Below are positions 1-64,000 of a DNA stretch of 64,000 nt, piece by piece. Origin of the DNA: an uncultured virus (IMG/VR IMGVR_UViG_3300016649_000564) (lineage: Duplodnaviria > Heunggongvirae > Uroviricota > Caudoviricetes); IMG/VR virus record IMGVR_UViG_3300016649_000564. One strand, written 5' to 3'. Each line of letters opens with the position of its first letter. Positions within the stretch are counted from its first letter, which is position 1. The notes beneath the pieces were generated by a model that searched no databases, had not been told where the DNA came from, and saw only the letters and a program-made list of their open reading frames with translations. Both the position numbers and the translations under genes were made by a program.

Positions 1-1359
1 TCAGTTGTCGTAGGGGATGTCTTTGTTCTTTTCAAAGTAATAAGCAAAGCATTTTCCAAAATCAAATTGCTTGTTATTGGCACAGTAACCCAATGTGGCG
101 CCCTGCTTTTCCGACAGCGACTTATGAACGATGGTTGACAGTAACGCAATGACGTTTTTGTTAAAAACGTCATTATGGTTCTTGATGAAAGATTCAGGAG
201 CCGAAATAAAATCTATCGGGTCATTTGCGAAGCAAGGCATGTGAGCACTAGTGAAGAAACTGTTGCTCGGTGAGCAGTAAGAAGTAAACCCCCAATTTGC
301 AATGTTTGAGCTGCGCAACGTGAGCGCCCGAGTTTGCAACAAGGACTTTTGCAAGGTAGGCTGCTCAATAGCCTGAGCAGAATTAAGCTCGGCAGTGGGC
401 TCGATCATAATATCATTCATGACCCCTGTGGTGAATAAGGAGTAGTTGCCAACGGTTTGATCATCCAAATCTACCTCCTTGAGTGCATAGGAAATACCAA
501 AATAATCTCGCTGAATCACTTCCTGCTTCCAACGGGCATTCACACCTACTATCTGCCCAAGAGGAAAAGCAAAGTTGGTTGGGAGGTCCGCGCGAGAACT
601 GACCACATACATTATTGATTGTATGGGTTTGTGCTTTGCACCAATCCGCATACTACTTTCCTTCAATAATAGAGCCTGATTGGCTTCAATAGCCGGATTC
701 AAAAGAACTACGCCGTCGCCAAACGGTTTGAGGGTGCCTGTACGCTCTGCCGTCTTCATCTTATCGAGCAATGTGTCATGTAATGCTGAAAGCACAATGG
801 CAGCGCCAAAACTGTGACCAACTGTCAGCATAAAATTTTTATTTTTTTGCCCAATAATATACTCAAGGTCAGCTAGGAAATTGGTGACTCCGCCGCGCCC
901 CACTTCCTCTGCGACAGCCTTACGGTCCCAGAATGTTAAGTTTTCTAGCTGTAGACCTTGAAAGGTCATACCCCGCCAACCGACGTAAATACCTAGGATC
1001 TTTTTGTCGCCGGCGGCACCAGAGCGGGCTAGAAAATCCAGTGCATTTCTGAAGCTGATGACGTTCTCATCTTCAGTCGAGGCATTGTGTTTCCAGCCAT
1101 GTACGAAAACGATTACCGCCAAGTCTTCGGTTTTAGATTTTTCAGATATTTTGTGTAAAAGTTCAGACGTTTGACTTGGTGAAAAATCATTTCCACGCTC
1201 TGTGAACTCTACAAACCCCAAGTCATAACCGGGATTTACCTCATAATATTTTCCGCACCCCCACCAATGGTCAACGCATGTCCCATCAGAGCTTCTGAAC
1301 GGAGCGTTTGAGACGCAGCCGCCCAATAGAAAGATAAACAAGATAACGAATATTTTCAT
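1..1359 (-). CDS. Alpha/beta-hydrolase fold lipoprotein (putative esterase/lipase)
   Basis: Start moved to MKIFVILFIFLLGGC (lipobox LGGC); VFVHGW oxyanion motif, GHSFG nucleophile elbow, candidate Asp (SRAD) and His (NHND). Confidence 0.75.
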   Translation of the reverse strand: MKIFVILFIFLLGGCVSNAPFRSSDGTCVDHWWGCGKYYEVNPGYDLGFVEFTERGNDFSPSQTSELLHKISEKSKTEDLAVIVFVHGWKHNASTEDENVISFRNALDFLARSGAAGDKKILGIYVGWRGMTFQGLQLENLTFWDRKAVAEEVGRGGVTNFLADLEYIIGQKNKNFMLTVGHSFGAAIVLSALHDTLLDKMKTAERTGTLKPFGDGVVLLNPAIEANQALLLKESSMRIGAKHKPIQSIMYVVSSRADLPTNFAFPLGQIVGVNARWKQEVIQRDYFGISYALKEVDLDDQTVGNYSLFTTGVMNDIMIEPTAELNSAQAIEQPTLQKSLLQTRALTLRSSNIANWGFTSYCSPSNSFFTSAHMPCFANDPIDFISAPESFIKNHNDVFNKNVIALLSTIVHKSLSEKQGATLGYCANNKQFDFGKCFAYYFEKNKDIPYDN

Positions 1360-1879
1360 TCTTTTGCTCCTAACGCTCAGCATGTTGTTTTTTGTGATCA
1401 CTCAGCACTAGATATTATTAGTACGTCGCCGAGCGACGGTATTGGCAGAGCTGCTTTTTGAAGGCATTGCGAGTATGGGTGGCTTTGCTGCACGCGTCTA
1501 ATCCCGAGAGAAGAAAACTCTAGAGATCTCATTTAGCGAGATCGAAGCTTTCCTTGCTTGCCTAATGCTTAGGCGGCTAAGTGATTCCAGTGACTATTTT
1601 TTGTATGTAGTCCATACACATGACGTCTGTGCATTACAGCAATAGAGTTCTACTGCTGGTAACGAATGAATTCCGGCGATAAATCAATAGCATGAGGATA
1701 GGGATTCGAACCCCTTCTTCGCCTTTGTACACCGCTTAAGGCCATAAAATACGATGTTTTCGTCTTTTGCTCATGGCGCCATGCGGTCTATGGCGGCCCT
1801 GGGTCTGCCCTAATTTTGCCCTAAACATCTTCTCTACTGCCGCTGCTATGCTTGATCCTTTTAGAAAGGAGTCGACCCC

Positions 1880-2095
1880 ATGTCAGCTGATTACTCACTA
1901 CCCGATGTTCTGGAAAGGATCTATGACAATCAGCTCGCCTTGGAGGCGGCGGTAATGGAGCTGACGTTGTGGGTGGAACAGAGGGCTTCGTCAGAGGTCG
2001 GCGATAATATCCGTGGGGCACTGGAAGCTATTGGAGAGAACGCTGGCCACATCAAACAGGGCTTGGCTAAACTCAAGGGTACGAATCGCGGCTAG
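1880..2095 (+). CDS. Small conserved hypothetical protein of a type seen at Pseudomonas island/prophage ends
   Basis: AAGGAG RBS, 71 aa helical ORF; paralogous to 10868-11086 and to the decayed copy near 5400. Confidence 0.75.
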   Translation: MSADYSLPDVLERIYDNQLALEAAVMELTLWVEQRASSEVGDNIRGALEAIGENAGHIKQGLAKLKGTNRG

Positions 2096-2165
2096 GCATC
2101 AACTTAGCGAGTTGGCCTCAGAATCGCCCCAGACAAACCTCATGATGGATAATGTAAAAATTCCT

Positions 2166-2198
2166 GACGGGCAGCAATCGGCCAAAAGCAGCCACTCG
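2166..2198 (+). repeat. Left copy of 33-bp imperfect inverted repeat (GGCWGC-N12-GCWGCC unit)
   Basis: GACGGGCAGCAATCGGCCAAAAGCAGCCACTCG matches the reverse complement of 5158-5190 at 29/33 positions. Confidence 0.8.
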
Positions 2199-2386
2199 CG
2201 TACGAAGTCGTTCGACCCAGAGACGGCATTTGGAATGGCCAGTCTCGACTGCAGAAAGCGGTTGTTCAGCCGTTGTGAGAAATGGCATGAGCTGACTCGT
2301 GGGGGACATTGCATGCTCATTAAAGGGCGAGGAAGCTCCTCGTCCTCAGGCACTAAAGTATTGTGGAGCTATACCCGGACAATGGC

Positions 2387-3988
2387 TCACATCTTTTCCA
2401 TTTGGGGCGTCATCATTGCGCTTGCCATTCGAGCGCAGTATTCGTCGGCCAAATCCTCTCGGGTCATCTCCTTCAATCGTTCAACGTCAGGTGCATGCCC
2501 CATGAGCTCAACCAGTTTCTCTTTCGTGCTGCTCGAGTATGTTTCCCATAAGAAGTCGAACCAGTCCAAGCCAGTCTCCGGAGACGAACGGCCAGCATTT
2601 TTATCAATAACGCCGAAAAAGGTCTCAGGGTGCTGGACGTGAGCCTTTAGTTCATCTTCCTTCAACGGAATCTTGACTATGAAGCGCTGTTGATCGTCCG
2701 TGCGAACGACACACGCTGCCTCTCTCCACGTGGGCATAACGACGCAACTCTCTACCGTAGCCTCTATCTGTGTTCCGTTAGGTGCTGGCACTTCCATCCG
2801 CTGACCAACTTGTAGCCGTGTCTTGGAACTTCCGTCTGAGAACGCCTCAGCCTCTCCGTCGAACGTAGTGGGAATGCGCCGGTGCTTCTGCATGGACTCC
2901 AGTAGCGCAAAGACTGGCGCATGCTGACGCCTAGTTTTGACCTGCTGAAGCAGGGTTTTGGGCCCTGGGTGAAGATCTTCGAGGTGGAAGCCCCATAGCA
3001 GTACTCCAGAAGGCAGATCAATAGCATCAAGGTGATGCTCCTCTGGCTCGTACGTGACTATGACATACGCCTGCGGAAGCGTTTGCCCAACCGGATCTCG
3101 CTCATATAGCCTTAAGAGGTTTTCAGCCTCTACAAGCGCTACTGGATTAGGTTGGCCCCTGCCCAGTTCCAGGCGCCCGTCATTTGTGTCAATGAAAACA
3201 ATGCGAGGATGATCCGACTTTTTGCTCAAAGCGCGATTCATTTGTCTGTTGATTTTCATCCGCCTGCCTTCTCGTCGCTTGGCCTCAACGGCATAGATCG
3301 CGCCGGACTTAGCGTCAGTGGCAATGAACTCAACGTGGGTACTACGTCTGTCAGTTTCATCTTGGGGCTGCAGGCTGAAGCCTGCCCGAAGCAGGGCGGC
3401 AGCGATTCGCACTTCATACAACGCGCCGGGGAAGTTCTCCGCGCATTTGATTCGGTCGATAAGCAGTTTCTCGACCTCAATGGCGTGCTTCAGGCTGTAA
3501 AGGTCATATGCGAAGCGCATATAGGCACCTATGGCCCCCGTCATCGGCTGAGCAACACCTGGCCCAGTCTGTTCCATGTGAGCTTGCGAATGCTCATAGC
3601 TGCGGACAGCCCAGGTGAGAATACGATGTCGCTCTTCTGGAGGCTTGCTTACCTCTGACGTCCACCACTCTCTGCCCAAGACGATCCTCGGGTAGTCGTT
3701 CAGGAAGTCGTGAAACGTTTTCCACTTCTGTGAGAAATGCATCGTGTTACCGACGGCTATGACTCTGTGATCATGGAATTTAGTGGAAATGATCGACCTA
3801 CCAAGGCCCTGCTGCTCACGCCTTTGAAACTCTTGGGCTTCATGATGAGCGAGTTTCATCTGCATCTGCTCGTACATGCGCGGTACATTCGGCCCTAGAC
3901 CGTCGACAGACCCATGACATTTTTTGAGCTTGCGGCCGCTGCCGCAAGGGCAGGGATCATTTCGACCAGGCTTGTTGCGCATCCGCAC
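2387..3988 (-). CDS. SEC-C zinc-motif protein with putative PD-(D/E)XK nuclease domain
   Basis: N-terminal GRNDPCPCGSGRKLKKCHG; central LYE...VEF...VEAK pattern; start may be the ATG at 3982. Confidence 0.7.
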   Translation of the reverse strand: MRMRNKPGRNDPCPCGSGRKLKKCHGSVDGLGPNVPRMYEQMQMKLAHHEAQEFQRREQQGLGRSIISTKFHDHRVIAVGNTMHFSQKWKTFHDFLNDYPRIVLGREWWTSEVSKPPEERHRILTWAVRSYEHSQAHMEQTGPGVAQPMTGAIGAYMRFAYDLYSLKHAIEVEKLLIDRIKCAENFPGALYEVRIAAALLRAGFSLQPQDETDRRSTHVEFIATDAKSGAIYAVEAKRREGRRMKINRQMNRALSKKSDHPRIVFIDTNDGRLELGRGQPNPVALVEAENLLRLYERDPVGQTLPQAYVIVTYEPEEHHLDAIDLPSGVLLWGFHLEDLHPGPKTLLQQVKTRRQHAPVFALLESMQKHRRIPTTFDGEAEAFSDGSSKTRLQVGQRMEVPAPNGTQIEATVESCVVMPTWREAACVVRTDDQQRFIVKIPLKEDELKAHVQHPETFFGVIDKNAGRSSPETGLDWFDFLWETYSSSTKEKLVELMGHAPDVERLKEMTREDLADEYCARMASAMMTPQMEKM

Positions 3989-4084
3989 AGGCTTCCCGTC
4001 AGGTGGAATTGAGCGCCACGAAATGGCCGCTTGCAGCAGGTGTCGAAGCTGCCCGTCTAGCCAGAACGGCTGGGGCCAATTGGT

Positions 4085-4996
4085 TTAGGCCGCGGGCTCA
4101 GAGTCAATCGTACTTACATGGTCCCACTCGTCCTCCCGCTGCCCCCAAGCCTTCGTATCCACGATAATGGAGTCATCCTCCATTACTAATGAATCACCGG
4201 TAGGGTCCTCGACAGAGCAGGTGAGGCTGCATCGAAACTCAAACGAATCATCTTGCAAGTGACCATCACCGCGCCGGACATCCGAGTTAGATCCCCACTG
4301 TAGTTGAACATTTATAAACCCGGCTGCAAATAAATGAACAGTGTCGTGGGTGATCCGCTCTACCCCGCTGATATTGACACTGACGTCTTCCAACGAATAA
4401 TGATGAGCTACGCTATCCAATGCCTCGAGAGAGTCAGAAACGACCTCGTAGATAGCCTGGTCTTCGATCGCTTCATAAAGGCTGTGAGCTATGCGGCTGC
4501 GACAGTTAACCATCGCCATTCCCAACCCTCGTAAGGCATCAAGTGATTTTTCGACAAGCATTTGGACCTCCTGACCAGGAAGGTTGAAGGTTGCCTCTTC
4601 TACGTGCGTGTACTTGCTCAACTCGGTTAGCGAGTCTCGGATCGCCTTGCGTTCTGGCGACAGATCAAGCTTCAGCTCCTTTGCGACGTATTCGTCTGAA
4701 AGTCCCCCCTGAACTACGTACCGAGCGTGCTGGATCTTCGTGACCCCATCTCTAATGTGAGGCAGCTGAATCTCGTCTTTGTACCAAGGACACTTCAGTA
4801 CCTCTGCCTTGGGGGCCCGTTGCATCAGAATAGAGTTGGTCAGCTCCCGCAGTGCGTAGGCGAAGTTGTTGAAGCGGAGCTTATTGTCTAGGTCTTCCAA
4901 GTTTCGGAGTGCTGCGGCATAGAGACTGTGATGGAATTCATCCGTCCCCAGCAGCCAATCTACTGGATCTTCGATAGCGATCATTTCGTCAATCAT
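4085..4996 (-). CDS. Predicted pPIWI-associating-nuclease-like protein (pP_pnuc_1/pP_pnuc_2-like)
   Basis: LRFNNFAYALRE...AP...V..CPWY, LSKYTH and C-terminal LQWGSNSDVRRGDG motifs, recalled from this family; unverified. Confidence 0.55.
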   Translation of the reverse strand: MIDEMIAIEDPVDWLLGTDEFHHSLYAAALRNLEDLDNKLRFNNFAYALRELTNSILMQRAPKAEVLKCPWYKDEIQLPHIRDGVTKIQHARYVVQGGLSDEYVAKELKLDLSPERKAIRDSLTELSKYTHVEEATFNLPGQEVQMLVEKSLDALRGLGMAMVNCRSRIAHSLYEAIEDQAIYEVVSDSLEALDSVAHHYSLEDVSVNISGVERITHDTVHLFAAGFINVQLQWGSNSDVRRGDGHLQDDSFEFRCSLTCSVEDPTGDSLVMEDDSIIVDTKAWGQREDEWDHVSTIDSEPAA

Positions 4997-5157
4997 GCGT
5001 CAGCAGCCTTCTCGGTAGTCATCGCCCTTGGTTTTGACCGGCGTTAATGCCAGTCACCCTCGAAAATGTGATGAAGCTCATAGCTAACACTCCGAGGATA
5101 CCGAAGCCTCACGAAAACTTGGCACTTTTGAATCGCCTCTTGATTCGTGTACATATC

Positions 5158-5190
5158 CGAGCGGCCGCTTTTGGCCGACTGCTGCCCTTC
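5158..5190 (-). repeat. Right copy of 33-bp imperfect inverted repeat
   Basis: See 2166-2198; followed by a second degenerate unit (GGCAGCTTAGGATCG). Confidence 0.8.
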
Positions 5191-5397
5191 GCGAAAGGCA
5201 GCTTAGGATCGCATACGACCGCAGGGAAGCCAGCTAAACGATCCTTCCGATGATGGATTGGGCGTAGCACTAGCTCGACGGTCCCACCAGACTCGTTATT
5301 CCGCTGTAATCTCTTCGCTTTGTAGCAATTTTTTAGCAAGCTATTGTCACCGCATGGCAAGGGCATGCTTGCGCTTTTTCTCGAAAGGAGTCGATGC

Positions 5398-5570
5398 CGT
5401 GCCAGGTGATTATTCGCTATCGGGCGCGCAGGGAAGGAAGAACGAAAGCCAGTTGGTTTGGAGACTGCTGTGCTGGAATTGACGTTGTCAGCAGAGGGAT
5501 TCGGTAGAGGCATGCGAAAATGTCCAAGAAGCGCTGGAGCCCGCTGGTGAAAACGCCGACCTATCAAACC
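5398..5570 (+). pseudogene. Frameshifted relic of the 1880-2095 gene family
   Basis: AAAGGAGTCGA leader shared with the 1880 gene; translates VPGDYSL..NESQL / LETAVLELTL / ENVQEALEPAGENA across frameshifts. Confidence 0.7.
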
Positions 5571-5580
5571 ACACACTTCG

Positions 5581-7446
5581 CTAAACGTTACCAATGATTT
5601 TTTTAATTAACCAATTCGCAGCCAGCTGCCCGGCGCGTCGTATCAGCTTATACCCAGGAATTGAAAATAAAATGTACGCTAGAGAAAGAACGGCCATTAA
5701 AACCGCACAAAAAAAGCCTTTGGTAATTTTGAACGCCAGCACATCCGAGTAAACAGCGCCAGAGTTAGCCCAAAGCCATATATAACAGCAAACCACCAAA
5801 AACAAACCAACAACCAGATTTGTTACGACGAAGGAAACGCCTCCCTTAATACGCTCGACGACCTTAACTAAGGTATCTATAGTTTGGGAGTCTTTAAATT
5901 TATCGTTGACAAAACCACCTATCAAATTCGCCTTAACCATTTCTAGCACTTTTTTGGGGCTGCCATAAACCGGCTCATTTGCACCTACTATTGAATCAGT
6001 CAGGATGGATCTTGCCTCTGTCGAATGCACTAGTAGATAAAAATCCTCCGCGGTAATATCGCCCGCACGCTCTAGCTTATCTATTTCATATAAATAATTT
6101 GACCAATTTTCCTGAGTAGGTTGCAATGATGCTATACAGTTAGCAACTATCATTTGTGCGGGTAGCAACGGCTTTTTCTTTACCGCCTTCATCCAGATCA
6201 GCGTTGTAAATACCTGATCCGGCATACAAACGGAAATATCAGATCGACCATGCACTCCCTTGAAAAACTCCGTAACGCCTTTAGACAACAGCGCATTTGT
6301 AGTCACAAATATTGCAATACACGATTCAAGATAGTTTTGTGAGCGACCGCCTCTAATTCGATGAATAGCAGTAATACAGTCAATATCATGTCTTCTTGCC
6401 TCTTGCTTCTGGATTAAGTAGTTATCCAGCACCTTAGAGAACTGAGTTTCATCAAGCCCCAACTCTCTAACATGAGAAGGACGATCTTCCACGTGAATTC
6501 CTAGTAGTTTTAGTTTCCGCTCAAGCATCGACCTATCTAATTGTATATCAGAAACAGAAGCCCCCCTTAAACCATAATAGTCAAAAACATCACCAGGCCT
6601 CTTCGCACGAAGCGCGCCATTGCCTCTAGCCAGTTGGGCCGCATACAATATTCCATCAATTTCATTCAAGGTATCTCTAAAACACCTCATCTTTGTGCCC
6701 ATAAGAGCAAGCATATCGATTAACTCCGTCGATAACTGCCTTACTTCTGAATCACAAAAACCTAAAGCCCGAATAAGAAAATCAGTGTCAAAGAAAACCC
6801 TTATATCACGAAGCGCACCATCAACCCTATCCGGCTCACTATAATAAAAAACCTCTGTAAGCATTGCTCCTCTCACAAAAGCCTCAATCACTAACAAAGC
6901 GTCGTTATCGCAACTATTGCAATGCTGTATGAATTTTGCCGTCAACAGCTTCTGCTGTTCAGCATGTTCACCCAGGGCATGGCTTTCTACAGAAACTGAC
7001 TTGTACAATTTAGGAGCGAACAGGTATAAGGTCTCAAAAAACCCTGATTCAACCTCATCAGGGGCAACGTTAACCCCGTGGAATTCCTTGCAATACTTTA
7101 CAAACTTTATTTTTAGACCATTAAATCTTCTAATCTCTGCATCTCTTACCTTCTCATACTCATTAGCAGGCAGGTTCTCCCTGAGTATTTTATATACACC
7201 ATCAGCGCCACGCTCTAAAAACTTATATTTCTTTGCAGCACGTTTTATAAGGCTTAGGATAACAGCCTGAGGGGGCTTAAACTCTGCCAACTCAGAAAAC
7301 TTCTCTTGCACTTCAGCAGAGCTCACGAATTCGGATCCGATCTGCTTAAGACAAAAAGCAAAAATCGGAATATAATTATCAAGCACGCCTAAATTTTTTT
7401 CTGAATTAGCTTTTACAATTGCTAGATTCACAAGGAGATTTTGCAT
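5581..7446 (-). CDS. PIN-like domain protein with two C-terminal transmembrane helices
   Basis: RVFFDTDFL, TLNE, RHDID and IFVTTN motifs in PIN order; two hydrophobic C-terminal segments; AT-rich. Confidence 0.6.
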   Translation of the reverse strand: MQNLLVNLAIVKANSEKNLGVLDNYIPIFAFCLKQIGSEFVSSAEVQEKFSELAEFKPPQAVILSLIKRAAKKYKFLERGADGVYKILRENLPANEYEKVRDAEIRRFNGLKIKFVKYCKEFHGVNVAPDEVESGFFETLYLFAPKLYKSVSVESHALGEHAEQQKLLTAKFIQHCNSCDNDALLVIEAFVRGAMLTEVFYYSEPDRVDGALRDIRVFFDTDFLIRALGFCDSEVRQLSTELIDMLALMGTKMRCFRDTLNEIDGILYAAQLARGNGALRAKRPGDVFDYYGLRGASVSDIQLDRSMLERKLKLLGIHVEDRPSHVRELGLDETQFSKVLDNYLIQKQEARRHDIDCITAIHRIRGGRSQNYLESCIAIFVTTNALLSKGVTEFFKGVHGRSDISVCMPDQVFTTLIWMKAVKKKPLLPAQMIVANCIASLQPTQENWSNYLYEIDKLERAGDITAEDFYLLVHSTEARSILTDSIVGANEPVYGSPKKVLEMVKANLIGGFVNDKFKDSQTIDTLVKVVERIKGGVSFVVTNLVVGLFLVVCCYIWLWANSGAVYSDVLAFKITKGFFCAVLMAVLSLAYILFSIPGYKLIRRAGQLAANWLIKKIIGNV

Positions 7447-8123
7447 GTTAGCGCCCTGCCCTATTCATAAAAATTAAACCATATAAGGCTAAAAAACCAG
7501 CCTACTAAAAATACAAACTGCTAGACACTTAATCCATTAGCCATGCCAGCACTACCATCTTGAACTGATGACATTCACATGCATCACCCCTACCAACCAC
7601 CAACTAGCAGGCAGAGCCATAATGCCATATTGATATATACCAATTAAAAAAGCAATGCTCACTAAAATCTTAAAGCTCCTCGAGTTGGAATAAACTGTTC
7701 CTTTGCTAGGTTACGTATATTAATGCCCGACTTCATAGACCATCAGAAACGAACCAGAACTGGGTCATCTCCGACTTCACGGATACTCAGATAGTTTGTT
7801 TTTAGCCGTTTTCTGCCAGCCGCGACCTAAGCTTTCGGCGCAGCCTGTGTAAAAACGCATGCAGAACTTTCTAGCGCTCCGTGGCTAGGCGTCAATGCAT
7901 CCAGGACTGCTGATGTGATTCAAGAGACCGAAACGGGGAAGCGTAGGCTCGACTACGAGGACGGGATTATGAGGCGACGATCCCGTCGTGGCCGTCTGCT
8001 ACTGGTCGTGACTCTGCTTCCGATTTATTTTTTCATTCATCGAACAGGGTGAAACTCGCGCAGCAATGGGATAAAGCCTTGATGAAAAAGCTTTATATCT
8101 CTCCCCCTATTAGTTATACCTAA

Positions 8124-10580
8124 TCAACATGCGAAGAGATGTGGATTGCCGAAAACATGCATTGCAGCCCAAGCACTTTCAACTGGATAAATACTCTTAA
8201 TTTTATTATTAGCATGGAGACAGGCGTCCACAATGTTACTGCCCGACCTCAAAGATTCCAAAAACTTTTCCATCCATGGGCCCGGTATAATTACGTTAAG
8301 ACTCCATGATGGCGCTATTACTGTTTCATATCCTGCCATTAGAAGGTCTTTCGTTAATGTTTGAAAGCTTCTGGCATAGATATCTGAACTAACATGTGCT
8401 CCATGGCAAATGAACAAGATCGCGACTTTTCCTTCACCTAGAATTGCGGATGAGACATATTTCTTGTCATCGCTAGGGTAGAGCCCGGTGAATCCGCCGT
8501 TTTCCGATCTACCGCCATGACAGATGAAAGCCTTTATGTCCGTTTGACGTTCAAAGTGAGGAATTAACCCTTCAGACTTTATCAGCTTATAACTATCAAT
8601 ATGCTCAAGTAAGCGCCCATGAGCAAGTAGTATTGCAGTATCTTTCAACTCTACTGGAGCCCAAATGGATATTTCTGACAAGTCTAATTTCAAGCTCTCA
8701 AAGCACAAATATTGGTCTAGAGATAATGGATTGCAGATAGCTTGATGCAGGGGGCCGTCAGTGGGCTCCGCTATGAAGTTATGAGGGAAACACGCTATCA
8801 CTGTATCGCAAAAAACAAGTGTGGGTTTGGCGCTATTAGGAAGATACAACTTTGGAAGATTTAGGCGTATTTGCTCACTTTCGCAGCGCCAAATATCTTC
8901 ACGAGTAACCCATGGCCCATTAGTTATCGGGCTATCATTAAATCCGAAACTGGGCAGGTTATTTTGAAGCCATTCGAATATTTTGCTTTTCTCAATTTCA
9001 GGAATAGTGCCGTGAGCGATAAAACGGCCATCGTCGTGCAAAACATAGTATAACTTTTCACCTGCGAAGCCTAACCAAAGGTAGCGATATTCTTTATGTT
9101 GGAGCAATTGTTTTTTTACGTGCTCGAAGTACAGTTCATTTTTACCTTTGAATTGATTAACACTCAAGCTGTCGTGGCGACTTAGGGCTTTTTGTGGCAG
9201 CCCCTTGCTCAATTCGAATGCTATACTTCCATCGGACATTACTCGATGCGCAAGTAGAATACCTTCAAGGTCACCCGTTTTAAGAGAAGTCTCGAGAAGC
9301 CTCTCGGCAGTAGGTTGCAACCGATTTATTTCATGCGTGTGGTCGTTTTTGTTTCGAGTCAGATGTAGCTTGTTTAAAGACTCAATTAGCAGTTTTTTAG
9401 TATTTTTCCGTCCAGGAAGGATACCGTCACGTATGACTTCTGCCTGCTGGCTAGGTAATGTGGCGTCGATGTGCTGCTCAAGAATCAACAATCCAGAACA
9501 ACTAGAAAACTCATTTGGAAACACTAATTTCAAATTACTAAGCAACACTAGCCAAGGGACAGCTGATGCATTGCCGAAACCCTTGATTTTTTCTAGGTTG
9601 TCCACTGCATAATTATTTGCTGCGACGAGCGCTTCTTTAGGGTTGCTCTTCAGTAGTAAATTCAGGTAAGCGGTATCGATCTTTTGCTTTGCATAGTTAT
9701 CGAGAAAATCAAGACCTATAATAGAATGATAAACCCGTGTAGCCGCGTCATAAAATCGAGAATTCCGCAAAAAAGTAAAGGCCGCGTTCAACACCCTGTA
9801 TTTAAAATCTTCTGGTACTTGAGATCGCGGACTAAGCGCTGCTACTAGTAAACATCCATGAATAGCGGCATCAATTGGGTTTTGTTGAAAGGATGCCAAT
9901 GAAAAGCGGCAGTAATGCCCATATTCCGGAAAGCCATCAGCACGAGCACAAATGATTGCCTCTTCTGCATAGTCACGGGCTAATTGCTGATATCCGTCTC
10001 GCCCTATTCTTTCTAGTGCAGCTTCAAACTGAACATATGTTTCATGCAGATCACCAGTTTGCCGAGTGAGCTCTCTAGACATCCCTAATAGATTTCCTAG
10101 ACTTGCTAGGTCGGCGGTTAAGTACTCATCCTCTAAAGGGGTAAGTGCAAAATACTCAAGCATTTCTACTACTCTAGGCAAAATCAACTCGGTGGTCCAA
10201 GGATTTAAGCTTGGTAGCTTATAAGTTAAAATCCTCAATCCGTCGCTTGGTTGAGCTAATATACATCGCTTAAGTAACCCCTCAAAATCATCCAAGCCTA
10301 ATTCTGTTTTAGACTTTTCTTTTCCCGTATATGTCGGGATATTCACAACCGTACTCAAACCATATTCTAATATTACGCACAAGAACGGAAGACACCGATA
10401 CCCTTGCTGGTGTAGCAGCTCGGAAAACGCAAAGTGCTGAAGTCTAAACTCCTCGATCTCCAGTGACTCAATCTGTGAGATTGTATTGCTTATAAGGTCG
10501 ATTAATTCCTGCACCTCTGAAGGGTTGGATTCGTCAATCGTATTAAAGAGGCGATTTATATTGCTAAAAAGTTCATCCAT
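8124..10580 (-). CDS. CHAT (caspase-like) protease with helical/TPR-like N-terminus
   Basis: FICHGG (His), ILFICH (Cys), VIAPSWSL and terminal WAAMHVFGNP are CHAT hallmarks. Confidence 0.8.
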   Translation of the reverse strand: MDELFSNINRLFNTIDESNPSEVQELIDLISNTISQIESLEIEEFRLQHFAFSELLHQQGYRCLPFLCVILEYGLSTVVNIPTYTGKEKSKTELGLDDFEGLLKRCILAQPSDGLRILTYKLPSLNPWTTELILPRVVEMLEYFALTPLEDEYLTADLASLGNLLGMSRELTRQTGDLHETYVQFEAALERIGRDGYQQLARDYAEEAIICARADGFPEYGHYCRFSLASFQQNPIDAAIHGCLLVAALSPRSQVPEDFKYRVLNAAFTFLRNSRFYDAATRVYHSIIGLDFLDNYAKQKIDTAYLNLLLKSNPKEALVAANNYAVDNLEKIKGFGNASAVPWLVLLSNLKLVFPNEFSSCSGLLILEQHIDATLPSQQAEVIRDGILPGRKNTKKLLIESLNKLHLTRNKNDHTHEINRLQPTAERLLETSLKTGDLEGILLAHRVMSDGSIAFELSKGLPQKALSRHDSLSVNQFKGKNELYFEHVKKQLLQHKEYRYLWLGFAGEKLYYVLHDDGRFIAHGTIPEIEKSKIFEWLQNNLPSFGFNDSPITNGPWVTREDIWRCESEQIRLNLPKLYLPNSAKPTLVFCDTVIACFPHNFIAEPTDGPLHQAICNPLSLDQYLCFESLKLDLSEISIWAPVELKDTAILLAHGRLLEHIDSYKLIKSEGLIPHFERQTDIKAFICHGGRSENGGFTGLYPSDDKKYVSSAILGEGKVAILFICHGAHVSSDIYARSFQTLTKDLLMAGYETVIAPSWSLNVIIPGPWMEKFLESLRSGSNIVDACLHANNKIKSIYPVESAWAAMHVFGNPHLFAC

Positions 10581-10867
10581 GTAAATATCTCCATCGAAAA
10601 TGTTCTGGCGCCATGTGGACAGATAAGCAAGTGCAAGGAACTTTTGCTATCCTTCGACCAGCATACTGTCACGATCTGTGTCTTTTTGCCATCACGAACA
10701 CCTACAGCGACAAAGCGATGGAGGTAGCGATGGAGATACTTTGCCCATAAGGTACCTTGAACCCGGTTTAAACTATGTATGCCGCTAGCTTCAAAGGATC
10801 GGAGGGGCGGTTCTAACCTAACGCATTGAGCTAGAATTTCCGCGCCAGTTACTCAAGGACGATATCC

Positions 10868-11086
10868 ATGCCAGATAACTCTGAAGCAAACATAGCCACA
10901 GCGGATGCTCTCACATTGCTACTGCACAACCAGCACGCCATATGTGCGGCCCTGGAAGAGGTGACCAAGTGGCTCTCGGAGAATGGAGTGGGGGGCGTCG
11001 CTGATCATGCAATAGCGAACATGGAAACGCTGGATGCGAATGTCCGAGGTATAACTTACGCCATCACGCGACTCAGGCAGTTATAG
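10868..11086 (+). CDS. Small hypothetical protein, distant paralog of 1880-2095
   Basis: AAGGA RBS; D.L....NQ.A..AA..E.T.W pattern shared. Confidence 0.7.
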   Translation: MPDNSEANIATADALTLLLHNQHAICAALEEVTKWLSENGVGGVADHAIANMETLDANVRGITYAITRLRQL

Positions 11087-11187
11087 ACGTTTTACAACGC
11101 CACGCGAGATCTGGCCGATAACCGATAAACGCCCTGCCTGGCAGGCTTCAAGCCACAAGCCGGCTTACGAGCTATGAAACAGCTTGG

Positions 11188-11982
11188 CTAAAATAGCCCG
11201 CCGAAAGCAGCCGGCTCCCAGTTCATGATTACCAGTTCGCCACTAACTTCAGCCCTCCCCTGCCGCTGGTTGGTTGTGGCGTAGCGGATTTCTAAGGTTT
11301 CGAAGTGGAAACCGTCGAACACACGGCGGATATCCGGATGGTCGTTGATGCTGACCATGACTTTGCCTTTGCAGCGGCGCATGAAGTCGGCCATCCGTTC
11401 GTAGTTCTCGAACGGAAAGTCCACGCCATACCCGGCGGTCTGCCAGTAAGGGGGATCCATGTAATGGAAGGTATGGGCGCGGTCGTAACGCTCAGCGCAT
11501 TCAAGCCAGGGGAGGTTTTCGACGTAGGTGCCGGACAGGCGCTGCCATGCGGCCGAGAGGTTTTCCTCGATCCGCAGCAGGTTGATGGCTGGCCCAGTGG
11601 TTGCGGTACCAAACGTCTGCCCGGTCACCTTGCCGGCAAAGGCATGGTGCTGCAGGTAGAAGAAGCGCGCGGCGCGTTGGATGTCGGTGAGGGTTTCAGG
11701 GCGGGTCATCTTCTGCCACTCGAACACCTGGCGGGAGCTGAGCGCCCATTTGAACTGGCGCACAAATTCTTCCAGGTGGTTCTGCACGACGCGATACAGC
11801 GTCACCAGGTCGCCGTTGATGTCGTTGAGGACTTCAACCGGCGCGGCCTGGGGACGCATGAAGTAGAGCGCCGCGCCGCCGGCAAAGACCTCGACATAGC
11901 ACTCGTGGGGTGGGAAGAGCGGGATAAGGCGGTCGGCCAGGCGGCGTTTGCCGCCCATCCAAGGGATGATGGGTGTAGACAT
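11188..11982 (-). CDS. DNA adenine methyltransferase (Dam/D12 class), orphan
   Basis: WMGGK, EVFAGGAA, NDIN and DPPY motifs. Confidence 0.93.
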   Translation of the reverse strand: MSTPIIPWMGGKRRLADRLIPLFPPHECYVEVFAGGAALYFMRPQAAPVEVLNDINGDLVTLYRVVQNHLEEFVRQFKWALSSRQVFEWQKMTRPETLTDIQRAARFFYLQHHAFAGKVTGQTFGTATTGPAINLLRIEENLSAAWQRLSGTYVENLPWLECAERYDRAHTFHYMDPPYWQTAGYGVDFPFENYERMADFMRRCKGKVMVSINDHPDIRRVFDGFHFETLEIRYATTNQRQGRAEVSGELVIMNWEPAAFGGLF

Positions 11983-12000
11983 ATAAAAGCAAGACCTTTG

Positions 12001-12016
12001 CTGTATGGATAAACAG
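12001..12016. promoter_or_regulatory. LexA (SOS) box upstream of the methyltransferase
   Basis: CTGTATGGATAAACAG fits CTGT-N8-ACAG, 18 bp before the ATG. Confidence 0.75.
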
Positions 12017-12131
12017 TGCTAGGCTCGCTCCGCTTTGTGCACGAAGCAGGAGCCTTGGCTGGACTTGCAGGGATGTTCTGCGGGGAAGGTGGCCGGGTTG
12101 GATGTTGACGCATCCTGCCCGGTCGCTCCTT

Positions 12132-12674
12132 TTACTTCGGTGTAGAGACTTCTTTTGCGTAGGCCTGACAGGCCCGCAAGGCGATCAATCCCTGGTCGCC
12201 GGCATCGGTGATTCCGATAATTCGTTGAGCATGCGCTGGGTCAAGTTGGGCTCTAGTGGAGCCATGAACCACGCGGCCGGTGGCGGTGGTGGCTGGCACT
12301 GAGCAGTTGCTGGTGGCGTCGGTGGCGGCGAGTACGACTGACAGCCGCAGATCAGCAGTAGCCAGGCGATCACGCAGACGAGCTTGCTTGCTTTGCTCAT
12401 CGGTCAATTCCTTGTAGTGGGTTTCATCGTCGTTCTGCAGGCGTTGCTCAAGGGAGAAGCGCTTGTACCGCTCGTTGCGCTGCTGGGCAGCAGCAGCCCG
12501 GGATAACTCGCCGAGGGTGTCGGCGTGCAACCTGGCCTGGCGCTCCAACTGCTGACCGTAACGCCAACCTTGAGCGGTCCAGGCCAAGGCAGCAGACCCA
12601 GTTGCCAACATCACCAGCAACAAGCCGACAAGAGCGAAGCGGTATTGTGCGGGGATCAGGTCGACGAGCCGCAT
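12132..12674 (-). CDS. Rz-like i-spanin
   Basis: Start at MRLVDLIP; N-terminal TM, coiled coil, ALRACQAY C-terminus; follows endolysin. Confidence 0.88.
   Translation of the reverse strand: MRLVDLIPAQYRFALVGLLLVMLATGSAALAWTAQGWRYGQQLERQARLHADTLGELSRAAAAQQRNERYKRFSLEQRLQNDDETHYKELTDEQSKQARLRDRLATADLRLSVVLAATDATSNCSVPATTATGRVVHGSTRAQLDPAHAQRIIGITDAGDQGLIALRACQAYAKEVSTPK
12185..12400 (-). CDS. Rz1-like o-spanin lipoprotein embedded in Rz
   Basis: LLICGC lipobox, Pro-rich, alternate frame inside Rz; conserved in prophage 2. Confidence 0.75.
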   Translation of the reverse strand: MSKASKLVCVIAWLLLICGCQSYSPPPTPPATAQCQPPPPPAAWFMAPLEPNLTQRMLNELSESPMPATRD

Positions 12675-13219
12675 AGCACTGCCCTCGCCCTGCCCCACAA
12701 CTGCAGCCGATCTTCCAGGCCGTTGAGCCCGCCATTGATCCGGCGGGTGATGGTGTTGAACTGCTCTTGATCCGCGAGTGCGCTCAACCCGTTTACCGAC
12801 CAAAACCAAGCTGCCGATTCCGCCGCCCATTGCGGCTGCTCGAGCAGCTCCGGCGTGCGTAGCAATCGATCATCACCGAACAACGCCAGACTGCAGCGCA
12901 GGTAGTTGTCGTGACCGGTGATCTGGATGAGGCCACGACCGCGATAGCGCTGGCCATCACCATCCACTGCCGGCGTATTCCCCAACTTGGCGGCCAGCGT
13001 GCCGGTGTCGTACTTGCTGAGGTATTGCTCACTCCCCAGTTCACGCACGTACTGCAGTTGGCCGGACTCGTGACCGACCTGGGCGAGGAATGCTGCCTGG
13101 CGCTTCGGCGTGTCGATCTTTCGATTCGCCATAGCCGCGTTTAGGGCGGATACAAAAACGCCGGCTTGGCGGCCGGCGTTCGGGAGGATCTGCAGCAACT
13201 GCTGCTGAGTAATTGGCAT
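12656..13219 (-). CDS. Glycoside hydrolase family 19 endolysin
   Basis: FLAQVGHES, YRGRGLIQITG..NY, TRRINGG. Confidence 0.95.
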   Translation of the reverse strand: MPITQQQLLQILPNAGRQAGVFVSALNAAMANRKIDTPKRQAAFLAQVGHESGQLQYVRELGSEQYLSKYDTGTLAAKLGNTPAVDGDGQRYRGRGLIQITGHDNYLRCSLALFGDDRLLRTPELLEQPQWAAESAAWFWSVNGLSALADQEQFNTITRRINGGLNGLEDRLQLWGRARAVLCGSST

Positions 13220-13276
13220 ACAAACTCCTAACGTGAACAGCCCGCACGCGGCGGGTATGGATGGTGCACCGCCCCG

Positions 13277-14326
13277 CTACGCCAGGCTGACGACCTTGAC
13301 GGGCTTCGCGGCTTTCTTCGTTTTTTTGCCTTTCGCTTTGGCCTTGCCCTTTTTGCCGCCGTTGCACTCGACGGTGGTGGACCAACCGGCCTGGGTGTAT
13401 GTCTGCTCGACTGAATCCACCAGGTACTCGCCATCAAGCCCCACCTTGAAGCCCTGGGCATTGATTGAGCGCTCAGCAAACAGATCCGTACGCCCGGGCA
13501 TTTCCAGACGCACACCGGCCGTGGAGCGGTTGAAAGCCGCCAAGCGCGCCTTAGCCGCAGATTCGGCAGCGGTTTTATTCGGGTGAATATGGCGGTCGGT
13601 GTGTACTGCCGGCAGGCCGTCCGGCACGTCGTCATTTTCCAGGGAGACCACAGACAACTTGCCCGTCTTCTTGTCCTGATGCTTGGCCGCCACGGTCTTG
13701 TGCGCGTTACGGTCGCCCAGGCGGAACTGCCAGCGGCTTACGTCGCTGCGCGTGATGGTGATCGCGCCAATCACCTTGCCGCTGGCACTCAGCCCCGCTT
13801 GGCGCTGCATTACCATCAATTTACCGTCGCCCACCTTGGCGGTGCAGTCGTATTGCTTGGCCAGGCGCGTGACAAAGCTGAAGTCAGACTCGTGGAGCTG
13901 GTCAGCCCGGGCGACTTTCGTAGCAATGGTGCAGGCGGGCGTCCAGCCGTTACGGGCTGCGATATCGGAAACGATTTTCGACAGCGGCACGTCTTCCCAA
14001 CTGCCGCTACGGATTGACTTGCCAGTACCGCGCATGTCGCTCGCCTTGCCCCGGATAACGATGGTGTCCGGCGGCCCGGAAACCTCGATTTCATCGACCA
14101 CATAGCGCCCCAGGCGCACCAGGGACGTTTCGGCATAGCCAAGGTAGACCTCGATCCCGGCGCCGCGCTTGGGCAGCGTTACCAGGCCGTCGCGGTCATC
14201 AATACGCAACTCAAACTCGTCCGACTCCATGCCGGGCTTGTCCGTGGTACGCAACAGCAAAAGCCGATCGTTAATCAGCGACGTAATGTCGGAACCGTTC
14301 GCGACGATTCTAAATTGGGGTGTCAT
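13277..14326 (-). CDS. Phage late control D (baseplate hub) protein
   Basis: P2 gpD-like motifs (Q..ESD.SF.TRLA) and synteny. Confidence 0.9.
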   Translation of the reverse strand: MTPQFRIVANGSDITSLINDRLLLLRTTDKPGMESDEFELRIDDRDGLVTLPKRGAGIEVYLGYAETSLVRLGRYVVDEIEVSGPPDTIVIRGKASDMRGTGKSIRSGSWEDVPLSKIVSDIAARNGWTPACTIATKVARADQLHESDFSFVTRLAKQYDCTAKVGDGKLMVMQRQAGLSASGKVIGAITITRSDVSRWQFRLGDRNAHKTVAAKHQDKKTGKLSVVSLENDDVPDGLPAVHTDRHIHPNKTAAESAAKARLAAFNRSTAGVRLEMPGRTDLFAERSINAQGFKVGLDGEYLVDSVEQTYTQAGWSTTVECNGGKKGKAKAKGKKTKKAAKPVKVVSLA

Positions 14327-14341
14327 AGGGCATTGGCCAAT

Positions 14342-14362
14342 AAAAAACCCGCACTGGGCGGG
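14342..14362 (-). terminator. Intrinsic terminator-like hairpin between gpX and gpD
   Basis: CCCGC-N5-GCGGG stem with T6 on the minus strand. Confidence 0.55.
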
Positions 14363-14420
14363 CTTTAGGAAAGGGAGGCGTTACGCGTAACGGAACAAGG
14401 GCGTAGCCGATAGATCTGAA

Positions 14421-14627
14421 TCAATCCCAAAGCGCCACTTGTTCATCCACGGGGCCTGGCAGATCCGGCAAGACAATCACCACGCCGGCGCGGTAAGGCT
14501 GATCCTCATCGGCCAGGCCCTGATTTGCCGCAAGCACTGCCTCAACGCTGCCCACCAAATGGCCATAGAAGTTATGGCAAATGGTATCGAGCAGATCCCC
14601 GTCAGATGTTCTGCATGTCGTCGCCAT
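14421..14627 (-). CDS. Tail protein X (P2 gpX-like)
   Basis: GDLLDTIC..FYG....VEAVLAAN.GLA, terminal LWD. Confidence 0.9.
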   Translation of the reverse strand: MATTCRTSDGDLLDTICHNFYGHLVGSVEAVLAANQGLADEDQPYRAGVVIVLPDLPGPVDEQVALWD

Positions 14628-15447
14628 AGCGCACAAACTCCAAGGTAAACGCCTGTTTGCGGGGGATACCCCCCTGCATCAGCGCGCTTTGGTCTTCGTC
14701 AATCGTCTTGAGGCACCAGGTGCCCAGCACAACGCCATAGCCCGTGGTCAGGGTTACCGGCTTAAGCTGGGAGCCCATCGAGCGCAGCGTATTGAGCTGT
14801 TCAAGACCACCCCGGTAGCCCGGGAAAATATCGCCCTTGAGCGTGATTTTCTCGTCACCCATGCCCACGGCCTGCTGGGCCGACCGGCGCGTCAGCCGCT
14901 CCTGAGAGGCCCAGCGGTATTCGGTCGAGCGACGCAGCGAATCAAAGGCCGCCGTATCAAGGTTGAAGTAATACGGCTGCGCCTTCGGGTCCAATGGCTG
15001 AATGATCAGCAGATGGGGGAACGCCTTCACCGCCTCTTTCGCTGGAGTGCCGTCCGTAGCAAACGCACCCGTTGGCAGGATGTTGGCCAGTGCCGGGTCA
15101 ACCTTGCCGGCGATCTTGTTGATCGCGGTAGCCGCCCGGCCGGCCTGCTCTTTCAAGGTACCCAGGCGCTCGTCAATCTGCGACAGGGCACGCGTGGCAC
15201 GGTTGTAAGTGGCCACCACCTGGCCAACCTTGGCCTGGGCGGTGGCAATACCCCGCATCACCCGCTGAAGCTTCTCCCCCACCGCCGGTCCAATGAACGG
15301 CAGATCCTCCAGCTCGTTCGCGGCGCCGGTGATTTCGCTGATGGCACCGTTTACCGGCCCCACCATGCCGTCGATACTGCGCCGGCCCGCTTCACCGGCC
15401 GAGGCCAGGTATTTCAGGCCGGACTGTAGCTGTGACAGTGATTCCAT
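14602..15447 (-). CDS. Tail protein, P2 gpU family
   Basis: C-terminal gpU domain (YRWASQER, ITLKG, FTLEF); synteny. Confidence 0.85.
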   Translation of the reverse strand: MESLSQLQSGLKYLASAGEAGRRSIDGMVGPVNGAISEITGAANELEDLPFIGPAVGEKLQRVMRGIATAQAKVGQVVATYNRATRALSQIDERLGTLKEQAGRAATAINKIAGKVDPALANILPTGAFATDGTPAKEAVKAFPHLLIIQPLDPKAQPYYFNLDTAAFDSLRRSTEYRWASQERLTRRSAQQAVGMGDEKITLKGDIFPGYRGGLEQLNTLRSMGSQLKPVTLTTGYGVVLGTWCLKTIDEDQSALMQGGIPRKQAFTLEFVRYGDDMQNI

Positions 15448-15458
15448 ATTCCCCCCCC

Positions 15459-17954
15459 TTAGAGATGCGGTGCGTCGTAGAGCTGCCGGTTTTCGAGCTG
15501 CAGGGCGATCTCCCGACGATGCTGCTCCAGCAGCGGCTGCAACCTGGCCGCAAGCTCATTCGGGTCTTTCACATCGCCTTGCACCGTCAGGGTAAAGGGC
15601 GCACTAATGTCCACCTTGGGCTCGATCTTCGCCGGCTGCACCTTGGCGACCACGGCCGCCGCAAGCGGCCCAGCCGCCGTGTCTACGGCGGCCTGGGGCA
15701 TCATCATGGAACGCGCAGCATCACCCGGGTTGACCGCGCCAGGCGTTGTCGGCAATGCACCCTGGCCGGGGTTGGTCAGCATGAGAGACCCCGTGCGCGA
15801 CGGTGCGAACGACTTGGCGATATCCCCCAGCACCGGTGGGATGTCTTTGCCGGCATCCTTCATCATCAACGGCTCGGCCACGGGCATGACCTTCTTGCTT
15901 TCGTCAGAACCGAACATAGACTTGCCGATGGCACCGCCCAGGGCGTCGCCGCCCAAGCTTCCCAGGTAGCCCCCAATCAGGCCGCCCACGATGGTGCCAA
16001 TTACCGGCACTGCCGAACCAATGGCTGCACCGGCCGCCGCACCGGCGAGCGTGCCAGCAAGTCCGCCAGCCGCAGCGCCGTAGCCCTCGGCTTTCTCGTC
16101 CTGGGTTTCCGCGTTGTCGTAAGTGTCTTTAACCTTAAACCCGGCTTCAATCACGGCCAGTACGGCCGGCCCCTTGACTCCAGCCCCGATGCCGCGCCCA
16201 GGGCTTCGGCCACCACGGCCGCCGCCCCTCCCCTTGCCTTTGCCCTTCCCATCTTTGCCGCCGGCGTCATCGGCATCGCCCATATCCATGCCGCCAGATC
16301 CACCAGCGGGCATGTTGGTAACAATGACTTTTTGCGGGATGTTCGGATTACCCATCAGCGAGCCGCGCCCAAGGTTGAGCAGGCCCTTGGCGATCTTGAA
16401 TCCGCTCATAGCGGTCTGAAACGCGATCACGGCCGCCACGGCGGTGCCGATACCCGTCACAACCCGGGGCGACTCGTCCGACAGCTTGGCCAGCCCCTGG
16501 GTGACATAGGCCAAACCATCCGCCACTTTGTCAGTGACGGGCCGGAATGCGTCACCAATGGCGCGCATGGCCTCGTCCATACCCTGGGCCATTTCCGCCC
16601 ATTTTTGCGCTGACGCCTGCCGGCGTTCCTCAAGGTTCTTATCAAGAATCCCTTTGGCATCGGCCGAGTCTTTCTTGAGCTGCGCGTACAGCTCTTTGTT
16701 CTGCATGTAGGCCGTCAAAGCGCCCTTAACCTGCATGTCCGCGAACAGATCCCCGGTACGCAAAGCCTGTTCCAGGGAGGCAATCATGACCTTGGCTTTC
16801 TCGGGGTCAGTCTCCTTACTGATCTTGGCCGTAGCGGCGGCCATCGCGGCGGCCTTCTTCGGATCCGTTGCCGCAATGTACTTCTGTGCCAGCTCGAAGC
16901 TGGATTCCAGGGTGGACTTACCATTCTGCAGGCCAGTATTCATCGACCCTTGGTAGTCAATCCCGGCATCCTTGTAGGCCTTGACCGTATCGCCAGAACC
17001 GATTTTCTCCATCCAGTTCTTGAGGTTGTTGGCCGCCTCATCAGCGCCGCCGGCGGTCTTCATTTGCACCTGAAGCATTGAGCCCAGCTGCGTGACCGCA
17101 TCCATGCCAGTAATGCCGATCTTGCCCATGCCGGCCAGCAACTCGGGGAACCAACGCGCCATGTCGGCCGCTTCAAAACTACCCGCCTGGCCCTGATAGG
17201 CTATGGCCTCCAGCGCCTTTTGCATCACGGCCGGGTCGGAGATTTTGGCGTTCTGCCCCAAGGCGTTAATCATGCGGGCCGTTTCACCGCCATCCGAACC
17301 CTGGCCCACGGCAAACTTGGCCGCGACAGGTGCGTATGACAGGGCCTTATCCAGCTCCATGCCGGCACCCACCAGAGCGTTGACCACCTCGGCCACCTGA
17401 TTACGAGCCATGCCGGTATCGCGCGACGTGCCAACGATTGTCTTGGCCATCTGCGCTTCTTCGGGCTTGTTGGCAATGTTCGCCTTGATCGCAATGTCAC
17501 GGACAATTGCGCCAAAGTCCGCGCTAACCTTCGTCGGAATAGCCATCGCTGCCGTCGCCGCCGCTGCCTGGCCAATGCTGCTTTTCATCTGCTGTTTACC
17601 AGCATCGAGTTGCATATGGCCCTTGGCTTTTAGTTCGGCCCTTGTTGCCGCCTGCCCCATGGCCGCGTAAGCCTTGGTCAGGTTGCGCACTTCAACGCCC
17701 TGCTTGCGCAGGCCGTCCAGATTGTTCTCAAGCTTTCGCCGTAGCGCGTCCGCGCCTTTGTCGCCAGCCATGTGCGCCTTGCGCCATTCATCACGCAAGC
17801 GCATGGTTTCGCCGATGGTCTTTTCCAGCACCCGCGCGCGGGAGCCTTGTTCCTCCAGCTTCTTGATTTTGTTGCTGACGTCCTTGAACGCCGCCCCTAC
17901 CGTCGAGCTGACGGCCCCGCCAATCACCAGGCCGAGAGCAAGTTTATTCGCCAT
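15459..17954 (-). CDS. Tail tape measure protein
   Basis: 831 aa Ala/Gly-rich helical protein after the tail chaperone. Confidence 0.92.
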   Translation of the reverse strand: MANKLALGLVIGGAVSSTVGAAFKDVSNKIKKLEEQGSRARVLEKTIGETMRLRDEWRKAHMAGDKGADALRRKLENNLDGLRKQGVEVRNLTKAYAAMGQAATRAELKAKGHMQLDAGKQQMKSSIGQAAAATAAMAIPTKVSADFGAIVRDIAIKANIANKPEEAQMAKTIVGTSRDTGMARNQVAEVVNALVGAGMELDKALSYAPVAAKFAVGQGSDGGETARMINALGQNAKISDPAVMQKALEAIAYQGQAGSFEAADMARWFPELLAGMGKIGITGMDAVTQLGSMLQVQMKTAGGADEAANNLKNWMEKIGSGDTVKAYKDAGIDYQGSMNTGLQNGKSTLESSFELAQKYIAATDPKKAAAMAAATAKISKETDPEKAKVMIASLEQALRTGDLFADMQVKGALTAYMQNKELYAQLKKDSADAKGILDKNLEERRQASAQKWAEMAQGMDEAMRAIGDAFRPVTDKVADGLAYVTQGLAKLSDESPRVVTGIGTAVAAVIAFQTAMSGFKIAKGLLNLGRGSLMGNPNIPQKVIVTNMPAGGSGGMDMGDADDAGGKDGKGKGKGRGGGRGGRSPGRGIGAGVKGPAVLAVIEAGFKVKDTYDNAETQDEKAEGYGAAAGGLAGTLAGAAAGAAIGSAVPVIGTIVGGLIGGYLGSLGGDALGGAIGKSMFGSDESKKVMPVAEPLMMKDAGKDIPPVLGDIAKSFAPSRTGSLMLTNPGQGALPTTPGAVNPGDAARSMMMPQAAVDTAAGPLAAAVVAKVQPAKIEPKVDISAPFTLTVQGDVKDPNELAARLQPLLEQHRREIALQLENRQLYDAPHL

Positions 17955-18102
17955 GTGCGCGCCCTATACGTCGGGAAGATCAACAGCGGCTCAATCCGTG
18001 AGCCACCACACCATCACGTTAAAGGGCATGGCTAGAATCTCGGCAGACGAGAAACCCGTCTCTTTTGCCAAGCGCTTGGCCAGCACCTTAAGCGTGCCCT
18101 CG

Positions 18103-18411
18103 TTACAAGTCGTCTTCCTCAACCAGGCGAAAATAGCCCGTCTGAAGGCGCATGTAATCCTTGTATTTGAGGGCCGTGAGTTCTGCCTCGGTAGCCGTGA
18201 GCAAGCTGCAAAACAGGTTCAGCTCCACTTTTTCATGATCACCATTGCCGGCGATCTTGGCGGCCATAACATCCTTTACGCTGGGCGCGCGCATCATCAG
18301 CTTGTCGGTCACAACCCCGTTAAGGTTTGCCTTGTGCTTGAGCGTGACGGTAACGCCGTCATCACTCAGGACCAGCCAGGACGGCAGCGGCGCAGTAAGA
18401 GAATCGGTCAT
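18103..18411 (-). CDS. Tail assembly chaperone (gpE-like); frameshifted product probably extends to 17991
   Basis: MRAPSVKD motif; position between tube and tape measure. Confidence 0.85.
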   Translation of the reverse strand: MTDSLTAPLPSWLVLSDDGVTVTLKHKANLNGVVTDKLMMRAPSVKDVMAAKIAGNGDHEKVELNLFCSLLTATEAELTALKYKDYMRLQTGYFRLVEEDDL

Positions 18412-18422
18412 GTCATCAATCC

Positions 18423-18926
18423 TTAAAGGCCCAGGGCCGAACGTTCAGCGGCCAGTTGATCAACACCGTTGATCACCTGCACCATGTTGGCAAAGTCGAT
18501 TTCGTACATCACACGACCGTCGATTTCGAGCTTGTAGTAGGTGATGGCCACGGCGTGCTTGATTTCGGCCTTGTCGCCAGGCTTCCAATCGCCCATATCT
18601 ACTTCTTTGAGCGAACCGCGCAGGGTCACAGTTACCGACTTGACGGTGCCTTTCTGGCCCGTGAACGAGCCACGGAAAACGAGGTTGCACGCGGTCTGAT
18701 CCGCCAGGCCGAAGAACTTCAGCGCCTCTTTACGCACGCCGTTGGTGGTGAATGCCGCTTCCAGCTTTTCCAAACCGGTGGGCAGGTCGACCGGGCCGCT
18801 CATGCCGCCGCCCCGGTATTCCTCGGTTTTGATCGACAGCTTGGGCAGCGTCATTGACGGCACGTCACCGGAAAAGCTCACGCCATCAACGAACATGACG
18901 CAGTTGGTCAACATTTCAGGAATCAT
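18423..18926 (-). CDS. Major tail tube protein (P2 FII-like)
   Basis: LPKL..KTEEYRGGGM, YYKLEIDG. Confidence 0.93.
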   Translation of the reverse strand: MIPEMLTNCVMFVDGVSFSGDVPSMTLPKLSIKTEEYRGGGMSGPVDLPTGLEKLEAAFTTNGVRKEALKFFGLADQTACNLVFRGSFTGQKGTVKSVTVTLRGSLKEVDMGDWKPGDKAEIKHAVAITYYKLEIDGRVMYEIDFANMVQVINGVDQLAAERSALGL

Positions 18927-18938
18927 TGCTCGGCCCCC

Positions 18939-20105
18939 TTAGGCTGCTTCAAGTACTTCGGTCAGCCACTCGTTGGTGACCTCGATCAGGAAATTCGGGT
19001 TTTCCGCCGGCGGCACGTCGGTGAAGCGAATGCGCCAGTAGACTTTGCCCTGCTCCAACTGGGCGGCCGTGTTCATTTCGGTGTCCGCGTACACCTCAAA
19101 GTTGATCACGGCGCCGGCGTTTTTCTGGTCGCGCATGAATGCCTGAAGCCCTTCGGTCACCTCAGACACATAGGTTTTCGTGATCGAGCGGTCTACCGCC
19201 CACTTGTGGCCCGCCTGGATCGCATCCATGAGGATGTCGCAGGTACGCACACGGGTGACAAACGACCACTTGGCATCAGCCGAACACGTGCGGTTACCCC
19301 ACAGGCGATAACCGCCGTCGCGAATGATCGTGGTGATATTTGCGTTATTGAGCAGGTTGGCCCGGCACGTGGCGTCGCCGTCCAAGTACTCCACCGGCCG
19401 GGTGGTACCGGTGATGCCAACAAACTCCTTGTTCGATGGCGAAGCCCAATAGCCGTACTCGGCATCGGTCCAGGCAAACAAACCCGCTACCCAGGCAGAC
19501 GCCGGGGCATTCACGGTCACGCTGTCGACAGTGCTCCAGAACTGCACACCCGGATCCACCAGATAGATGCGCTTACTGCCGAAGTTCAACGCGTAGGCCA
19601 TGGCGGCCTCGTCGGTGGTGTTCGGGCCATCAACAATGGCAATCGCGCGCAGCTTACCGGCCAGGGCGTCCATGGCGGTGGCCACCGCCTGCGTGGCCGA
19701 GTGCCCCGGGGCAATCAGCAACTTAGGCTGGGCGTTGTGTCGACTCTTGCCGTCCAGCAGCGCCTGAAGGCCCGTGCGCTGGCCATCCGCAAGAACGCCA
19801 CCAATGATGGCGGACGTTTGCAGCGCGGCGTCAGCAAGCTTAGGGACGCCAATGGCGACGATTACAGCCTTAGCCCGCACATAAATCGCCTGGCAAGCAC
19901 GGGTGATCGCCGAATCAGTGCCGAACGCGGCAATGGCTTCGCGCTCAGACGTGATCAGCTTCAGCTCGCCCGCCTTGGCGTTGCCGCCACCGAGCACGCT
20001 CGGCGTGAAGGTATCGCACAGACCGATGATCGAGGACGACGGGAGCGAGATGGTGCGCGCGCCGTTGTCGATCAGCGAGGTAGTGACGCCGTGAAAGAAA
20101 CTCAT
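18939..20105 (-). CDS. Tail sheath protein (P2 FI-like)
   Basis: Start at MSFFHG after GGAG; WASPSNK, RLWGNRT motifs. Confidence 0.93.
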   Translation of the reverse strand: MSFFHGVTTSLIDNGARTISLPSSSIIGLCDTFTPSVLGGGNAKAGELKLITSEREAIAAFGTDSAITRACQAIYVRAKAVIVAIGVPKLADAALQTSAIIGGVLADGQRTGLQALLDGKSRHNAQPKLLIAPGHSATQAVATAMDALAGKLRAIAIVDGPNTTDEAAMAYALNFGSKRIYLVDPGVQFWSTVDSVTVNAPASAWVAGLFAWTDAEYGYWASPSNKEFVGITGTTRPVEYLDGDATCRANLLNNANITTIIRDGGYRLWGNRTCSADAKWSFVTRVRTCDILMDAIQAGHKWAVDRSITKTYVSEVTEGLQAFMRDQKNAGAVINFEVYADTEMNTAAQLEQGKVYWRIRFTDVPPAENPNFLIEVTNEWLTEVLEAA

Positions 20106-20206
20106 AAGGCTCAATCTCCAGAAACGAAAAAGCCCCGCATAAGCGAGGCCGTAGGTTGTTCGTGTTACGCGTAACGGAAAAGAAAACGCCCCGTCAGTGC
20201 GGGGCG

Positions 20207-20731
20207 TTAATCGGTGCTGCCAACCAGCCAACCTGGGGGCGCTGGGCGATCAGAAGCGCCCGGGAATAACTCAGAATCAGGCCAGTCGCGCAGATCGAGG
20301 CGATAGCGCTGCAACTCCTGATACTGCTCGGCATTAAGCGTGGTAGGTCGATCAGCCTCCAGTTCGTCGCGATGCCGAGTAACCAGGCTATCCGTAACCT
20401 TTAACTGACGATCACGCCACGCGCGCTCTTGTTGTAGCGCATCTTCCGGCGTCACCTTGGGCGTGATCCAGGCCGGGCGACCCTGATCATCGCTGCCACG
20501 GCGCATACCAGCTGGGGGCGCAGTCTGGCCGAATTCCTGCCAATGCTCAGCCGTCACTTCGACGGCATCGTCAGGCCAGGTGCCCGCTGCGTCATAGGCG
20601 CGTCGCTCGGACAAAAAGAGAAAACCGCAATCACGGGCGCTGTAGTAAATCACCTCAGCTGCCGGGGGCTCCGGGGCCTCATAAAACACCTCAAGCGGCT
20701 CGGTCACTGGCGTTTCTGCTTGGCTATCCAT
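20207..20731 (-). CDS. Tail fibre assembly chaperone
   Basis: ERAWRD..L, YRLDLRDWP motifs; directly after the fibre gene. Confidence 0.82.
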   Translation of the reverse strand: MDSQAETPVTEPLEVFYEAPEPPAAEVIYYSARDCGFLFLSERRAYDAAGTWPDDAVEVTAEHWQEFGQTAPPAGMRRGSDDQGRPAWITPKVTPEDALQQERAWRDRQLKVTDSLVTRHRDELEADRPTTLNAEQYQELQRYRLDLRDWPDSELFPGASDRPAPPGWLVGSTD

Positions 20732-20733
20732 GT

Positions 20734-22695
20734 TCACTCTCCGATAGCTAAAATCAGCGGTTTGACAAGCGATTGAGTGCCCGTACCAAACCATTGCGGA
20801 AAAACTTTAACGCCGAGGCGGTCCCAAGTGACCATCTGAAACATCTGGTCAGACTGGGTGTTGTCAGTGGTTGACCGCGTAAAGACACCGGCAAAAAGGC
20901 ATCGGGTAGGGAATGGCACGGGGTGACTGATTGCCGGATAGGCGACAGTTTCAGCACTGGCAATTGGCCCCTCGTACCATTGAAGGTAAAGCGGCGTTCC
21001 GTCCTTAGTTGGAATCAGAACGCGGCCATTTGGCTGCATAGCAACGGTAGCCAGCACGTCAGTGATATTGCCTTCATGAAACAGCCTCTTATCACCCCAC
21101 ATCAAATCGCCCGCAGCAGACATTTTTAAATATCGAGCAACCCGATTTGACCAGTTAAAAAGAATGCCAGGCGCATAGAGAAGGCTCGACTGAGCAGCCG
21201 CGACCTCATTAACTTCCCTGATTTCGATTGCCCCGCCAGGTCCGTCTGCAGCGTCGGCCCCGCCGGCGGCCAAGTTCCCCGCCAATATCGGCCGCTGACG
21301 ACTGACCGATCCAATCCGCAGGGAAGTTGCGATATCTGCTTTCAGGTTAAGCGAGGCCGTGACAGTCGTTGCGTAAGTGTTTACTGCTGACCATACAAAA
21401 GCAGTGGTGGAAAGCTGCGTGGTATTAGTGCCAGCGGCGGCCGTAGGGGCTTTTGGAATGTCCGTGAAGGTCGGGCTGGACAGGTTAGCCTTGAGCGCAG
21501 GATTGAAGTTCCCTTCGTGCCAAATCTTCCAGGCACCCCAGATCAAGTCGCCGATGCTCGACATCTTCAGATAGCGCGCAAATAGGTTTTTCCAGTGGAA
21601 GTGAATGGCAGGGGCGTATTCCAAAGCCGTCTGATCAGCGCCAACTTCGTTAACCTCCCTGATCGAAACAGCGCCGCCCGCACCGTCAGCGTTGTTATCT
21701 TCTTTCGCCGCTACAGCGCCTGCCAGGATCGGTCTCTGACGACTGATCGAACCTACAACGAGTCCATCGGTGATGCCATGCCCAGCAAGCGTAGTGGGGT
21801 TGGTGCCAGCAATAACCCGGCCGTACTTATCGACCGTCACATTCGCATAAGAACCAGCACTAATACCGGTACGGCCCACAGCCATTTCAAAAAGCAGAGC
21901 AGTAGTGCCAAGGACTATCGGCGCATCCGTCACCAGCTGCCAAACGCTGTCACCGTTGACGGTGCCGGTCTCGACACTGACAAACAGCCCCGGCGTCACC
22001 TCGACGCTAGCGTCTGCGTCCTGGGTGCGCTTCCACACTCCCGCCGAAGAAACCACATACAGGCCGTTTTCCTTGGCCGCCGCCTGATTCTTCACCAGCA
22101 CGCGCGCATCCGCCGGCAACAGCACGCCGTCGATGGTCTGCACACCGCTCAAAGCGATATTGGCCGTGGTGGCCACCAACACCGAATGCTTGAAGTCCAT
22201 TTTTGCCATGACTTCAACAATCTGTGTGTCAACGTATTCACGGGTCGCCAGGACAATCGCCGGGTCAATCTTCAGTACTACGCTCGCGGTATTCGCGACG
22301 ATGAAATTCATCCGAATGATTTGGGTCTTGCCGGTCCCCTGGACAAGCAAAGGCTTGAAGCTCGGCGCACAGTTGGCCACCGCCACCATGTCGCCGTCGG
22401 CATCGTACAGACCGATTTCGCGGATCCACTTACCGCCAACGTCTGCCGGGATCACCTGCTCGGTGATGATGATGTTCGGATTTGCGGGATCGGTCCGCAC
22501 CTGATTGACCGGCGCACGGCGCCATTCGTTGATCAGGCGCGTTTGCGTGCGGTTGGGGATAGGGTCCGTTAGGTTTGCATCACCCACGCCCATTTGGGCA
22601 AAAGTCCAGGGCTGGCCCAGGGCGGTAGCGTTTGCCTGTTTCGCCTCACCCACAGCTGTGAGAATGGCAAAAAACTGACTGTTCTGATCAATCAT
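20734..22695 (-). CDS. Tail fibre protein (P2 gpH-like N-terminus)
   Basis: ILT.VGEAK.ANA, WIREIGL, IDP.IVLATR; internal duplicated module. Confidence 0.92.
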   Translation of the reverse strand: MIDQNSQFFAILTAVGEAKQANATALGQPWTFAQMGVGDANLTDPIPNRTQTRLINEWRRAPVNQVRTDPANPNIIITEQVIPADVGGKWIREIGLYDADGDMVAVANCAPSFKPLLVQGTGKTQIIRMNFIVANTASVVLKIDPAIVLATREYVDTQIVEVMAKMDFKHSVLVATTANIALSGVQTIDGVLLPADARVLVKNQAAAKENGLYVVSSAGVWKRTQDADASVEVTPGLFVSVETGTVNGDSVWQLVTDAPIVLGTTALLFEMAVGRTGISAGSYANVTVDKYGRVIAGTNPTTLAGHGITDGLVVGSISRQRPILAGAVAAKEDNNADGAGGAVSIREVNEVGADQTALEYAPAIHFHWKNLFARYLKMSSIGDLIWGAWKIWHEGNFNPALKANLSSPTFTDIPKAPTAAAGTNTTQLSTTAFVWSAVNTYATTVTASLNLKADIATSLRIGSVSRQRPILAGNLAAGGADAADGPGGAIEIREVNEVAAAQSSLLYAPGILFNWSNRVARYLKMSAAGDLMWGDKRLFHEGNITDVLATVAMQPNGRVLIPTKDGTPLYLQWYEGPIASAETVAYPAISHPVPFPTRCLFAGVFTRSTTDNTQSDQMFQMVTWDRLGVKVFPQWFGTGTQSLVKPLILAIGE

Positions 22696-23297
22696 GGATA
22701 CACGTCCAGGGTGTCAATTTCATCAATACACATGACCAGGCCATAGGTGCCGGTCACCTCGATATCGCGGGGGGTTGGTGGGTAAACGTCGATCACTTCA
22801 CCCTCGCTTACACAGGCGCCGATGCCGATGTAACCGGTGGTCTCCAGACTGATCGCCAGGCCGGTCATGTGTCGACTGACGGGCTTGGCGTCATCAATGA
22901 GCCGGGTCAGCTCTTCGTACATCTCTTCGGTAATGCCGGTATCCAGAACACCGACCTTCAGGGCGAACGTTCCCGGAACGCCCTCGGGCACTGTCTGCCA
23001 CCACTCCATGACCTCGATCAGGTAACCCAGTGGCTCGACCACGCGACGCAATGCGCCAATCGTGCCTTTGTGCTTATGGATGTAATACGAGGCCCGGATT
23101 GCGGCACGCTTGGTCGCCTCGCTCCACCGGTAATCCCAGCGGTCGACCGACCAGGCCCACGCCAAATGCAACAGCAAATGGGCCGGGCACGTATCGGCGT
23201 CGTAGAGCGTGCGCAGCGGAACAATGGTTTTTTCGTAGAGCGCTGCCTCCATGGCGCGCTCCAACTGCGTGCTATTGCTGGGCAGTAGGCTTTTCAT
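22692..23297 (-). CDS. Tail protein I
   Basis: LAWAWSVDRW, HKHKGT, AKPVSRH. Confidence 0.93.
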   Translation of the reverse strand: MKSLLPSNSTQLERAMEAALYEKTIVPLRTLYDADTCPAHLLLHLAWAWSVDRWDYRWSEATKRAAIRASYYIHKHKGTIGALRRVVEPLGYLIEVMEWWQTVPEGVPGTFALKVGVLDTGITEEMYEELTRLIDDAKPVSRHMTGLAISLETTGYIGIGACVSEGEVIDVYPPTPRDIEVTGTYGLVMCIDEIDTLDVYP

Positions 23298-24174
23298 CAG
23301 CCAACCTCACGCTGTAACCCGTGCAGTACGCGGCCTGGGCTTTAGTAGGAGCCAGGTCGACCCACCCGGGCAGCTCGACACGCGAAACGCCGGCAACATG
23401 CACCTGGGCGTCAACAGCAGACCGGGCCACCTCAACGCCGAGACGCTTACGGGGGTTGATCCATTTCGACAGGCGGCTCAATGCTTCGGCCAGGGCGGCG
23501 TCACCTTCTGGCCCGGCGCTGTTCATGTGCAGGATTGCGTCAATTCTGTAATTCAGAATTTCGGCGCACTGGACTGTCACCCGATCCCCCAGCGGCCGCA
23601 CGTCGTCGTCATTGAGGGCTTTAGCCACCGTGGCCAACAGCTCCCGCGTGGGCGTCCCATCCCCTTCGGTACTTAGCACCGTTACGGTAACGTGCGCCGG
23701 CGAGGGGCTTTCGGCCGTGGCATCCCGCACGAGGCCGGACGCGTTGCGCGCGTGCAGGATGTAGCTGTTACGCGGCCCCGCCGTAGTCAGCCCCTCATAG
23801 GCCAACTGGATACGCTCGCGGAACGAATCATTGTCTTCAAGGACTTCAGCCACTGGCGGAACAGCCAGCAGATCCTCGGGCTGAATCACCAGGCGCTGAA
23901 GGTTGACGTTTGCGCCCAACTGATCGAGGTCGCCATTGATCGCGTGAGCCAACAGCAAGGCCTTGCATGCATCGTTAACCCGGGCACGGTTGCCGACCTT
24001 GTTATAGGCCCCCACCTCCAGCACCTTGGTAACAGGATCGCTTTCAAGCGCTGCGTTCCAGTTGTCGCCCATATAGGCGCGGAATGCTGATAGCCCTTCG
24101 TCGTAGACTTCTTCAAAGTCCAGCGGCTCAAGCACCTCCGGTGCCGGCAACGCCGACAAATCCACGATGCTCAT
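23272..24174 (-). CDS. Baseplate J protein
   Basis: DLS.LPAP, TAGP..SY, VRPLGDRV. Confidence 0.93.
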   Translation of the reverse strand: MSIVDLSALPAPEVLEPLDFEEVYDEGLSAFRAYMGDNWNAALESDPVTKVLEVGAYNKVGNRARVNDACKALLLAHAINGDLDQLGANVNLQRLVIQPEDLLAVPPVAEVLEDNDSFRERIQLAYEGLTTAGPRNSYILHARNASGLVRDATAESPSPAHVTVTVLSTEGDGTPTRELLATVAKALNDDDVRPLGDRVTVQCAEILNYRIDAILHMNSAGPEGDAALAEALSRLSKWINPRKRLGVEVARSAVDAQVHVAGVSRVELPGWVDLAPTKAQAAYCTGYSVRLADEKPTAQQ

Positions 24175-24497
24175 ACGCTTACCTCTAAGACAAAGCTGTC
24201 GCCCAAGTATTCGCCGGCAACGCGCATGTTTATTTTTCCATCCAGCAGCGACAGCGCCGTCACTCGCTCAAGTTTCAAGCGCGGCTCTTGAAGGCCGAGG
24301 GCCCTGGCCGCTTCAGCCTGGACGGCGCTTTTCCAGCCAGCGTTGATCGGCAAGTCAACGAACAGGCGTAGCTTGCTGCCGTACTCCGGCCGATGCCGTC
24401 GACTGCCCAAGGGCGTACTCAGAATGTCAGCTATGGACTGCCGCAAATGCTCGATGCCGGATATGGGCTGCCCGGTGTGGCGATCCATTCCGATCAT
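24171..24497 (-). CDS. Baseplate wedge gpW/gp25 family
   Basis: HLRQSI.DILSTP.GSR..RPEYGS, EPR. Confidence 0.93.
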   Translation of the reverse strand: MIGMDRHTGQPISGIEHLRQSIADILSTPLGSRRHRPEYGSKLRLFVDLPINAGWKSAVQAEAARALGLQEPRLKLERVTALSLLDGKINMRVAGEYLGDSFVLEVSV

Positions 24498-24502
24498 CAG
24501 GT

Positions 24503-24724
24503 TTAGCCCTCCTGGGCGGCGTATTCGCTATTAGCCATCAGGAAGGCCACAGCCTCTTTGTCGGACTCCGGCACCACCACCAGGCCCTTGGCCACCGGGT
24601 AAGTACGATCGGTATCAGGCACAACCAGCGTGCGGGACGTGTAGACCAGATCGCGGAACGTCAGCGACGCTTGCGCGGCCGGGGATTTTTCTTCGGTTGC
24701 GGGCTTCTCGATGGGCTTGGCCAT
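24503..24724 (-). CDS. Small phage hypothetical protein
   Basis: GGAG RBS; homolog at 61004-61225. Confidence 0.75.
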   Translation of the reverse strand: MAKPIEKPATEEKSPAAQASLTFRDLVYTSRTLVVPDTDRTYPVAKGLVVVPESDKEAVAFLMANSEYAAQEG

Positions 24725-24777
24725 GATTTCTCCGGGCATGAAAAAACCCGCACTCGGCGGGCTGTAGGTAAATTGGG

Positions 24778-25383
24778 TTAGTGCTTGTGGTGGTTATCGC
24801 TATTACCAGCCGCCAGAATATCGGCGTCGCCGGTGATGCTTTGCGTTACGTGTAACGGGCCGTCGATTTCTACCGCGCCGATCAACGCTATCTGCGGCGA
24901 CTTGATCGCGGCCCAACCGGGCGCCAGATCGAACTCGGTACCGCCCACCGTGGCATTCACCGCGTTATCCGTAACGGTAACCACTGTGCTGCCCACTTTG
25001 ATGGTGACCGTACCCGTGGGCAGCGAGATGGTGTAGGTCTTGGCCTCCCAGTCGTAAACCAGGGAGCCGCCATCGTCAAAACGCCAGACTTCTACATGAT
25101 CGCGGTTATCCGGCGGGCCGCCGGCATTGCCGTACAGCCCAGGGATAAACGTGCCCATGCCCGCTTGGCCGCTGGGGTTGAACAACACCCCCTGCTCGCC
25201 CAGGCTTGGCGCGCGCCAGTGCCGCGCCTTGCCGGCAGCCAGGCTGTGCCAGCGCACCCAGGCGCTCGTCCATTCGCCATTACTGACACGCACCGCCGGT
25301 GCCGTCAGATCAACGCCGACCACCACGCAGGGCATCAGCATGGCGGCAATCATGCGGTCATGTTCCGCACTGGCGTAACTCAT
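24778..25383 (-). CDS. Baseplate assembly/spike protein V
   Basis: W.APSLGEQ, F.DG...YD, C-terminal HKH. Confidence 0.92.
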   Translation of the reverse strand: MSYASAEHDRMIAAMLMPCVVVGVDLTAPAVRVSNGEWTSAWVRWHSLAAGKARHWRAPSLGEQGVLFNPSGQAGMGTFIPGLYGNAGGPPDNRDHVEVWRFDDGGSLVYDWEAKTYTISLPTGTVTIKVGSTVVTVTDNAVNATVGGTEFDLAPGWAAIKSPQIALIGAVEIDGPLHVTQSITGDADILAAGNSDNHHKH

Positions 25384-25898
25384 CGAATGTCCTCGGGGCT
25401 CACCGGCCCGTCGCCCGGCTCAATGTTGATCACCAGCGAACCCGGAGGCTCATCCGGCCACGGCCACTCCTCAGCGCCCAGGAAAACAGTCTGATCCCAC
25501 TCAACCAGCCAGACGAAGTAGCCATCCAGTTCGGGCTTGGTCCAGTCCTGGGTTGAGCGCACGAACTGCGCGCAGGCGACCTCCAAGCCCCAGCTCTGCG
25601 CCCGCAGAAGCACTGCCAGTTGTGAGGCCAGTTGCACAGCCTGACGTTGCGGATCCACGCTGATCGAATCGACAATGATCCGCGCCTCAAACTTGCAGGT
25701 CAGCGCGGTTTCACCGGTACCAATATCCGTCGCCGGCTCCATCTCGGCCATTTCCAGCAGCACCACCGGCGTGGGAATGCTAGTGTCCGCCGACAGATCC
25801 GGCCAGAACGACGCGCCCCGAATACCCGGCAATTGCTCCTGCAGGTGCTGCTCGATGGCGTCATACAGACGGTCGAGGCTGAAAGGCTGATCAAACAC
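25380..25898 (-). CDS. Putative tail completion/terminator protein
   Basis: GTG start overlapping the upstream stop; synteny; similar to 61833-62345. Confidence 0.6.
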   Translation of the reverse strand: MFDQPFSLDRLYDAIEQHLQEQLPGIRGASFWPDLSADTSIPTPVVLLEMAEMEPATDIGTGETALTCKFEARIIVDSISVDPQRQAVQLASQLAVLLRAQSWGLEVACAQFVRSTQDWTKPELDGYFVWLVEWDQTVFLGAEEWPWPDEPPGSLVINIEPGDGPVSPEDIR

Positions 25899-26547
25899 GG
25901 GCGGTCCCCTTGAGGTACTTCTGCAATTCAAAGTTGAGTTCTTGCTTGAGGATCTCCAGCAAGATTTCATCTGCACGCTTCACCCAGCTGTCGAAGTGCG
26001 GTCGCACCTGGTTCAGCGAGACCTTGGCTTTTGCCAAGGGGAAGCGGTTGTCGCTTTCCGCAGTGAAGCCAGAGCTGCGCCGCCCCTGCGTGCTGTCGGG
26101 GTAATCCGTGGCATTGAAGTGCTTGCTCGAGGTGCGGATCCAAATATCAGGACTGCTGCCATACACCTGCTTGAAGAACGCGCCCTGATAGCGCCGCCCT
26201 GCCACCGAGACACCGGAGCGGGATTGCCTAGGCCGTCCGATGCGGCTGGCCTCAATGGCGTTGACCCCAAACCACAACTTACCGCGCATCGCCCCACCGC
26301 TGACCGGATAAGCCCGCAAGCGTTGCCGGACGGCGCCGATGGCGATCCGCTCCTGCTTGCCTACCGCCCGTGCGATGTGGGTACGCAGCCGGCCCAACGT
26401 CTTATTGATCGCTCGACGCTGAGCCGCTGCCGCCGCCTTCGGCACCCGTTGGCCGAACTCGCGCAAGGCCTGGGAATCCACTGCAGACGGCAGGACGTTG
26501 ATCATCCCGCTATCTCGGTTTTGCTGCACATAGCTGCCGACACTCAT
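25891..26547 (-). CDS. Minor tail protein (lambda gpZ-like)
   Basis: Basic, RAINKT motif, position after head-tail joining gene. Confidence 0.7.
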   Translation of the reverse strand: MSVGSYVQQNRDSGMINVLPSAVDSQALREFGQRVPKAAAAAQRRAINKTLGRLRTHIARAVGKQERIAIGAVRQRLRAYPVSGGAMRGKLWFGVNAIEASRIGRPRQSRSGVSVAGRRYQGAFFKQVYGSSPDIWIRTSSKHFNATDYPDSTQGRRSSGFTAESDNRFPLAKAKVSLNQVRPHFDSWVKRADEILLEILKQELNFELQKYLKGTARV

Positions 26548-26864
26548 GGACGCTTCCTCAAAATCAGGGCCACCAGGCCATTACCGTTGGGCTCCAACTG
26601 CAGCAGGTCGTATTCGCCACCACCGTCCAAAACCGGTACGTCGACCGTGACCCGCAGTCCTTTGCTGAGGCCTTCCGAATCCTTCACGCGGATCTCAAAG
26701 CGAGGCTCGCGTATGGCGGAGTGGACCTTGCCAAACGCTGGTTGCTTCCACGGTGCCGAGAACATGCCTAACACTGGTTCGGCGCGGCCTTCGATCTGGG
26801 CACTGTCGCCCAAGGTTTCGAAGACCACATCGTCGAGGTCGTCGATCAGATCGCGGAAGGCCAC
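26544..26864 (-). CDS. Head-tail joining protein
   Basis: GTG start; synteny after capsid. Confidence 0.65.
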   Translation of the reverse strand: MAFRDLIDDLDDVVFETLGDSAQIEGRAEPVLGMFSAPWKQPAFGKVHSAIREPRFEIRVKDSEGLSKGLRVTVDVPVLDGGGEYDLLQLEPNGNGLVALILRKRP

Positions 26865-26866
26865 GG

Positions 26867-27862
26867 TCACATCTCCAGCAGGATCTGCGCCCGAGGCCGT
26901 GTGCACAGGTGCAGAGGGTTGGACTGCGCTTCACCTGCTACGCCCTTGCCGAATTGCATTGGCTCGATCTTGCTGTAGTACGGGATGCCCTGGGTGTTTA
27001 CCGTTTCCATATAGTCGGCCGGGGCGAAGGACGAGATGTACAGGTCCGGCACGCCTTCAGGGATCAGCAGGGCCTTGTCGTCGTGAACGAACGAAATACC
27101 GGCGATCTTGCCGCGATAGCGCTCCCAGACGATCCCGCCGAACTCGAAGCTTTCACGGGCATCGCCGCGAAGAGACGCGGCCTGCATGGTGTTCAGGTAG
27201 GTCTCCTTGACCGTCTTATGAACGATGAGCTTGTTCCAGAAGTTCTTGCCACACATTGCGCGGGAACCGCTGCTAGTGACACTGCCGAGGGCTTCCTCTT
27301 GCATATCCAACGCTTCGCCGCATTTAACCCGCAACTCGGTGTCTGGACTGTTCAACCCCATCTGGAGCTTCTGGCGATTCACGCCGAAGGATTTATAAAT
27401 ATCCAACAGGACTGTCTTGCCATCGGCGTCCAGCACCTGCCCGTTCAATGCACCCATGCGCTGGAATTCATGCGTGGCATCCAACTGACGGCGGGCCTTA
27501 GCCAGACGTTTGTTGACCACGTCCTGCACTGCCTGCAATTCGCTGCGCGTACCGAAGGCGCGGATGCCCTGGATCTCGTCGGCCTTGATGGTGAAGCGTT
27601 CGGGCAGGTGCACGGTGTTGAACGGAATCATCTGACGCTTGGTCGCGCCGAGCACCAGGCCCGAGGTGCCACGCTCACCCGCTGGCACCAGTGCCAGGGT
27701 GTCGCCGTCCTTCTCGATCTGCACCGTCAGGGTGCTGATGCCCTCTTCACGAAACAGGCCCAGGCTACTGATGCGGCCCGGCAGGTATTCCTGTTCATTG
27801 ATAGCAGCGGTCAACGAGGAGACGCTGAACGCATCGTCTTCAAAAATGGCGATATCGGCCAT
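26867..27862 (-). CDS. Major capsid protein (lambda E family)
   Basis: THEFQRMGAL.G, QSNPL..CTRP; follows decoration protein. Confidence 0.9.
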   Translation of the reverse strand: MADIAIFEDDAFSVSSLTAAINEQEYLPGRISSLGLFREEGISTLTVQIEKDGDTLALVPAGERGTSGLVLGATKRQMIPFNTVHLPERFTIKADEIQGIRAFGTRSELQAVQDVVNKRLAKARRQLDATHEFQRMGALNGQVLDADGKTVLLDIYKSFGVNRQKLQMGLNSPDTELRVKCGEALDMQEEALGSVTSSGSRAMCGKNFWNKLIVHKTVKETYLNTMQAASLRGDARESFEFGGIVWERYRGKIAGISFVHDDKALLIPEGVPDLYISSFAPADYMETVNTQGIPYYSKIEPMQFGKGVAGEAQSNPLHLCTRPRAQILLEM

Positions 27863-27924
27863 GGGGTACTCTCCAGAAACGAAAAATCCCGCACTCGGCG
27901 GGATGGATAAACAGGGTGAGCGTC

Positions 27925-28263
27925 TTAGCGGACGATCACAGAATGGGCGGCCAAAGCCTTTTCGGCAGCGGGGTCGAGCCCGGTCAGATGCGCTTCGCTG
28001 ACCTCGGCCAGCCGCACGACTGCGCGACCGCGACGGACAACATCAGACTGCCCCAGCGGACCGTAGAGGATCGCGATGGCGTTTTCAGTGCCGTCTTCAG
28101 CGGTTGGCTGATAAGGCGCGAACTCGCCCGTGGCGGTCACGAGCCCCAGGATCTGGCCCGGTTCCAGCGCCGGCCCGGCGGCGACATTGATCGCCTCGCG
28201 GGAAATGGTGCCAGCGCCTTCGGACAACAGGAATTCGCCCGCGTGCATCGATTCGATTTTCAT
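27925..28263 (-). CDS. Head decoration protein (lambda D-like)
   Basis: EFLLSE...SRE, G.ILG, DGTE.A.AIL. Confidence 0.85.
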   Translation of the reverse strand: MKIESMHAGEFLLSEGAGTISREAINVAAGPALEPGQILGLVTATGEFAPYQPTAEDGTENAIAILYGPLGQSDVVRRGRAVVRLAEVSEAHLTGLDPAAEKALAAHSVIVR

Positions 28264-29390
28264 GCTCTTGCTCCTTTAGAGGTTCCGTTCTGTGCTGCCT
28301 GGCGAGCCGCCCAGACTGCATGGGTGTCGACCTGTTTGGCCTTGATCGTTGGTGCTGGGTCATTGTCCAGCGGCAGGCTGTTGTTGATTTCAAACCCGCC
28401 GCCGCTACCCACCAGCTTTTCGAACAGGCGCGCCCTGACGGCCGCCTCGTCCAACCCTGAGTTGATGAATTCACCGGTCAGCTCTGGTAACCGTGCAGCG
28501 ACACACAGGCCATGCAGCGCTTTGGCCTTGGTCAGCGCCGCCTGGACTATCACTTCGCTTTCCAGCTTCGTCGTGGCGAGTATCGGGTCCACCAGGTTGC
28601 TGATACCTGCCGCCGCGCAGCCCTGAGTGACCAGCAGCGCCAGTTTGGCCGCGTCCAGCACAGGGGCAGGATCGGGCTCCGGCGGTTCAACTTCCGGCTG
28701 CTCGTCCAGTTGGGCGAGCAGCTCGGGCGGGGCGTTCTGGAAGCGCTGCAACACGCTGCCCTGGCCGAGACAGGCGCTGACCTTGAGGCCGTCGCCAACT
28801 TCATCGGCCAGGCCCAGCGCCACCGCCTCATTGGCCGTGAGCCAGGTTTCGGCGTTGACCATGCGCCGCAGCTCGGCTTCGTCGATGTTCGCCGCCTTGG
28901 CTTTGTAGGCCGCGATAATCGCTTCAAGGGTCTGGTCCAGCACGTCAGCGACACGACGGAAGTCTTCGGCATCACCACCGGTAAAGGTGTAGGGGTTGTG
29001 AATCATCAACATGGCGTTGGCCGCGATCACTACCCGGTGAGCGCCGCACACCGCGACACTGGCCGCGCTGGCCGCCAGGGCGTCAATACGACCAGTGCAG
29101 CGCTCGCCCAATCGCGACAGCGCGTTGTGAATCGCCAGGCCGTCGAACAGATCACCGCCGATGCTATTGAACGCGACAATCACAGGGGAAGTGCCGTCAT
29201 CCATGGCGCGCAGGTCCTGCACGAACTGATTGGCGGTGACGCCCCATGCGCCGATCTCGCCGTACACGAAAATCTCAATGCTGCGTTGCTCGGCTTCGCC
29301 GCTGGCCTGGAGGGTATACCAGCTTTTATCGGCCACCGTTACCTGCTTGCCCGCCTTGTCATAAACGCGGGGCTTTGTCTTTTTGCTCAT
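28260..29390 (-). CDS. ClpP-like head maturation protease/scaffold
   Basis: NS.GG, LAASAAS, MIHNP, ETWL.A.EA. Confidence 0.92.
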   Translation of the reverse strand: MSKKTKPRVYDKAGKQVTVADKSWYTLQASGEAEQRSIEIFVYGEIGAWGVTANQFVQDLRAMDDGTSPVIVAFNSIGGDLFDGLAIHNALSRLGERCTGRIDALAASAASVAVCGAHRVVIAANAMLMIHNPYTFTGGDAEDFRRVADVLDQTLEAIIAAYKAKAANIDEAELRRMVNAETWLTANEAVALGLADEVGDGLKVSACLGQGSVLQRFQNAPPELLAQLDEQPEVEPPEPDPAPVLDAAKLALLVTQGCAAAGISNLVDPILATTKLESEVIVQAALTKAKALHGLCVAARLPELTGEFINSGLDEAAVRARLFEKLVGSGGGFEINNSLPLDNDPAPTIKAKQVDTHAVWAARQAAQNGTSKGARA

Positions 29391-30868
29391 GGTTGTTCCT
29401 TGTCATCGTTCAGCTCGATGGCTTCAAGAGTCGTGTAGTTGAGGCCAAGGTTGGTGGCCCTGACGAGATCGGCGGCGTTTTCCGTGTCTACCGTTTCCGC
29501 GTCGTAACCAGTGCGCAGCACCATCTCACTGCGCGAGGCAAAGCCCGCTTGCACTTCCATGCGTCGCGCCTGTACGTCCTGCACCGGCTGGATGTAGGCC
29601 CAGCCTTGCGGTACCCAACGCGTACGCAGGTATTCGCGACGACGTTGCGCGTAGTCCGCCAGCACCAGAGCGCCGGACAGCACCGCCATGTCCATCCATG
29701 CGGCCCGCACCGGGCGACACAACTGATGCACATACACGCCGAATTGTAATTGCTCCAATCGGCGCCGGAACTCGTTGAGCACCACCCGTAGCGCCCGGTC
29801 GTTGACCTCGCGCATGTCGCCGGTGAGGATCTCGTAGGGCGTCCCCGAACCCGCCGCCGCAGCCATCAGTTGCTGCCGCATGAAGTCCGGGTAGTTGTTG
29901 CCGGCGTCCGGCGGTTTGGAGAACTCCACCTCTTCACCCGGTCCCAGCTCCTGCATCGTGCCTGGCTCCAAGGCGACCATCGGCGTGAAGCCGTCGCGGT
30001 CGGTAGTCAGGAGTTGTCCCGTGACAGGGTCGCGTGGTTGCTGCCCCATGTCCGGCGATGGCCGTTTGATGAAACCGGCGAACAGGTTCGCCACTTCCTG
30101 GCGGAACAACACCGCGTCGTCGTAGTTGTCCAGGCTGCGCAAGCGTTTCAACACTGGAGCCAAACGTGGCACGCCGCGCAGTTGCCCAGGCTCCATCGGT
30201 TCAAAGATGTGCAGCACCTGAGTCGCCGGCACACGTACCAGTTGGTTGTAACCGGCGTTCAACGACGAAGAGTCGCGCGGATGTGAGAGATACATCCAAT
30301 ACGCGACACGCTTGCCGGCCGGGTTGAATTCGATCCCGGCACGGATCACGTTGCCGTTTTTGGCGGTCTCGAACTTGTCATGCGGGACAAACTCAGGGGC
30401 CAACGCCTGCAGCTGCAGCGGCACCGCCAAGCCTTCGCTCGGGCTGCGCGGCCGGAGCCGCACAAAGCACTCACCGGCCGTTTCAACGGTGCGCGCCACC
30501 AGAGCCTGCATGCCGTAGAAGTCGGTCAGCTCATCGGCATCCGCCTCATCCACCCAGTCATCCCACAGCTGCTGCTTGAGCTTGCGCAGCTCGGCGTCGA
30601 CCGTGGTCGGCCTGGGCGTGATGCCGGTGCCGATCAGGTTGCTGACGCGCTTGTCGATGACGTTGAACGCGTACGGGTCATTGCGCACCGCCGCCCGCGA
30701 ACGCGCCCGCAAATTGCGCAGGGCCGGGGTATTGATGCTGTTGATGCCGTCATCGGTGGCTTCCCAACTGGCCGAACGCCGGCCCTCCCCCGCGCCTTCG
30801 TAACTGGCCTTGATGTTTGACGGCAGCAAGAATCCATTACGGGTAAGCGTCGGATAATGTCGGGCCAT
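29387..30868 (-). CDS. Portal protein, lambda family
   Basis: LRARSR...RN, GQLRGVP, YEILTGD motifs. Confidence 0.93.
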   Translation of the reverse strand: MARHYPTLTRNGFLLPSNIKASYEGAGEGRRSASWEATDDGINSINTPALRNLRARSRAAVRNDPYAFNVIDKRVSNLIGTGITPRPTTVDAELRKLKQQLWDDWVDEADADELTDFYGMQALVARTVETAGECFVRLRPRSPSEGLAVPLQLQALAPEFVPHDKFETAKNGNVIRAGIEFNPAGKRVAYWMYLSHPRDSSSLNAGYNQLVRVPATQVLHIFEPMEPGQLRGVPRLAPVLKRLRSLDNYDDAVLFRQEVANLFAGFIKRPSPDMGQQPRDPVTGQLLTTDRDGFTPMVALEPGTMQELGPGEEVEFSKPPDAGNNYPDFMRQQLMAAAAGSGTPYEILTGDMREVNDRALRVVLNEFRRRLEQLQFGVYVHQLCRPVRAAWMDMAVLSGALVLADYAQRRREYLRTRWVPQGWAYIQPVQDVQARRMEVQAGFASRSEMVLRTGYDAETVDTENAADLVRATNLGLNYTTLEAIELNDDKEQP

Positions 30869-31074
30869 TAGAGTCCCTTGCCTCCGTGAGTGAGCCGAAC
30901 CACGCGAGAGCGCGGCCCGGCGGCGTTTGTCAGCGACGTGCGAATCTCGTCGCGGGCCTTGAGCAGTTCGTCGATGGAGCGGTACTCCACCGTTCGGTCG
31001 CTGTAGCGCACTGTCTTTTCACCGCGCGCAATGGCGTGCTCGATGGCTTCGAGGTGCTTCGGGGTAAACGACAT
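30868..31074 (-). CDS. Head-to-tail joining protein (gpW-like)
   Basis: V.Y.DRTVEYRS..EL; between terminase and portal. Confidence 0.85.
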   Translation of the reverse strand: MSFTPKHLEAIEHAIARGEKTVRYSDRTVEYRSIDELLKARDEIRTSLTNAAGPRSRVVRLTHGGKGL

Positions 31075-31075
31075 A

Positions 31076-33109
31076 TCAGCGTCTCTTCAGGTAACCGCTG
31101 GTGGAGCTGCGGCGTTGAGGGGGTGCAGCGGGCCGCGGTTGGGCGACAGGTGCAGCAGGTGGCGGTGCGGGTAGCGACTGACGCGCCGCAACTGGTGCCG
31201 GTGCAGGTGTTTCGTCAGCGTCGACGCGCTCACCCTGCACGGGCTTGACGCCCAACACATCGTCGAACAAACCGGACTGGGCCAGCGCCTGGCGTACCCG
31301 ATACCAGTCGTGTTCCTGGTAGCGGTTGATGCCGAGGTAATGCGCCATTGCCAAGCAGTACACCATCAGGTCGAGCGCCTCGTTGCGCTCTGCTTTGCTC
31401 TTGACCCATTCGATACGAACGGATTTGCCCCGGATATAGCGGGCAACTTTGCGCTCAGCGACGCACTGTGCGAAGAACTCGTCCGGTAGATCGTTGGCAA
31501 AATGCAACGAGCCAGGCCCGTCCTCGAAGGAGTAGCGGTTGTAGATCCAGTCCTTCGCAGTGTCAGTACCAACAAACCATAGCTCTACACCATTGCGCTC
31601 CGTCTGACCTTTCCAGGTCACATCCATCATGGATGGGCGTTGAGCAATCACGTTCCTACCAGGCTTGCTCGCACCTTTGATAGCGAGGATGTTGCGCCAA
31701 CGTCGCACGCGGCAGAACTGGTAAACCTCGTCGGTGTGGTGACCGCCGGAGTCGACCCCCGTCGCCAAAATCGCCAGACCAACGCCGCAAGGGTGCCGGT
31801 ATCGAACCTTGAGTTTTTCGTCCAACACTGCCCAGGTGCGTTCATCGGCAGGATTACCCCAGATCACTTGGTGATCGACCACCCAACGCTCCATCCCTAG
31901 ACCGAAACCCATTACCATCAGCTCCAGGCGGTTGGCCTGGACGTCGACGGCACCGGTCAGCATCATCACCCCTTCCGGCATGCTGCCAAGGGTGTAGGTT
32001 TCCAGCCGCGCCCGGGCGATCAACACCTCGGCCTTGGTTTGCTCTTGCGCGCTGTCCCAGACTTTGGCGAGACGAGTGTTGTAGAACACCTGCATCAGGC
32101 CCAAGTCGCCTAGTGCTTGGGCTTTCTTGGCGTCTTCAAACTCCTCGGCCAGCGAGGGCCAGTCCTTCCAGCCAATCGGCGAGTAAAGCGCGTTAAGGTG
32201 GAAGCCCACCGTCTTGCCGTCGCCGTTGCCATGGGCACGCCACTCGCCACGGGCGAGCATGTCGGTCTTGTGATGCTCCTCGATCAGAACGTCACATTCA
32301 GGCGCGGCGCACTGGTAGTGAACCGTGCGGTAGTCCTTGCTATAGAGCAGCCGCTCCCACTCCAGCACCTGCATATGCCCGCAGGTGGGACATGGCACGT
32401 AGTAGTAACGCTGGTCGCTGGACTCGAACAGATCCGAGATCCGCGAGGCGCCCTTGATCGTCGGCGAGCTGGAGAAGTAGATTTTGGCGTTGCGCCCGAA
32501 GTTGGTCGCCCGCGTCTCTGCCAGCACGATGGGATCACCCTCCTGGCCGACGTCATTCTCCCATCGGTCGACCTCATCGCCGTAGATGTAGCGTGCCGAC
32601 AATTCGGACAGGTTGGCAGCCGACCCTGCCGTGGTGACGTACAAGGCGCCGCCCTCAAACTCCTTTGTATCCATGGTGTTGCGGGCATCCCGCGAGCGGC
32701 TGGCCGCTACTCGCTTCGCCAGTTCTGGGGTCGCCTTGATCGTCTTGCTGATCCGTCCGGAAACCCGCTTGGACAGGCTCAGACTGGGCAACAGCGCCAG
32801 GATGTTGGACGGTGCCATGTGGATCAGGCCGCCCATCCAGTTCAAGGCGATCTGGGTTTTCATCAGCTGCGAGGCCACCATGGTGACGACCCGCCGGCAC
32901 GGGTGAGCCGGTGACAGGCAGCGCATGGGTTCGCGAGCGTACGGCGTCCGATCCGTGCGGTACTGGCCGGGCTCAGGGGCACCGGTATCGCGCGGGATGC
33001 GCATGTACTCGTCGGCCCACTCGTCGATCCAAAGGTCTGGATCAGGTCGCAGCCCACGGAAATACGCCTCACGGTAAGCACGGTCCCCGTCAGGAATTTC
33101 CGTGGTCAT
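31076..33109 (-). CDS. Terminase large subunit (lambda GpA family)
   Basis: ASQLMKT Walker A variant, YGDEVD, SSPT, DVQ, DSGG, RNEALD. Confidence 0.95.
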   Translation of the reverse strand: MTTEIPDGDRAYREAYFRGLRPDPDLWIDEWADEYMRIPRDTGAPEPGQYRTDRTPYAREPMRCLSPAHPCRRVVTMVASQLMKTQIALNWMGGLIHMAPSNILALLPSLSLSKRVSGRISKTIKATPELAKRVAASRSRDARNTMDTKEFEGGALYVTTAGSAANLSELSARYIYGDEVDRWENDVGQEGDPIVLAETRATNFGRNAKIYFSSSPTIKGASRISDLFESSDQRYYYVPCPTCGHMQVLEWERLLYSKDYRTVHYQCAAPECDVLIEEHHKTDMLARGEWRAHGNGDGKTVGFHLNALYSPIGWKDWPSLAEEFEDAKKAQALGDLGLMQVFYNTRLAKVWDSAQEQTKAEVLIARARLETYTLGSMPEGVMMLTGAVDVQANRLELMVMGFGLGMERWVVDHQVIWGNPADERTWAVLDEKLKVRYRHPCGVGLAILATGVDSGGHHTDEVYQFCRVRRWRNILAIKGASKPGRNVIAQRPSMMDVTWKGQTERNGVELWFVGTDTAKDWIYNRYSFEDGPGSLHFANDLPDEFFAQCVAERKVARYIRGKSVRIEWVKSKAERNEALDLMVYCLAMAHYLGINRYQEHDWYRVRQALAQSGLFDDVLGVKPVQGERVDADETPAPAPVAARQSLPAPPPAAPVAQPRPAAPPQRRSSTSGYLKRR

Positions 33110-33112
33110 AGG

Positions 33113-33715
33113 TCAGCTCGCTGTCATCGCTCGTTCAAGGTCGGACGAGGACATGCGCTCTGCCTCTTCCAGTGATTTACGGAGTGTCGCCGTCAGGTGC
33201 TTTTCGATGTCCCAGGGGTCGGACATGACTGCCAGCTTGTGCGAGAGCTGGGGCAACAGGCCGAACAACTGGTCACGCAGATGGCGCCCGGCGTTGTATG
33301 CCCCAAGCTCAACAGCATCCCTGGCTACCAGCGAGCCTTGTGCCTTGTGCAGCTCGATCTCGGCCAGTTGCGCCAGGTTGTGTTCGCGCATGGCGCGAGC
33401 CTTTTGGAAGTCGTGGCCCTTGGCGCCGACAGCAATAGGCTGCTGCGGCGCAGCCGTGTTAGTCGGCTCGACCAAGGGGGACAGTTGACTGTAAACGTCA
33501 CGCTGGATCCGGTCCTGCTGGTGTCGAGCAGCAACGGCGGCCTTGCTGGGGTCGGCGGTATCGAGGATCAGCGCTTCGGTTGCCAGCACATCCACCATCT
33601 TGCCGTCAGGCGACAGCACCAGGCGGTTGTTACCTTTGAGCCAAGTGATGTAGCTCGGCGTCCTGTCGATTCGAGCCGCGAAAGCGCTTTTAGACAGAAA
33701 GAGTGGATCCGTCAT
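33113..33715 (-). CDS. Terminase small subunit
   Basis: N-terminal HTH-like segment, position directly upstream of terL. Confidence 0.8.
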   Translation of the reverse strand: MTDPLFLSKSAFAARIDRTPSYITWLKGNNRLVLSPDGKMVDVLATEALILDTADPSKAAVAARHQQDRIQRDVYSQLSPLVEPTNTAAPQQPIAVGAKGHDFQKARAMREHNLAQLAEIELHKAQGSLVARDAVELGAYNAGRHLRDQLFGLLPQLSHKLAVMSDPWDIEKHLTATLRKSLEEAERMSSSDLERAMTAS

Positions 33716-33920
33716 AAGCCCTCCTTTTCAACGGCTTTTCAATGGAAACCTTTCAATTTCAATGGATTGAATTTCAGTAAGCTGGCAGCCCATCCGCTAA
33801 CGCTTTCCCGCGGGTTTTATGCCCCGTGTCCCTCGAATGCCGCCAGGGTCCCCGGCGACTTTCGGCGCACCATTTTGACGCATACCGCTACAGGCCACGT
33901 ATTACGTGGCCTCCAGCTCA

Positions 33921-34265
33921 TCATGCCTGACCGCTGCCCGAGGGCGGCACATCGCACACGCCCAACCGCTTGGCGGCCCAGCGTTCATACAGCCCGATGG
34001 CGACATCGGCGCCGGCCATCGCGGTGAGGCATCCGATGCTCCCTGCAGCCAGGACCGACATGCCCGAAGCGTGCAGCAACATCATGGTGGAAAGCCCGCA
34101 GACCACGCAGGCCCCGGACCGAAGGAGCAAGCGGCGAATCAAAGACCAGCCGCTTACCCCCGCTTTGTCGGCTCGCCATGCCTCGCCGGATATGCCGCCG
34201 ACCAGGGACAGCACGATCACCATCCAGATCGGCATATCAATAAGCGCTTGCTGCTCGTTCGTCAT
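33921..34265 (-). CDS. Holin
   Basis: Start at MTNEQQ; three hydrophobic segments; first gene of the late operon. Confidence 0.82.
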   Translation of the reverse strand: MTNEQQALIDMPIWMVIVLSLVGGISGEAWRADKAGVSGWSLIRRLLLRSGACVVCGLSTMMLLHASGMSVLAAGSIGCLTAMAGADVAIGLYERWAAKRLGVCDVPPSGSGQA

Positions 34266-34284
34266 CGCCCTACCCCATAAACGC

Positions 34285-34309
34285 AAAAACCCGGCGAAAT
34301 GGCCGGGTT
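34285..34309 (-). terminator. Terminator in late leader (tR'-like)
   Basis: AACCCGGC/GCCGGGTT stem with T-run immediately before the holin RBS. Confidence 0.65.
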
Positions 34310-34498
34310 CAGTGTGGTGGTGTGTCCCGCTGCTTGCGGTCGCACCTATCGAAGATGGGTACTTTTTACAGGTCGATTCCGGTGGCAGCAAGTGAGTTTT
34401 AATGCCATGGCGCAATACGGGTGCAATACAGGTATGACGCAGGTGCAACGCAGGGACAACGCATTCATTCGGCTATCGCTTCTGGTGCCCCGTCTGAC

Positions 34499-34768
34499 CT
34501 GTCCCACTACTCTTGATCGAAGTAGGACAGCTACAGGCGCCTGAATACGGGGCTCTGCCCTACTGTCCTACCTTTATTCCTTTTCTCTTGTGTATAGAGA
34601 GAAAGCTAAAAGCACGCGTGCGCGCCATGGGCGCGATTACGTGCCCGCTATGCTCATGTGTGCGTGGGGCGGATGAAGGTTGGACGGTAGGACAGGCCAA
34701 CAACGGCGTGGCCTGCGCCTGTCCAACTGCGCTAAATGGCAGTCGGACAAGGGCGGACAGTAGGACAG
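34499..34768. repeat. Iteron-like GTAGGACAG repeats, putative replication origin
   Basis: About nine exact or degenerate copies in both orientations around an AT-rich core. Confidence 0.6.
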
Positions 34769-34792
34769 AGGCACACGGGGTAACACCGGGGG

Positions 34793-35158
34793 TCATGCAG
34801 CCTTCCCCATCAGCATGCCGGCAATGTGTAGGTGGGCTTCGTGCAGACGCTGGTAGTAGGTATCCCGACCGCATCCGCAATGGGTGTACTTCTGCGAGAG
34901 GAAGCTTTCGTGGTTGCAGTAATGCTCACGCACAACGACCGACAGCTGGGGCGGCAAGTGCTTGTTGACGATCAGCTCGATGTCGGCCGATTCATCCAGC
35001 AGCACCCGACTGCCGCGTGTGCCGCGTATCAACTCGCCCTTGCATTCCATCAGCATGGCGATCATGTTGCCGCCGCTCGGCCCGCCCATGTTTTCCGGCA
35101 TGGGTGAGTGCAGATCCTGCGCCCATAGTTTGAGCATCTCGTCGATTCGCTTAATCAT
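34793..35158 (-). CDS. Putative late-gene regulator/antiterminator (Q position; PA0613-like)
   Basis: N-terminal L.LW, C-terminal HTH (TYYQRLH.AH); lies before the late leader terminator. Confidence 0.6.
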   Translation of the reverse strand: MIKRIDEMLKLWAQDLHSPMPENMGGPSGGNMIAMLMECKGELIRGTRGSRVLLDESADIELIVNKHLPPQLSVVVREHYCNHESFLSQKYTHCGCGRDTYYQRLHEAHLHIAGMLMGKAA

Positions 35159-37370
35159 CGAAGCAAGGCTCCTCGATCACCGACTGCTGCAACGCAGACG
35201 CACGCCCCCAACCCGCAGGCTTTACATAGGCCCAGGGCCGCACCCCACTCTTAGGCAATGCCGGCATGCGCCGCTTGCGCCAGCCCAACCGGTGCATGAT
35301 CGCCCCGACCCGCATCTGCTCAGGCTTGCCCCAATGGCCGAAGTCCAGCTTGAGCGCCTGGGTGAGGATCTCATTGCCGGTGGCGGTCTCGCCGATCTGC
35401 GACTCTTCCATCCAGGCCAAGATCGGCCCTTCCCATTCATCGACGACGAATCGCTCGTCTTGGGCCTCGGCGAACATCCAAGATTCGTCCTTGGCCACCC
35501 ACCAGATGTCGCCAGCCTCGAAGCAGAACAAAGCCTCAGCCCACAGCTGGTCGCGAATCTCGCGCAGTTGCTCCAGATCGACCTTGTTGCAGAACACCGG
35601 CCAATAGCGGCGATTGCCCGTGGCGTCCTTGAGGTATTCCTCTTGGTTGGTAGTGCCCACGAAAACACACTGGCGTGGCACGTCATTCGTTCGGCGGCCG
35701 TAGCTCTCGCGGTAGGTGTCGGTGGACGCGGAGAAGAACTGCTTGGCCTTGGTACTTTCAGCCTTGTTGAAGCTGTCCAGCTCGCCCAGCTCGACGATCC
35801 ACTTGCCGCGAATCGCCTGGAAGCTGTCCTTGTCGCCAAGGGCAAAGGGCGTGTCCATGAACCACTCGCCGCCGAGAACGCCCATAGCCGTGGACTTACC
35901 GGCGCCCTGCCCGCCTTCGAGGATCATCACCGAGTCAGCCTTGCAGCCAGGGCGCATTACCCGTGCGACCGCAGAGATCAGCCAGCGCTTGCCGACCTTG
36001 GCCGAGTACTCGCTGGACTGGACGCCCAGCACGTCGGTCAGCCAGGTATCAATGCGGGGAACGCGGTCCCACTCCAGCTTCTCCAGGTACTCGCGTACCG
36101 GGTGGAAGGCATGGTCGTGGGCAACAACGCTGACCGCCTCGATCACATGGGAAGCCTTCACGCGTAGGTTGTACTGCTGCGCGAGCCACTTCATCACGCG
36201 CATGTCATCGATGTCGGCCCAATCGCCGGCACCGCCGCCGAAGGGCGCAGACCGCAGCTTGACGATCTTGGAGCTGAACACGCTGTAGCCGATGACACCA
36301 GCCCAGCGTTCGTCGTTGCCCAGGATCAGCTCGACGTTTTGCATGTGCGCGATCAGAGAGCCGTTTTCGGTGCGGGCCAACTGGTCTTTCCAACCACCAG
36401 CTGCAGGAGGTTTGACCACCGCCAGCACCTGGCGGCGAACGGCCTCCAATCCCTCGGCGACGTGCAGGTCGTTGAAGTCGGTCCACTTGACCTCGCGCTC
36501 GCCGGAGAACACCGGGGCGACTACCTGACTGCCGACAACCAGCGCGGCATTGTTGGCCTTCTCTTCGCCTGGGTTCCAAGGGTCGCCGTTGGGGCGCTTG
36601 GTCTTCCAGTCATCGTCGCGGCAGATGATCAGCGGGCAACCAGGGAAACGCTCTCGCATGGCCTTGGAGACCGGCAGCAGGTTGCCCGCGTCGAAGGCGA
36701 TGGCAACAGTAAGCGACGTCGCCATGTGCAGGCTGGCGCCCGTGGCGTAGCCCTCACACACCAGCACCGGTTCGCCAGGCTCAGGGTGCGGGCCGATCAG
36801 GTGGAAGGCGCCTTCCTTCGACATGCCGTAGGGCCAATACGCCTTGTCGCGGCCGGTGTCGTCTTGCTTGGCGGGGAAAATCACCTGCAGGCCAACGATC
36901 TGGTCGCGCACATTGCACATAGGCACCAAAAATGCGCCAGTACGTGGCGCATAGCGAACCTTGAAGCCGACGATCTGCTTTCGATCCAGGTAGGCGCTCT
37001 TACCCTTCTCCGGCATGCGTTTGAACAGGCCGGCAGCACGGTTGGCCGCTCGGCGTGATGCGTTGGCAGCGATCTCGGCGGCCTTGCGCTTGGCATCTTC
37101 CTGGCGAGCGCGCATTACTTCGCGCTCTTCGGGACTCATGCGCCCGGCCTTGACCTTGATCTTTTGGGTGTCGCCGGAGCGCCAGTCACCGAAGCTGCCG
37201 AAGATTAGCGTTTCGTTTTTTTCGGTACGGTGTTCGTGGATGACGTACCAGCCGTTTTTTTCCTTGCCCTTGTCCTGGGTGGTTTTGCAGCGGGTGAGTT
37301 TGCCGAAGGCCAGGGGCTGAGCGGGTTCAAGGCCGTAGTCCGCGAACTGATTCAATACCTCATCGAGCAT
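35151..37370 (-). CDS. Toprim primase fused to VapE-family helicase
   Basis: CEGYATG, DDD, DFND Toprim motifs; GGQGAGKST Walker A; TGNRRYWP. Confidence 0.92.
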   Translation of the reverse strand: MLDEVLNQFADYGLEPAQPLAFGKLTRCKTTQDKGKEKNGWYVIHEHRTEKNETLIFGSFGDWRSGDTQKIKVKAGRMSPEEREVMRARQEDAKRKAAEIAANASRRAANRAAGLFKRMPEKGKSAYLDRKQIVGFKVRYAPRTGAFLVPMCNVRDQIVGLQVIFPAKQDDTGRDKAYWPYGMSKEGAFHLIGPHPEPGEPVLVCEGYATGASLHMATSLTVAIAFDAGNLLPVSKAMRERFPGCPLIICRDDDWKTKRPNGDPWNPGEEKANNAALVVGSQVVAPVFSGEREVKWTDFNDLHVAEGLEAVRRQVLAVVKPPAAGGWKDQLARTENGSLIAHMQNVELILGNDERWAGVIGYSVFSSKIVKLRSAPFGGGAGDWADIDDMRVMKWLAQQYNLRVKASHVIEAVSVVAHDHAFHPVREYLEKLEWDRVPRIDTWLTDVLGVQSSEYSAKVGKRWLISAVARVMRPGCKADSVMILEGGQGAGKSTAMGVLGGEWFMDTPFALGDKDSFQAIRGKWIVELGELDSFNKAESTKAKQFFSASTDTYRESYGRRTNDVPRQCVFVGTTNQEEYLKDATGNRRYWPVFCNKVDLEQLREIRDQLWAEALFCFEAGDIWWVAKDESWMFAEAQDERFVVDEWEGPILAWMEESQIGETATGNEILTQALKLDFGHWGKPEQMRVGAIMHRLGWRKRRMPALPKSGVRPWAYVKPAGWGRASALQQSVIEEPCFDD

Positions 37371-37587
37371 GGCGGGCATTCCTGGCTTCGTCGATGGATT
37401 GGCAAGTCACGCAATGCGTGCAGCCGGGGATCGCAACGCGGCGCGCTGTTGGGATCGGCGTGTCGCACTCTTCACAGAACATGAAGGAATGCGCGGGCAT
37501 GGTGGTTTTTTTCGCGTTTCGTGCGGCGAGCGCACGGTCCATACGCTCCTGCACCAGGTCATTTGCAAAGTCGATGTCGTCAGCCAC
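37360..37587 (-). CDS. TraR/DksA C4 zinc-finger protein
   Basis: GTG start (MADDIDFA); CEEC..IP.ARR.A.PGC..CVTCQ. Confidence 0.88.
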   Translation of the reverse strand: MADDIDFANDLVQERMDRALAARNAKKTTMPAHSFMFCEECDTPIPTARRVAIPGCTHCVTCQSIDEARNARHAR

Positions 37588-38098
37588 GGTCCGCCCCCCG
37601 AGTTGTCTGGTTGACGTATTGGGCGCGATTAAGCATCCCCAACAGCCCCTGGATTCCGCGAAATACCTGCAGGCGAATCTCAGCAAGTTCCTGATCGCTC
37701 ACAACGCCATCACCAATGCTCTTGGCCCAGGTGTCGGCCAGGTCAGCCACCTGCCTGAAGTACGAGGCAATACCGGTGGTCAGGGTCTCAGGCATGTCGC
37801 TGGTATAGGTTTCAGCCAGCTCTTGCCAGGTTGTGTCGCCGACCAATGCATGCACCGCATCGAGGATGCGGCGGTCCTTGGTCAATTCGAGGATCTCGCC
37901 GAACTCTTGAATGTTGACCGCGTGCGAGGGATGGGTGGGAGACAACTTGTGCTGCAGCGTGGTGGCATTGCGGCCGGTGGTGGCGGCGATTGCAGCGGCA
38001 CCGCCGGGATAGTCCCGTGCGGCGTGGTACAGGGCTAATTCGAGCGTCAGGACTTCCCTTTGCGCTCGATCAACACAGCTTAAAGCTACTCGGCTCAT
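37580..38098 (-). CDS. Phage regulatory CII-family protein
   Basis: YPGG..A.A......TLQHKLSP motif; downstream of cro. Confidence 0.8.
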   Translation of the reverse strand: MSRVALSCVDRAQREVLTLELALYHAARDYPGGAAAIAATTGRNATTLQHKLSPTHPSHAVNIQEFGEILELTKDRRILDAVHALVGDTTWQELAETYTSDMPETLTTGIASYFRQVADLADTWAKSIGDGVVSDQELAEIRLQVFRGIQGLLGMLNRAQYVNQTTRGADRG

Positions 38099-38158
38099 GG
38101 CATTAATCCTACTAAGTTGCCAGTGCCCCGCGACATGCAGTGGTGTTACATTTGCCGC

Positions 38159-38423
38159 GTGGCTTGAAAGGGCCCAAACGCCGGCCAGATCTTAGGGATC
38201 GAAACCGGCACCGTGCCGAGGCGAACAATCCGTTGTTCACCTCTGGCGCAACAGCTGCCCAATCTGTGGTGGAGAAGGCAGCAACCCGAGACATCCGTGT
38301 CTTGGCAGCGCGATAAAGGGAGGTGGTTTGCATGTGGTGTGCCCTCCTACCTTCGTCGCGACCCGACAGCACTGTGGTGGTGTGTGCCGGGAGGAACTGG
38401 GCGACCTTTGGGTCGCCTTTTTT
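38159..38423 (+). ncRNA. Predicted multi-hairpin small RNA antisense to the cro-cII interval
   Basis: Extended -10 TGTTACATT at 38144-38152, several hairpins (two UCCG loops, three UGUGGUG loops), intrinsic terminator at 38400-38423. Confidence 0.5.
38400..38423 (+). terminator. Intrinsic terminator on the + strand
   Basis: GGCGACC-TTTG-GGTCGCC followed by T6. Confidence 0.8.
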
Positions 38424-38427
38424 CTAT

Positions 38428-38688
38428 CTATGCTGCAGCTTTCTGAGGTGCCGATGCGTTGAGCAACCAGGCAGCATCGAATGCATTGCCCTTCTGCTCT
38501 GCGGCGCTCGCTAAAAGTTTGGCGTAGTGGGTTTCACCGGTGTAATCGGTGCGGGGAAGGCTGGCAGCCAAGCGCCATTTATTGAGCGCCTGATAGCTCC
38601 TTTCACACACTTTGGCGGCGGCACCAATGCCGCCTACTGCTTCAAATGCGAACGCGATGGCGTTCGGAAAATCTGCGGGGTCCAACAT
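38428..38688 (-). CDS. Cro-like repressor
   Basis: GGAGG RBS; GG..AAA..C..SYQALNKW HTH; divergent from cI. Confidence 0.85.
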   Translation of the reverse strand: MLDPADFPNAIAFAFEAVGGIGAAAKVCERSYQALNKWRLAASLPRTDYTGETHYAKLLASAAEQKGNAFDAAWLLNASAPQKAAA

Positions 38689-38703
38689 GGCAACCTCCAT
38701 TTA

Positions 38704-38774
38704 TCAACTCACGGTTGATATTAACATCAACTGACTATTGCGCAAGCCCTGTGAGAGCATCAACTCATGGTTGA
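38704..38774. promoter_or_regulatory. OR-like operators (TCAAC-N5-GTTGA) and cro promoter
   Basis: Perfect sites at 38704-38718 and 38760-38774, degenerate site at 38727-38741. Confidence 0.8.
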
Positions 38775-39492
38775 TAAGAACGAACTACGGGCAGCTTTCA
38801 CGGCGCGCCTTCACGAAGCACTCGACGATGCCGGTGTACGCACCCGGGGACGTGGGGCGGATATTCATAGGCATTTGGTGAAGGTTGGGGCGGAAAAAAG
38901 CCCACAGGCCATTAGTAAGTGGCTGAATTGTGAATCCGTCCCTGAGCCCGACAGCATGGCTGTACTGTGTTCTTGGCTGAAAGTGCGGAGGGAGTGGCTG
39001 GAGTATGGCGTGTTGCCTAAAGAGCAAACAGGGGGCAGTAATATCCGCCAGTTCAGCGCAGCGGGCGAGAGTAATGTCCTAGATGTTACCCAGCGCTTCG
39101 GAAAGGTTCCGTTGATTTCGTGGGTACAAGCCGGCGCATGGTGTGAGTCAAACTTTGAGCTGCATGACGGTGAGTCTTGGCTTTCTTGCCCTGTACCTAT
39201 CAGCAAGAGCGGTTATGCACTGAAAGTACTTGGCGACTCTATGACCAATCCTGGTCCAGGTCGCAGCTACCCAACAGGTTGCATTATTTTCGTAGACCCA
39301 GAGGCTGAATCCAAGACTGGTGATCGAGTCATTGCTAGGGTTCCTCGAACTAACGAAGCCACTTTTAAGGTGCTGGTAGAGGATGCAGGCAGACAGTTTT
39401 TAAGACCTATTAACCCGCAATACCCAATCATTGACATTACGGAGGAAACACATATTTGTGGAAAAGTGGTGGGATCTTTTATTCCTGAATGA
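38767..39492 (+). CDS. CI-like repressor (HTH + S24 autopeptidase)
   Basis: VPLISWVQAG cleavage site, GDSM Ser, TFK Lys. Confidence 0.95.
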   Translation: MVDKNELRAAFTARLHEALDDAGVRTRGRGADIHRHLVKVGAEKSPQAISKWLNCESVPEPDSMAVLCSWLKVRREWLEYGVLPKEQTGGSNIRQFSAAGESNVLDVTQRFGKVPLISWVQAGAWCESNFELHDGESWLSCPVPISKSGYALKVLGDSMTNPGPGRSYPTGCIIFVDPEAESKTGDRVIARVPRTNEATFKVLVEDAGRQFLRPINPQYPIIDITEETHICGKVVGSFIPE

Positions 39493-39518
39493 ATCGCCCG
39501 ACTATAAATCCATCTGCA

Positions 39519-40643
39519 TCAGTGTGGAAACATATGGCTAAAATTCGATGTCTTACGCGCCTTTTGAAAGTCACGTATTTGAATATCTGAAATCATTTCA
39601 TAGTCGTCATATGCTGTACTTTGGTACGCGCCCCGCCACTCCCAAGAAACCCTCAGAAAATCTGACTTATCCATATGCTTTAATAAAGAATATTTCTCGA
39701 CATAGTACTTAAGGCCGAAACCCGTTGGGGTCAGACAATTCAGATACAAAACCTTCAGTTCATCATCTGAAATCTGCGCTCTTAGAATATTGCAATACTG
39801 CCTTCGCTGAAAATATTCCATTCTAAGTTGACGCTTCGATTTCCTGCCTTTATCGGCCCCTTCCTCATATACCTCAAGCTTAAAGTTATCGATCAATTTG
39901 AGTATTTGATACATATTCCTGAAATACTGCGATAGCAGAATTTTACTTTCTTGACTTATGCAGATTTTTACCGCCTCTGATAATTTACCAAAACCTTCGA
40001 TGTTCAATCTCTCTTGCTCAGCTTTAAACTCTTGCCAAGACCCATGATTCTCGAAGTCAAAAAATCTAACCTCGACCGGGTCATTCTCATTAACCAGATC
40101 GAGTACGCCATCTACGATTACTTTAAACCTGTTTCCGTCTCCTAGACGATAGCTCGTTCTAAGTCCCTCAGCTAGACGACCATGAACATCTAAAAGCCGA
40201 AACAAAACGGATTCAAAATTCTGCCTTTCGAAAACAGTTGTTTGCTTATCTTGAATTCGGTTTGCAATTCTAGTCTCTTCCTTGGCTTCCTTAAGCTCTT
40301 TACTTTGCATCTTAATGGTAAATAACACGGCAATCAAAGCCATGAAACTCAATAACGGATTCAGCACGCCGCCAAAAAAATCGCCGATTTGCCCCATATA
40401 CTCTAGTTGTTTCGTATTAGAAAACTTGAGCAAAGGAAAATCGATATTTACTGAAATCTTAAGCCAAAGGACTAACGCAACAAATATGATCAATAGTACG
40501 CTAACAGCTAGAAATACGGGTCCAAATCTCATCCAGGACACTTTCTCATAAAAAGTTATCAAAGCTTTCCTAAAAATTATAGATATTTTTTCATTGCGTA
40601 GCCGTTTTCTGTATTCGGCCGCAAGGCGTTTTTCAACTGCCAT
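39519..40643 (-). CDS. Putative abortive-infection membrane protein (putAbiC-like) moron
   Basis: TM, GQIGDFFGG.LNP, YFRNMYQILK, Y.NILRAQ.S..EL, EKY.LL motifs; AT-rich. Confidence 0.75.
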   Translation of the reverse strand: MAVEKRLAAEYRKRLRNEKISIIFRKALITFYEKVSWMRFGPVFLAVSVLLIIFVALVLWLKISVNIDFPLLKFSNTKQLEYMGQIGDFFGGVLNPLLSFMALIAVLFTIKMQSKELKEAKEETRIANRIQDKQTTVFERQNFESVLFRLLDVHGRLAEGLRTSYRLGDGNRFKVIVDGVLDLVNENDPVEVRFFDFENHGSWQEFKAEQERLNIEGFGKLSEAVKICISQESKILLSQYFRNMYQILKLIDNFKLEVYEEGADKGRKSKRQLRMEYFQRRQYCNILRAQISDDELKVLYLNCLTPTGFGLKYYVEKYSLLKHMDKSDFLRVSWEWRGAYQSTAYDDYEMISDIQIRDFQKARKTSNFSHMFPH

Positions 40644-40772
40644 ATAAATTCCCCGTGCTTTATCCATAAGCAAGCGTTGTGCAGGCGCCCACAAAGTGGG
40701 GAATGCTATCCAAAAGCTATTACACAGTCCACAACCCAGCCCACCTCAAAAAATCTGAAACCAAGCAATTAA

Positions 40773-40812
40773 TCAACCAGAGGTTGACATTATTCAACCG
40801 CTGGTTGATATT
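40773..40812 (+). promoter_or_regulatory. pL/OL: sigma70 promoter overlapped by two operators
   Basis: TTGACA(40784)-17 bp-GATATT(40807); TCAAC-N5-GTTGA at 40773-40787 and 40794-40808. Confidence 0.85.
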
Positions 40813-40847
40813 TTGCCCACTCTCCCACCACAGAGCGAGGCAACACC

Positions 40848-41024
40848 ATGCACACCACAGCCACCCTGCACGTCCATCCGGCCGCTGCGAACCCCTCCCG
40901 CATATTCGAAATCCGCCGCCTGGCGCAAAACAGCGGCTGCGCCTTCATCTCGTCCAGACCCAAGCTGAAACAGCGCACCGCACCCGCCACCTTCGATCCA
41001 AACGGCGGAGGGCAAGCAGCATGA
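40848..41024 (+). CDS. Small hypothetical protein (58 aa, MHTTATLHVHP...), absent from the ORF track
   Basis: GAGG RBS, first ORF after pL, ATGA overlap with the next gene. Confidence 0.65.
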   Translation: MHTTATLHVHPAAANPSRIFEIRRLAQNSGCAFISSRPKLKQRTAPATFDPNGGGQAA

Positions 41025-41602
41025 GCAAGTACAAACTCGACAATCGCACCCTGACCCTGCTCAAGGCACAGGTCAACTTGACCGAAACCTTCAACCACCT
41101 CCTGCGCGCCGAGACGCAGCGTGAAGCTCTGGCCTTCCGCCTGAAAGTCGAACGCCGCAAAGTCGACACGCACTTCACTGTTGAGCTGGACAGCGAACGC
41201 CACACGCTGACCCTGACCAACAGCAAGAAGATGCACCTCAAGCTTGCAGACTTCATTGAAGAGATCGTCAACGGGCCAACCACCTCTGCCGATCCATCGC
41301 CTTTGCCACATGCAGACCGCCGCTACGGTGTGTTCGAGACTGAACACCGGCAGCAGGTATTCGACCTAGTGCAAACCGGCGGCGCCCTCAGCCTCGATAT
41401 GGGCTTTGAACAACCGATCAACCTGGCAATCCACCGTAACAAAACCCGCGCAGGCATCACCACCATCATGAGCATCGGCGTCAGGAAGCCGCGTACCAAG
41501 TGCTTCACGGTGTACGGCAGTGACGTGGAGATCTACTCCATGGTCGCCGAATCCATCACCCATCTGGCCGCTGTGGCGACACCCGCCGCGCATGCGGCCT
41601 AG
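41021..41602 (+). CDS. Phage hypothetical protein
   Basis: Start at MSKYKL with GGAGG RBS. Confidence 0.75.
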   Translation: MSKYKLDNRTLTLLKAQVNLTETFNHLLRAETQREALAFRLKVERRKVDTHFTVELDSERHTLTLTNSKKMHLKLADFIEEIVNGPTTSADPSPLPHADRRYGVFETEHRQQVFDLVQTGGALSLDMGFEQPINLAIHRNKTRAGITTIMSIGVRKPRTKCFTVYGSDVEIYSMVAESITHLAAVATPAAHAA

Positions 41603-41611
41603 GAGGCCGAG

Positions 41612-41896
41612 ATGGAACGTAGCCTCGAAAAAGCCGCCAAGTACTTTGGCCTCACCCGCCCCAAACTGATCCTACTCATGCGCCAAAAGGGCCTGCTCAA
41701 CGACCGCAACCTACCGGCCTTCCCGGTGCGGGATCGCGAGTATCTACGAGTAAAGAACAGCAACTGGTTCCATGCGAACGCCGGCATGCAGTACAGCCAG
41801 TCGACCAAGGTCCGACAAGCCGGCATCCGCTGGCTCGCCGACCAACCGGGGCTCGAACTGCCAGCCATCCCAGCAGACAACCGTGACGTGGCCTAG
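41612..41896 (+). CDS. Antirepressor KilAC-domain-like protein
   Basis: AAK.FG.....L...MRQKG, TKV...GI.WL. Confidence 0.7.
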   Translation: MERSLEKAAKYFGLTRPKLILLMRQKGLLNDRNLPAFPVRDREYLRVKNSNWFHANAGMQYSQSTKVRQAGIRWLADQPGLELPAIPADNRDVA

Positions 41897-42101
41897 AGAG
41901 TACGCCCGCCAGATCGTCGCCATGCGCACACGCGAGGAGCGCAACGCTGCGCTCCTCGAAGTGCCGGAGCATCTGCGGGAGCTGACCAAACGCCATTGCC
42001 TGAATGCTTGGAACCACCCTTCACGACTCAAACGCAAGGAGGCCGCAGCCCATGAGCAACAATATCCAGACACCGCTACGACTGCTACCCGCCCCGGATA
42101 G
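41883..42101 (+). CDS. Small phage hypothetical protein
   Basis: GTG start overlapping the previous stop; fills the gap in the operon. Confidence 0.5.
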   Translation: MTWPREYARQIVAMRTREERNAALLEVPEHLRELTKRHCLNAWNHPSRLKRKEAAAHEQQYPDTATTATRPG

Positions 42102-42378
42102 TGCCACCGTCGAGATGCTGCACCAACTCTTCGGCGACGTGCTTATCCCCCTGGAAAAGCTGCGCGTGCATTACTTCAAGAACCTCAACGAAAAGACCTT
42201 CACCGAGGCGATCGCCAACGGGCGTATTCAACTGCCGGTGACCACCCTGGACCACAGCGTCAAGGCGATCCGGTATGCCCACATCAAACACGTCGCAGCA
42301 CTGATCGACATCCGTGCTTACCGAGCGGACGAAGACATGCCTCGGCCACAAAACGATTCAACCGAACAAAACCAGTAA
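42052..42378 (+). CDS. Pyocin activator PrtN-family protein
   Basis: T..ML...FG..LIPL..L...YF, I.LPV, .A.LID. Confidence 0.75.
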   Translation: MSNNIQTPLRLLPAPDSATVEMLHQLFGDVLIPLEKLRVHYFKNLNEKTFTEAIANGRIQLPVTTLDHSVKAIRYAHIKHVAALIDIRAYRADEDMPRPQNDSTEQNQ

Positions 42379-42426
42379 CCCAGACGGCTGCCACCACCAG
42401 CCACGAAACTACCAGGAGCACACCAC

Positions 42427-42828
42427 ATGACTGCAATTCAAATTTGCGCACTGATCAGCATCGTAATCGCCGCCGGTATCCTCTACTGGGTCGGGTATCG
42501 AGGCGGCCTCACTGACGGCAAAAATGATGGCTACGACGAAGGCTATTCCGACGGCTACGTCTTGGGCCGGGACGAAGCTTCAGCCGCATACGCAGCCTCT
42601 ATCAAAGAAATGTCAGATCAATGCATGCGAACTGAACTCCTATTGAGCCGGGAACCGCAAGACCGATACACCCTTCTCGCCATTGCCGAAAAGCTGAAGC
42701 TCGCCGCAGACACTTTCCGCGCCGTTAGATCCGAAAGCCAAGCAACTCAGACACTTGCCCTACGTGAAAAAGCACTGAACATGGCTGCGCTGATGGATCG
42801 TTTCGAACTGAGGAGGGAAGCCGCATGA
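42427..42828 (+). CDS. Hypothetical protein with N-terminal membrane anchor
   Basis: AGGAG RBS; TM followed by GY..G repeats. Confidence 0.75.
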   Translation: MTAIQICALISIVIAAGILYWVGYRGGLTDGKNDGYDEGYSDGYVLGRDEASAAYAASIKEMSDQCMRTELLLSREPQDRYTLLAIAEKLKLAADTFRAVRSESQATQTLALREKALNMAALMDRFELRREAA

Positions 42829-43367
42829 ACTGGATCCTCACCTCCACCGGCAAGCGCTTCGACCTGTTCGAGCCCGACGCCGACATGATCGACCCACGGG
42901 ACATCTCGCACTCGCTGTCCCACCTGTGCCGCTTCAACGGCCACACCCGCGAGTTCTACAGCGTGGCCCAGCACAGCTGCATCGTCGCCGAGCTGGTGCC
43001 GGAAGAGTACAAGCTCGCGGCCTTGCTCCACGATGCCGCCGAGGCGTACGTGGGCGATATGACTCGGCCACTCAAGCAGTGGATTAGCGCCTACCAGCAC
43101 TTCGAGGACTGCATCTGGTGGCGCATTTGCGAGCGGTTCGACATCGATCCTGAACTGCCCGCCTGCATCTACAAGGCCGACTTGATTGCGCTGGCGACCG
43201 AACGCCGCGACCTCATGCCAACCGATCCGGCTATCTGGGATTGCTTGGTCGGCATCGAACCCATCGCCGAAACCATCCGCCCATGGCCTGCAGCAGAAGC
43301 TCGACTCACCTATCACCAGCGCCTGATGGACCAACTCGCTATCGAACACCGGAGGAAAGCGGCATGA
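42825..43367 (+). CDS. HD-domain phosphohydrolase (YfbR-like)
   Basis: CRFNGH, YSVAQH, LLHDAAEAY.GD, AD. Confidence 0.9.
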   Translation: MNWILTSTGKRFDLFEPDADMIDPRDISHSLSHLCRFNGHTREFYSVAQHSCIVAELVPEEYKLAALLHDAAEAYVGDMTRPLKQWISAYQHFEDCIWWRICERFDIDPELPACIYKADLIALATERRDLMPTDPAIWDCLVGIEPIAETIRPWPAAEARLTYHQRLMDQLAIEHRRKAA

Positions 43368-43861
43368 AGAACCACCAGGACAACACCAACGCCCTGCCCG
43401 CTTTGCTCCGCACAGCCAATGGTGGCGACACGCTAGAAACAAACAGTCTCTGCTGCGCAGCAGCAGGCATTACTGCTCCTATCAGCGCCACTGCCGAGGC
43501 ACTTATACCCCACAAAAAGCTGCGCGAGGCAGCGCTCGCTGATGCAACGCTAAACGCTCAGAAACGCCCGCTCGCGCAGCCTGCCGTGGGGTATACGCAG
43601 CATTCACCCACCAGAACTATAGAAACTGAAATTTTCTCTGACGAAGAACTGGCCGACCTGACTGGATACAAGCAGCGTGCCCATCAACGAAGATGGCTCA
43701 ACGACCGCAATTGGATATTCGTTGAGAGCCGTGGTGGCCGCCCATTGGTCGGGCGCATGTACGCTCGTATGAAGCTTGGCATGATCAGTCCAGCGTTCGC
43801 AGAACAGAGCACACCGCCGCTGAGACCAGCTTGGACACCTGACTTCTCCAGGGTGAACTGA
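43364..43861 (+). CDS. DUF4224-like excisionase candidate with long N-terminal extension
   Basis: SDEELADLTGYKQ...Q..WL...G.PLV, immediately before the integrase. Confidence 0.65.
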   Translation: MKNHQDNTNALPALLRTANGGDTLETNSLCCAAAGITAPISATAEALIPHKKLREAALADATLNAQKRPLAQPAVGYTQHSPTRTIETEIFSDEELADLTGYKQRAHQRRWLNDRNWIFVESRGGRPLVGRMYARMKLGMISPAFAEQSTPPLRPAWTPDFSRVN

Positions 43862-43862
43862 G

Positions 43863-44912
43863 ATGCGACCTCGAAACACTGAAAACAGGGACTTACCGCC
43901 CGGAATGGTGCGGAGAAAACGCCCTCGCAAGAACGGTAAAGTGTGGGTTGGTTATTACTACAGAGACTCAAGGGGAAAGGAGATCCCACTTGGGGGAGAC
44001 TTGAGCAAAGCCCGATTGAAGTGGGCAGAGCTTGAGTCCAAGGAAAAGCCAGCCGATCTGACGATGATGAAGGGGATCTTTGATCGATACGCCCGCGACG
44101 TCATTCCGAAAAAAGGTGAGCGTACCCAGAAGGACAACCTAGCCGAGCTCAAACAATTGCGGCCCATGTTCGACGGGGCGCCCATCGACTCAATCACACC
44201 AGCCAGTATCGCCGGATACCGCGACGCCCGTACCGCCAAGGTACGGGCCAATCGGGAAATAGCCCTACTCTCCCACGTGTTCAACATGGCGCGCGAATGG
44301 GGCCTGACCGAGCGGGAGAATCCGTGCCAGGGCATCCGCAAGAACAAGGAAACACCACGTGATTACTACGCCAACGCCGCGGTTTGGGATGCGGTCTACG
44401 GGATGGCTGAGCCGGAACTCAAGGAAGCCATGGACCTGGGCTACCTGACAGGCCAGCGGCCAGCAGACGTGATTGTCATGCGCAAGGACGACGTAGAGGG
44501 CGATTACTTCTTGGTCACGCAAGGCAAGACAGGGCTGAAGCTTAGGATCCTGATGTGCACAGAGGAGGGAGAAAACAGCTTGGGTAGGTTGATTCGGGAA
44601 ATTACGGAGAGGAATGCCGGTCACGTCTCGAAGTACCTGCTGATAAACAGACACGGAAAGCGAATGACGAAGGGAATGCTGCGCTTGCGCTGGGACAAGG
44701 CGCGGGAAAAGGCTTGCGCCAAAGCAATCGAAGAGGGCGATCCGCTCCTCGCCGCAAAGATTGGCGGTTTTCAGTTCCGCGACATCCGACCGAAAGCGGC
44801 ATCGGAAATCATCGATATTGGCGATGCAAGCTTGCTTCTAGGACACAGCAAGCAGGAGATCACGAAGCGGGTTTACAGAAGGATTGGCGCCACTGCTAAA
44901 CCATCAAAATAG
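43863..44912 (+). CDS. int: Tyrosine integrase
   Basis: TGQR, Q.KT, FRDIR, LLGH, VY catalytic motifs; adjacent to att. Confidence 0.95.
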   Translation: MRPRNTENRDLPPGMVRRKRPRKNGKVWVGYYYRDSRGKEIPLGGDLSKARLKWAELESKEKPADLTMMKGIFDRYARDVIPKKGERTQKDNLAELKQLRPMFDGAPIDSITPASIAGYRDARTAKVRANREIALLSHVFNMAREWGLTERENPCQGIRKNKETPRDYYANAAVWDAVYGMAEPELKEAMDLGYLTGQRPADVIVMRKDDVEGDYFLVTQGKTGLKLRILMCTEEGENSLGRLIREITERNAGHVSKYLLINRHGKRMTKGMLRLRWDKAREKACAKAIEEGDPLLAAKIGGFQFRDIRPKAASEIIDIGDASLLLGHSKQEITKRVYRRIGATAKPSK

Positions 44913-44914
44913 CC

Positions 44915-44953
44915 AAAGTTTCGGAACGCCTACCCGAAAGTTTCGGAACGCCT
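44915..44953 (+). repeat. 17-bp direct repeat, probable integrase arm-type sites
   Basis: AAAGTTTCGGAACGCCT at 44915-44931 and 44937-44953. Confidence 0.8.
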
Positions 44954-44993
44954 CTCAAAAACCGTCGTATTCCACCCAAACCCCAGAAACACA

Positions 44994-45016
44994 AAAGCCC
45001 CGCATTGCGGGGCTTT
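44994..45016 (-). terminator. Terminator downstream of the tRNA 3' end (possibly bidirectional)
   Basis: AAAGCCCCGC-ATT-GCGGGGCTTT. Confidence 0.8.
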
Positions 45017-45027
45017 CGTTTGAATCT

Positions 45028-45088
45028 TGGCGGGAAACCAGGGATTCGAACCCTGGGAACGCTATTAACGTTCGCCGGTTTTCAAGAC
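45028..45088 (-). tRNA. 3' fragment of tRNA-Ser(TGA) forming the att junction between the two prophages; not a complete tRNA
   Basis: Minus strand: anticodon loop CTTGAAA, long variable arm, GGTTCGAATCC, GCCA end; 5' half and D-arm missing. Confidence 0.88.
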
Positions 45089-45106
45089 TGCCGGCTTAAT
45101 CTTATC

Positions 45107-45206
45107 TATCAATAACTTAGGATCAGATCATTTCCGCAAAATAACATTTTTGGCTGATTGGAAAGCCGCGCAGATCAAAGGGCGCGCATCAGGTTGCGGA
45201 AATGAT
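45107..45206. promoter_or_regulatory. att arm of prophage 2: IHF site plus 13-bp inverted repeat
   Basis: TATCAATAACTTA fits WATCAANNNNTTR; ATCATTTCCGCAA at 45127-45139 inverted at 45194-45206. Confidence 0.65.
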
Positions 45207-45248
45207 TTATCCCCTTCCCCGGCGTTCTGCCGACCGAACACAATCCCC

Positions 45249-46526
45249 CTATTTGCATGCCACCGACCAAAGCTGATCAAGCTTCGTGGTGTAGCTCTGG
45301 CTCATCATTTCACGCCGCATCCCCCAGTCAGGATTCGTCGGCACACTGGCCGACCGCAGCGTTCCCCTTCCCCACCGTTCGTTGATCTGGTCCAGCACGG
45401 TCATCACTCTGGTGGCCTCGGCCGGCTGTGACACGGCGAATAGATCATCCGTGTATTCGCCTGGCTGGCACAGGTTGAGCAACATCACCTCAGCCTTGCT
45501 GTACTTGAAGCCTGGTCGAAAAATTCGATCCATGGCGTCCACCGCCGCCTTGGTTAGCAATCGCACGTCGTCGGTGGGAAACGGCATATCCACCACCACG
45601 CCATTGGCATACTTCGCTTCCTCCGGATTGAACATCCCTGTACGGATGCAGACACGGATCTTTTTGCACAACGAGTTCTGTGCGCGCAGCTTTTCCGATG
45701 CCCGCATCATGTAGGTGGCCACGGCTTCCTTGATCGGGGCCAACTCAGTCAGCCGCTTTCCGAACATCCGGCTGCAGCATATTTCCTGCTTTGGCGGATC
45801 GGGCTCGTCCAGCTCTAGGCAAGACGTGCCGGCAAGCTCACGCGCCGTCTTTTCGATCACTACGCTAAATTTCTTTCGAAGCGTCCACGGATCAGCCTTG
45901 GCCAAGTCCATCGCTGTCTTGATTCCCATTGCGTCAAGGTGAAGTTTCATCTTCCGCCCGACACCCCACACCTCGCAAACGTCTGTATTGCGCAACACCC
46001 AGTCACGCTTGACGGGGTCGGTGATGTTCACTATACCGCCAGTCTGGGCTTGCAGGCGTTTCGCCGTGTGGTTGGCCAGCTTGGCCAGGGTCTTCGTGCT
46101 GGCGATTCCAACGCCGACCGGGATGCCGGTGCACTGAAGAACGCGTGCGCGAATTTGGCGTCCCAGAGCATCCAGACCTTCGATACCGGTCAGATCGGCG
46201 AAGGCTTCGTCAATGCTGTAGATCTCCACAGCGGGCACCATGCTCTCGATCAGCGTCATGACTCGCTCGCTCATGTCGCCGTACAGCGCATAGTTGGATG
46301 AGAACGGCACTATTCCGTGCTGCTTGAGCTTATGCTTGATCTGGAAGTACGGTTCGCCCATTTTAATGAAAGGCTTTGCGTCGTAGCTCCTGGCGATTAC
46401 GCAGCCGTCGTTATTGCTGAGGACGACGATGGGCACCTTGGCCAAATCCGGGCGAAACACGCGCTCGCAGCTGGCATAGAAGCTGTTGCAGTCGATCAGG
46501 GCAAATACTGGTGCCGACTTAGACAT
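45249..46526 (-). CDS. umuC: Y-family DNA polymerase V catalytic subunit (UmuC/RulB)
   Basis: DCNSFYASCE, VLSNNDGC, YSIDEAF, C-terminal W.MRR...S..YTT. Confidence 0.96.
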   Translation of the reverse strand: MSKSAPVFALIDCNSFYASCERVFRPDLAKVPIVVLSNNDGCVIARSYDAKPFIKMGEPYFQIKHKLKQHGIVPFSSNYALYGDMSERVMTLIESMVPAVEIYSIDEAFADLTGIEGLDALGRQIRARVLQCTGIPVGVGIASTKTLAKLANHTAKRLQAQTGGIVNITDPVKRDWVLRNTDVCEVWGVGRKMKLHLDAMGIKTAMDLAKADPWTLRKKFSVVIEKTARELAGTSCLELDEPDPPKQEICCSRMFGKRLTELAPIKEAVATYMMRASEKLRAQNSLCKKIRVCIRTGMFNPEEAKYANGVVVDMPFPTDDVRLLTKAAVDAMDRIFRPGFKYSKAEVMLLNLCQPGEYTDDLFAVSQPAEATRVMTVLDQINERWGRGTLRSASVPTNPDWGMRREMMSQSYTTKLDQLWSVACK

Positions 46527-46944
46527 GGCTGCGCACGGTGCTGGTGATAACGCCCCAGATCGACAGCTCGTCCCCCTCTAAAATGTACCGCGCCGGGTAT
46601 TTCGGATTCTCCGATAAAAGAATCACTTCTTTACCGCGCTTGCACAGTCGCTTGCAGATGGGGTCATTGTTCAGCAGGGCCACCACCACATGCCCGTGGG
46701 CCGGCTCAATAGACCGATCCACAACTGCCAAGTCTCCCTCGAAAATACCTGCACCCTGCATGCTCTCACCGGTAATGGCGATCAGATAGACGTGCGGCGC
46801 CCTGATGTTTAAAACCTCATCCAGTGAGATGTGCTGCTCTATATGGTCAGCTGCTGGCGAGGGAAATCCCGCAGGGACACGAAACGAGCAGTAAGGCAGC
46901 TTCGTGCCGCCCTCGGCAATAGGACCTAAAATGGAAAAGCTCAT
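46519..46944 (-). CDS. umuD: DNA polymerase V accessory subunit (UmuD/RulA)
   Basis: AGFPSPA, G.SM, CKRL, WGV. Confidence 0.95.
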   Translation of the reverse strand: MSFSILGPIAEGGTKLPYCSFRVPAGFPSPAADHIEQHISLDEVLNIRAPHVYLIAITGESMQGAGIFEGDLAVVDRSIEPAHGHVVVALLNNDPICKRLCKRGKEVILLSENPKYPARYILEGDELSIWGVITSTVRSHV

Positions 46945-46964
46945 GGCGCAGCCTTTTACAAATA

Positions 46965-46980
46965 CTGTACGAATGTACAG
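46965..46980. promoter_or_regulatory. LexA box between umuD and the SRAP pseudogene
   Basis: CTGTACGAATGTACAG. Confidence 0.88.
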
Positions 46981-47045
46981 TTAACTTTGCGCCCGGCTTG
47001 CGGTCAATTTTTCTGTAGGTAATTTCGACAGACGGAGATTTGAGT

Positions 47046-47725
47046 ATGTGCGGGAGACTGTCTCAATACAGCGGAATTCATGACTTCGTCGCGGCCCTGA
47101 GCATGCCGAACGCCATGGTCAACTCAGTTGGCGAGCTGCCACTGGAACGATACAACGTCGCCCCCACCACCTAGGTCGCACTGTTCCATGTACAGGGAGA
47201 ACTGCTGCTCGCTGATCCTGTGCGCTGGGGATGGCGGCCGCACTGGGCCAAGGACCGCTCCGCGCCGATCAATGCCCGCGTCGAGAAAGTTGCCCACGGC
47301 CCGTTCTTCCGGGCGATCTGGCCGCGTCGGGCAATCACACCGATCAATAACTGGTTTGAATGGGTCGATGAAGGCGGTCCGAAGAAGCAGCCCTACCTGA
47401 TCCTCCGGCGCGACGGGGCGCCGATCTACTGCGCAGCTATCGGCTAGCTGCCCAACGCTGACGAAGGCGCAGGTGAGCATGACGGCTTCGTGATCATCAC
47501 CGCCGACAGCGCCGGCGGCATGGTGGACATCCACGACCGGCGGTCCGGGTGCTGAATCCTGAACTGGCCCGTGAATGGCTGGACCCGGCCACGTCCAAGG
47601 AGCGCGCCGAACAGATGGCACTGCACCAGGGCGAGTACGCCGAGGCCTTCGAATTGTTCAAGGTCGATACTGCTGTGGGCAATGTACGGAACAAGGGACC
47701 GAATCTGATACAACCATGCTGCTAG
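47046..47725 (+). pseudogene. SOS response-associated peptidase (SRAP/YedK) pseudogene
   Basis: MCGR start, YNVAPT, INAR.E, IHDR, VGNV motifs; TAG at 47172 and 47445 and a frameshift near 47545. Confidence 0.9.
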
Positions 47726-47916
47726 GGTGGCCCTCCTAATTCTGAAACCATGAGTCCATGCTGCAAGTAGGAGCGTAAAATCACACAGCGCGACCAACAT
47801 GATAGATCCGCATGATTGTCAACTGGAGTAAGATAGGTCCGCTCTGTTCCGCCGGCCCCCCTATGAGCCGAAAGCGAGGCGAGCCACCACATCTCATCGT
47901 ATGGAAATAGACCTAA

Positions 47917-48564
47917 ATGGCAGATAATAAAATATGGAGTTCCATTACAATTTTTGAGACGGGGTTGTCCGCTGCCGAGTGGGGATGGCGCATAATAACC
48001 TTAGTTTTCATTGGTGGTAGCGCCACCGGATCCGCTCTTATCGCCAAGGCTGACCCTATACTAAGCAAATTAGGACCAATTTACTGGATTGCCACAGGAA
48101 TAGTTGTTGCCCTGGCCCTATCATTGATTTTTTTCCTTATTAAGTCGGCATTTCTTAAGCAGTCAATAGCGGACCTGTACAAAGTTCAGCTAATGAAGAA
48201 AAGCGATGTAAACCCATTAGCCGAAAGCTTCACAAATCTGATAATCCATATTGAAGACTTAAAACTGCCAGGGCAGCAACTTCATAAGAATAAACATTTT
48301 AAAGGATGCATATTTACTGGCCCTTCCACACTTGCGATTATCGGAGGGCTATATCGAGATAACAATTTTAACGCCTGCGGCGAAATGATCGCACTCCCTT
48401 CAGATATTTTTCTTTCAGGTGTAACTGTACTTCTCGACTGTACAGTCGAAAAATGTCAATTTCTTAAGCTAACTATTCTAGTCGACCAAGCCACTGGCAA
48501 GGAGATGCTGGCGCATGGCGCGCCAGTTAGGGGAATCGAATCATCTAACTCCGAGCCAATATGA
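47917..48564 (+). CDS. Moron: two-TM membrane protein of unknown function
   Basis: AT-rich, opposite strand to late genes, two hydrophobic helices, repetitive F..C.F C-terminus. Confidence 0.75.
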   Translation: MADNKIWSSITIFETGLSAAEWGWRIITLVFIGGSATGSALIAKADPILSKLGPIYWIATGIVVALALSLIFFLIKSAFLKQSIADLYKVQLMKKSDVNPLAESFTNLIIHIEDLKLPGQQLHKNKHFKGCIFTGPSTLAIIGGLYRDNNFNACGEMIALPSDIFLSGVTVLLDCTVEKCQFLKLTILVDQATGKEMLAHGAPVRGIESSNSEPI

Positions 48565-48574
48565 TAGCCACTAT

Positions 48575-49093
48575 TTATCGAGAAACCTCTCTAACGTAAG
48601 CCTGGCACGCACGCAAAGCAATTATTGCGTTATCCCCATCACCGGTGATGCCGAGAATTCGTTGAGCATGCGCTGGGTCAAGTTGGGCTCGACGGGCTGC
48701 ATGAACCACGCCGACGGCGCCGGGGGCGGCAGGCAAACCGCAGCCACTGGCTGAATCCGTGGCGTCGAGAAGGACTGACAGCCGCACATCAGCAGTGGCA
48801 AGGCGATCTCGCAGAGCAGCTTGGGTACGTTGGGCATCGGTCAATTCCTTGGTGTGTTGTTGGTCCTGGATGGCGAGCTGTTGCTCGGTGGCCAGGCGCT
48901 TCTCCAGCTCCGCGCGGGACTGCTCGGCGGCGGCGATGCTGATCCTGGTCAGGTCTTCTTGATGCAGGCCGGCCTGCTCGGCCAGCTTATTGCCCATCCG
49001 CCAGTCCTGCACCTGCCAGGTCACGCCCGCTGCGCCGGCCATCAGCACCAGCATCAGTCCCACCAGACCGACCAGCTTCTGCACCGGCGTCAT
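48575..49093 (-). CDS. Rz-like i-spanin
   Basis: Homolog of 12132-12674. Confidence 0.88.
   Translation of the reverse strand: MTPVQKLVGLVGLMLVLMAGAAGVTWQVQDWRMGNKLAEQAGLHQEDLTRISIAAAEQSRAELEKRLATEQQLAIQDQQHTKELTDAQRTQAALRDRLATADVRLSVLLDATDSASGCGLPAAPGAVGVVHAARRAQLDPAHAQRILGITGDGDNAIIALRACQAYVREVSR
48622..48837 (-). CDS. Rz1-like o-spanin (embedded)
   Basis: LLMCGC lipobox; homolog of 12185-12400. Confidence 0.75.
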   Translation of the reverse strand: MPNVPKLLCEIALPLLMCGCQSFSTPRIQPVAAVCLPPPAPSAWFMQPVEPNLTQRMLNEFSASPVMGITQ

Positions 49094-49623
49094 GCCAGCA
49101 CCTTCAGTGCTTCGTCGTACAGCGCCTGGCGGTCGTCCTGGCCGGTGAGCCCGCCATTGATACGCTTAGTGATCTTCGCGAACTGCCCCTGATCCGCCAG
49201 CGTGTTCAGCCCCTTGGTCGACCAGAACCACCCCGCCGACATCGCCGCGTGCTGTGGTAGCTCCAGCAGTTCCGGATTGCTGATGAGGTCCAGGCCCAGC
49301 GCCTCACCGCATGCCGCGTAATTCGCCCGGCCCGTGATCTGGATCAGGCCGCGACCACGGAACTTGGAGCCGTCATCCTTCTGTGTATTGCCCAGGTCGG
49401 CGCGGCCTTCGTACCCGGCCTGCTGCGCCGTGGGGCCCCAGATCTCTCGCACCCACCGTAACTGGCCGGACTCATGACCAACCTGTGCAATGAACGCCGC
49501 CACGCGCCCTGTGCCCACGATGCCGTAGCGGCTCATGGCCGTGTTTAAGGCAGGAACAAAAACGCCGGCTTGGCGGCCGGCGTTCGGGAGGATCTGCAGC
49601 AACTGCCGCTGAGTAATTGGCAT
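49090..49623 (-). CDS. GH19 endolysin
   Basis: AQVGHES, RGRGLIQITG, KRINGG. Confidence 0.95.
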   Translation of the reverse strand: MPITQRQLLQILPNAGRQAGVFVPALNTAMSRYGIVGTGRVAAFIAQVGHESGQLRWVREIWGPTAQQAGYEGRADLGNTQKDDGSKFRGRGLIQITGRANYAACGEALGLDLISNPELLELPQHAAMSAGWFWSTKGLNTLADQGQFAKITKRINGGLTGQDDRQALYDEALKVLA

Positions 49624-49680
49624 AAAAGCTCCTAACGTGAATAGTCCGCACGCTGCGGGTATGGATGGTGCAAAGCCTCG

Positions 49681-50730
49681 CTACGCCAGGCTGACAACCT
49701 TGACGGGCTTCGCGGCTTTCTTCGGCTTCTTGCCCTTGGCTTTCGCTTTACCCTTTTTGCCTCCGTTGCACTCGACGGTGGTTGACCAGCCGGCTTGGGT
49801 AAATGTCTGCTCCACAGAATCCACTAGGTACTCGCCATCGAGCCCCACCTTGAAGCCCAGGGCGTTGATAGAGCGTTCCGCGAATAGATCTGTGCGCCCG
49901 GGCATTTCCAGGCGCACGCCGGCCGTGGAGCGGTTGAACGCAGCTAGGCGCGCCTTAGCAGCAGATTCGGCAGCGGTCTTGTTCGGGTGAATATGGCGGT
50001 CGGTGTGTACAGCCGGCAGGCCGTCCGGCACGTCCTCATTCTCCAGGGTGACCACTGACAACTTGCCCGTCTTCTTGTCCTGATGCTTGGCCGCCACGGT
50101 CTTATGCGCGTTACGGTCGCCAAGGCGGAATTGCCAGCGGCTTACGTCGCTGCGCGTGATGGTGATCGCACCAATCACCTTGCCACTGGCACTTAAGCCC
50201 GCTTGGCGCTGCATCACCATCAACTTACCGTCGGCCACCTTAGCGGTGCAGTCGTATTGCTTGGCCAGGCGCGTGACAAAGCTGAAGTCAGATTCGTGGA
50301 GCTGGTCAGCCCGGGCGACCTTCGTGCCAATTGTGCAGGCCGGTGTCCAGCCGTTGCGGGCCGCAATGTCAGAAACAATTTTCGACAACGGCACGTCTTC
50401 CCAGCTACCGCTGCGGATGGATTTTCCGGTACCGCGCATGTCGCTGGCCTTGCCCCGGATAACGATGGTGTCCGGCGGGCCGGAAACCTCGATCTCATCA
50501 ACCACATAGCGGCCCAGGGGCGCCAAGGACGTTTCGGCATAGCCTAGGTAGACCTCGATACCGGCGCCGCGCTTGGGCAGCGTTACCAGGCCGTCGCGGT
50601 CATCAATGCGCAACTCAAACTCGTCCGACTCCACGCCGGGCTTGTCCGTGGTGCGCAACAGCAAAAGCCGATCGTTAATCAGCGACGTAATGTCAGAACC
50701 GTTCGCGACGATTCGAAACTTCGGAGTCAT
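49681..50730 (-). CDS. Phage late control D protein
   Basis: Near-identical to 13277-14326. Confidence 0.9.
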   Translation of the reverse strand: MTPKFRIVANGSDITSLINDRLLLLRTTDKPGVESDEFELRIDDRDGLVTLPKRGAGIEVYLGYAETSLAPLGRYVVDEIEVSGPPDTIVIRGKASDMRGTGKSIRSGSWEDVPLSKIVSDIAARNGWTPACTIGTKVARADQLHESDFSFVTRLAKQYDCTAKVADGKLMVMQRQAGLSASGKVIGAITITRSDVSRWQFRLGDRNAHKTVAAKHQDKKTGKLSVVTLENEDVPDGLPAVHTDRHIHPNKTAAESAAKARLAAFNRSTAGVRLEMPGRTDLFAERSINALGFKVGLDGEYLVDSVEQTFTQAGWSTTVECNGGKKGKAKAKGKKPKKAAKPVKVVSLA

Positions 50731-50853
50731 AGGGCGTTGTCCAATAGAGCGCGTATGGCGGAATTAAGGAAGGCGTTACGCGTAACGCTGAGTGGACTCA
50801 GATCACGACCGTCCATAGAATCCCGGCCCTCAACTCAGCTAGTAAGGAATCCC

Positions 50854-51225
50854 ATGAAACGGACTTTATTTGCCGCACTGCTCGCCGTAGTCGCACTTTC
50901 CAGCCAAGCCGCCGAACCAACGAAACATGAAGCGAGGGACTTTATTACCCGCCTGGATGCGGCGGTAGAACGCGGTAACGCGCAGATCCTCAGCGGTAAG
51001 ATCGACCCTGTAGCCCGCCGCAAGCAGGCCCAGGACTTGACTGCACTCCAGAGCGAAGGCGAGAAATTCGGCGTGCTGTTTACCCCGTTTCACAAGTGCA
51101 ACGAGGCATCAATTAGCGCCTCCTCAGCCTGGCAAGGGTTGCTTGGCGGCAACAAACGGCAGTTCGACAACGGCATAGACAGCTACGAAAAAGAACACCA
51201 GGCCTGCCTGGACGCTGCGAACTGA
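50854..51225 (+). CDS. Moron: small secreted/periplasmic protein
   Basis: AAGGA RBS; signal peptide MKRTLFAALLAVVALSSQA; two Cys; absent at the same site in prophage 1. Confidence 0.8.
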   Translation: MKRTLFAALLAVVALSSQAAEPTKHEARDFITRLDAAVERGNAQILSGKIDPVARRKQAQDLTALQSEGEKFGVLFTPFHKCNEASISASSAWQGLLGGNKRQFDNGIDSYEKEHQACLDAAN

Positions 51226-51226
51226 A

Positions 51227-51433
51227 TCAATCCCACAGGGCCACTTGTTCATCAACAGGGCCTGGCAGATCAGGCAAGACAATCACCACGCCGGCGCGGT
51301 AAGGCTGATCCTCGTCCGCCAGGCCCTGATTGGCCGCAAGCACCGCCTCAACGCTGCCCACCAGATGGCCATAGAAGTTATGGCAAATGGTATCGAGCAG
51401 ATCCCCGTCAGATGTTCTGCATGTCGTCGCCAT
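51227..51433 (-). CDS. Tail protein X
   Basis: Identical protein to 14421-14627. Confidence 0.9.
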   Translation of the reverse strand: MATTCRTSDGDLLDTICHNFYGHLVGSVEAVLAANQGLADEDQPYRAGVVIVLPDLPGPVDEQVALWD

Positions 51434-52253
51434 AGCGCACAAACTCCAAGGTAAACGCCTGTTTGCGGGGGATACCGCCCTGCATCAGTGCGCTTTGGTC
51501 TTCGTCAATCGTCTTGAGGCACCAGGTGCCCAGCACAACGCCATAGCCCGTGGTCAGGGTTACCGGCTTAAGCTGGGAGCCCATCGAGCGCAGCGTATTG
51601 AGCTGTTCAAGCCCGCCACGGTAGCCCGGGAAAATATCGCCCTTGAGCGTGATTTTCTCGTCTCCCATGCCCACGGCCTGCTGCGCCGACCGGCGCGTTA
51701 GGCGCTCTTGTGAGGCCCAACGGTAATCAGTCGAGCGGCGCAGCGAATCAAAGGCCGCCGTATCAAGGTTGAAGTAATACGGCTGTGCCTTCGGATCCAG
51801 CGGCTGAATGATCAGCAGATGGGGGAAAGGCTTCACCGCCTCTTTCGCCGGCGTGCCGTCCGTGGCAAACGCACCAGTGGGCAGGATGTTGGCCAGCGAC
51901 GGGTCGATCTTGCCGGCGATCTTGTTGATCGCCGTAGCCGCCCGCCCAGCCTGCTCCTTCAATGTGCCCAAGCGCTCGTCAATCTGCGACAGCGCGCGTG
52001 TAGCGCGGTTGTAGGTGGCCACCACCTGGCCAACCTTGGCCTGGGCAGTCGCAATCCCACGCATGACTCGCTGCAGCTTTGCTCCCACGGCCGGGCCAAT
52101 AAACGGCAGATCCTCCAGCTCGTTGGCCGCGCCGGTGATTTCGCTGATCGCACCGTTTACCGGTCCCATCATCCCATCAATGCTGCGCCGGCCCGCTTCA
52201 CCGGCCGAGGCCAGGTACTTCAGGCCCGACTGTAGCTGTGCCAGTGATTCCAT
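51408..52253 (-). CDS. Tail protein, gpU family
   Basis: Homolog of 14602-15447. Confidence 0.85.
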   Translation of the reverse strand: MESLAQLQSGLKYLASAGEAGRRSIDGMMGPVNGAISEITGAANELEDLPFIGPAVGAKLQRVMRGIATAQAKVGQVVATYNRATRALSQIDERLGTLKEQAGRAATAINKIAGKIDPSLANILPTGAFATDGTPAKEAVKPFPHLLIIQPLDPKAQPYYFNLDTAAFDSLRRSTDYRWASQERLTRRSAQQAVGMGDEKITLKGDIFPGYRGGLEQLNTLRSMGSQLKPVTLTTGYGVVLGTWCLKTIDEDQSALMQGGIPRKQAFTLEFVRYGDDMQNI

Positions 52254-52262
52254 ATTCCCCCC

Positions 52263-54758
52263 TTAGGTGTGCGGCGCGTCGTAGAGCTTGCGGTTTTCCA
52301 ACTGCTGGGCGATTTCCCGTTGGTGCTGTTCAAGCATCGGACGCAACTGGGCCATAAGCTCGGCTGGATCCTTCACATCGCCTTGCACCGTCAGCGTAAA
52401 GGGCGCGCTAATGTCCACCTTGGGCTCGATCTTGGCCGGCTGGACCTTTGCCACCACGGCCGCCGCAAGCGGCGCCGCAACCGCGTCAGCGCTGGCCTGG
52501 GGCACCATCATGGCCCGCGCAGCATCACCCGGATTAACCGCGCCTGGCGTTGCCGGCAACGTGCCCTGGCCGGGGTTGGCTAACATCAGCGGCCCTGTAC
52601 GCGACGGGGCAAAAGACTTGGCAATATCCCCCAGCACTGGCGGGATGTCCTTGCCGGCATCCTTCATCATCAGCGGCCCGGCCACGGGCATAACCTTCGC
52701 GCTTTCGTCAGAGCCAAACATCGCCTTGCCGACGGCGCCGCCCAGGGCATCACCGCCCAAGCTTCCCAGATAGCCCCCAATCAGACCGCCCACGATGGTG
52801 CCGATTACCGGCACCGCCGAACCAATGGCGGCACCGGCCGCCGCACCGGCGAGCGTGCCAGCAAGTCCGCCAGCAGCAGCGCCATAGCCCTCCGCTTTTT
52901 CGTCCTGGGTTTCGGCGTTGTCGTAAGTGTCTTTAACCTTAAATCCGGCATCAAGGAGGGCCAATACTGCGGGGCCCTTCATACCTGCCCCAATGCCGCG
53001 CCCAGGACTTCGACCACCACGGCCGCCGCCCCTGCCCTTGCCTCTGCCCTTCCCGTCTTTGCCGCCGGCATCATCGAGGTCGCCCATTCCCATGCCACCA
53101 GACCCTCCCACGGGCATGTTGGTGACAATGACTTTTTGTGGGATGTTCGGATTACCCATCAGCGAACCGCGCCCAAGGTTGAGCAGGCCCTTGGCGATCT
53201 TGAAGCTGCTCATAGCGGTCTGAAACGCGATCACAGCAGCAACAGCGGCGCCGATGCCGGTCACAACCCGGGGCGACTCGTCCGACAGCTTGGCCAGCCC
53301 CTGGGTGACATAGGCCAAGCCATCCGCCACTTTGTCAGTGACCGGCCGGAATGCGTCACCAATGGCGCGCATAGCCTCGTCCATACCCTGGGCCATTTCC
53401 GCCCATTTTTGCGCTGACGCCTGCCGGCGTTCCTCAAGGTTCTTATCGAGGATCCCAGTGGCATCAGCCGAGTCTTTCTTGAGCTGCGCGTACAGCTCTT
53501 TGTTCTGCATAAAGGCCGTCAAAGCGCCCTTAACTTGCATGTCCGCGAACAGATCCCCGGTGCGCAAAGCCTGTTCCAAGGAGGCAATCATGGCCTTAGC
53601 TTTCTCGGTGTCCGTCTCTTTACTGATCTTCGCCGTAGCGGCTGCCATCGCGGCGGCCTTCTTCGGATCCGTTGCCGCAATGTACTTCTGTGCCAGCTCA
53701 AAGCTGGACTCAAGCGTAGATTTACCGTTCTGCAGGCCGGTATTCATCGACCCTTGGTAGTCAATGCCGGCGTCCTTGTAGGCCTTTACCGTATCGCCAG
53801 AACCGATTTTCTCCATCCAGTTCTTGAGGTTGTTGGCCGCCTCATCAGCGCCGCCGGCGGTCTTCATTTGCACCTGAAGCATTGAGCCCAGTTGCGTGAC
53901 CGCATCCATGCCGGTGATACCGATCTTGCCCATGCCCGCCAGCAGCTCGGGGAACCAACGCGCCATATCGGCCGCTTCAAAGCTGCCCGCCTGGCCCTGA
54001 TAGGCGATAGCCTCCAGCGCCTTTTGCATCACGGCCGGGTCGGAGATTTTGGCGTTCTGCCCCAGGGCGTTGATCATGCGGGCCGTTTCGCCGCCGTCCG
54101 ACCCCTGGCCAATTGCAAACTTGGCCGCCACCGGTGCGTAAGACATGGCCTTATCAAGCTCCATGCCAGCCCCCACCAGGGCGTTGACCACCTCGGCCAC
54201 CTGATTACGGGCCATGCCGGTATCGCGCGACGTGCCAATAATCGTCTTGGCCATCTGCGCTTCTTCGGGCTTGTTGGCAATATTCGCCTTGATCGCAATG
54301 TCACGGACAATCGCGCCAAAGTCCGCGCTCACCTTCGTCGGAATCGCCATCGCTGCCGTGGCGGCCGCTGCCTGGCCAATGCTGCTTTTCATCTGCTGTT
54401 TACCAGCATCGAGCTGCATATGGCCCTTGGCTTTAAGTTCGGCCTTATTCGCCGCCTGCCCCATGGCCGAGTAAGCCTTGGTCAGGTTGCGCACTTCAAC
54501 GCCCTGCTTGCGCAGGCCCTCCAGATTATTCTCCAGCTTCCGCCGCAGCGCATCAGCGCCCTTTTCGCCGGCCGCGTGCGCTTTAAGCCATTCCTCACGC
54601 AAACGCATGGTTTCGCCAATGGTCTTTTGCAGCACCCGCGCCCTGTTGCCTTGTTCCTCCAGCTTTTTGATTTTGTTGCTGACGTCCTTGAACGCCGCCC
54701 CTACCGTCGAGCTGACGGCCCCGCCAATAACCAGGCCGAGAGCAAGTTTGTTCGCCAT
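52263..54758 (-). CDS. Tail tape measure protein
   Basis: 831 aa homolog of 15459-17954. Confidence 0.92.
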   Translation of the reverse strand: MANKLALGLVIGGAVSSTVGAAFKDVSNKIKKLEEQGNRARVLQKTIGETMRLREEWLKAHAAGEKGADALRRKLENNLEGLRKQGVEVRNLTKAYSAMGQAANKAELKAKGHMQLDAGKQQMKSSIGQAAAATAAMAIPTKVSADFGAIVRDIAIKANIANKPEEAQMAKTIIGTSRDTGMARNQVAEVVNALVGAGMELDKAMSYAPVAAKFAIGQGSDGGETARMINALGQNAKISDPAVMQKALEAIAYQGQAGSFEAADMARWFPELLAGMGKIGITGMDAVTQLGSMLQVQMKTAGGADEAANNLKNWMEKIGSGDTVKAYKDAGIDYQGSMNTGLQNGKSTLESSFELAQKYIAATDPKKAAAMAAATAKISKETDTEKAKAMIASLEQALRTGDLFADMQVKGALTAFMQNKELYAQLKKDSADATGILDKNLEERRQASAQKWAEMAQGMDEAMRAIGDAFRPVTDKVADGLAYVTQGLAKLSDESPRVVTGIGAAVAAVIAFQTAMSSFKIAKGLLNLGRGSLMGNPNIPQKVIVTNMPVGGSGGMGMGDLDDAGGKDGKGRGKGRGGGRGGRSPGRGIGAGMKGPAVLALLDAGFKVKDTYDNAETQDEKAEGYGAAAGGLAGTLAGAAAGAAIGSAVPVIGTIVGGLIGGYLGSLGGDALGGAVGKAMFGSDESAKVMPVAGPLMMKDAGKDIPPVLGDIAKSFAPSRTGPLMLANPGQGTLPATPGAVNPGDAARAMMVPQASADAVAAPLAAAVVAKVQPAKIEPKVDISAPFTLTVQGDVKDPAELMAQLRPMLEQHQREIAQQLENRKLYDAPHT

Positions 54759-54906
54759 GTGCGCGCCCTATACGTCGGGTAGATCAAAAGCGGCTCAATC
54801 CGTGAGCCACCACACCATCACGTTAAAGGGCATGGCCAGGATCTCGGCAGAAGAGAAACCCGTCTCTTTTGCCAAGCGCTTGGCCAGCACCTTAAGCGTG
54901 CCCTCG

Positions 54907-55215
54907 TTACACGTCGTCTTCCTCAACCAGGCGAAAATAGCCCGCCTGAAGGCGCATATAGTCCTTGTATTTGAGGGCCGTCAGTTCTGCCTCGGTAGCC
55001 GTGAGCAGGCTGCAAAACAGGTTCATCTCCACTTTTTCATGGTCACCATTACCGGCGACCTTGGCGGCCATAACATCCTTGACGCTGGGCGCGCGCATCA
55101 TCAGCTTGTCGGTCAAAACCCCATTGAGATTGGCCTTATGCTTGAGCGTTACCGTAACGCCGTCATCGCTCAGTACCAGCCAGGACGGCAGCGGCGCATT
55201 TAGAGAGTCGGTCAT
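54907..55215 (-). CDS. Tail assembly chaperone; frameshift product probably extends to 54795
   Basis: Homolog of 18103-18411. Confidence 0.85.
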   Translation of the reverse strand: MTDSLNAPLPSWLVLSDDGVTVTLKHKANLNGVLTDKLMMRAPSVKDVMAAKVAGNGDHEKVEMNLFCSLLTATEAELTALKYKDYMRLQAGYFRLVEEDDV

Positions 55216-55226
55216 GTCATTAATCC

Positions 55227-55730
55227 TTAAAGGCCCAGGGCCGAACGCTCAGCGGCCAGCTGATCAACACCGTTGATCACCTGCACCATGTTGGCAAAGT
55301 CGATTTCGTACATCACACGACCGTCGATTTCGAGCTTGTAGTAGGTGACGGCCACGGCGTGCTTGATTTCCGCCTTGTCGCCTGGCTTCCAATCGCCCAT
55401 ATCGACCTCTTTGAGCGAACCGCGCAGGGTCACAGTCACCGGCTTGACGGTGCCTTTCTGGCCCTTGAACGATCCACGGAAAACGAGGTTGCACGCGGTC
55501 TGATCCGCCAGGCCGAAGAACTTCAGCGCCTCTTTACGCACGCCGTTGGTGGTAAATGCCGCTTCCAGCTTTTCCAGGCCAGTGGGCAGGTCAACCGGGC
55601 CGCTCATACCGCCGCCCCGGTATTCCTCGGATTTGATCGCTAGCTTGGGCAGCGTCATTGACGGCACGTCACCGGAGAAACTTACGCCGTCAGCAAACAT
55701 GACGCAGTTGGTCAACATTTCAGGAATCAT
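55227..55730 (-). CDS. Major tail tube protein
   Basis: Homolog of 18423-18926. Confidence 0.93.
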   Translation of the reverse strand: MIPEMLTNCVMFADGVSFSGDVPSMTLPKLAIKSEEYRGGGMSGPVDLPTGLEKLEAAFTTNGVRKEALKFFGLADQTACNLVFRGSFKGQKGTVKPVTVTLRGSLKEVDMGDWKPGDKAEIKHAVAVTYYKLEIDGRVMYEIDFANMVQVINGVDQLAAERSALGL

Positions 55731-55742
55731 TGCTCGGCCCCC

Positions 55743-56909
55743 TTAGGCTGCTTCAAGTACTTCGGTCAGCCACTCGTTGGTGACCTCGATCAGGAAATTT
55801 GGGTTCTCGGCCGGCGGCACGTCGGTGAAGCGAATGCGCCAATAGACTTTGCCCTGCTCCAGTTGCGAAGCCGTATTCAGCTCGGTGTCGGCATACACTT
55901 CGAAGTTGATAACTGCGCCTGCGTTCTTCTGGTCACGCATGAACGCTTGAAGCCCCTCAGTGACGTCAGACACATAGGTTTTCGTGATCGAGCGGTCCAC
56001 AGCCCACTTGTGGCCCGCCTGGATCGCATCCATGAGGATGTCGCAGGTACGCACACGGGTAACAAACGACCACTTGGCATCCGCCGAACAAGTGCGGTTG
56101 CCCCACAAGCGGTAACCACCATCGCGAATAATCGTGGTGATGTTCGCGTTATTGAGCAGGTTGGCTCGGCACGTCTCGTCGCCGTCCAAGTACTCAACCG
56201 GTCGGGTGGTACCGGTGATGCCGACAAACTCTTTGTTCGACGGCGACGCCCAGTAGCCGTACTCGGCATCGGTCCAGGCAAACAGACCCGCCACCCAGGC
56301 CGAGCCCGGGGCATTCACGGTTGCGCTTTCGACAGTGCTCCAAAACTGCACACCCGGATCCACCAGAAAAATGCGCTTGCTACCGAAGTTCAACGCGTAG
56401 GCCATAGCGGCCTCGTCGGTTGTGTTCGGACCATCAATGATTGCAAGCGCGCGCAACTTACCGGCCAGGGCATCCATGGCGGTGGCCACCGCCTGCGTGG
56501 CCGAGTGCCCCGGGGCGATCAGCAGCTTGGGCTGGGCGTTGTGCCGGCTCTTGCCGTCCAGCAGCGCCTGAAGGCCCGTGCGCTGCCCATCCGCCAGAAC
56601 CCCACCAATGATGGCGGACGTTTGCAGCGCGGCGTCAGCAAGCTTAGGGACGCCAATGGCGACGATTACAGCCTTAGCCCGAACGTAGATCGCCTGGCAC
56701 GCCCGAGTGATGGCCGAGTCAGCGCCGAATGCCGCAATGGCTTCACGCTCAGAGGTGATCAACTTCAACTCGCCCGCTTTGGCGCTGCCGCCACCAAGCA
56801 CGCCCGGCGTGAAGGTGTCACACAGGCCAATGATCGAGGACGACGGGAGCGAGATAGTGCGCGCGCCGTTATCGATCAGTGAGGTTGTAATGCCGTGAAA
56901 GAAACTCAT
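55743..56909 (-). CDS. Tail sheath protein
   Basis: Start MSFFHG; homolog of 18939-20105. Confidence 0.93.
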   Translation of the reverse strand: MSFFHGITTSLIDNGARTISLPSSSIIGLCDTFTPGVLGGGSAKAGELKLITSEREAIAAFGADSAITRACQAIYVRAKAVIVAIGVPKLADAALQTSAIIGGVLADGQRTGLQALLDGKSRHNAQPKLLIAPGHSATQAVATAMDALAGKLRALAIIDGPNTTDEAAMAYALNFGSKRIFLVDPGVQFWSTVESATVNAPGSAWVAGLFAWTDAEYGYWASPSNKEFVGITGTTRPVEYLDGDETCRANLLNNANITTIIRDGGYRLWGNRTCSADAKWSFVTRVRTCDILMDAIQAGHKWAVDRSITKTYVSDVTEGLQAFMRDQKNAGAVINFEVYADTELNTASQLEQGKVYWRIRFTDVPPAENPNFLIEVTNEWLTEVLEAA

Positions 56910-57010
56910 GAGGCTCAATCTCCAGAAACGAAAAAGCCCCGCATAAGCGAGGCCGTGGTTGTTCGTGTTACGCGTAACGGAAAAGAAAAACGCCCCGTCA
57001 GTGCGGGGCG

Positions 57011-57484
57011 TTAGTCGGTACTGTCTGCAAGCCAATCCGGGGCTAACGGACGACTGGCGGCGGCCGGGAATAAATCGGATTCCGGCCAGTCGCGCAGATC
57101 CAGGCGATAGCGCTGCAATTGCTGATACTGCTCAGCGCTCAACGTGGTTTGGCGGTCAGCCTCAAGCTCGTCGCGGTGGCGCACAACCCAGTTGTCGGTC
57201 CCGCTCAATTGGCGATCACGCCACGCGCGCTCTTGTGCGGCAGCTTCTTCCACCGTAACTGTAGGTGTAATCCATGCCGGTCGCCCGCGCGCATCACTAC
57301 CACGGCGCATTCCGGGAGGTGGCGGCTGTTGACCATAAATCCGCCATTCCTCCTCATTCGATTCAATTGCATCCTTTGGCCAAGTCCCGGCAGCATCGTA
57401 GGCAGCGCGCTCAGCTTGAAAGACAAAGCCGCAGTCCTGGGCGCTGTAATAGATTTTCACGGCGGGTTGGGTCTCAGCGATCAT
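57011..57484 (-). CDS. Tail fibre assembly chaperone
   Basis: Homolog of 20207-20731. Confidence 0.82.
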   Translation of the reverse strand: MIAETQPAVKIYYSAQDCGFVFQAERAAYDAAGTWPKDAIESNEEEWRIYGQQPPPPGMRRGSDARGRPAWITPTVTVEEAAAQERAWRDRQLSGTDNWVVRHRDELEADRQTTLSAEQYQQLQRYRLDLRDWPESDLFPAAASRPLAPDWLADSTD

Positions 57485-57486
57485 AG

Positions 57487-59190
57487 TCAGTTCCCGATTG
57501 AAATAATGAGCGGCTTAACAAGCGACTGGTTGCCGGTACCAAACCACTGCGGAAAAACCTTAACGCCAAGGCGGTCCCAAAATTCCATTTGAAACATCTG
57601 GTCCGACAGGGTGTTACTGGTGGTGGACCGCGTAAAAACGCCAGCGAACAAGCATTGATTGGGGAACGGCACCGGATGGCTAATAGCGGGGTAAGCAACC
57701 GTTTCTGCTCCTGCTAACGGCCCTTCATACCATTGGATGTACAACACACCGCTGCTCGTCGGAATCATCAATCGACCATTAGCAGCCATGACCGCAGTAG
57801 CAGGGGTGAAGTTAGCTTCGGTCCAGACTTTTTTATCCCCCCAAATCAGATCGCCCAGCACCGACATTTTGAGGTAGCGCGCGAACTTTCCAGACCAATT
57901 GAAGAGGATGGACGGCGCCCACTTCGAATCAGTTTGGCTGACACCGACTTCGTTGATTTCCCTGATTTCAATTGCACCGCCTTTACCATCGGTGCCACCG
58001 TCCTCTCCAGCCGCGATTGTTCCCGCCAATACCGGGCGCTGACGACTCGTAGAACCAACGATTAGAGACGTTGCCTTGTCCGCTTTCAGCCCGAGGGCAT
58101 TGAGTACCGTCGTAGCAAAATTGGGATCGCCTCCTAAAGCATCCGACAGTTCCTTGAGTGTGTCTAAAGCGCCGGGGGCTGAATTCACTAAAGCCGCAAT
58201 GGCTGCCGCAATAGCAGCGTTTGCCTGATCCTTCGTGAAAGCATCGGCAATGCCGTAGCCCCCCAGTGTTGTCGACTTGTTCGCTTTTTGAGCGAGCGAA
58301 GCCGTTACATCAACTGTATTTGCCTTGGTCGAAGGGTCAAAGTTACCGGCGGTCCATACGTTGAATCCGCCCCACAGCAGATCCCCAACGCTGGACATGG
58401 CCAAGTCTTTGGCTCTCTGTCCCTGCCAATGGAAAAGCACACGCGGCGCATATGCAATATCAGTCTTGGCGTTGCCTACGCCCTGCGCTTCACGAATCTG
58501 AATCGCCCCACCATTACCACTCCCATCTGTGCCGCCTGGCAAGGGCGCAGCCAAGACCGGGACTTGCTGACTCACGACGCCGACGCGTAGGGCATCAGTA
58601 ATGCCGTAACCGGCAAGCGTAGTGGGGTTATATCCGGCCTGAACAATCCCGCGTCCGTCTATCGTGACCTGCCGATAGGTGCCCGGCGTTTTATTCGGCG
58701 GCAAAACTGAAATAATTGCGTCATCAACATATTGCCGAGTCGCCAACACCACTGACGGATCGATCTTCACCACGATATTCGCGGTGCTTGTGACGACGAA
58801 GTTCATGCGAATAACTTGAGTCTTGCCGGTACCCTGGGCCAGCAATGGCTTGAAGCTAGGCGCACAGTTGGCCACGGCCACCATATCGCCATCGGCGTCA
58901 TACAGTCCGATCTCTCTGATCCATTTCCCCCCAACGTCAGCAGGTATCACCTGCTCCGTGATGATGATGTTAGGGTTTGCAGGATCCGGCCGAACTTGAT
59001 TGACTGGGGCCCGACGCCACTCGTTGATCAGTTTAGTTTGAGTTCGGCTTGGGATAGCGTCCGTATTGTTTGCGTCGCCAACTCCCATTTGCGTAAACGT
59101 CCAAGGAACGCCGAGCGCGGTTGCGTTTGCCTGCTTCGCCTCTCCCACAGCCGTGAGAATTGCGAAAAACTGGCTATTTTGATCAATCAT
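57487..59190 (-). CDS. Tail fibre protein
   Basis: N- and C-termini shared with 20734-22695, different middle. Confidence 0.92.
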   Translation of the reverse strand: MIDQNSQFFAILTAVGEAKQANATALGVPWTFTQMGVGDANNTDAIPSRTQTKLINEWRRAPVNQVRPDPANPNIIITEQVIPADVGGKWIREIGLYDADGDMVAVANCAPSFKPLLAQGTGKTQVIRMNFVVTSTANIVVKIDPSVVLATRQYVDDAIISVLPPNKTPGTYRQVTIDGRGIVQAGYNPTTLAGYGITDALRVGVVSQQVPVLAAPLPGGTDGSGNGGAIQIREAQGVGNAKTDIAYAPRVLFHWQGQRAKDLAMSSVGDLLWGGFNVWTAGNFDPSTKANTVDVTASLAQKANKSTTLGGYGIADAFTKDQANAAIAAAIAALVNSAPGALDTLKELSDALGGDPNFATTVLNALGLKADKATSLIVGSTSRQRPVLAGTIAAGEDGGTDGKGGAIEIREINEVGVSQTDSKWAPSILFNWSGKFARYLKMSVLGDLIWGDKKVWTEANFTPATAVMAANGRLMIPTSSGVLYIQWYEGPLAGAETVAYPAISHPVPFPNQCLFAGVFTRSTTSNTLSDQMFQMEFWDRLGVKVFPQWFGTGNQSLVKPLIISIGN

Positions 59191-59792
59191 GGATACACGT
59201 CCAGGGTGTCTATTTCATCAATACACATGACCAGCCCAAAGGAACCGGTCACCTCGATATCACGGGTAGCAGGTGGGTAAACGTCGATCACTTCACCCTC
59301 ATCGATAAAAGCCCCGATATGGATATAGCCGGTGCTTTCCAGGCTGATGGCCAGGCCGGTCATATGACGGCTAACAGGCTTGGCGTCATCAATAAGGCGG
59401 GTCAGCTCCTGATACATTTCCTCGGTAATGCCGGTGTCCAACACACCGACCTTCAGCGCGAAAGTTCCCGGCACCCCGGCCGGAATCGTCTGCCACCACT
59501 CCATGACTTCGATCAGATACCCAAGCGGTTCAACCACACGGCGCAGCGCGCCAATGGTGCCTTTGTGCTTGTGGATGTAATACGCAGCCTTGATTGCGGC
59601 GCGCTTGGTTGCTTCGCTCCACCGATAGTCCCAACGGTCGACAGACCAGGCCCACGCCAGGTGCAGCAGCAAATGAGCCGGGCATGTGTCGGCGTTGTAG
59701 AGCGTCCGAAGCGGCACTACGGTTTTTTCAAAAAACGCCGCCTCCAGGGCACGTTCCAATTGCGTGCTGTTACTGGGAAGTAGGCTATTCAT
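59187..59792 (-). CDS. Tail protein I
   Basis: Homolog of 22692-23297. Confidence 0.93.
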   Translation of the reverse strand: MNSLLPSNSTQLERALEAAFFEKTVVPLRTLYNADTCPAHLLLHLAWAWSVDRWDYRWSEATKRAAIKAAYYIHKHKGTIGALRRVVEPLGYLIEVMEWWQTIPAGVPGTFALKVGVLDTGITEEMYQELTRLIDDAKPVSRHMTGLAISLESTGYIHIGAFIDEGEVIDVYPPATRDIEVTGSFGLVMCIDEIDTLDVYP

Positions 59793-59793
59793 A

Positions 59794-60675
59794 TCAGTCC
59801 GCCAACTTCACGCTATAACCGGTGCAATAAGCGGCTTGAGCCTTTGTAGGCGCCAAATCGACCCAGCCAGGCAGCTCAACCCGGGAAACACCAGCAACGT
59901 GCAACTGAGCGTCAATCGCAGAACGCGCCACCTCAACCCCCAACCGCCTACGCGGGTTGATCCAGGCCGCCAGCCGGCTTGTCGCTTCGGCCAGACTGGC
60001 ATCACCTTCTGGCCCTGCGCTGTTCATATGAAGGATGGCGTCAATCCGATAGGGGATAATTTGCGCGCCTTGCACTGTTACCCGATCACCGAGTGGTCGC
60101 ACATCTTCTTCATTGAGCGCGGCCGCTACCGTTGCCAGCAGCGCCGGCGTAGCCGTTCCGTCACCCTCTGTACTCAGCACCGTTACGGTAACGCAGGCCG
60201 GCGCGGGACTTTCCGCAGTAGCGTCCCTTACCAATCCAGAGGCATTGCGCGCGTGTAATTTGTAACTGTTACGAGGGCCGGCCGTGGTCAACCCCTCGTA
60301 GGACAGCTGTATGCGCTCGCGGAATGAGTCGTCGTCTTCAAGCACTTGCGGCACGGGCGGCACCGCCAGCAGATTCTCGGGCTGGACTACCAGACGTTTC
60401 AGATTAACGTTTGCGCCAAGCTGATCGAGGTCGCCACGTATGGCGTGAGCCAACAGTAGCGCCTTGCAAGCATCATTAACCCTGGCGCGGTTGCCTACCT
60501 TGTTATAGGCCCCGACCTCCAGAACTTTGGTAACCGGATCGCTTTCAAGGGCGGCCGTCCAGTTGTCGCCCATGTAGTCGCGAAACGCCGCCAAGCCCTC
60601 GCCGTAAACTTCTTCGAAGTCCAGCGGCTCAAGCACCTCCGGCGCAGGTAGGGCCGACAAGTCCACGATGCTCAT
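59794..60675 (-). CDS. Baseplate J protein
   Basis: Homolog of 23272-24174. Confidence 0.93.
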   Translation of the reverse strand: MSIVDLSALPAPEVLEPLDFEEVYGEGLAAFRDYMGDNWTAALESDPVTKVLEVGAYNKVGNRARVNDACKALLLAHAIRGDLDQLGANVNLKRLVVQPENLLAVPPVPQVLEDDDSFRERIQLSYEGLTTAGPRNSYKLHARNASGLVRDATAESPAPACVTVTVLSTEGDGTATPALLATVAAALNEEDVRPLGDRVTVQGAQIIPYRIDAILHMNSAGPEGDASLAEATSRLAAWINPRRRLGVEVARSAIDAQLHVAGVSRVELPGWVDLAPTKAQAAYCTGYSVKLAD

Positions 60676-60998
60676 ACGCTTACCTCCAAGACAAAGCTGT
60701 CACCCAGGTACTCACCGGCAACGCTTATGTTTATTTTCCCGTCCAGCAACGACAACGCCTTCACGCGCTCAAGCTTAAAACGCGGCTCATTACGCCCGAG
60801 GGCCCTGGCAGCCTCGGCCTGTACCGCGCTTTTCCAGCCAGCGTTGATAGGCAAGTCAACGAAAAGGCGTAGCTTGCTGCCATATTCCGGCCGCTGCCGG
60901 CGACTACCCAGCGGGGTACTCAAGATGTCTGCGATGGATTGCCGCAAGTGCTCGATGCCGGATATGGGCTGCCCGGTGTGGCGATCCATTCCGATCAT
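60672..60998 (-). CDS. Baseplate gpW/gp25 protein
   Basis: Homolog of 24171-24497. Confidence 0.93.
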   Translation of the reverse strand: MIGMDRHTGQPISGIEHLRQSIADILSTPLGSRRQRPEYGSKLRLFVDLPINAGWKSAVQAEAARALGRNEPRFKLERVKALSLLDGKINISVAGEYLGDSFVLEVSV

Positions 60999-61003
60999 CT
61001 GGT

Positions 61004-61225
61004 TTAGCCCTCCTGGGGAGCGTATTCGCTATGAGCCTTCAAGAAGGCGACCGCCTCTTTATCGGACGCGGGCACCACAACTAGGTGCTTGGCCACCGGG
61101 TAAGTACGATCAGTACCAGGCACAACCAGCGTACGCGACGTGTAGACCAGATCGCGGAATGTCAGCGACGCTTGCGCGTCCAGGGTTTGAGGTTCGATTA
61201 CGGACTTCTCGATGATCTTGGCCAT
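61004..61225 (-). CDS. Small phage hypothetical protein
   Basis: Homolog of 24503-24724. Confidence 0.75.
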   Translation of the reverse strand: MAKIIEKSVIEPQTLDAQASLTFRDLVYTSRTLVVPGTDRTYPVAKHLVVVPASDKEAVAFLKAHSEYAPQEG

Positions 61226-61278
61226 GGTTTCTCCGGGCACAAAAAAGCCCGCACGCAGCGGGCTTTAGATTGATAGGG

Positions 61279-61836
61279 TTAATGCTTATGGTTGGCGGTG
61301 TTGCCGAGCGTGTCCATGATCGCGCCGAGCCCTTTGATATTGCCCGTAACGAGCAACGGGCCATCGATTTTGACAGAGCCAATAAGCCCAATCTCACCCG
61401 CCGTTACGGTAACGGCGCTGTCTGTCACTACGGCTGAAGCACCACCGACCGATATGGACACAGTGCCGCTAGGAAGCGTGATGCTGTACGTCTTGGCCTT
61501 CCAGTCGTAAACCAGCGAACCGCCATCATCAAAACGCCATACCTCTACATGGTCTCGGTTATCCGGCTGCCCACCGGCATTACCGTACAGCCCGGGAATA
61601 AACGTGCCCATGCCCGCCTGGCCGCTTGGATTAAACAAAACCCCCTGCTCGCCCAGGCTTGGCGCACGCCAGTGCCGCGCCTTACCGGCCGCCAGGCTAT
61701 GCCAGCGCACCCAGGCGCTCGTCCATTCGCCATTACTGACACGCACCGCCGGCGCCGCCAGATCCACACCGACCACCACACAGGGCATCAGCATGGCGGC
61801 GATCATGCGGTCATGTTCCGCGCTCGCGTAGCTCAC
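61279..61836 (-). CDS. Baseplate spike protein V
   Basis: Homolog of 24778-25383 with a shorter C-terminal region. Confidence 0.92.
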   Translation of the reverse strand: MSYASAEHDRMIAAMLMPCVVVGVDLAAPAVRVSNGEWTSAWVRWHSLAAGKARHWRAPSLGEQGVLFNPSGQAGMGTFIPGLYGNAGGQPDNRDHVEVWRFDDGGSLVYDWKAKTYSITLPSGTVSISVGGASAVVTDSAVTVTAGEIGLIGSVKIDGPLLVTGNIKGLGAIMDTLGNTANHKH

Positions 61837-62345
61837 GGCAGTTCCTCGGGCGGGAAAAACTCACCTTTCGTGTCGTCGTTGAAACCGAACATAAGTGAGC
61901 CAGACGGCTCATCTGGCCAAGGCCAATCTAATTCACCGATTTCAAAAGGCTGAACCCACTGGACCGACCACATGACAAACTGTTCTAGTTCTTGCGTAGG
62001 AGCCTCTGGCTGCGCGTGGACTTGCTCCGGCGGGCCGGTGACAAAATCCACATCCCACCATTGATTCTTTAGCACCGTCATCAACTGGCCAGCCAAGATA
62101 GCGGCCTGGAGCGATGCCTTGGGCCGGTCTGCCTCAACCAGAATGCAGGATTGGAAACGACCAATGATCGCCGTCTTCCCCTCTCCCCGATCCTGGCCCG
62201 GAGCCATATCAGTGATCCCGTACAACAACGCCGGCGTCATAACCTCGGCGCCCAGCTCCGGGAACTGTTCAACATGCACAACCCGGGGCATCTGTTCGCT
62301 AATTATGCGAGTGATCGCATCATGTAATGTCGTCAGTTCGCTCAT
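61833..62345 (-). CDS. Putative tail completion protein
   Basis: Distant similarity to 25380-25898 (W.V.W.Q...G...WPWPDEP). Confidence 0.6.
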   Translation of the reverse strand: MSELTTLHDAITRIISEQMPRVVHVEQFPELGAEVMTPALLYGITDMAPGQDRGEGKTAIIGRFQSCILVEADRPKASLQAAILAGQLMTVLKNQWWDVDFVTGPPEQVHAQPEAPTQELEQFVMWSVQWVQPFEIGELDWPWPDEPSGSLMFGFNDDTKGEFFPPEELP

Positions 62346-62700
62346 TGGATACGCTCAACACCAGGTCGACCATGCCGGAACCATCGGGCTTCAGACGGAC
62401 AACCTTGTAACGGCCACCGCCCAACAGGGTCGGCAGCTCAATGGTTAAATGATCGCCCTTCTTAACGCCTTGCACGTCAACCACTCGCACAGTCAGGGTG
62501 GGCTCTAACACCTCATCGGCATTGATTGCCCCGCCCAGGCGTGCGGCTCCGGTTTTCCCACCGCCGATTTCGGCGCCGACAAAAGGGGAAGCAAACGCAC
62601 CGAAGACTCCACGACCATCTGCCAGCGTCGCCGGATCGCCCAGGCGTTCCACCGCCAGGGCGTCCATGCGATCAGCCAGGGCACGAAAGCCACCGGCCAT
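62320..62700 (-). CDS. Head-tail joining protein
   Basis: Distant similarity to 26544-26864 (LGD.A, GGG.Y, P.G.G.V.L.L). Confidence 0.65.
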   Translation of the reverse strand: MAGGFRALADRMDALAVERLGDPATLADGRGVFGAFASPFVGAEIGGGKTGAARLGGAINADEVLEPTLTVRVVDVQGVKKGDHLTIELPTLLGGGRYKVVRLKPDGSGMVDLVLSVSNERTDDIT

Positions 62701-63014
62701 TACTGGATCAACAGCGCTTCAGCGAAACCGCCAGAAGCGTCAGTGAGCAGCTTGCCGAACGGCACAGCGTCCGCAGTGCCATCAGCGACCAACACACCGG
62801 CCAACACGCTGACCTTGGCGCCCGCTTTAAGCGCACCGGTGACCGGCAGCACCCAGGATTCCCCCAGGCGGCCGGTAAAGGGCTGGCCTTTTACCGTGTC
62901 TTCCAACGGGATCACCACCAGAGCGTTGATCGCCACAGGTACGCCGGCTTTGGTGCCGCCAGTAGGGGAAACAAAGGTGCAGGACTGGCCGGCACCCGCA
63001 TAATTCTTAGACAT
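62700..63014 (-). CDS. DUF2190-like capsid cement/decoration protein
   Basis: MSKNY...G start, Gly-rich 104 aa protein right after the capsid gene. Confidence 0.7.
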   Translation of the reverse strand: MSKNYAGAGQSCTFVSPTGGTKAGVPVAINALVVIPLEDTVKGQPFTGRLGESWVLPVTGALKAGAKVSVLAGVLVADGTADAVPFGKLLTDASGGFAEALLIQ

Positions 63015-63080
63015 CGCTCAATTCTCCAGAACGCAAAAACAACAAACCCCGCACTAGGCGGGGTTATCAGGGACAGCGGT

Positions 63081-64000
63081 TTACTTGCCAGCGGCGCTGT
63101 AAAGGCCACGGTAGTCGGCAGGCGCTACGCCTGCGTCGATACGCACCTTGCTGGCCACGCCGTCGACGCTGAAGCCGTTTTGCTGCTCCACGTACGGGGT
63201 ATCAATGCCATTGAGGTAGGCCACTTCGATGGTGTCGCTACCCTGCTTAGCAGCCATGTACCAGGCCGTCGCCGACGCATCATCAAGACGCGGCTCACCG
63301 ATCACTTTGGCAAAGCCGCGGATCGGGTTGATGATGCCAGAGTTAGCATCAGCGCCAGGAACAGAGGCCGAGTTGATAATTTGGTTGGCCTTGTCTTCCA
63401 GGGCCACCGGGGTCAGCACGTAGGCTGGGCGAATGTTCAAGGTGCGAGGCTTGCCACCCTCAACCTGGGTTTTTTGCGAGGCCATTGCAGTTTTACCAGC
63501 GATCAAGCTGGCAATGGACAGCTCAGAGGCCGGACCGGCTGCGTTATTTTTGCGCGAAGCATCAAACAACGACTTACCGTCGCGCATCTTCGGCGGACTG
63601 GTCAGCACCGCGTAGACCAAATCGCCGATGGTCGCGCGCGCTGCCTGGCCCATCTTGTACGGCACGTCACTCAACAACGACAGATCGTCGTTGATGATCG
63701 CCTGACGGGTGATCGAAAACAGCTCGCCGTAGGTGGCCAGCGTGATCGGCTCGCCACGATCACTCAGGGTGATGTGCTTGTACTCTGCGCCCGGCCGCAC
63801 TTCGCGCAAGCTCGGGAACTCGCCAAGGCCGACCCGCGAAGACGTTTTGAAGTCGCTCAACTGGCCTTTTTTGGTCCAGAGCTGGAACGTCTCGGGGGCT
63901 TCTTCCCAGCCGGTCAAAACCGACTTTCCGGCAATATCCAACAGGATTTGCCCGAAGTCGCTGGAGCTGTGAGTGAAGGCCAGGCCGACCATCTGCATCG
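63081..64000 (-). CDS. Major capsid protein C-terminal part (type usually fused to a Clp protease); truncated by window
   Basis: SSDF..IL, TYG..FSITRQAIINDD, IEVAYLNG...P, D.G....DYRG. Confidence 0.85.
   Translation of the reverse strand, partial: MQMVGLAFTHSSSDFGQILLDIAGKSVLTGWEEAPETFQLWTKKGQLSDFKTSSRVGLGEFPSLREVRPGAEYKHITLSDRGEPITLATYGELFSITRQAIINDDLSLLSDVPYKMGQAARATIGDLVYAVLTSPPKMRDGKSLFDASRKNNAAGPASELSIASLIAGKTAMASQKTQVEGGKPRTLNIRPAYVLTPVALEDKANQIINSASVPGADANSGIINPIRGFAKVIGEPRLDDASATAWYMAAKQGSDTIEVAYLNGIDTPYVEQQNGFSVDGVASKVRIDAGVAPADYRGLYSAAGK

Follow-up and report, generated by a model that had tools for sequence, protein, structure and literature searches.

A conserved structured element between cro and cII of Pseudomonas-type prophages is a candidate trans-acting small RNA gene for early-left control

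The cro-cII interval and the genes around it

The window, a stretch of 64,000 nucleotides from an uncultured virus (IMG/VR record IMGVR_UViG_3300016649_000564), is a lambdoid prophage of Pseudomonas type. At its switch, cI (38767..39492, + strand; peptidase S24, PF00717) diverges from a cro-like repressor gene (38428..38700, - strand), with phrog_35 and phrog_4 cited for the two genes jointly. The cII gene (37580..38098, - strand) encodes a member of the Phage_CP76, 186-type CII family (PF06892, E 6.6e-21; phrog_101), and the nearest CII proteins come from P. fluorescens-group genomes. Behind cro, the order is 186-type CII, TraR-like finger, VapE-type primase, holin, and terminase; a late leader of ~520 nt (34265-34790, - strand) carries conserved stem-loops ahead of a terminator and the holin. 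The promoter of the pL operon (40784-40812) is placed past cI and an AbiC-like moron. The operon consists of a 58-aa ORF (40848), a 193-aa ORF, a gene with an ANT/KilAC antirepressor domain (PF03374, E 3e-6; a putative antirepressor), a PrtN-like gene, a 133-aa gene (42427), a phosphatase-like gene, xis, and int. Its first two genes overlap by ATGA, upstream of the ANT/KilAC-domain gene. The 58-aa protein has no Pfam family, and in the ESM Atlas both it and the 133-aa protein match unnamed clusters only. The moron (39519-40694, - strand), which lies between cI and pL, carries a putative abortive-infection domain (PF16872, E 3e-20); relatives have different genes at this position, or none. TCAAC-N4-GGTTGA palindromes are repeated at pR and pL (38700-38780 and 40770-40812) and are probably CI/Cro operators.

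The initial annotation had drawn attention to the cro-cII interval, describing there an extended -10 at 38144, a + strand terminator at 38400-38423, and, between the two, three hairpin loops with the motif TGTGGTG. All of these are borne out: TGTTACATT stands at 38144-38152, a stem at 38399-38418 is followed by a run of T, and TGTGGTG occurs at 38265, 38333, and 38373, each time at the tip of a hairpin. For the third hairpin, the single-sequence minimum free energy fold draws an alternative pairing; the stem named originally has two-sided changes at six of its 11 pairs among relatives. The motif is found 16 times in the 64 kb, against 7.9 expected (1/100 shuffles as high), and seven of these copies fall in the switch region 34313-42427. 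Folding of the cro-cII interval gives a z score of -4.1.

On the + strand, the interval begins with a putative sigma-70 promoter (38123..38152), consisting of a weak -35 (38123-38128), an 18-nt spacer, and TG plus the -10 TACATT (38147-38152), at what we take to be the pRE/pE position. The -10 is flanked by the inverted repeat H0 (38125..38163; two-sided changes at 4/11 pairs), which on the - strand folds into a hairpin ~45 nt upstream of the cII start, its loop reading CACCAC. Next comes a candidate small RNA of ~265 nt (38159..38423, + strand) with six hairpins and a terminator, delineated by covariation and a peak in contig depth, its probable 5' end being placed from the -10. Three of its hairpins expose what we call guide loops on the + strand. 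H3 (38254..38282) carries loop A (38263-38272), which is complementary to the pL 5' leader and whose columns are 100% conserved in 56 sequences. H5 (38309..38360; two-sided changes at 14 of 20 pairs) carries loop B (38331-38342), which complements the Shine-Dalgarno (SD) spacer and AUG of the 42427 gene as well as codons 1-4 of the first pL gene, and which changes together with its targets. H6 (38362..38391) carries loop C (38373-38380), again 100% conserved in the 56 sequences and complementary to CCACCAC hairpin loops of the pL mRNA. Two further hairpins are best described on the - strand, that is, on the cro-cII mRNA: H2 (38213..38249), with the loop ACGGAU at 38233-38228, and H4 (38286..38305), with the same loop at 38298-38293, closed by a C-G pair and with two-sided changes at 8/8 pairs. 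The intrinsic terminator (38399..38423, + strand) ends at the cro stop, and its U tract is invariant in 56 relatives. Hairpins are often trailed by ACC or AAC in the linkers, in the window as in Halomonas and second-subfamily elements, which suggests that the element grew by duplication of one hairpin unit; these linkers are also reminiscent of tRNA-like processing signals.

Conservation, strand, and transcript depth

We gathered 307 loci via CII, three named phages included; a blastn search with the element found no match among 50,697 phage records. In 56 close relatives (<94% identity), 92.7% of the cells of an 88-pair structure are paired. Two-sided changes are seen at 43/88 pairs, compared with 21.8 in shuffles (0/500 as high) and 11-19 in slid controls, over which the structure is favoured because it was drawn from the window sequence. 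RNAalifold's own structure has two-sided changes at 32/86 pairs, but mis-pairs the third loop. Covariation across related prophages, suggested at the outset as a check, favours a structured RNA. Loops are 97-100% conserved in these relatives versus 81-90% for stems, and three TGTGGTG are present in 133 of 145 distinct family-1 elements; the initial annotation had named loops not conserved in related phages as a ground for refutation, and the three UGUGGUG loops are in fact nearly invariant.

A sequence model of family 1 gave at least 33 matches in at least 27 of 151 Pseudomonas species genomes (best 11 candidates per genome), and by coordinate comparison 33/33 of these lie directly upstream of a CII homologue. 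CII-family matches occur in 113/401 genomes, in a table with one unpublished row (G155) on which no other result depends. We checked 40 such CII loci by eye and found the element in 31; the nine without it served as controls. Isolated phages carrying the element are Haddon, U5, Turba, Meadow, PG1, pAN, and H4907, and the records of Turba, Meadow, PG1, and pAN have no RNA annotated at its position. Single loci vary the plan: L193 has an additional hairpin block separating cII from the promoter-bearing element, and L165 repeats the A and GGA hairpins inside the element. Three distant, class-level CII homologues (L311-L313) have GC-rich hairpins at the same position, one with a U-tract terminator, and a crude test gave no match of at least 9 nt between these and SD-led starts.

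The strand of the functional RNA has to be judged on evidence other than base complementarity, since complementarity to the + strand RNA is the same thing as identity to the - strand mRNA, so that match statistics fix neither strand nor mechanism. A G-U pair had been offered initially as an argument for the + strand; this proves weak, as counts of G-U against A-C per helix are mixed. The two strands fold about equally well (z of -3.5 and -3.4), and a wobble test on the trans duplexes is flat (104 G-U versus 120 A-C). Three features do favour the + strand: the positioned -10, the invariant U tract, and the behaviour of duplicated elements. At a distance of 49-52 nt from the CII ATG, the pattern TAnnnT occurs in 54 of 63 representatives that bear the element, compared with 130 of 1942 background windows, and six of the nine misses are promoterless duplicate copies. 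A terminator pattern matched 35 of the 63, ~4 of them spuriously; by this pattern the second subfamily has no U-tract terminator, and many P. aeruginosa loci also lack a clear U tract.

A tandem duplicate of the whole element with its promoter context occurs in 15 loci (L214-L216, L218-L227, L232, and L268), which remained after removing four false positives from 19 candidates and probably represent one event. The cro-proximal copy has the -10 in 15/15 and, by pattern, the terminator in 14/15, and its loop A matches the pL leader. The cII-proximal copy has the -10 in 0/15; its loops A and C have drifted and its loop B is retained. The loop of H0 (GTGGTG or GTGATG) is also retained in copies without a -10. 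ANGGA loops stay with the cII-proximal copy, and the promoter copy has no H2 and, by pattern, an H4 GGA loop in 3/15. This split of strand features between the copies suggests that both strands are under selection. In L216 and L219, the B and C hairpins are repeated too.

RNA depth was taken from four metatranscriptome runs of four studies (4 of 24 listed), which were runs found with the element region. In all four, the highest contig depth lies at bin 38214-38514. Depth over the element versus cII was 20440 versus 264 (run X2), 128 versus 10 (X9), 207 versus 56 (X8), and 4.5 versus 1.7 (X11), a ratio of 3–75×. These figures add up, across organisms, unstranded contigs of related phages; DNA may be present in them, and they are unsuited to ranking genes. 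One contig of X9 begins at 38173. The runs give no cover over cI and the moron, owing to the divergence of those genes in the sampled phages. The depth peak is a hint of a separate, abundant transcript over the element.

Complementarity to early-left translation starts

The complement CACCACA had been reported on the sense strand around the first pL start codon, across the start of gene 42427, and within the late leader. We confirmed it at 40826, 40853, 42421, and 34313, and find exact both the match of 12 nt over the 42427 start and that of 13 nt in the late leader. At the first pL gene, target 1A (40820..40835, + strand; -28..-13 of the ATG at 40848) is a hairpin whose loop reads CCACCAC; it lies at the 5' end of the pL transcript and is conserved as far as P. 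aeruginosa and Halomonas phages. Loop A has a 10-nt match to this leader in the window (at -23) and of up to 18 nt in relatives. Target 1B (40850..40859, + strand), in the first codons, is a 10-nt complement of loop B. The arrangement recurs at the 133-aa gene, where target 2B (42418..42429, + strand), spanning the SD spacer and AUG, is a 12-nt complement of loop B, and where an upstream site had been missed before: target 2A (42386..42402, + strand), a 5-bp hairpin with its CCACCAC loop at 42391-42397, whose stem varies in compensatory fashion across relatives while the loop is kept. Target 1A lies 27 nt upstream of 1B, and 2A lies 29 nt upstream of 2B. Ranking of the 71 SD-led starts of the window puts 40848 and 42427 first and second after the element's own antisense.

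For a broader test, we clustered loci at 90% into 72 clusters, set aside nine judged by eye to lack the element, and kept 63 representatives. An exact complement of at least 10 nt to the locus's own element was found in 116 of 503 pL start windows, compared with 12.5 for shuffled, 12 for mid-ORF, and 13 for other-strand controls. At least one matching pL start is present in 59/63 loci, and the nine control loci without the element have 2 matches in 74 start windows. The loci are related and not 63 independent trials, so these counts overstate independence.

The late-leader match (34313..34325, - strand) lies in a CA-rich linker ahead of the late terminator and is a doubtful target. Among 129 holin-upstream regions, some from distant clades and a few with a start that is probably misplaced, CACCACA is present in 59 and the 13-nt match in 13. 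Of the initial proposal that loop-initiated pairing forms an RNA layer silencing early and late transcripts, the late part finds no support, and the early-left part gains from target enrichment, co-change, the positioned promoter, and contig depth, with silencing as its presumed outcome.

Loops and targets change together. In five loci (the L075 group), two changes in loop B are mirrored at the 42427-like start in 5/5, and the group is nested among unchanged relatives on a CII tree (a quick tree, from which L275 was left out for its wrong start). A form of loop B with U occurs in 12 loci, and in 11 of them the first pL gene carries the corresponding A; the remaining one departs at the next base. 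The pair L129/L152 and the Halomonas locus L204, with a 16-nt match, are further separate nested cases. Across larger distances, GUGGUGG A loops persist in P. aeruginosa and Halomonas phages, whose CII is 37-40% identical, together with clade-specific B loops and targets; in the P. aeruginosa phages the complement of loop A is 15 nt long and takes in both arms of the leader hairpin. The second CII subfamily has a like arrangement with other loops, GUGAGAG / GUGCUGUG, and matching targets; its elements give 1.73 matches per own locus versus 0-0.36 on other classes. The pattern also holds in four held-out phages (Turba, Meadow, PG1, and pAN), at up to five starts each, and a single base difference between PG1 and pAN is compensated.

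When elements were swapped within a class, cognate pairs exceeded swapped pairs in three of four classes (p 0.024, 0.033, and 0.005; in the fourth, p 0.51). One locus, L047, is a counter-example in which loop B changed and its target did not. Conversely, among 128 loci that share the common loop B, the 42427-like start departs in 11, in a tally where loop B of 34 rows was assigned as common from the sequences after the pattern had picked the wrong loop. Both guide cores are kept by 122 of 123 close loci and both target cores by 106, incomplete loci included. The cI ORFs of close loci, picked automatically and in some cases perhaps wrongly, form 28 groups at 80% identity.

Proposed action, alternatives, and known antisense RNAs

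We conclude that the cro-cII gap most likely encodes an abundant, undescribed small RNA, whose loops match and have changed along with the starts of early phage genes; this points to RNA control of dormancy in addition to the repressor protein. The element is real and conserved, its RNA is probably highly expressed, and comparative support for trans pairing on early-left starts is strong. Pairing of a + strand RNA with the pL start regions is likely; that it clamps these starts as a repressor, our main reading, we put at about 0.7. An RNA of ~265 nt would be made from the promoter beside the cII start, on the strand opposite to cro-cII, and would end by the cro stop; we infer that it is abundant in lysogens. 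Its G/U-rich loops would begin pairing with C/A-rich loops and spacers of the pL mRNA. At each main target, two sites are spaced by 27-29 nt: a CCACCAC hairpin loop on the upstream side, which would serve guide A or C, and the SD spacer, AUG, or first codons, which would serve guide B. Pairing at both would clamp the ribosome-binding region. The first pL gene and the 42427 gene would be clamped in this way, and the block on the first gene would be polar on the coupled downstream genes, including the ANT/KilAC antirepressor-domain gene. In addition to CI, such an RNA could serve as a lock, at the post-transcriptional level, on early-left expression that is leaky or incoming, and on induction the cro-cII mRNA, its perfect antisense, might titrate it.

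The DNA probably serves two RNAs, since the cro-cII mRNA strand carries two hairpins of RsmA/RsmE type. The loop of H2 reads ANGGA in 55 of 56 aligned relatives, with T-C-C invariant and the N position varying, and that of H4 in 38/56. These are the loops that read UCCG on the + strand, and because they vary mainly at the fourth base and the closing pair, their variation fits - strand ANGGA better than a + strand UNCG tetraloop, a reading we therefore rejected. In PMC4005645, RsmE is described as binding the hcnA loop ACGGAU, and the stem-borne ANGGAX hexaloop as the high-affinity form. H2 and H4 match hcnA-type RsmE/CsrA operators in having this conserved hexaloop on a stem, but differ in lying away from the SD: there are two sites only, ~130 and ~195 nt upstream of the cII start. 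ANGGA loops occur in the Pseudomonas family-1 clades, P. aeruginosa included; Halomonas elements have none, and the second subfamily none except for one doubtful case. Rsm binding to these mRNA hairpins can be proposed as a candidate interaction. The CsrB-like sponge that the initial annotation had offered as its alternative fails for the UGUGGUG loops, which track mRNA start regions; a candidate Csr/Rsm link is seen in the two UCCG stems, on the opposite strand. A broader and more tentative form of this idea, possible though in our estimate improbable, is a switch with two faces, one strand providing a multi-guide RNA common to heteroimmune phages and the other a cII leader and antidote that reads host Gac/Rsm through its two RsmE-type hairpins. 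As guides are common to phages with unlike CI repressors, cross-phage silencing of the early-left operon would be possible.

Of the explanations that compete with repression by the + strand RNA, an unlikely one that still accounts for several observations is that the - strand cro-cII mRNA does the work in the manner of nut/boxB sites, with a phage or host protein binding CACCAC loops there and in the pL mRNA and causing antitermination or translational repression. In lambda, nutR sits between cro and cII and nutL just after pL, positions that the element and the pL sites mirror, and targets 1A and 2A are hairpin loops resembling the - strand loops of the element. The equal folding of the strands, the flat wobble counts, and the retention of loop B and the H0 loop in the promoterless duplicate also suit this explanation. 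Lambdoid nut sites consist of boxA and a boxB hairpin and go with a first pL protein that is arginine-rich and N-like; here the position fits, the first pL protein is the 58-aa product described above, and no N-like protein was identified among the prophage proteins in Pfam, PHROG, and ESM Atlas comparisons. Binding of a protein to the loops would not explain why matches extend 12-18 nt into flanks, SD spacers, and AUG, with flank variation that tracks the cognate phage, nor would it explain the conserved -10 and U tract of the + strand or a depth far above that of the co-transcribed cII. Moreover, the DNA past the terminator is unrelated among relatives, so it can contain no conserved - strand promoter.

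Quite unlikely, too, is that the same + strand RNA and the same pairing activate rather than repress, with loop A opening the leader hairpin and promoting early-left translation, for example at establishment or induction. The SD of the first pL gene lies within reach of the outer stem of target 1A, which can cover it, and the 15-nt pairing of loop A in P. aeruginosa phages would extend over both hairpin arms. According to PMC4825925, IsrK of Gifsy-1 offers a precedent, pairing in trans near the site of ribosome binding for a small upstream ORF that is AUGA-coupled to the next gene, and thereby activating it. The first two pL genes overlap in the same way (ATGA), but IsrK differs from the element in being an activator and the 5' part of its own target mRNA. 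Against activation, loop B covers the SD spacer and AUG, or the first codons, at most targets; the likely pL start (~40819) would omit part of the outer stem; and the high depth in environmental samples fits an RNA of lysogens.

Very unlikely is a role in cis only, as an attenuator-bearing leader on a cI transcript of pRE/pE type or as an RsmA/RsmE-controlled cII leader, the pL matches being incidental. The promoter position, the many second-subfamily and P. aeruginosa loci in which a clear U tract is missing, and the conserved ANGGA loops on the cII leader strand, which stay with the cII-proximal duplicate, would all agree with it, but the 9-fold enrichment at pL starts and the co-change across clades are left unexplained; a cis role may exist as a second function of the same DNA. 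Least credible of all is conservation owed to a protein-binding UGUGGUG motif, as in a CsrB-like sponge, or to the minus-strand ORF 38112-38333: there are three near-invariant identical loops, and the ORF has an SD and ATG in the window, but loop sequences differ by clade in step with mRNA start regions, the + strand has no conserved series of GGA loops of the kind seen in CsrB/RsmZ (the - strand has two), and the ORF reaches its full 73-74 codons in only 8/56 relatives, with segment lengths spread evenly over three frames. Codon-driven conservation by this ORF had been set at the outset as a refuting condition, and its outcome speaks for the RNA. Two further ideas, that GUGG loops pair with tRNA CCA ends in T-box fashion or are Chi-like DNA sites, were dropped on account of the second subfamily, which has other loops with matching mRNA sites.

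Repression by guide loops would give the element the closest likeness to the antisense immunity RNAs of phages P1 and P4, from which the initial annotation had thought it unrelated in sequence. Rfam bears this out, with no family match over the element: none at gathering score in the window or 10 relatives, none over the element at E <= 5, and, at E <= 1, none over the element of four named phages; the isrK model likewise has no match in the window. In P1, C4 exposes two single-stranded regions that pair with two mRNA sites, and it lies in, and is processed from, the operon that it controls; C4-type RNAs are matured by RNase P. The C4 RNA of P1/P7 (immI) controls the antirepressor as a second layer of immunity, through an upstream small gene, icd, needed for ant, as set out in PMC8201110. 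Like C4, the element appears to be a phage RNA with exposed loops complementary to two mRNA sites and with phage-specific co-variation, and a candidate further likeness is the ANT/KilAC-domain gene behind a small coupled ORF. It differs in its place in the cro-cII gap, where it has a -10 to itself and, in this clade, also a terminator ahead of cro, and in targeting another operon, at two to five starts, with up to three or more loops.

The CA RNA of N15 and the CI RNA of SfV are further antisense immunity RNAs of the P4 CI kind. Whereas C4, CI, and CA are encoded in and processed from the regulated transcript, the targets of the element lie in the pL operon beyond cI. P4 CI pairs with seqA and seqC and brings about premature termination in the lysogen, in the account given by PMC4825925 and PMC10111431. 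The element would resemble it in two-site antisense pairing and in that target 1A, like seqA, stands at the very 5' end of the transcript; CI, however, is cut from the regulated transcript, between its targets, whereas the guides would sit on a transcript separate from their targets, which are translation starts. Lambdoid switches have small antisense RNAs too, among them lambda OOP and aQ, and P22 sar, which represses antirepressor translation (PMC12197685). These are cis-antisense to one target, while the element overlaps no coding sequence and matches in trans, 2.5-4 kb away. In a term search of the PMC12197685 supplement, cro and cII are absent, and the best two of four Pseudomonas rows are PAK_P4 RNAs. 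The literature covered, mostly titles and abstracts with few subscription papers, yielded no description of the element RNA, although an unnamed entry in a catalogue of small or structured RNAs is possible. The best reading, then, is of an RNA that works like P1 C4 and P4 CI yet stands outside that family by model match and gene position.

Accounts of the lambdoid lysis-lysogeny decision cast it as a circuit of proteins and assign the cro-cII gap to terminators, nutR, and pRE. Widespread prophages of Pseudomonas and Halomonas appear to hold there a trans-acting guide RNA with several targets, whose natural guide and target variants are ready-made compensatory pairs. If guides cross-react, immunity groups in these phages would not be set by CI alone; if the locus is two-faced, relatives that evade the CI of a resident prophage could still have their early-left operon silenced by that prophage; and if the Rsm hairpins are functional, host Gac/Rsm would feed into the developmental decision of the phage.

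Prophages of both subfamilies, with differing guide sets, are found in one genome (L140 and L314 of G001). In the window itself, the segment directly past the integrase (44934-45137) contains a tRNA-like remnant, with weak Rfam scores only and no tRNA by ARAGORN, and a bidirectional terminator, and is probably the attachment site. Adjoining this end of the prophage is a umuDC-like error-prone polymerase pair (45249-46944, - strand), recognised from its ORF sequences.
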